Source: a virus | Lineage: Duplodnaviria; Heunggongvirae; Uroviricota; Caudoviricetes | Virus record (IMG/VR): IMGVR_UViG_2534681772_000015 | DNA: 6,621 nucleotides | Strand: one strand, 5' to 3' | Shown here: piece by piece, positions 1 through 6,621 of the stretch | How the letters are laid out: each line of letters starts with the position of its first letter | Numbering within the stretch: the first letter of the stretch is position 1 | Program-made: the position numbers and the translations under genes | The notes under the pieces: model-generated | The model's database searches: none | Told to the model about the DNA's origin: nothing | Seen by the model: the letters and a program-made list of their open reading frames with translations, nothing else

Positions 1-1158
1 ATGCTCACCGTTAAGCAGATTGAAGCAGCAAAGCCGAAAGAAAAACCATACCGCCTTCTCGATGGTAATGGCCTGTACCTTTATGTCCCTGTATCCGGGA
101 AAAAGGTATGGCAGCTTCGCTACAAGATTGACGGTAAGGAGAAAATCCTGACCGTAGGAAAATATCCGCTAATGACTTTGCAGGAGGCAAGAGATAAAGC
201 ATGGACCGCGAGGAAAGACATCTCGGTTGGCATCGATCCGGTAAAGGCGAAAAAGGCTTCGTCTAACAACAATTCATTTAGTGCGATTTACAAGGAATGG
301 TACGAGCACAAGAAGCAAGTCTGGTCAGTAGGCTATGCAACTGAACTTGCCAAAATGTTTGATGACGACATTTTACCCATCATCGGCGGCCTTGAGATTC
401 AGGATATTGAGCCGATGCAACTGCTGGAAGTAATCCGCAGATTTGAAGATCGCGGTGCAATGGAGCGAGCCAACAAAGCCCGCAGAAGATGCGGCGAGGT
501 TTTCCGTTACGCTATTGTCACTGGTAGGGCTAAATATAACCCGGCACCTGACCTTGCTGACGCCATGAAGGGATACCGCAAGAAGAACTTCCCGTTTCTC
601 CCAGCAGACCAGATCCCTGCATTCAACAAAGCACTGGCAACATTTTCAGGAAGCATCATATCGCTCATTGCGACCAAAGTTTTACGCTACACAGCCCTAA
701 GAACGAAAGAGCTTCGCTCCATGCAATGGAAGAACGTCGATTTTGAAAACAGGATTATCACTATCGACGCCAGTGTGATGAAGGGCCGCAAAATTCATGT
801 GGTTCCTATGTCAGACCAGGTAATTGAACTTCTCACTACGCTAAGCTCAATCACTAAACCAGTATCAGAGTTTGTTTTTGCCGGGCGCAACGATAAGAAG
901 AAGCCAATCTGCGAGAACGCGGTATTGCTTGTGATCAAACAAATTGGCTATGAAGGGCTGGAAAGCGGTCACGGATTCAGGCATGAATTCAGCACGATTA
1001 TGAACGAGCACGAATGGCCTGCTGACGCTATTGAAGTGCAACTGGCACATGCCAACGGCGGATCTGTGCGCGGGATTTACAACCATGCTCAGTATCTCGA
1101 TAAACGCAGAGAAATGATGCAATGGTGGGCGGACTGGCTTGATGAAAAGGTGGAGTGA
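1..1158 (+). CDS. intS: Site-specific tyrosine recombinase / prophage integrase, P4/CP4-57 family, 385 aa, apparently full length
   Basis: ORF begins at window position 1 with the N-terminus MLTVKQIEAAKPKEKPYRLLDGNGLYLYV, typical of P4-type integrase arm-binding domains. The C-terminal catalytic domain carries the tyrosine-recombinase signature: box I region LRTKELR, box II GHGFRHEF (H-x-x-R), and the nucleophile region RGIYNHAQY. Stop TGA at 1156-1158. The symbol is from my recollection that this sequence matches E. coli IntS of the CPS-53/KpLE1 element; not verified by search. Confidence 0.9.
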   Translation: MLTVKQIEAAKPKEKPYRLLDGNGLYLYVPVSGKKVWQLRYKIDGKEKILTVGKYPLMTLQEARDKAWTARKDISVGIDPVKAKKASSNNNSFSAIYKEWYEHKKQVWSVGYATELAKMFDDDILPIIGGLEIQDIEPMQLLEVIRRFEDRGAMERANKARRRCGEVFRYAIVTGRAKYNPAPDLADAMKGYRKKNFPFLPADQIPAFNKALATFSGSIISLIATKVLRYTALRTKELRSMQWKNVDFENRIITIDASVMKGRKIHVVPMSDQVIELLTTLSSITKPVSEFVFAGRNDKKKPICENAVLLVIKQIGYEGLESGHGFRHEFSTIMNEHEWPADAIEVQLAHANGGSVRGIYNHAQYLDKRREMMQWWADWLDEKVE

Positions 1159-1181
1159 TCCGCCTTAACCACTATCGAAGA

Positions 1182-1230
1182 GCACAAAGCCTTGCAATCC
1201 AGTGCAAAGCTTTGTGTGTATGAGTTTTTT
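1182..1230 (+). terminator. Possible intrinsic terminator downstream of the integrase (imperfect long hairpin plus T6 run)
   Basis: Outer arms gcacaaagc (1182-1190) and gctttgtgt (1209-1217) pair, with inner arms ttgca (1192-1196) and tgcaa (1204-1208) around a 7-nt loop. A TTTTTT run at 1225-1230 follows, but it is separated from the stem by 7 nt, so this is not canonical. Confidence 0.3.
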
Positions 1231-1301
1231 CTCACATCACCAGGCAATCATCAAACTCCGTATTCCTGGCGTCATTAATTATGTAAGTGATCACCACGAA
1301 T

Positions 1302-1329
1302 ATAGCCAGTGCAGAATAGCCAGTGCAGA
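1302..1329. repeat. Perfect tandem direct repeat, 2 x 14 bp (ATAGCCAGTGCAGA)
   Basis: Identical 14-mers at 1302-1315 and 1316-1329, read directly from the sequence. Located in the intergenic region between the integrase and the AT-rich cassette. Confidence 0.9.
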
Positions 1330-1561
1330 ACTGTAACCATCATCATCTTCTGGCAGCGCTTCCCTTCTCCCGTTATCCAGATTAACCGGGTGGTGCTGAG
1401 GATGAGTCCGATATCGCTTGATCCTGAATTCCACATCTATAGCAAAGCGGAAGGATGTCTCAATGTCGTGGACACACAGTGTTACAGCCACAAATCTATA
1501 GCCTAAGAAAGGTTTATTTTGTAATTAAAGAAGATTTTAAAAACCAGATTACTCATTCATA

Positions 1562-1590
1562 TAGACACCAATCCCCTACAGTCATAAAAT
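1562..1590 (+). promoter_or_regulatory. Candidate sigma70 promoter for the acyltransferase gene
   Basis: -35-like TAGACA (1562-1567, 5/6 to TTGACA), 17-bp spacer, -10-like TAAAAT (1585-1590, 5/6 to TATAAT). Lies about 45 bp upstream of the ATG at 1633, within AT-rich DNA. Prediction by eye only. Confidence 0.3.
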
Positions 1591-1632
1591 GCCTCTTTTG
1601 AATTGCTTTATCTTCATAACAAGAGGTTATTG

Positions 1633-2652
1633 ATGCTTCGCCACTTAACAGGACTCAGATTTATAGCTGCATTAATGGTTTATTTATGCCATTTAAATAC
1701 AGACTATTTTGGTGTTTTTGTAAAAGAAATGTTTTCCCAGGGATTTATTGGCGTTTCCTTTTTCTTTATTTTATCTGGCTTCATTCTTTCATATTCATAT
1801 GAAGACAAGCTAAAAAATGAAGTAACAAGTAAAAGACAGTTTATTCTTTTAAGATTGGCAAGAATTGTTCCAATGCATCTATTATTAGCCATGCCATTTA
1901 TTTTACTAACCATTCACTTAAAGAACTTTGATTTTTCAAAAACCTTAACAAATATTTTATTAATGCAAAGTTGGATACCAAAGGAGGATTACTACTTCTC
2001 ATTAAATGGTGTATCATGGTCTTTGTCTGATGAGCTGTTTTTTTATTTAATGTTTATTCCGTTGATTTATACATCAATTACAAAGAAAGTAATCACTGCA
2101 ATATCAATTATAACTCTACTATTAACTATATATTTTTTAAAAATTATACAAACAGAAGAACTTAATCACTGGTTATATTATATATTCCCAGTAAGCCGCT
2201 TGGTAGAATTTATTTGCGGTATGATTATTTACGCTTGCTGGAAAAACAGCCGACAGCAGACAGTCGACAGCCTTTTGTTTTTAATTTCACTATTACCTCT
2301 GCTAATAGCTATATATTATAGCAACAACATAAATAATAGTCTACGTTATTCGTTATATTATTTACTCCCCATGGTAATATTCTTTACTTCATGCATCTAT
2401 CTAAGAAATGGAGTCATTCATACTATCCTCAGTTCAAAAACCCTAGAGCTATTAGGGAAATCATCATTTATTTTTTATTTAATTCATCAACCCATTATAT
2501 TATTTTGCTTTAAAATCTTTGGACATAACCCCGGACCACTCTATTTAATAGCGCTCCTTGTTATAATAACCATAGTCTCAATCATACTTTATAAATTAGT
2601 TGAGGAGCCTTTAGAGCTGATGCTAAGAAAACGAATTTTAGCAGTAAAATAA
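1633..2652 (+). CDS. Integral-membrane acyltransferase family 3 protein (Oac/OafA-like O-antigen or polysaccharide O-acetyltransferase), about 339 aa
   Basis: I prefer the ATG at 1633 (preceded by AAGAGG at 1621-1626, 6-nt spacer) over the ORF track's TTG at 1603. The protein carries all three acyltransferase-3 signatures: R-X10-H near the N-terminus (R9...H20 in LRFIAALMVYLCH), FFxISGF-type motif (VSFFFILSGFIL), and VxWSLxxE motif (GVSWSLSDELFFY). It is hydrophobic throughout, consistent with about 10 transmembrane segments and no appended SGNH domain. The gene is about 30% GC in the one 60-nt block I counted, against visibly GC-richer flanks. Stop TAA at 2650-2652. Confidence 0.8.
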   Translation: MLRHLTGLRFIAALMVYLCHLNTDYFGVFVKEMFSQGFIGVSFFFILSGFILSYSYEDKLKNEVTSKRQFILLRLARIVPMHLLLAMPFILLTIHLKNFDFSKTLTNILLMQSWIPKEDYYFSLNGVSWSLSDELFFYLMFIPLIYTSITKKVITAISIITLLLTIYFLKIIQTEELNHWLYYIFPVSRLVEFICGMIIYACWKNSRQQTVDSLLFLISLLPLLIAIYYSNNINNSLRYSLYYLLPMVIFFTSCIYLRNGVIHTILSSKTLELLGKSSFIFYLIHQPIILFCFKIFGHNPGPLYLIALLVIITIVSIILYKLVEEPLELMLRKRILAVK

Positions 2653-2654
2653 AT

Positions 2655-2678
2655 AAAACCGCGCTATTGCGCGGTTTT
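2655..2678. terminator. Bidirectional rho-independent terminator between convergent genes
   Basis: Perfect 10-bp stem AAAACCGCGC (2655-2664) / GCGCGGTTTT (2669-2678) with loop TATT. T-runs flank on both strands, and it sits 3 nt after the acyltransferase stop. The stop codon of the minus-strand small ORF (2664-2666) lies inside the hairpin. Confidence 0.7.
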
Positions 2679-2843
2679 ATCTTCAGGCTTGATGAATTTT
2701 TTACCGTCATATGACCAGCCAATACCAACATCTCCAACACATTTAACTATATCCGCTTTTTCTGACTTAAACTCTGACTTACCATCCCATACAACAAGAT
2801 TTGTAACGACACCATTTTGTACGACTGCATAAATATCGCTCAT
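2664..2843 (-). CDS. Small phage protein of unknown function (59 aa from ATG; 64 aa if the GTG at 2858 is used), translationally coupled to the tail fiber gene
   Basis: ATG at 2841-2843 overlaps the tail-fiber stop TAA (2843-2845) as TAATG. A GGGAG Shine-Dalgarno lies about 8 nt upstream on the minus strand. Sequence MSDIYAVVQNGVVTNLVVWDG...IGWSYDGKKF resembles short beta-rich proteins I recall downstream of phage tail fiber genes. The last four codons (KTAQ) are encoded by the terminator stem. Confidence 0.5.
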   Translation of the reverse strand: MSDIYAVVQNGVVTNLVVWDGKSEFKSEKADIVKCVGDVGIGWSYDGKKFIKPEDKTAQ

Positions 2844-4039
2844 TACTGATACTCCCACACAAGAATATATCCCTGATTTCCATTATTTCCTGTCGCTGGG
2901 CCTGATGACGCCTTATTGTATTTACCTGTCCCGCCAATACCGTATGTCCCAAGCATAGTAGGGGTTATACTTTCAACGCCAATCGCCTGATCATCACCAA
3001 GTCCAATTGCCCCACATAAATTTGATCGTGAAACTGAATGGAACAGAATCCCTTGCCCTGTAGGAATTGGTGCTTCTGTTGCACTTCCCCCTGAAAATGG
3101 AGGTACCTGCTGAACTTGAGTTGATCCCCTTCCTCCCGGACATACAAGCAAATCACCAAAGCTTGTATTCCCGCCGTTACCTCCAGAGCCTCCTGGTCCT
3201 GTTCCTGCTACACCACCGCTTCCAATAGTTACTTGCACGGATTCAGGTATAGACTGATAAAAAAATGCTTTAGCATATGCCCCGTTGGAACCGGCAGCAC
3301 TTACACCACAGTTACCAGATGCAGTTGCCGACAAATTACCACTGGCACCACCTCCGCCAACGGCTTCCACTATAATTTTCGTTACACCAGGTGATTTGAT
3401 ATAAGTCCCAGATGATCCAAATGCCTGAACCCCCAAAAGCCTTCCTGTTCCATCCCCAAGTGTTAAATATTTTAGAGTTTCCGATACGTTTTTTTTACTT
3501 AAAATTTCCCTGCCATTTTGAGTCAGCGCTGTCATATCCATTGTTCCAGCACCTGTAAAAAATGCCAGCCCATCCGGAAATCCAGAAAGAGATGATAACG
3601 CAGTTAAGTTCTGGTTTTTACCCTGTTTTTCATCAATGCCTAAATATGATATAAGATTTAACCATCCATCACTTACTGAGTTTGGATTATTAGTATTTCC
3701 ATCGACAGTGTTCAAATACAAAGCGCTGCCATCATCTGAAACTATAAGAGCGTATTTTGGATAACCATTAATACCGATAGCAAAATCACTATCAAAAAAG
3801 TTTATTGCTCCTGCACTAAACCATCTACATAGAGAAGATAGTTCAAACAGAATTTGATTCATATCTTGACCTTTTGGTGGTAATCCCCCTGCAGATTTAA
3901 GGATCATGGTTATTGGAGGAAATCCTAAGTCATATGATGCTGTATTATCACCTGACGGAGTTGTTGGTAAAATCTCCCCCCTCTGTCCATTGATTCCAAA
4001 TGGTTTAGTTTGTTTTTTGGGCGCGTCTGAACGATTCAT
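2843..4039 (-). CDS. Phage tail fiber protein (398 aa) with a conserved P2-gpH-like internal motif and a glycine-rich C-terminal domain (putative receptor-binding)
   Basis: Residues about 144-196 (LTALSSLSGFPDGLAFFTGAGTMDMTALTQNGREILSKKNVSETLKYLTLG) resemble, from memory, the conserved segment of P2 gpH-type tail fibers (...LTALAGL...FPYFTGNDVASLATLTKVGRDILAK...IEYLGL). The C-terminal about 170 aa is Gly/Ser/Thr/Asn-rich (VGGGGASGN, GSGGVAGTGPGGSGGNGGN). Position is immediately after the gpI-like gene (TAA at 4042-4044, ATG at 4037-4039). Confidence 0.75.
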   Translation of the reverse strand: MNRSDAPKKQTKPFGINGQRGEILPTTPSGDNTASYDLGFPPITMILKSAGGLPPKGQDMNQILFELSSLCRWFSAGAINFFDSDFAIGINGYPKYALIVSDDGSALYLNTVDGNTNNPNSVSDGWLNLISYLGIDEKQGKNQNLTALSSLSGFPDGLAFFTGAGTMDMTALTQNGREILSKKNVSETLKYLTLGDGTGRLLGVQAFGSSGTYIKSPGVTKIIVEAVGGGGASGNLSATASGNCGVSAAGSNGAYAKAFFYQSIPESVQVTIGSGGVAGTGPGGSGGNGGNTSFGDLLVCPGGRGSTQVQQVPPFSGGSATEAPIPTGQGILFHSVSRSNLCGAIGLGDDQAIGVESITPTMLGTYGIGGTGKYNKASSGPATGNNGNQGYILVWEYQ

Positions 4040-4041
4040 AT

Positions 4042-4680
4042 TTAATCTCTGTAAAATGTACCATCATTAAACGGATAAGCATCTGATGAAAATCCAAAGT
4101 AAGGACTTACCACTTGGTTTATTCCTACGAGTACACCACTCGGAACAGGTGTTACATCATAATTCGTAAGAATAGATTCTTCGTATGGTGCAAGTTCAAA
4201 CTCGAATGTTATTCCTACTGTCATATCACGATAATTTACACAGTATACTCTTCCTCTTTGATAAAACAATATCTTTAGAAACCGGTTGATTTCTGGAATT
4301 GTAGCAATACTAATGTTTGTGAACGCTTTGCAAAATATAAGAGTTCTGTAAGCATCATCACTCAGCCTAACATTCGTTGTTTCCTGTATCCCACCAAAAA
4401 ATGGATCTCCATTGAAAGGTGTTGGGTAATTTATGTCCGCACTATTAGCCTCACTGAATCCGAAAGAACTGGTTTCTATTGGAGCATTAATATAACGACT
4501 TATTCCTACTATTTTACCCCACATATCTAGCCCGAATGTTTCACATGTGGTCAAATCCCATACTTTTGCAATAAACTCATCAGTGAAATCATCAAGGTTA
4601 ACTGCCTGATCAAAAGTATCAATGATAGATAGCAATTTTTTGCTTGCTGAGTATTGGGTAAGAATTGTGTCTTCCCACAT
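4042..4680 (-). CDS. Putative baseplate / tail protein (gpI-position protein, 212 aa)
   Basis: Call rests mainly on synteny: it lies between the baseplate-J-like gene and the tail fiber gene, as P2 gpI and Mu gp48 do. Size is compatible. A GAGAGGG Shine-Dalgarno lies just upstream of the ATG at 4678-4680. I do not see the LLPWLAW-type motif I remember from P2 gpI, so the family assignment is tentative. Confidence 0.5.
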   Translation of the reverse strand: MWEDTILTQYSASKKLLSIIDTFDQAVNLDDFTDEFIAKVWDLTTCETFGLDMWGKIVGISRYINAPIETSSFGFSEANSADINYPTPFNGDPFFGGIQETTNVRLSDDAYRTLIFCKAFTNISIATIPEINRFLKILFYQRGRVYCVNYRDMTVGITFEFELAPYEESILTNYDVTPVPSGVLVGINQVVSPYFGFSSDAYPFNDGTFYRD

Positions 4681-4691
4681 ACCGCCCTCTC

Positions 4692-5921
4692 TTACGATAA
4701 AGTAACAGTTATATCTGATTCCTGAATGGTTGGAACTTGATCTATACCCATAGTAACAGCCGGACCGTATAGAGAACCATCCAGAGACACTTCAAGAGAC
4801 AAAATACCTACTGTATCAGGAGATATTGAAATAACAGGGGCATAGTATTTACCAGCATTTATCGTCGAACCAATTCGTGCCTTTCCAATACCCTCATACC
4901 CTCCATTGAACACTGTGGATATTATTCCCTTTACTTGCTTAGATATGTCACTTGGAGGATTTAGAGATGAATCAATATTAACCTTAAAGTAAACTCGCGT
5001 CGGCGATGCTTTTTGCCATTGCATCACATATGATGGATATGGAGGCATGTAATTAACGTTGTCGTAAACAGTGAACGTTGTATCACCATTCATATTGGCA
5101 CCAGGATTATAAGTATTGAATATTGACTCAGCAACATCCTCATCAGCACCACCATAAACACAAATATAAACAGAATGCGCCAGAATAGGGAAATTCGTTG
5201 TTCCTTTATTTACTGTTTCTGCAGTTCTGTTTGACCATACGTAAGCATCAAGCACACCATCAGTCGCAAGTAACGCGGCTAATGTAGATGCGTCCTGATT
5301 TCGACTGTTTCTGGCAACTGATTGTCTCCGGCGAGTTTCAAAGGCGATCCGTGATTCAACATCAACACCAACGACTCCAGGGCTAGTATTATTTACAGCA
5401 TCCCACCCGGAAACGGCTCGATAAATCTGGTTCAGTGAACCTGCGGCACACGGAATCGGCCCGGTTGTTGTGTTGACAAACTGCACATCAACAGAGCCTG
5501 ATGAGGGTATTACAGCATTATCAATTGACTGATATATATACCCGCTCGTATCCACAGCGGTACTCCCTGCTGGTATTGTTGTTCCAACCTGACCAATGCA
5601 TGTTGCTGTAACAACTGTCCCCTGAGCAGCGATCCGTTCCATAAAGTAAATCCGACCAATCCCGTCCTGGAATCTACCGGTTGAGAAGTCAGGGTTTATT
5701 TGATTAAACAAACAAAGAAGCTTGTCGTATACCTGAGCAATGATTTCAGTGTCAGACTGTGCGATCTGACCTTGCGGTGAACTCAGTGACTGACTTGCGC
5801 CACCGCCAAGAACCGTTGACATGTCTGTAAGTCTTCCCGCCAGCACATCCGCTATGTCGGGAACTGAAAGACCGTTTTCAGTGATGGTTACATCAGGAAC
5901 AGCCGTATTTAATATCGTCAT
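4692..5921 (-). CDS. Baseplate J-like protein (P2 gpJ / Mu gp47 / T4 gp6 family), 409 aa
   Basis: Position after a small gpW-like gene with a 4-nt ATGA start/stop overlap (5918-5921). Internal segment ...ESRIAFETRRRQ...TLAALLATDGVLDAYVWSN...VYICVYGG fits the baseplate-J pattern as I remember it. Size is appropriate for the family. Confidence 0.7.
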   Translation of the reverse strand: MTILNTAVPDVTITENGLSVPDIADVLAGRLTDMSTVLGGGASQSLSSPQGQIAQSDTEIIAQVYDKLLCLFNQINPDFSTGRFQDGIGRIYFMERIAAQGTVVTATCIGQVGTTIPAGSTAVDTSGYIYQSIDNAVIPSSGSVDVQFVNTTTGPIPCAAGSLNQIYRAVSGWDAVNNTSPGVVGVDVESRIAFETRRRQSVARNSRNQDASTLAALLATDGVLDAYVWSNRTAETVNKGTTNFPILAHSVYICVYGGADEDVAESIFNTYNPGANMNGDTTFTVYDNVNYMPPYPSYVMQWQKASPTRVYFKVNIDSSLNPPSDISKQVKGIISTVFNGGYEGIGKARIGSTINAGKYYAPVISISPDTVGILSLEVSLDGSLYGPAVTMGIDQVPTIQESDITVTLS

Positions 5922-6262
5922 AAGGTGGCCTGTGCAATATTACCATTGATATCTGTAACGCGGATTGTGCCGCGAGTTGTAAGTGTATTCTTGTCAAAGA
6001 AAACTGATGCCAGAGCATCCTCAACGACGGGTAATTTGAGTGCTTCAGCCTGCATTTTCTGAGCAATAAAACCAGGAGATGGTCGCCTGCCAAGAACTTC
6101 TGCCTCCCATGGAATCCCAAGCGTATTGTCGTAATAACACTCTCCAGAAAACACCAGGCACGCACTGGCGACATCCTGAGCAACAGAATATGATTCTTCT
6201 GCGATCGCCAGATTGCCATTTCCGTCAAGCGTCAAGTCCCACGTAGAAGTGTCCAGTTGCAT
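5918..6262 (-). CDS. Small baseplate wedge protein, gpW/gp25-like (114 aa); translation start uncertain
   Basis: About 115 aa ORF immediately upstream of and overlapping the baseplate-J-like gene, the canonical W-J arrangement. Its ATG (6260-6262) is only 5 bp from the IS end at 6268 and an in-frame stop lies at 6293-6295 inside the IS, so the native upstream region and ribosome-binding site have been replaced. Confidence 0.5.
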   Translation of the reverse strand: MQLDTSTWDLTLDGNGNLAIAEESYSVAQDVASACLVFSGECYYDNTLGIPWEAEVLGRRPSPGFIAQKMQAEALKLPVVEDALASVFFDKNTLTTRGTIRVTDINGNIAQATL

Positions 6263-6267
6263 AGTTC

Positions 6268-6621
6268 TGAACCGCCCCGGGAATCCTGGAGACTAAACTC
6301 CCTGAGAAAGAGGTAAACAGGATGACTAAAAATACTCGTTTTTCCCCCGAAGTCCGTCAGAGGGCGATTCGTATGGTTCTGGAAAGTCAGGGCGAATATG
6401 ACTCACAGTGGGCGGCAATTTGTTCCATTGCCCCAAAGATTGACTGTACACCGGAGACTCTGCGTGTCTGGGTACGCCAGCATGAGCGGGATACCGGAGG
6501 CGGTGATGGCGGGCTCACCACCGCTGAACGTCAGCGTCTGAAAGAGCTGGAACGTGAAAATCGTGAACTGCGCCGCAGTAACGATATCCTTCGCCAGGCT
6601 TCCGCTTATTTTGCGAAGGCG
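6268..6621 (+). mobile_element. IS3-family insertion sequence, left end (IS629/IS1203-like), running off the window
   Basis: The terminus begins with TG (TGAACCGCCCCGGGAATCCTGGAGACTAAACTCCC...) as IS3-family left inverted repeats do, followed by an AAGAGG ribosome-binding site and orfA. The IS629-like assignment is from memory of the OrfA sequence. Confidence 0.85.
6322..6621 (+). CDS. IS3-family transposase OrfA (partial; 3' end beyond window)
   Basis: Translation [100 protein letters not shown] shows the helix-turn-helix plus leucine-zipper organisation of IS3-family OrfA proteins. No stop codon before the window end. Confidence 0.9.

What the first reader, a model, noticed from the sequence alone, without database searches (positions are those of the whole stretch)
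1505..2680. AT-rich single-gene acyltransferase-3 cassette inserted between a P4-type integrase and a tail-fiber module: candidate lysogenic-conversion (surface polysaccharide O-acetylation) gene
The gene is compositionally foreign (about 30% GC in a sampled block, against clearly GC-richer flanking integrase and tail genes). It has its own promoter-like elements and a strong terminator, and encodes an apparently intact Oac/OafA-type membrane acyltransferase with all three motifs (R-X10-H, FFxISGF, VxWSLxxE). Prophage-borne enzymes of this family (Sf6 Oac, Salmonella OafA) acetylate O-antigen, changing serotype and blocking adsorption of O-antigen-dependent phages. If I recall correctly, the K-12 IntS element carries a gtrABS glucosylation cluster at this position, which would make this a cargo swap at a conserved hotspot. 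The substrate and phenotype of this particular low-GC variant are probably uncharacterised.
Basis: partly seen in the sequence, partly recalled or inferred. Interest (0 to 1): 0.7.

Follow-up and report, generated by a model that had tools for sequence, protein, structure and literature searches.

The report
Prophage surface-sugar acetylase with slippery repeat
An E. coli prophage carries, between its integrase and tail-fibre genes, an intact membrane enzyme of the kind that acetylates surface sugars, and the gene holds a 7-base repeat whose copy number varies between strains so that it reads as on or off.

Summary

Corrections:
- The swapped segment is 1229-2684 and includes a HumD/UmuD-like pseudogene remnant.
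- In E. coli the gene travels as a 1172-3633 block with a small ORF and a glycine-rich fibre tip.
- Its synonymous codon usage matches the tail genes, so it is foreign only relative to intS.
- It is only 28% identical to Sf6 Oac, over 155 aa.

New: a heptanucleotide repeat lies inside the gene at 2246-2272. The window has the short in-frame allele. Other E. coli and E. albertii strains carry 1-20 extra units. Multiples of three give full-length proteins; other counts give truncated ones. The flanking 2.46 kb is otherwise identical. This resembles neuO, which occupies the same slot.

The substrate (probably O-antigen) and actual switching are inferred, not shown.

The parts
1..1158 (+). intS, a P4-type tyrosine integrase of an argW-integrated prophage
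   Evidence: Pfam Arm-DNA-bind_3, Phage_int_M and Phage_integrase. RefSeq names it intS, next to tRNA-Arg.
1182..1230 (+). Hairpin plus T-tract after intS. It marks the left edge of the cargo slot.
   Evidence: Fold of 1178-1235 gives -21.3 kcal/mol. The hairpin is shared with K-12, WS4437A-1 and E423, after which the sequences diverge at about 1228-1234.
1229..2684 (+). Segment swapped relative to the closest AT3-less prophages (the 'cassette')
   Evidence: Homology to WS4437A-1 covers 1-1228 and 2685-6269. Three other AT3-less loci (two dusA prophages and AW1.7) also resume at exactly 2685.
1232..1440 (-). Remnant of a HumD/UmuD-like S24 peptidase gene (pseudogene). It contains a 14-bp tandem duplication at 1302-1329.
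   Evidence: RefSeq calls it 'S24 family peptidase, frameshifted, incomplete'. It is 84.6% identical to an intact gene in Nissle 1917. Duplication.
1562..1590 (+). Candidate sigma-70 promoter, TAGACA-17-TAAAAT
   Evidence: It is the only + strand candidate. Both hexamers are invariant between E. coli and Citrobacter, while 3 spacer bases differ. It is not statistically exceptional.
1621..1626 (+). Shine-Dalgarno sequence AAGAGG, 6 nt before ATG 1633
1633..2652 (+). AT3-only membrane O-acyltransferase, 339 aa, intact
2246..2272 (+). Heptanucleotide repeat tract (ACAGCCG ACAGCAG ACAGTCG ACAGCC). It encodes the K/R-rich loop between model helices 186-205 and 213-228. The window has the short, imperfect, in-frame allele.
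   Evidence: TRF gives period 7, 3.9 copies. Expanded alleles in other strains.
2651..2682 (.). Bidirectional intrinsic terminator between the convergent AT3 gene and tail operon. It also encodes the last codons and the stop of the small ORF.
   Evidence: It is 96.9% identical to the Citrobacter version.
2664..2843 (-). 59-aa ORF that always accompanies the fibre tip (PHROG 14370, function unknown)
   Evidence: It is present in all 21 loci tested. Its C-terminus differs with and without AT3.
2843..4039 (-). Tail fibre, 398 aa, with a Gly_rich_2 C-terminal domain. Only the tip (2843 to about 3633) travels with the AT3 gene.
   Evidence: Pfam and PHROG. Block boundaries.
6270..6621 (+). End of an IS3-family insertion sequence. 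It interrupts the prophage 7 nt upstream of the start codon (6262) of the gene at 5918-6262.
   Evidence: The TW10590 and WS4437A-1 homology ends at 6269.

Best explanation
The gene is prophage cargo that encodes a stand-alone AT3 transmembrane O-acyltransferase.

**Transcription unit.** It runs from its own promoter towards the tail operon and is insulated from that operon by a bidirectional terminator. It can therefore be expressed in the lysogen independently of late genes.

**Proposed mechanism.** The enzyme admits cytoplasmic acetyl-CoA into a membrane pore lined by R9, H20, R74 and R77. It then transfers the acetyl group to a sugar of an envelope polysaccharide at the periplasmic face. 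The most likely acceptor is the O-antigen. The effect would be a change of surface antigen that hinders adsorption of phages using that glycan (lysogenic conversion and superinfection exclusion).

**Spread.** In E. coli the gene moves between unrelated prophages by recombination, as a block of about 2.4 kb that also carries a small ORF and a glycine-rich tail-fibre tip.

**Repeat tract.** A 7-nt repeat in the cytoplasmic TM6-TM7 loop makes the gene a contingency locus. The window holds the short in-frame (on) allele. In other strains slippage has added 1-20 units. The protein is full-length only when the number added is a multiple of three.

**Shown:** family membership, fold, motifs, purifying selection, gene anatomy, the cargo slot, the travelling block, and the repeat polymorphism with its frame consequences.

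**Inferred:** acetyl as the donor group, O-antigen as the acceptor, phage exclusion, and reversible switching within a clone.
For: **Family and fold**
-. The motif definitions come from PMC7448272 and the pore/acetyl-CoA model from PMC9833829.

**Selection**
- dN/dS is 0.136 with pS 0.456 against the Citrobacter orthologue.
- The gene is intact in all 21 loci tested.
- The exact protein is found on about 499 contigs.

**Anatomy**
-. The layout is the same as in Sf6 and phiV10.

**Slot cargo modifies surface glycans**
- gtrABS, O-antigen polymerase, neuO with (AAGACTC)x30.

**Distant homologues**
- Two of four sampled sit in Wzx/Wzy-type or WecA-type polysaccharide clusters.

**Travelling block**
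- It occurs at six or more sites and in several prophage types.
- The 300709 copy still carries an intS 3' fragment.
- The same trio is present in Citrobacter.

**Repeat tract**
- TRF detects it.
- Simulated addition of units reproduces the exact lengths and C-terminal tails of database proteins for n = 0-9, 12, 14, 15 and 20.
- Modules with +6 or +7 units differ from a short-tract module by 0-1 substitutions in 2.46 kb.
Against: - No experiment bears on this protein.
- Identity to any characterised AT3 enzyme is at most 28%, and only partial, so substrate cannot be transferred by homology.
- NeuO, in the same slot, acts on capsule rather than O-antigen.
- Only one carrier serotype is known (O128:H12).
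- The fibre tip also occurs without AT3, so the linkage could be hitch-hiking rather than functional coupling.
- The window's tract has only 3.9 imperfect units, is the allele in 22 of the 24 loci where the tract was read, and is likely to be stable.
- Switching within a clone has not been observed.
- The promoter is a consensus match only.
Confidence: 0.6

Rival explanations
1. The enzyme is active, but its acceptor is not the O-antigen. It could be a capsule or K antigen, enterobacterial common antigen, colanic acid, LPS core, periplasmic glucans or peptidoglycan. The acyl group might also not be acetyl.
For: - AT3 proteins act on all of these acceptors (PMC9558356).
- In E. coli, WecH acetylates ECA and OpgC succinylates glucans (same review).
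- NeuO, in the same intS slot, targets the K1 capsule (PMC13001214).
- Carriers come from varied human and pig strains, which fits a widely shared acceptor.
- Two of four distant homologues are not in polysaccharide clusters.
Against: - Most cargo seen in this slot acts on O-antigen (gtrABS, O-antigen polymerase).
- The closest annotated phage relative and PHROG 3333/6705 are O-antigen acetylase families, though by annotation only.
- Two of four distant homologues lie in Wzx/Wzy-type or WecA-type clusters.
Confidence: 0.3
2. The repeat-length differences are ordinary indel variation and gene decay in a tolerant loop, not an adaptive on/off switch. The gene in this window is simply constitutive.
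For: - The 4-unit imperfect allele dominates: 22 of the 24 loci where the tract was read, and about 499 contigs.
- Another frameshift allele arises at a T6 run (L055, P0027), which shows plain decay also occurs.
- There are no within-strain data.
Against: - Every step from +0 to +9 units is observed, plus +12, +14, +15 and +20, in both out-of-frame classes.
- Several different unit variants have expanded independently (SRQQTAD, SRQSTVD, SRQPTAD).
- The tract is the only difference in otherwise identical 2.46-kb modules.
- The Citrobacter orthologue has no repeat there.
- The pattern parallels neuO, for which switching has been measured.
Confidence: 0.25
3. The gene is a functionless passenger that hitch-hikes with the tail-fibre tip in decaying prophages.
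For: - The prophage in the window is interrupted by an IS element.
- The Citrobacter copies sit in prophage remnants of about 4 kb.
- The fibre tip occurs without the gene.
Against: - dN/dS is 0.136 over a divergence of pS 0.46.
- All catalytic motif residues are invariant.
- The gene is intact even where the Citrobacter fibre gene is split.
Confidence: 0.04

Closest known systems
Oac of Shigella phage Sf6 (AT3-only O-antigen acetylase)
   Same: - AT3-only architecture of about 335 aa with 10 TMH.
- R-X10-H, FFxISG and RxxR motifs.
- The same gene order: int, acetylase with its own promoter and terminator, then a convergent receptor-binding protein gene.
   Different: - Only 28% identity over the N-terminal 155 aa.
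- Sf6 is a P22-like podovirus with a tailspike. Here the neighbour is a baseplate-and-fibre tail.
- No repeat tract is annotated for the Sf6 oac gene.
NeuO of prophage CUS-3 (phase-variable K1 capsule O-acetyltransferase)
   Same: - Cargo in the same intS slot of E. coli prophages.
- An intragenic heptanucleotide repeat, with full-length protein only when the count is divisible by three (PMC13001214).
- A role in excluding phages.
   Different: - An unrelated enzyme class: a soluble hexapeptide-repeat protein against a membrane AT3 protein.
- The repeat unit is AAGACTC at the 5' end of the gene, against ACAGCCG-type units in a mid-gene loop.
- neuO tracts are long in most strains (3-53 units), whereas the AT3 tract is short in most carriers.
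Haemophilus influenzae OafA (phase-variable AT3 LOS acetylase)
   Same: An AT3 enzyme whose expression is switched by a simple sequence repeat in the gene (PMC9558356).
   Different: - It uses tetranucleotide repeats.
- It is chromosomal, not prophage cargo.
- It is a different AT3 lineage and was not compared by sequence here.
O-acetyltransferase gp49 of Escherichia phage TL-2011b, and Oac of phiV10
   Same: - TL-2011b gp49 is the closest phage protein: 36% identity over 351 aa, E 1e-58.
- phiV10 Oac lies convergent to the tail fibre and gives superinfection immunity according to the record's annotation.
   Different: - TL-2011b gp49 is named by annotation only.
- phiV10 Oac shows no significant similarity by BLASTP.
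Salmonella OafA/OafB (AT3-SGNH)
   Same: The AT3 domain motifs and the proposed acetyl-CoA pore. There is also a PHROG 6705 match.
   Different: The window protein has no 11th helix and no fused SGNH domain. In one relative prophage, a separate 198-aa GDSL gene occupies the same slot in place of the AT3 gene.
gtrABS of K-12 CPS-53/KplE1
   Same: The same slot directly after intS, and the same role class of O-antigen modification.
   Different: It performs glucosylation with three genes. There is no sequence relationship.

Membership tests
Acyltransferase-3 (PF01757) / TmAT fold | Match to the Pfam model above its gathering score, over the full length | tested here: met
   106.3 bits against a cutoff of 31, E 2.2e-30, profile positions 4-325 of 326
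Acyltransferase-3 (PF01757) / TmAT fold | R/K-X10-H motif in TMH1 | tested here: met
   R9 and H20, both invariant in alignments A1 and A2. Motif definition from PMC7448272.
Acyltransferase-3 (PF01757) / TmAT fold | FFXISG motif in TMH2 | tested here: met
   F44-F-I-L-S48-G49. F44, S48 and G49 are invariant.
Acyltransferase-3 (PF01757) / TmAT fold | RXXR motif | tested here: met
   R74 is invariant and R77 is at least 90% conserved.
Acyltransferase-3 (PF01757) / TmAT fold | Ten transmembrane helices with both termini in the cytoplasm (AT3-only architecture) | tested here: met
   The AF2 model (pLDDT 93.2) has about 10 long helices. K/R-rich loops alternate as expected for an N-in/C-in topology (read from the sequence). 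Topology itself was not measured.
Acyltransferase-3 (PF01757) / TmAT fold | Fold shared with solved acyl-CoA-dependent transmembrane acyltransferases | tested here: met
Acyltransferase-3 (PF01757) / TmAT fold | Acyl transfer to an extracytoplasmic carbohydrate | not testable with these tools
   Needs biochemistry or glycan structure analysis.
Serotype-converting phage Oac (Sf6 type) | Close sequence relationship to Sf6 Oac or its OacB/C/D relatives | tested here: not met
   28% identity over 155 aa to Sf6 Oac, E 1e-4. Sf6 did not appear among the six tblastn hits in the phage collection. OacB, OacC and OacD were not available for comparison.
Serotype-converting phage Oac (Sf6 type) | Placement between the integrase and a convergent receptor-binding protein gene, with its own promoter and terminator | tested here: met
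Serotype-converting phage Oac (Sf6 type) | O-acetylation of the O-antigen, and immunity to the carrying phage | not testable with these tools
   Inference only.
AT3-SGNH acetyltransferases (OafA/OafB/OatA) | 11th helix plus a fused periplasmic SGNH domain | tested here: not met
   The protein is 339 aa, and Pfam finds only Acyl_transf_3.
Repeat-mediated contingency locus (neuO type) | Tandem repeat inside the CDS with a unit length not divisible by three | tested here: met
   Period 7 at 2246-2272.
Repeat-mediated contingency locus (neuO type) | Copy number varies among close relatives, giving both in-frame and out-of-frame alleles | tested here: met
   Added units of 0-9, 12, 14, 15 and 20 were observed. 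Flanks differ by 0-1 substitutions.
Repeat-mediated contingency locus (neuO type) | A long perfect tract in this window's own allele | tested here: not met
   3.9 copies at 80% match. This allele is probably stable.
Repeat-mediated contingency locus (neuO type) | Reversible switching within a clone | not testable with these tools
   Needs read-level or fragment analysis.

The most novel reading that the evidence does not exclude
The intS/argW prophage slot breeds contingency loci. An AT3 acetylase gained a heptanucleotide repeat de novo within Escherichia (it is absent from the Citrobacter orthologue). This converges on the mechanism of the unrelated neuO gene in the same slot, giving reversible on/off acetylation of the glycan that the linked glycine-rich fibre tip recognises. 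The alternative cargo at the identical junction, a GDSL esterase, would be the matching de-acetylating counter-move.
Probability: 0.25. Interest if true: 0.7.

Novelty: new variant of a known kind. Interest (0 to 1): 0.5.

Why it matters
Prophage acetylases change serotype, vaccine epitopes and phage sensitivity. This gene is present in hundreds of E. coli and E. albertii assemblies, many from enteric pathogens and livestock, yet nobody has described it. If the repeat does switch the gene, it would be a second case of heptad-driven acetylation switching in E. coli, in a different enzyme family, and it would show how such switches arise. It also gives a simple sequence marker (repeat count modulo three) for predicting the surface phenotype from genomes. 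Finally, it offers a tractable pairing of fibre tip and receptor-modifying gene for studying superinfection exclusion.

Tried and rejected
- **NCBIfam and PADLOC:** no match for the AT3 protein, the small ORF or the GDSL protein.
- **PDB by sequence:** nothing. Foldseek against the PDB also found nothing significant.
- **Rfam on the whole window:** only sub-threshold hits, on the terminator hairpin. There is nothing in the conserved leader.
- **A hairpin sequestering the SD in the 5' UTR:** considered and dropped. The fold is weak (-3.9 kcal/mol), and the Citrobacter changes weaken the pairing rather than compensate for it.
- **S24 remnant as a CI-type repressor:** rejected. Its relatives are HumD/UmuD-like. 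Pfam does not recognise the short remnant ORFs.
- **Differential decay (fibre tip lost, AT3 kept):** not seen. Both are intact in all 21 loci.
- **Scan of species-representative genomes with the fibre tip:** found nothing.
- **The degenerate heptad pattern in viral contigs:** 11 of its 13 hits are unrelated sequences without AT3 homology.
- **Carrier serotypes from papers:** only CP52E (O128:H12) was recovered.
Full report
**1. What is in the sequence**

The window reads as follows:

| Coordinates | Strand | Feature |
|---|---|---|
| 1-1158 | + | intS |
| 1159-1632 | | spacer of about 470 bp |
| 1633-2652 | + | ORF |
| 2664-2843 | - | 59-aa ORF |
| 2843-4039 | - | 398-aa tail fibre with a Gly_rich_2 domain |
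| 4042-4680 | - | DUF2612 wedge protein |
| 4692-5921 | - | baseplate J |
| 5918-6262 | - | small baseplate gene |

The best match among complete genomes is E. coli TW10590. There the locus lies beside tRNA-Arg (argW) and RefSeq annotates the ORF as 'acyltransferase family protein' starting at ATG 1633. The last 352 bases of the window are the end of an IS3-family element, which TW10590 lacks at that position.

**2. The protein**

- It matches Pfam Acyl_transf_3 nearly end to end, at E 2.2e-30, and PHROG 3333 'O-acetyltransferase' at E 6e-51.
- In an alignment of 34 sequences that includes Sf6 Oac, the invariant columns include R9, H20, F44, S48, G49, R74, W129, E134 and G196. R77 is at least 90% conserved.
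- These correspond to the R/K-X10-H, FFXISG and RXXR motifs and the invariant TMH6 glycine that define characterised AT3 acetyltransferases (PMC7448272).
- An AlphaFold model built on 32 homologues is confident (pLDDT 93.2, pTM 0.92) and shows about ten long helices.
- There is no SGNH domain, so this is an AT3-only enzyme of the Oac type, not the OafA type.

**3. Relationship to known enzymes**

- Identity to Sf6 Oac is 28% over 155 residues. Similarity to phiV10 Oac is not significant.
- The closest phage protein is the annotated but untested gp49 of TL-2011b, at 36%.
- Among 5.8 billion proteins, the exact sequence occurs on about 499 contigs, all named E. coli. One 83% relative is found in Citrobacter portucalensis, and everything else is at 45% or below.
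- No paper in the searched library mentions the accession.

**4. Is it under selection?**

Against the Citrobacter orthologue, dN/dS is 0.136 with pS 0.456. The gene has no stop codons in any of the 21 loci tested.

**5. Composition**

The CDS has 29.7% GC against 47.8% for intS. However, its GC3 (0.279) equals that of the fibre (0.261) and wedge gene (0.258). Its synonymous codon usage correlates with the tail genes (0.37-0.47) as well as they do with each other, and poorly with intS (0.18). The gene is therefore not foreign relative to the tail module. Much of the low GC reflects a membrane protein's amino-acid make-up.

**6. Transcription signals**

- The terminator at 2651-2682 is strong and works on both strands.
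- Promoter-like sites are fewer than chance would give (3 against 7.8).
- The single + strand candidate (1562-1590) lies 43 nt upstream of the ATG. Both of its hexamers are unchanged in Citrobacter, although three spacer bases differ.

**7. Boundaries and mobility**

- Against the closest AT3-less prophage (WS4437A-1), homology covers 1-1228 and 2685-6269.
- Three further AT3-less loci that carry the same fibre tip (two dusA prophages and AW1.7) resume homology at exactly 2685.
- The swapped segment is therefore 1229-2684.
- Its left edge follows the intS terminator.
- Its right edge lies inside the small ORF, whose last codons and stop are supplied by the cassette's terminator hairpin.
- The cassette also holds a frameshifted remnant of a HumD/UmuD-like S24 peptidase gene.
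- In E. coli a larger block, 1172-3633, is shared at 98% identity or more by most copies, and at 92% by the LHM10-1/CP52E variant, whose fibre tip has diverged. It occurs in prophages of different tail types at six or more sites: argW, pphA/pinE, paoD, ybhB-bioA and two others.
- The copy in strain 300709 still carries the last 145 nt of intS. The intS setting is therefore the likely source.
- In Citrobacter the same trio is kept at 76% DNA identity.

**8. Linkage to the fibre tip**

Every AT3 copy seen has the small ORF and the fibre tip beside it. The reverse does not hold.
- Of 12 complete genomes with the tip, seven have AT3, one has an intact GDSL esterase, two (both AW1.7 assemblies) have a split GDSL gene, and two have neither.
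- Of 16 viral contigs with the tip, 11 have AT3.

Functional coupling of the enzyme with the fibre's receptor is thus possible but not shown.

**9. The slot**

In genomes sampled by intS similarity, the position after intS holds:
- gtrABS (K-12, MLI106K1);
- an O-antigen polymerase (ws5-3);
- a hexapeptide acetyltransferase (Ec15103);
- a GDSL esterase (WS4437A-1);
- this AT3 gene;
- no cargo gene (EC6622, WP7-S17, E423, an O157:H7 strain).

The Ec15103 gene begins ATGTC(AAGACTC)x30, so it is neuO. Seroconversion genes near int-att at argW are established knowledge (Kapi1 preprint). Sf6 and phiV10 show the same layout.

**10. The repeat tract**

Three viral-contig copies of the gene looked altered. 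Two carry insertions of 84 nt and 56 nt made of 7-nt units at 2245-2258. The third (L055) has a 1-nt deletion in a T6 run at 2471.

Tandem Repeats Finder reports a period-7 tract of 3.9 copies at 2246-2272 in the window.

The protein database holds a ladder of alleles. I simulated the addition of n ACAGCCG units. The simulation reproduces the exact lengths and C-terminal tails of the observed proteins:

| Reading frame | Units added (n) | Product length (aa) |
|---|---|---|
| In frame | 0, 3, 6, 9, 12, 15 | 339, 346, 353, 360, 367, 374 |
| Frame +1 (tail ...RQPFVFNFTITSANSYIL) | 1, 4, 7 | 231, 238, 245 |
| Frame +2 (tail ...RQSTAFCF) | 2, 5, 8, 14, 20 | 221, 228, 235, 249, 263 |

Further points:
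- The alleles come from E. coli and E. albertii.
- Modules with +6 or +7 units differ from a short-tract module at the same chromosomal site by 0-1 substitutions in 2.46 kb.
- The tract encodes the K/R-rich loop between model helices 186-205 and 213-228, which is probably cytoplasmic.
- The Citrobacter orthologue has no repeat there.
- This mirrors neuO, whose heptad tract gives full-length protein only when the count is divisible by three (PMC13001214).
- Known phase-variable AT3 genes use tetranucleotide repeats (H. influenzae oafA) or Dam methylation (Salmonella oafB).
- I found no description of this tract in the searched library.
- The window's own allele is short, imperfect and in frame. 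It is also the allele in 22 of the 24 loci where the tract was read.

**11. Substrate**

Nothing here identifies the substrate. In favour of a surface polysaccharide, and the O-antigen in particular:
- the nature of the other slot cargo;
- the PHROG families;
- two of four distant homologues lying in Wzx/Wzy-type or WecA-type clusters.

Against certainty:
- neuO in the same slot targets capsule;
- AT3 enzymes have many acceptors;
- only one carrier serotype could be found (O128:H12).

**12. Unexplained**

Between E. coli and Citrobacter, identity differs sharply by segment:

| Segment | Identity |
|---|---|
| Leader and first ~80 nt of the CDS | 92-98% |
| Terminator | 97% |
| S24 remnant | ~91% |
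| AT3 body | ~85% |
| Small ORF and fibre | 50-73% |

Third codon positions are also conserved in the first 25 codons (2/25 against 96/315, p = 0.02). This fits either a recombination mosaic or a nucleotide-level signal. Rfam finds nothing there.

**13. Verdict**

As first described, the finding is a new member of a well-known kind and would rate low to moderate interest. The intragenic heptad repeat, with its on/off allele ladder and its parallel to neuO in the same slot, raises it to a new variant of a known kind with moderate interest.

Noticed in passing
window 6270-6621: End of an IS3-family element (it starts TGAACCGCCCCGGG). It is inserted 7 nt upstream of the start codon of the gene at 5918-6262 and cuts the prophage. 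TW10590 and WS4437A-1 lack it here.
   Followed up: partly
window 4231-4236; L001 10236-11567: TW10590 has a different IS3-family insertion inside the DUF2612 wedge gene. The window lacks it, so the window's source strain is a close relative of TW10590 rather than TW10590 itself.
   Followed up: no
window 1501-1714 compared with L019/L022: The AT3 leader and the first ~80 nt of the CDS are 92-98% identical between E. coli and Citrobacter, whereas synonymous sites in the rest of the gene differ at 46%. Third codon positions are conserved too. Either a recombination tract or a regulatory signal would explain this.
   Followed up: partly
L002 4246-4842 (-); L036 3527-4122 (-): A 198-aa GDSL/SGNH esterase without an obvious signal peptide occupies the same junction in place of AT3 in WS4437A-1. 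It lies on the tail-operon strand. In AW1.7 the gene is split in two.
   Followed up: partly
window 2664-2684: The last seven codons and the stop of the 59-aa ORF lie inside the AT3 cassette's terminator hairpin. AT3-less loci give this ORF a different, longer C-terminus (68 aa).
   Followed up: yes
window 1302-1329; L019: The S24 remnant carries a 14-bp tandem duplication in E. coli and a 52-bp deletion in Citrobacter. This is independent decay of a pseudogene that has stayed linked to AT3.
   Followed up: yes
L040 5097-5957 (-): neuO with 30 AAGACTC repeats sits in the intS slot of strain Ec15103, next to a 981-aa tailspike.
   Followed up: yes
L039 5139-6482 (+): A 447-aa protein annotated as an O-antigen polymerase is the cargo in the intS slot of strain ws5-3. 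It has no Pfam match.
   Followed up: no
CP52E (NZ_CP075731) and AW1.7 (NZ_CP072539): The one AT3 carrier with a published serotype is O128:H12. AW1.7, which has the related fibre tip with a broken GDSL gene and no AT3, is labelled O128ac:H12. This is a possible lead to the acceptor glycan.
   Followed up: no
L055; P0027 (window equivalent 2471): A second kind of inactive allele: a 1-nt deletion in a T6 run gives a 282-aa product.
   Followed up: partly
L010 5384-6220 (+): In non-intS contexts, two ORFs of 190 aa (PHROG 4350, function unknown) and 57 aa precede the module in several otherwise different prophages.
   Followed up: no
L004 10843-11647; L005; L006: RefSeq leaves the chimeric fibre gene unannotated or marks it as a partial pseudogene in several genomes, although an uninterrupted ORF of 366-382 aa is called by another gene finder.
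   Followed up: partly

What the first reader, a model, noticed from the sequence alone, without database searches (positions are those of the whole stretch)
2641..2860. Cassette junction: the terminator hairpin encodes the C-terminus of the small tail-fiber-adjacent ORF, which may be truncated
The minus-strand small ORF stops (TAG, 2664-2666) inside the perfect hairpin at 2655-2678, and its last four codons are made of stem sequence. Tail fiber genes are normally followed by a tail fiber assembly/chaperone gene of about 175-200 aa, but here only a 59-64 aa ORF exists before the AT-rich cassette. One explanation is that acquisition of the acyltransferase cassette, with its terminator, truncated or replaced the original chaperone gene. 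The alternative is that this is a native short protein of a known small-ORF family.
Basis: inference. Interest (0 to 1): 0.5.

Follow-up and report, generated by a model that had tools for sequence, protein, structure and literature searches.

The report
Mini tail-fibre chaperone clipped by gene cassette
The small gene after the prophage tail-fibre gene is an intact member of a widespread family of about 60-residue proteins that resemble the fibre-binding half of tail-fibre chaperones, and the acyltransferase cassette replaced only its dispensable last 15 codons with 6 codons made of terminator hairpin, which is ordinary phage mosaicism.

Summary
A perfect hairpin (12-bp stem, 2653-2664/2669-2680) lies between the convergent acyltransferase gene (stop 2650-2652) and a 59-aa minus-strand ORF (2664-2843). 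The ORF's last codons and its TAG stop are hairpin sequence.

The junction idea is right, but large truncation is wrong. Relatives without the cassette align with the window only from base 2685, directly after codon 53. They carry a 68-aa form with a different 15-residue tail, and two have cores identical at the nucleotide level. The cassette slot is 1229-2684, at 26-33% GC.

No 175-200-aa chaperone was lost. The conserved core, residues 1-53, is complete. It matches phrog_14370 end to end. Of 150 distant representatives, 85 are 50-80 aa long.

The ORF is most likely a stand-alone fibre-binding chaperone module. That role is inferred, not shown.

The parts
1183..1216 (.). Hairpin just after the intS stop (CACAAAGCCTTGCA / TGCAAAGCTTTGTG). 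It forms the conserved left flank of the cassette slot. Homology with relatives that carry other cassettes ends at 1228.
   Evidence: I1. L002 aligns to window 1-1228, L024 aligns to 1098-1228, and L025 starts at 1181.
1229..2684 (.). Variable cassette ('moron') slot. In this window it holds the remnant of an S24 peptidase gene and the AT-rich acyltransferase gene with its terminator.
   Evidence: L002 aligns at 1-1228 and from 2685 onward. (26-33% GC for 1500-2650). (a GDSL esterase occupies the same slot in WS4437A-1).
1232..1440 (-). Frameshifted remnant of an S24 (HumD/UmuD-like) peptidase gene. It travels with the acyltransferase cassette.
   Evidence: RefSeq annotation of the identical TW10590 stretch. 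The same remnant is present in CP52E and in other genomes.
1633..2652 (+). Acyl_transf_3 membrane acyltransferase, probably an O-antigen acetylase (moron gene). The longest ORF starts at a TTG at 1603.
   Evidence: Pfam PF01757, E 2.2e-30. phrog_3333 O-acetyltransferase, E 7.5e-51. RefSeq CDS. Promoter-like site at 1562-1590.
2653..2680 (.). Perfect 12-bp stem / 4-nt loop hairpin flanked by an A-tract and a T-tract. It is a probable bidirectional intrinsic terminator belonging to the cassette side of the junction.
   Evidence: It is identical in 11 viral contigs. The same 24-mer serves as an intergenic A-tract/T-tract hairpin in 10 unrelated bacterial genomes.
2664..2684 (-). Swapped tail of the small ORF: codons E54-D-K-T-A-Q59 plus the TAG stop, encoded by cassette and hairpin DNA.
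   Evidence: Junction at 2684|2685.
2685..2843 (-). Conserved core (codons 1-53) of the small ORF, a stand-alone homologue of the N-terminal fibre-binding domain of Tfa-type chaperones. The ATG at 2843-2841 overlaps the fibre stop (TAATG). An SD-like GGGAG lies 8 nt upstream.
   Evidence: 0 nt differences from the L014/L023 cores, and dN/dS 0.24 against L018.
2843..4039 (-). Tail fibre (398 aa) with a C-terminal glycine-rich receptor-binding domain. The part from 2843 to about 3633 (residues ~136-398) moves between phage backbones together with the small ORF.
   Evidence: Pfam Gly_rich_2, 31.5 bits. PHROG tail-fibre families. Profile hit to Pam3 fibre gp24, E 2.3e-8. Breakpoint at 3633.

Best explanation
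The 59-aa ORF (2664-2843, minus strand) is an intact late gene, translationally coupled to the tail-fibre gene.

It encodes a stand-alone version of the ~55-residue beta-sandwich module that forms the fibre-binding N-terminal domain of Tfa-type tail-fibre chaperones (cyanophage Pam3 gp25, phage Mu U). By analogy it binds the side of the TNF-like/glycine-rich tip of the fibre encoded just upstream and assists or stabilises its folding. It lacks the helical trimerising C-terminal (Caudo_TAP) domain.

Between the 3' end of intS and the 3' end of this ORF lies a cassette slot (1229-2684). When the AT-rich acyltransferase cassette, carrying its own bidirectional intrinsic terminator (2653-2680), was joined there, the right-hand joint fell after codon 53 rather than after the stop codon. 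As a result the ancestral, non-conserved 15-residue tail was replaced by six residues (EDKTAQ) and a TAG read out of the terminator stem-loop.

The new joint then spread by recombination as a module of fibre tip, small ORF and cassette.

Shown here: the junction position, the tail swap, the completeness of the conserved core, the family membership, and the homology to Tfa N-terminal domains.

Inferred: chaperone or fibre-binding activity, terminator activity, and that the 6-residue tail is functionally tolerated.
For: Junction:
- 12 of 5426 complete E. coli genomes carry the ORF. Seven have the same cassette joint. The other five align only from query position 200, which is window 2685.
- blastn of the window against L002, L014, L023, L024 and L018 likewise starts at 2685/2686.

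Tail swap:
- The proteins end in ...FIKPEDKTAQ (59 aa) or in ...FIKPSLKQDDVILTEWRAS...FIKPSLKPDVVTPQDELVS or ...FIKPASKPDAVIPPGEQAS (68 aa).
- The 68-aa tails are homologous at the DNA level even in the 63%-identical L018, so that form is ancestral.
- The window's 159-nt core has 0 differences from the 68-aa genes of L014 and L023.

Intact family member:
- phrog_14370, E 5.4e-27, profile positions 2-63 of 63.
- 262 representatives at E<=1e-3, always matching at their N-terminus. Of the best 150, 85 are 50-80 aa and 32 are 116-145 aa.
- Conservation stops at the FxxP motif (P53), and the tails after it are variable, 0-20 aa long.
- dN/dS against L018 is 0.24.

Chaperone link:
- In the 132-aa L019 protein, residues 1-53 are 55% identical to the small ORF and residues 56-131 match Caudo_TAP PF02413 (E 6.8e-21).
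- ~130-aa relatives carry PF02413, and the Cronobacter ones (129 aa) are named tail fiber assembly protein.
- AF2 model: pLDDT 85.8, all-beta.

Partner:
- A fibre C-domain profile hits Pam3 fibre gp24 residues 75-273 of 280 at E 2.3e-8.
- In Pam3, gp25 residues 1-55 bind the TNF-like/glycine-rich junction of gp24 (PMC9608196).

Synteny:
- A glycine-rich fibre gene lies directly upstream of the homologue in E. coli, L018, L019, L020, L028, L030 (Labrys), L053 (Cronobacter), L054 (Paraburkholderia) and L056 (Kluyvera).
Against: - No experiment shows binding or chaperone activity for any stand-alone member.
- In published Tfa models the conserved C-terminal helical domain drives trimerisation and assembly (PMC9608196, citing North et al. 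2019). That domain is absent here, so a lone N-domain may act differently.
- The window protein does not reach any Pfam or NCBIfam threshold.
- The profile of the stand-alone family finds no solved structure by sequence, so the link to gp25 rests on a predicted structure of a 58-residue domain.
- Within the 59-aa lineage, all 4 segregating sites are non-synonymous. One is D20G at a family-invariant Asp. This is compatible with relaxed selection in decaying prophages.
- One family member (Saccharimonadales, L055) lies in a non-phage context.
- The HMM hit to gp24 carries high compositional bias because the domain is glycine-rich.
Confidence: 0.75

Rival explanations
1. One reading: a conventional 175-200-aa tail-fibre assembly gene stood here, and cassette acquisition cut it down to a 59-aa N-terminal stump.
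For: The small ORF is homologous to the N-terminal module of longer Caudo_TAP proteins. The cassette joint does lie inside its 3' end.
Against: - Relatives without this cassette are 68 aa, not 130-200 aa. Their cores are identical or nearly identical at the nucleotide level.
- The 68-aa form is conserved down to 63% identity (L018).
- Stand-alone members of 50-80 aa are the majority of the family across many taxa.
- The net loss here is 9 residues, all outside the conserved core.
Confidence: 0.03
2. The ORF is wholly native. Its C-terminus and the hairpin are the original gene end, and nothing was altered by the cassette.
For: The 59-aa form recurs unchanged in 7 complete E. coli genomes and 11 viral contigs. 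Many natural family members are this short.
Against: - The 59-aa ending occurs only with this acyltransferase cassette.
- Every relative lacking the cassette diverges exactly at 2685 and carries the 15-residue tail.
- That tail is shared with a distant homologue (L018).
- The hairpin is contiguous with the low-GC cassette.
Confidence: 0.04
3. The small ORF is now a functionless relic. The prophage is defective, and the tail swap, or prophage decay in general, has released the gene from selection.
For: - There are 4 non-synonymous and 0 synonymous segregating sites in the 59-aa lineage, including D20G at an invariant residue.
- IS elements interrupt related prophages and abut the window's baseplate genes.
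- The fibre gene is split in L014.
Against: - In the window the core, the fibre, the DUF2612 gene and the baseplate J gene are all intact ORFs.
- The start/stop overlap and the SD-like sequence are preserved.
- The counts are too small to be significant.
- The swapped residues lie beyond the conserved fold, and the model's last 8 residues have pLDDT of about 70.
Confidence: 0.13
4. The hairpin is not a terminator but a recombination or mobility signal that targeted the cassette to this site.
For: Both slot boundaries lie within about 5-12 nt of a hairpin: 1183-1216 against a boundary at 1228, and 2653-2680 against a boundary at 2684.
Against: - The hairpin has the canonical intrinsic-terminator form: a GC-rich stem, an A-tract on one side and a T-tract on the other.
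- The identical 24-mer occurs as an intergenic hairpin in 10 unrelated genomes, with no acyltransferase or small-ORF homologue nearby.
- Other cassettes in the same slot bring different hairpins.
- No recombinase is associated with the cassette.
Confidence: 0.05

Closest known systems
[quoted passage not shown]
   Same: - The domain size is the same, about 55 residues.
- The gene lies directly after a fibre with a glycine-rich tip, and that fibre matches gp24 by profile.
   Different: - The window protein stops where gp25's linker begins. It lacks the 100-residue helical trimerisation domain.
- No similarity is detectable by sequence search.
- The host is an enterobacterial prophage, not a cyanophage.
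Caudo_TAP (PF02413) tail-fibre assembly proteins: lambda Tfa, Mu U/U', P2 G, and the ~130-aa short forms
   Same: - The N-terminal module is shared. The ~130-aa Cronobacter and metagenomic Tfa proteins are 47-55% identical to the small ORF over residues 1-53.
- The gene position, after the fibre gene, is the same.
- Relatives occupy the 'U' position in segments next to an invertase that resemble the Mu G segment (L018, L056).
   Different: - The Pfam-defining conserved C-terminal domain is absent.
- The window protein gives no PF02413 hit.
phrog_14370 (63-residue phage proteins of unknown function)
   Same: End-to-end profile match, E 5.4e-27.
   Different: The last six residues are of foreign (terminator) origin. 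The PHROG family has no assigned function.
Serotype-converting morons between int and the tail genes of temperate enterobacterial phages (Sf6 oac, P22/SfX gtr, CPS-53 yfdGHI at argW)
   Same: An Acyl_transf_3 gene of low GC content, with its own promoter-like site and terminator, sits between an IntS-type integrase and the tail-fibre operon at tRNA-Arg. The comparison with Sf6 oac, gtr and CPS-53 rests on general knowledge, not on a test made here.
   Different: - It is only distantly related to known phage O-acetyltransferases. The best match in the phage collection is 35% identical (TL-2011b).
- The right-hand joint intrudes into the neighbouring late gene.

Membership tests
phrog_14370 small phage protein family | Full-length match to the family profile | tested here: met
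   E 5.4e-27. Protein residues 1-58 match profile positions 2-63 of 63.
Caudo_TAP (PF02413) tail-fibre assembly proteins | Match to the Pfam model and presence of the conserved C-terminal helical domain (...LQ.A.DLG.AT..E...L..W..YR..L..VD...AP.I.WP) | tested here: not met
   The window protein gives no PF02413 hit even at E<=0.1. The protein ends 6 residues after the N-domain. Fused relatives do hit PF02413 over residues 56-131.
Caudo_TAP (PF02413) tail-fibre assembly proteins | N-terminal fibre-specific beta-sandwich domain | tested here: met
   - 47-55% sequence identity to the N-termini of PF02413 proteins.
Caudo_TAP (PF02413) tail-fibre assembly proteins | Gene immediately downstream of its cognate fibre gene | tested here: met
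   TAATG stop/start overlap at 2841-2845. The same synteny is seen in 9 distinct lineages.
Caudo_TAP (PF02413) tail-fibre assembly proteins | Required for fibre folding or trimerisation; forms a complex with the fibre tip | not testable with these tools
   Needs co-expression and pulldown, or a multimer structure prediction.
Rho-independent (intrinsic) terminator, bidirectional | GC-rich stem-loop followed by a U-tract on the transcribed strand | tested here: met
   - Minus strand: stem followed by TTTTATTTATTTTAC, reported by the scan.
- Plus strand: the stem ends in TTTT and is then followed by ATCTTC, a weaker tract that the scan did not report.
- Fold z = -3.75.
Rho-independent (intrinsic) terminator, bidirectional | Transcripts actually end there | not testable with these tools
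   Needs 3'-end mapping.
Pam3 gp24-like / Gly_rich_2 (PF21722) tail-fibre tip | Glycine-rich C-terminal domain matching the family model | tested here: met
   - PF21722 at 31.5 bits against a cut-off of 24.3, residues 212-389.
- A profile of 7 fibre tips hits gp24 residues 75-273 at E 2.3e-8, with high compositional bias.
Acyl_transf_3 O-antigen acyltransferase moron | PF01757 domain across the whole protein; low GC; own promoter and terminator | tested here: met
   - PF01757, E 2.2e-30, residues 15-330.
- phrog_3333.
- GC of 26-33%.
- Promoter-like site at 1562-1590 and a hairpin.
- Substrate and activity were not tested.

The most novel reading that the evidence does not exclude
Stand-alone ~55-70-residue 'mini-Tfa' proteins may be a widespread, undescribed class of tail-fibre chaperone or tip-binding factor. 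They would be specific for glycine-rich (Pam3 gp24-like) fibre tips.

They would work without the conserved helical C-terminal domain that current models treat as the part of Tfa proteins that drives assembly.

In enterobacterial prophages they would travel as one exchangeable unit with the receptor-binding tip and an O-antigen-modifying gene.
Probability: 0.4. Interest if true: 0.5.

Novelty: new variant of a known kind. Interest (0 to 1): 0.35.

Why it matters

The more useful by-product is a function for an unannotated small-ORF family (phrog_14370 and hundreds of relatives labelled 'hypothetical protein'). It is the fibre-binding module of tail-fibre chaperones, and it partners with glycine-rich receptor-binding tips.

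If lone modules are enough for fibre assembly, that qualifies the current two-domain model of Tfa action.

It would also matter for engineering phage host range, where the fibre tip and its cognate helper must be moved together.

Here the helper, the tip and an O-antigen acyltransferase move together between different prophage backbones. This hints at linked inheritance of receptor recognition and receptor modification.

Tried and rejected
- **Species-representative genomes:** a protein-pattern scan for the small ORF found nothing. The representative E. coli genome evidently lacks it.
- **Solved structures by sequence:** a profile of 50 stand-alone members against PDB sequences gave only spurious hits to designed 'Cake' repeat proteins. 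The fibre alone by phmmer gave only a weak N-terminal tailspike hit.
- **NCBIfam:** no family for the small ORF, its relatives or the fibre. Pfam gave only a sub-threshold DUF5874 hit.
- **Origin of the hairpin:** a search for the hairpin 24-mer returned 10 unrelated bacteria with no acyltransferase or small-ORF homologue. These are coincidental generic terminators, not a source. In viral contigs it found only the same 11 loci.
- **Invertase crossover sites in L018:** I looked for gix/hix-like sites to confirm an active invertible segment. There were no inverted repeats of 18 nt or more, and no convincing site. The Mu-G-like layout there may be a remnant.
- **Origin of the acyltransferase:** no phage record carries a close relative of the acyltransferase; the best match is 35% identical.
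- **Literature:** I found no paper on stand-alone forms of this module.
- **Selection within the 59-aa lineage:** the test has too few sites to decide.
Full report
**1. Setting**

The window is an E. coli prophage end. Bases 1100-4100 are 100% identical to strain TW10590, where the element sits next to tRNA-Arg. The gene order is as follows.

| Coordinates | Strand | Feature |
|---|---|---|
| 1-1158 | + | intS |
| 1183-1216 | . | hairpin |
| ~1232-1440 | - | frameshifted S24-peptidase remnant |
| 1633-2652 | + | Acyl_transf_3 gene |
| 2664-2843 | - | the small ORF |
| 2843-4039 | - | 398-aa tail fibre with a Gly_rich_2 C-terminal domain |
| 4042-4680 | - | DUF2612 gene |
| 4692-5921 | - | baseplate J gene |

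In HK620, which has the same type of integrase, the attP core lies upstream of int. In the prophage, the 3' end of int therefore faces the 3' end of the tail operon. The space between them is a slot for accessory genes.

**2.

- The hairpin is a perfect 12-bp stem with a 4-nt loop, at 2653-2664/2669-2680. It folds far better than shuffled sequence, with z = -3.75. It is A-tract/T-tract flanked like a bidirectional intrinsic terminator, although the scan reported it on the minus strand only.
- The acyltransferase stop (2650-2652) abuts the stem.
- The small ORF's TAG stop (2666-2664) lies at the loop/stem boundary. Its last codons (D55 in part, K56, T57, A58, Q59 in part) are stem sequence.
- The cassette is AT-rich, at 26-33% GC.
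- The 59-aa ORF starts at 2843, overlapping the fibre stop as TAATG. A GGGAG lies 8 nt upstream.

**3. Where the junction is**

- Only 12 of 5426 complete E. coli genomes carry the ORF. Seven have the same acyltransferase joint. In the other five, homology starts exactly at window 2685.
- Direct blastn gives the same answer. L002 (WS4437A-1, same backbone) aligns with window 1-1228 and then 2685-6269. L014, L023 and L024 start at 2685, and L018 starts at 2686.
- The slot is therefore 1229-2684. In WS4437A-1 it holds a GDSL esterase instead. In AW1.7 it holds two other small genes.
- Base 2685 is the last base of codon P53. Everything 3' of it in the ORF (EDKTAQ plus the stop) and the hairpin belongs to the cassette side.

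**4. What was lost**

- Proteins from relatives end either in ...FIKPEDKTAQ (59 aa, always with this cassette) or, at 68 aa, in ...FIKPSLKQDDVILTEWRAS...FIKPSLKPDVVTPQDELVS or ...FIKPASKPDAVIPPGEQAS.
- The 68-aa tails are homologous at the DNA level as far as the stop codon, even in the 63%-identical L018. The sequences diverge only after it. The 68-aa form is therefore ancestral.
- Other cassettes joined just after the stop codon. The window's cassette joined 45 nt further in.
- The window's 159-nt core is identical to the cores of the 68-aa genes of L014 and L023, so the event is recent.
- The net change is 15 residues replaced by 6.

**5. The core is complete and the family is naturally short**

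- The protein matches phrog_14370 over the whole profile (E 5.4e-27).
- An exhaustive HMMER search of 1.84 billion cluster representatives found 262 relatives at E<=1e-3. All of them match through their own N-terminus.
- Among the best 150, 85 are 50-80 aa, 23 are 81-115 aa, 32 are 116-145 aa and 6 are 146-200 aa.
- In an alignment of 50 stand-alone members, conservation (Y4, A5, N14, W18, D19, G20, G41, F49, P52 in the numbering, which omits Met1) ends at the FxxP motif. The tails that follow are variable and 0-20 residues long.
- dN/dS for window against L018 is 0.24.

**6. What the module is**

- The 132-aa L019 protein combines a 55%-identical copy of the module (residues 1-53) with a Caudo_TAP domain (PF02413, residues 56-131, E 6.8e-21). 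It sits between a glycine-rich fibre and P2-like sheath and tube genes.
- Many ~130-aa relatives end in the lambda-Tfa-like motif (for example P0020). They carry PF02413, and the Cronobacter ones (129 aa) are named tail fiber assembly protein by NCBI.
- An AlphaFold2 model built on 82 sequences (pLDDT 85.8, pTM 0.65) is all-beta, with a less confident tail.
- Independently, a profile of seven fibre tips found upstream of family members hits the Pam3 fibre gp24 (residues 75-273 of 280) at E 2.3e-8. The compositional bias is high.
- In the solved gp24-gp25 complex, the N-terminal beta-sandwich of gp25 (residues 1-55) binds the side of the TNF-like/glycine-rich region. The C-terminal helical domain trimerises (PMC9608196).
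- Both partners in the window therefore map onto the two chains of one known complex. The exception is that the helical domain is missing.

**7. Synteny**

A glycine-rich fibre gene lies directly upstream of the module in the following lineages.

| Lineage | Locus |
|---|---|
| E. coli | window and relatives |
| Unnamed viral contig | L018 |
| Unnamed viral contig | L019 |
| Unnamed viral contig | L020 |
| Enterobacteriaceae | L027-L029 |
| Labrys | L030 |
| Cronobacter | L053 |
| Paraburkholderia | L054 |
| Kluyvera | L056 |

In L018 and L056 the module occupies the position of Mu gene U, next to a Hin/Gin-type invertase. An alternative chaperone gene lies convergent to it and overlaps it. 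One member, in a Saccharimonadales MAG, is not in a phage context.

**8. The exchanged unit**

- Loci with other baseplate backbones (StfP/YmfQ type at dusA or bioA-ybhB) share window 2685-3633, or 1181-3633, only. This corresponds to fibre residues ~136-398 plus the small ORF, with or without the cassette.
- The tip, its small partner and the acyltransferase therefore move together.
- Convergent Acyl_transf_3 genes also follow the homologue in two other lineages. Their enzymes are unrelated or only distantly related. In L027 the terminator lies in a 60-nt spacer rather than in the ORF.

**9. Verdict**

- The idea that a full-size assembly gene was destroyed is rejected. The small-family alternative is upheld.
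- The extra finding is that the family is the fibre-binding module of Tfa chaperones in stand-alone form.
- The chaperone role is inferred from homology, predicted structure and synteny. It has not been demonstrated.
- There is a weak hint of relaxed selection in the 59-aa lineage: 4 non-synonymous and 0 synonymous sites. Whether the clipped form still works is therefore open.

From general knowledge, not tested here: in E. coli a ribosome terminating inside a terminator stem would be expected to interfere with hairpin formation. On that view the overlap looks like a by-product of the joint rather than a designed feature.

Noticed in passing
window 6262-6621: The sequence upstream of the 114-aa baseplate-region gene (ATG at 6262) is ~97% identical to 'mobile element protein' DNA of Stx-converting phages. 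An IS end seems to abut the gene. In TW10590 a different IS3 element sits inside the DUF2612 gene instead.
   Followed up: partly
window 1183-1228 and 2653-2684: Both ends of the cassette slot lie within 5-12 nt of a terminator-like hairpin. The module that moves to other backbones starts at 1181, right at the base of the left hairpin. This may reflect selection for insulated cassettes, or joints formed near palindromes.
   Followed up: partly
window 1232-1440 (-): A frameshifted S24 (HumD/UmuD-like) peptidase remnant is carried along with the acyltransferase in every E. coli genome that has the cassette. It is also present in a backbone without intS (CP52E).
   Followed up: partly
L002 12848-12905: About six tandem copies of a 10-mer, GGGCTTTGCA, lie upstream of the GDSL esterase gene that occupies the slot in WS4437A-1. 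This could be a length-variable (phase-variation) tract.
   Followed up: no
L027-L029 4254-5240; L052/L053 3392-4345: Convergent Acyl_transf_3 genes follow the small-ORF homologue in two further lineages, one Enterobacteriaceae and one Cronobacter. The L027 enzyme is only about 31% identical to the window's over 108 residues. Acyltransferases have been recruited repeatedly next to glycine-rich fibre tips.
   Followed up: partly
L018 6001-7582; L056 1804-4365: The small ORF and its glycine-rich fibre segment lie beside a Hin/Gin-type invertase. A second fibre-end and chaperone pair is convergent to them and overlaps them, a layout like the Mu G segment. In L018 the 68-aa tail is encoded antisense to the ...NWPVPPEV end of the inverted Caudo_TAP gene. 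No gix-like sites were found.
   Followed up: partly
small ORF codons 20, 24, 27, 41 (window 2721-2786): All four segregating sites among 14 loci of the 59-aa lineage are non-synonymous. One is D20G at the family-invariant Asp. Codon 27 varies as S/P/Q/T across near-identical genes.
   Followed up: partly
L055 3001-3210: A 69-aa family member in a Saccharimonadales MAG lies between a glycosyltransferase gene and secE-nusG. No phage genes were called within 3 kb.
   Followed up: no

Follow-up and report, generated by a model that had tools for sequence, protein, structure and literature searches.

The DNA analysed here, a stretch of 6,621 nucleotides that is called the window throughout, is the final 6.6 kb of AIHG01000019.1, a draft contig of 337,560 bp in assembly GCA_000250335.2, whose source E. 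coli strain is probably DEC13B. It belongs to a temperate, myovirus-type E. coli prophage integrated at the tRNA-Arg gene argW, beside yfdC. The features of the window are as follows.

1–1158, plus strand: intS integrase gene.
About 1232–1440, minus strand: remnant of an S24-peptidase gene.
1633–2652, plus strand: AT-rich acyltransferase gene, with its own promoter-like site at 1562–1590.
2651–2682, minus strand: strong hairpin terminator with a 14-bp stem, which closes the late operon.
2664–2858, minus strand: small ORF of 59–64 aa, the last gene of the late operon (phrog_14370, E 2e-27).
2843–4039, minus strand: glycine-rich tail-fibre gene, intact (PF21722; tail-fibre families phrog_12796 and phrog_863).
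4042–4680, minus strand: baseplate wedge-1 (DUF2612) gene, the gpI analogue, intact (PF11041, E 1e-49).
4692–5921, minus strand: baseplate J/gp47-like gene, intact (PF04865, E 1e-11), 100% identical to that of strain TW10590.
5918–6262, minus strand: gp25/gpW-like ‘sheath initiator’ gene, reduced to 114 codons (PF10934, precomputed; phrog_120).
6264–6267, minus strand: 4-bp target-site duplication, the copy on the W side (operon strand GAAC, plus strand GTTC).
6268–6621, plus strand: left 354 nt of an IS629 element, 100% identical to nt 1–354 of the copy in TW10590.

The hairpin at 2651–2682 is common to the late operon and to the convergent acyltransferase gene. Between the insertion sequence and the integrase gene the only structural genes are the W-, J- and I-like genes, the fibre gene and the small ORF, just as had been read from the letters alone. 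Their assignment to a contractile-tail baseplate module (gp25/W-like, J/gp47, wedge 1/I) follows from family-level protein similarity, with the Baseplate_J and DUF2612 proteins scoring above the Pfam cut-offs, while the gpW-like protein gave no match at E ≤ 0.01 in our Pfam-A and NCBIfam scans. A search of a phage collection at the DNA level returned matches to the integrase gene and the IS only. All ORFs of the window are 100% identical to those of TW10590 (NZ_CP035850.1), in whose annotation the small ORF is a 59-aa CDS, and the insertions described below are therefore recent.

The base at 6268 (TGAACCGCCCCGGG) is the left end of the insertion sequence and lies 5 nt from the ATG at 6262. Full-length database matches all start exactly at this base, which bears out the view of the sequence-only reading that an IS3-family element adjoins the gpW-like ORF here. 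From 6268 onward (TGAACCGCCCCGGGAATCC...) to 6621, the only part of the copy that falls within the window, the 354 nt are 100% identical to a 1310-bp IS copy in TW10590. That copy in turn displays 96% identity over positions 1–1310 to features annotated as IS629 in BP-4795 and LC567824. RefSeq names similar copies ‘IS3-like element IS1203 family transposase’, and IS1203 is an isoform of IS629 (PMC3271280), an element with hosts in E. coli and Shigella and with IS3411 as another isoform. The ends of the element read 5′-TG...CA-3′ (IRL TGAACCGCCCCGGGAATCCTGGAGAC; IRR, as reverse complement, TGAACCGCCCCGGGTTTCCTGGAGAG) and belong to imperfect terminal inverted repeats of about 26 bp, of which the left one occupies about 6268–6293. 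orfA starts with the ATG at 6322 and runs past the ends of the window and of the contig; its N-terminus matches the HTH_Tnp_1 and NF033516 (IS3-family) profiles. An identical full copy of the IS is annotated with a ‘programmed frameshift’ and an AL1L pseudoknot (orfA/orfB), and rve_2 and rve_3 matches, corresponding to the DDE/rve part of orfB, were obtained at right-end IS junctions. In its length, its TG...CA ends, its orfA/orfB arrangement with a programmed −1 frameshift and its target duplication of 3–4 bp the element conforms to IS629, to which, as a member of the IS3 family, we assign it on the basis of sequence; it differs by about 4% from the IS629 copies of O157 and of Stx phages.

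At the W junction the transposase genes run antisense to the late operon. An in-frame stop for the gpW-like frame does lie inside the IS, as had been noticed (TAG, the complement of 6293–6295). A promoter scan of the IS detected no sigma-70-like promoter on either strand, and the search of the IS for terminators returned one weak hairpin in the right inverted repeat, where 1.0 would be expected by chance.

The position of the IS relative to the gpW-like gene depends on where that gene natively starts. The reverse-strand ORF at 5918–6262 was confirmed, with 114 codons and its ATG at 6262–6260. A conserved ATG 15 nt upstream of 6262 overlaps the stop codon of a preceding gene of 230 aa (ATGA), the native junction being ...CCGAC ATGA CATACAGAACT ATG CAA..., with two in-frame ATGs; RefSeq annotates both a 114-aa and a 119-aa form on identical DNA. 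The junction (CGACATGACATACAGAACTATGCAA) is identical in TW10590 and in seven further E. coli relatives, and these eight, being invariant, are uninformative on the start codon. The comparison was accordingly made with relatives in Cronobacter, Citrobacter, Salmonella and Yersinia, whose 230-aa proteins are 64–79% identical. The ATGA overlap is kept in all four, and the five extra codons, MTY(R/K)T, show only synonymous or R to K changes among these genera; the second ATG is displaced by one codon in Yersinia. These observations concern only four codons in four distant relatives. In addition, the alignment to phrog_120 (‘baseplate wedge subunit’) begins at residue 1 of the 119-aa form (E 1e-34). 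Because ATGA and MTY(R/K)T are conserved and the phrog_120 alignment starts at residue 1, the native gene probably comprises 119 codons, that is MTYRT followed by the 114-codon ORF, and would be ATGA-coupled to the gene upstream; the annotated start is corrected accordingly. With a native start 15 nt upstream, the IS would lie inside codon 5, and not in front of the gene where it was formerly placed.

Nor is the gpW-like gene the first of an operon, as the sequence-only reading had it. In every IS-free relative it directly follows the 230-aa baseplate gene, deep in the late operon, and in all relatives it either overlaps that gene (ATGA) or sits 11 nt from it. The order hub/spike, W, J, I, fibre is conserved in the eight E. 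coli relatives and in the four relatives from other genera. From this arrangement we place the W, J, wedge, fibre and small-ORF genes as the last five of the late operon rather than as an operon of their own. Since the relatives have no intergenic space at this point, no native promoter was lost, contrary to the proposal that the insertion had removed one. The 230-aa gene itself is named ‘baseplate assembly protein’ or ‘Mu Gp45’ by different sources. Its product gave nothing significant in the Pfam-A and NCBIfam scans, PHROGs and precomputed Pfam assigned it no family, and its weak, below-cut-off Pfam matches are to Gp138_N-like and GpV-apex models; the label ‘spike-like’, as used here, refers to these sub-threshold matches and to the source names.

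An IS-free counterpart of the locus is available in TW10590, the only complete E. coli genome that covers the rest of the window. It is 100% identical over window positions 1–6269 and has no IS at the W-junction site, so that the uninterrupted native junction, for which comparison with an IS-free homologous prophage had been proposed, can be read directly; in the IS-free relatives it is ...CATACAGAACTATG.... The IS junction itself is absent from 5,426 complete E. coli genomes, no record covering at least 80% of a 300-nt junction probe.

The other junction of the IS was found in the same assembly, on the 2283-bp contig AIHG01000052.1. This contig carries, in order, an IS629 left end, the 3′ half of a plug gene, a gene of 317 aa, the intact 230-aa gene and an IS629 right end, and outside the IS ends it matches TW10590 with 100% identity over 1718 nt. 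With a slash marking the IS boundary, the sequence at its IS right end is ...ACATGACATACAGAAC/TGAACCGCCCCGGGTTTCC. The V-side junction on this contig is ...CATACAGAAC/TGAACC and the W-side junction in the window is GGTTCA/GAACTATG. Comparison of the sequence at this right end with the window junction, GGTTCA/GAACTATGCAA, and with the empty site, CATACAGAACTATGCAA, reveals a direct duplication of 4 bp, GAAC, which is within the 3–4 bp reported for target duplications of IS629 (PMC3271280). Thus the IS right end and the target duplication, which had been suggested as checks, are both present on AIHG01000052.1. The recovery of both junctions, with flanks that are contiguous in the empty site and with a direct repeat of the target, indicates a simple transposition and not a deletion.

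The palindrome GTTC-T-GAAC that had been pointed out at 6264–6272 is indeed there. It consists of the duplicated GAAC beside the IS end TGAAC, and as a meaningful feature in its own right it was discarded. A preference of the element for targets resembling its own end was likewise considered and rejected, the flanks of the other four copies (GTA, AAG, TTC and GGG) being unrelated.

The remainder of the prophage was recovered on three further contigs, each bounded by IS629 ends. AIHG01000049.1 holds the 3′ part of the SLT/tape-measure gene, P63C, two Arc genes, Ant, a gene of 271 aa and the 5′ half of the plug gene. AIHG01000044.1 holds the 3′ part of a Pa193_gp24-like head gene, the cement protein, major capsid, neck, sheath and tube genes and the 5′ part of the SLT gene, and AIHG01000047.1 a gp49-like gene, the small and large terminase genes, the portal and MuF genes and the 5′ part of the head gene. 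The IS-bounded contigs are 99.96–100% identical to the TW10590 prophage, and between the IS copies all segments are retained, including the sheath, tube, capsid and terminase genes. Besides the insertion at the V–W junction, IS629 interrupts three structural genes.

Plug gene, nt 156 of 303: IS629 antisense to the operon, both junctions recovered, duplication GTA.
SLT gene, nt 922 of 1815: IS629 sense to the operon, both junctions recovered, duplication AAG.
Head gene, about nt 278 of 1227: IS629 antisense to the operon, both junctions recovered, duplication TTC.

Another copy, the fifth, precedes the terminase genes, and 26 nt separate its left end from the gp49-like gene, which lies downstream. 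In all, at least five IS629 copies, in both orientations, are present within about 25 kb of late region in this single prophage. No single contig spans both junctions of any one IS, and we infer their linkage from the target duplications and from native adjacency. The order and orientation of the IS-bounded contigs, which a draft assembly does not allow to be read, are likewise taken to be collinear with the native arrangement.

We consider it highly likely that the locus represents an ordinary IS629 insertion in the middle of the tail operon of a prophage, with nothing deleted, the segments collinear, downstream expression reduced and no virions made. Simple insertions may also have been followed by an inversion between oppositely oriented IS629 copies, by which the W-to-fibre module would have become separated from the spike-like gene. 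The setting would permit this, with at least five near-identical copies in both orientations over about 25 kb and draft contigs that give no order, and an inversion taking place inside IS copies (between the SLT copy, which is sense, and the antisense copies) leaves every junction sequence unchanged. However, nothing speaks positively for such an event. Collinearity is the more parsimonious assumption, and a perfect target duplication accompanies each of the junction pairs recovered, so that we regard an inversion as very unlikely.

The sequence-only reading had offered, as one of its two options, that the IS, or recombination between IS copies, had deleted the genes for spike, tube, sheath and head, so that only a truncated, cryptic tail remnant stayed by the integrase gene. 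These genes are absent between the IS and the integrase, as it observed, and in the window nothing follows the IS, where the contig stops. The relatives, however, never have the genes on that side of the W gene but on the other. Moreover, AIHG01000019.1 ends 2 nt past window position 6621, within the IS, and its end is therefore an assembly break in a repeat. The same assembly contains the adjacent 230-aa gene along with the complementary IS right end and the duplicated GAAC, as well as the plug, 317-aa, 271-aa, Ant, SLT, tube, sheath, capsid, portal and terminase genes on the IS-bounded contigs. A target duplication together with intact adjoining genes is what that reading had itself named as the mark of simple insertion, and this is what was found; a deletion is thereby refuted at the level of sequence and is highly improbable. 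An assembly artefact, with the IS/gpW-like join formed at a chimeric contig end only about 350 nt away and in a multi-copy repeat, deserves practically no credence, given that a second contig bears the complementary junction with precisely the 4-bp duplication expected and that SRR096910, when assembled independently, is broken at the same points, to the base, with 29-nt IS termini at its contig ends.

For the favoured interpretation, that of an ordinary insertion without deletion, the following course of events is proposed. A 1310-bp IS629 would have transposed by the ordinary route into the junction of the 230-aa and gpW-like genes, a pair that in its native form would be translationally coupled, the ATG of the second gene overlapping the TGA of the first. 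Entry of the IS 14 nt into the gpW-like gene, with duplication of GAAC, would leave the upstream 230-aa gene intact and would deprive the gpW-like gene of its first five codons (MTYRT) and of the ATGA coupling. The internal ATG at 6262 would then come to lie 5 nt from the IS end, and the sequence upstream of it (GGGGCGGTTCAGAACT) offers at best a poorly spaced Shine–Dalgarno-like run. The last five late genes would be left behind 1.3 kb of foreign DNA with no recognisable outward promoter, and late transcripts would need to cross 1.3 kb of IS read in the antisense direction.

An IS within a polycistronic unit, as in the classical cases of IS1 and IS2 in gal and lac, is expected to lower the expression of distal genes. 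As the IS here is antisense, 1.3 kb long and devoid of a recognisable promoter, expression of the W, J, wedge and fibre genes is probably reduced. The present case differs from the classical polar insertions in that its polarity is predicted from sequence and in that Q antitermination may resist polarity: late transcription under a Q-type antiterminator could traverse the IS, and translation could still begin at the internal ATG. The tape-measure, plug and head genes are also interrupted, and the prophage should therefore make no virions. It is thus probably defective through insertions rather than through deletion.

The only mildly unusual aspect of the prophage is that its late region is so dense in IS629, with five copies. 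It seems to us unlikely that the grouping of at least five independent IS629 insertions, of which four share one orientation and all are absent from the otherwise identical prophage of TW10590, reflects a regional mechanism rather than chance together with relaxed selection. Were this so, it would imply local hopping of IS629 or transposition coupled to prophage induction or replication; alternatively, it could mean repeated selection to knock out a harmful late operon while the integrase-proximal acyltransferase gene was kept.

Beyond annotation the significance of the locus is slight. It does illustrate that a contig which ends in an IS beside an apparently truncated phage module need not imply a deletion, and that target-site duplications allow the small IS-bounded contigs of one draft assembly to be stitched together.

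Among the closest known systems is the TW10590 argW prophage, whose gene order is the same (plug, 317 aa, 230-aa spike-like, sheath initiator, J, wedge 1, fibre). It differs in having an IS3-family element within wedge-1 and, in the early region, a copy of IS629; the wedge-1 element was checked as a candidate for the same IS and proved to be unrelated. The early region of the TW10590 prophage is lambdoid or P22-like. More distant relatives of the structural module occur in Edwardsiella phages GF-2 and Edno5 and in Vibrio phage IKEMa6-1, with J proteins that are 69–72% identical. IS629 insertions in prophages have been described for O157:H7 (Rump et al. 2011, PMC3271280; Ooka et al. 2009, as cited there). 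In O157 genomes 62% of the IS629 copies/sites are in prophages, and the copies are strain-specific, have no target defined by sequence and play a part in the decay of prophages and the diversification of strains (PMC3271280). Compared with these, the present case concerns a different host lineage and a different type of prophage, with at least five copies in one late region and, in TW10590, an otherwise 100% identical prophage that lacks all of them at the corresponding sites. A strain-private burst of IS629 into one prophage fits the known prophage bias of the element. IS629 behaves here as described for O157 genomes, and the event is ordinary prophage decay.

The prophage late region holds at least five copies of IS629 within ~25 kb, as counted on the contigs of the source assembly. 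Relative to the late operon, four of these lie antisense and one sense, and for four copies both junctions were recovered, each with a perfect duplication of 3-4 bp. The 100% identical prophage of E. coli TW10590 has none of these late-region copies. The density of IS629 here suggests local hopping, or else relaxed or positive selection.

IS629 ends on contigs of the source assembly
L006 (AIHG01000052.1): 1-289 and 2007-2283
L011: 1-351 and 5749-5977
L016: 1-351 and 8521-8857
L029: 3-406 and 5615-5832

In the tape-measure/SLT gene, the fragment from the IS right end (L011 1-351) is only 97.7% identical to the other copies, with 8 mismatches over 351 nt, and the other IS629 copies of the strain are 99.5-100% identical. 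Either the strain has a second subtype of IS629, to which this divergent end belongs, or the draft assembly shows a collapsed consensus here.

The sister prophage in TW10590 carries insertions of its own. Its wedge-1 (DUF2612) gene is interrupted by a different, unrelated element of the IS3 family, and a copy of IS629 with a GGG duplication lies between ssb and the Rad52-like gene. IS elements strike both sister prophages independently of each other.

IS elements of the TW10590 prophage
L001 (late part) ~16040-17563: unrelated IS3-family element, equivalent site in the window ~4228
L008 (early part) 9234-10543: IS629, between the ssb and Rad52-like genes

For the sheath-initiator (gpW-like) gene beside the insertion, two starts are annotated in RefSeq on the same DNA, giving a 114-aa product in three genomes, TW10590 among them, and one of 119 aa in the rest. 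Sequence comparison favours the 119-aa, ATGA-coupled form.

Sheath-initiator gene and equivalents
Window: 5918-6262
L001 (TW10590): 19254-19598
L002: 20474-20833

Across the IS, on the flank with the 230-aa spike-like gene, the severed start of the gpW-like gene now begins a 17-codon ORF (L006 1993-2046), MTYRTEPPRVSWRVFYL*, which extends into the IS right inverted repeat and is probably without meaning.

At the other end of the window, an S24-family peptidase pseudogene (1232-1440, minus strand, as annotated in TW10590), frameshifted and truncated at its N-terminus, sits between the integrase and an acyltransferase (Acyl_transf_3) gene. The acyltransferase region (1601-2800) has a GC content of 29-34%, compared with 44-49% in the integrase and the IS. 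The gene has its own promoter-like site (1562-1590, 10/12 matches) and shares a hairpin terminator (2651-2682) with the convergent late operon; it looks like a foreign ‘moron’, whose product probably modifies a surface polysaccharide.

Window positions 1172-3583 form a mosaic cassette that matches unrelated prophages at different loci with 98-99% identity (matches H3 and H11-H13). It comprises the S24-peptidase remnant, the acyltransferase, the small ORF at the end of the late operon and, from the fibre gene, the C-terminal two-thirds. The breakpoint of the cassette at ~3577-3583, around fibre codon 150, falls where the N-terminal PHROG matches of the fibre give way to the C-terminal ones. The receptor-binding portion of the fibre appears to move together with the surface-modifying gene. 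In WS4437A-1, a GDSL esterase occupies the place that the acyltransferase holds in the window prophage.
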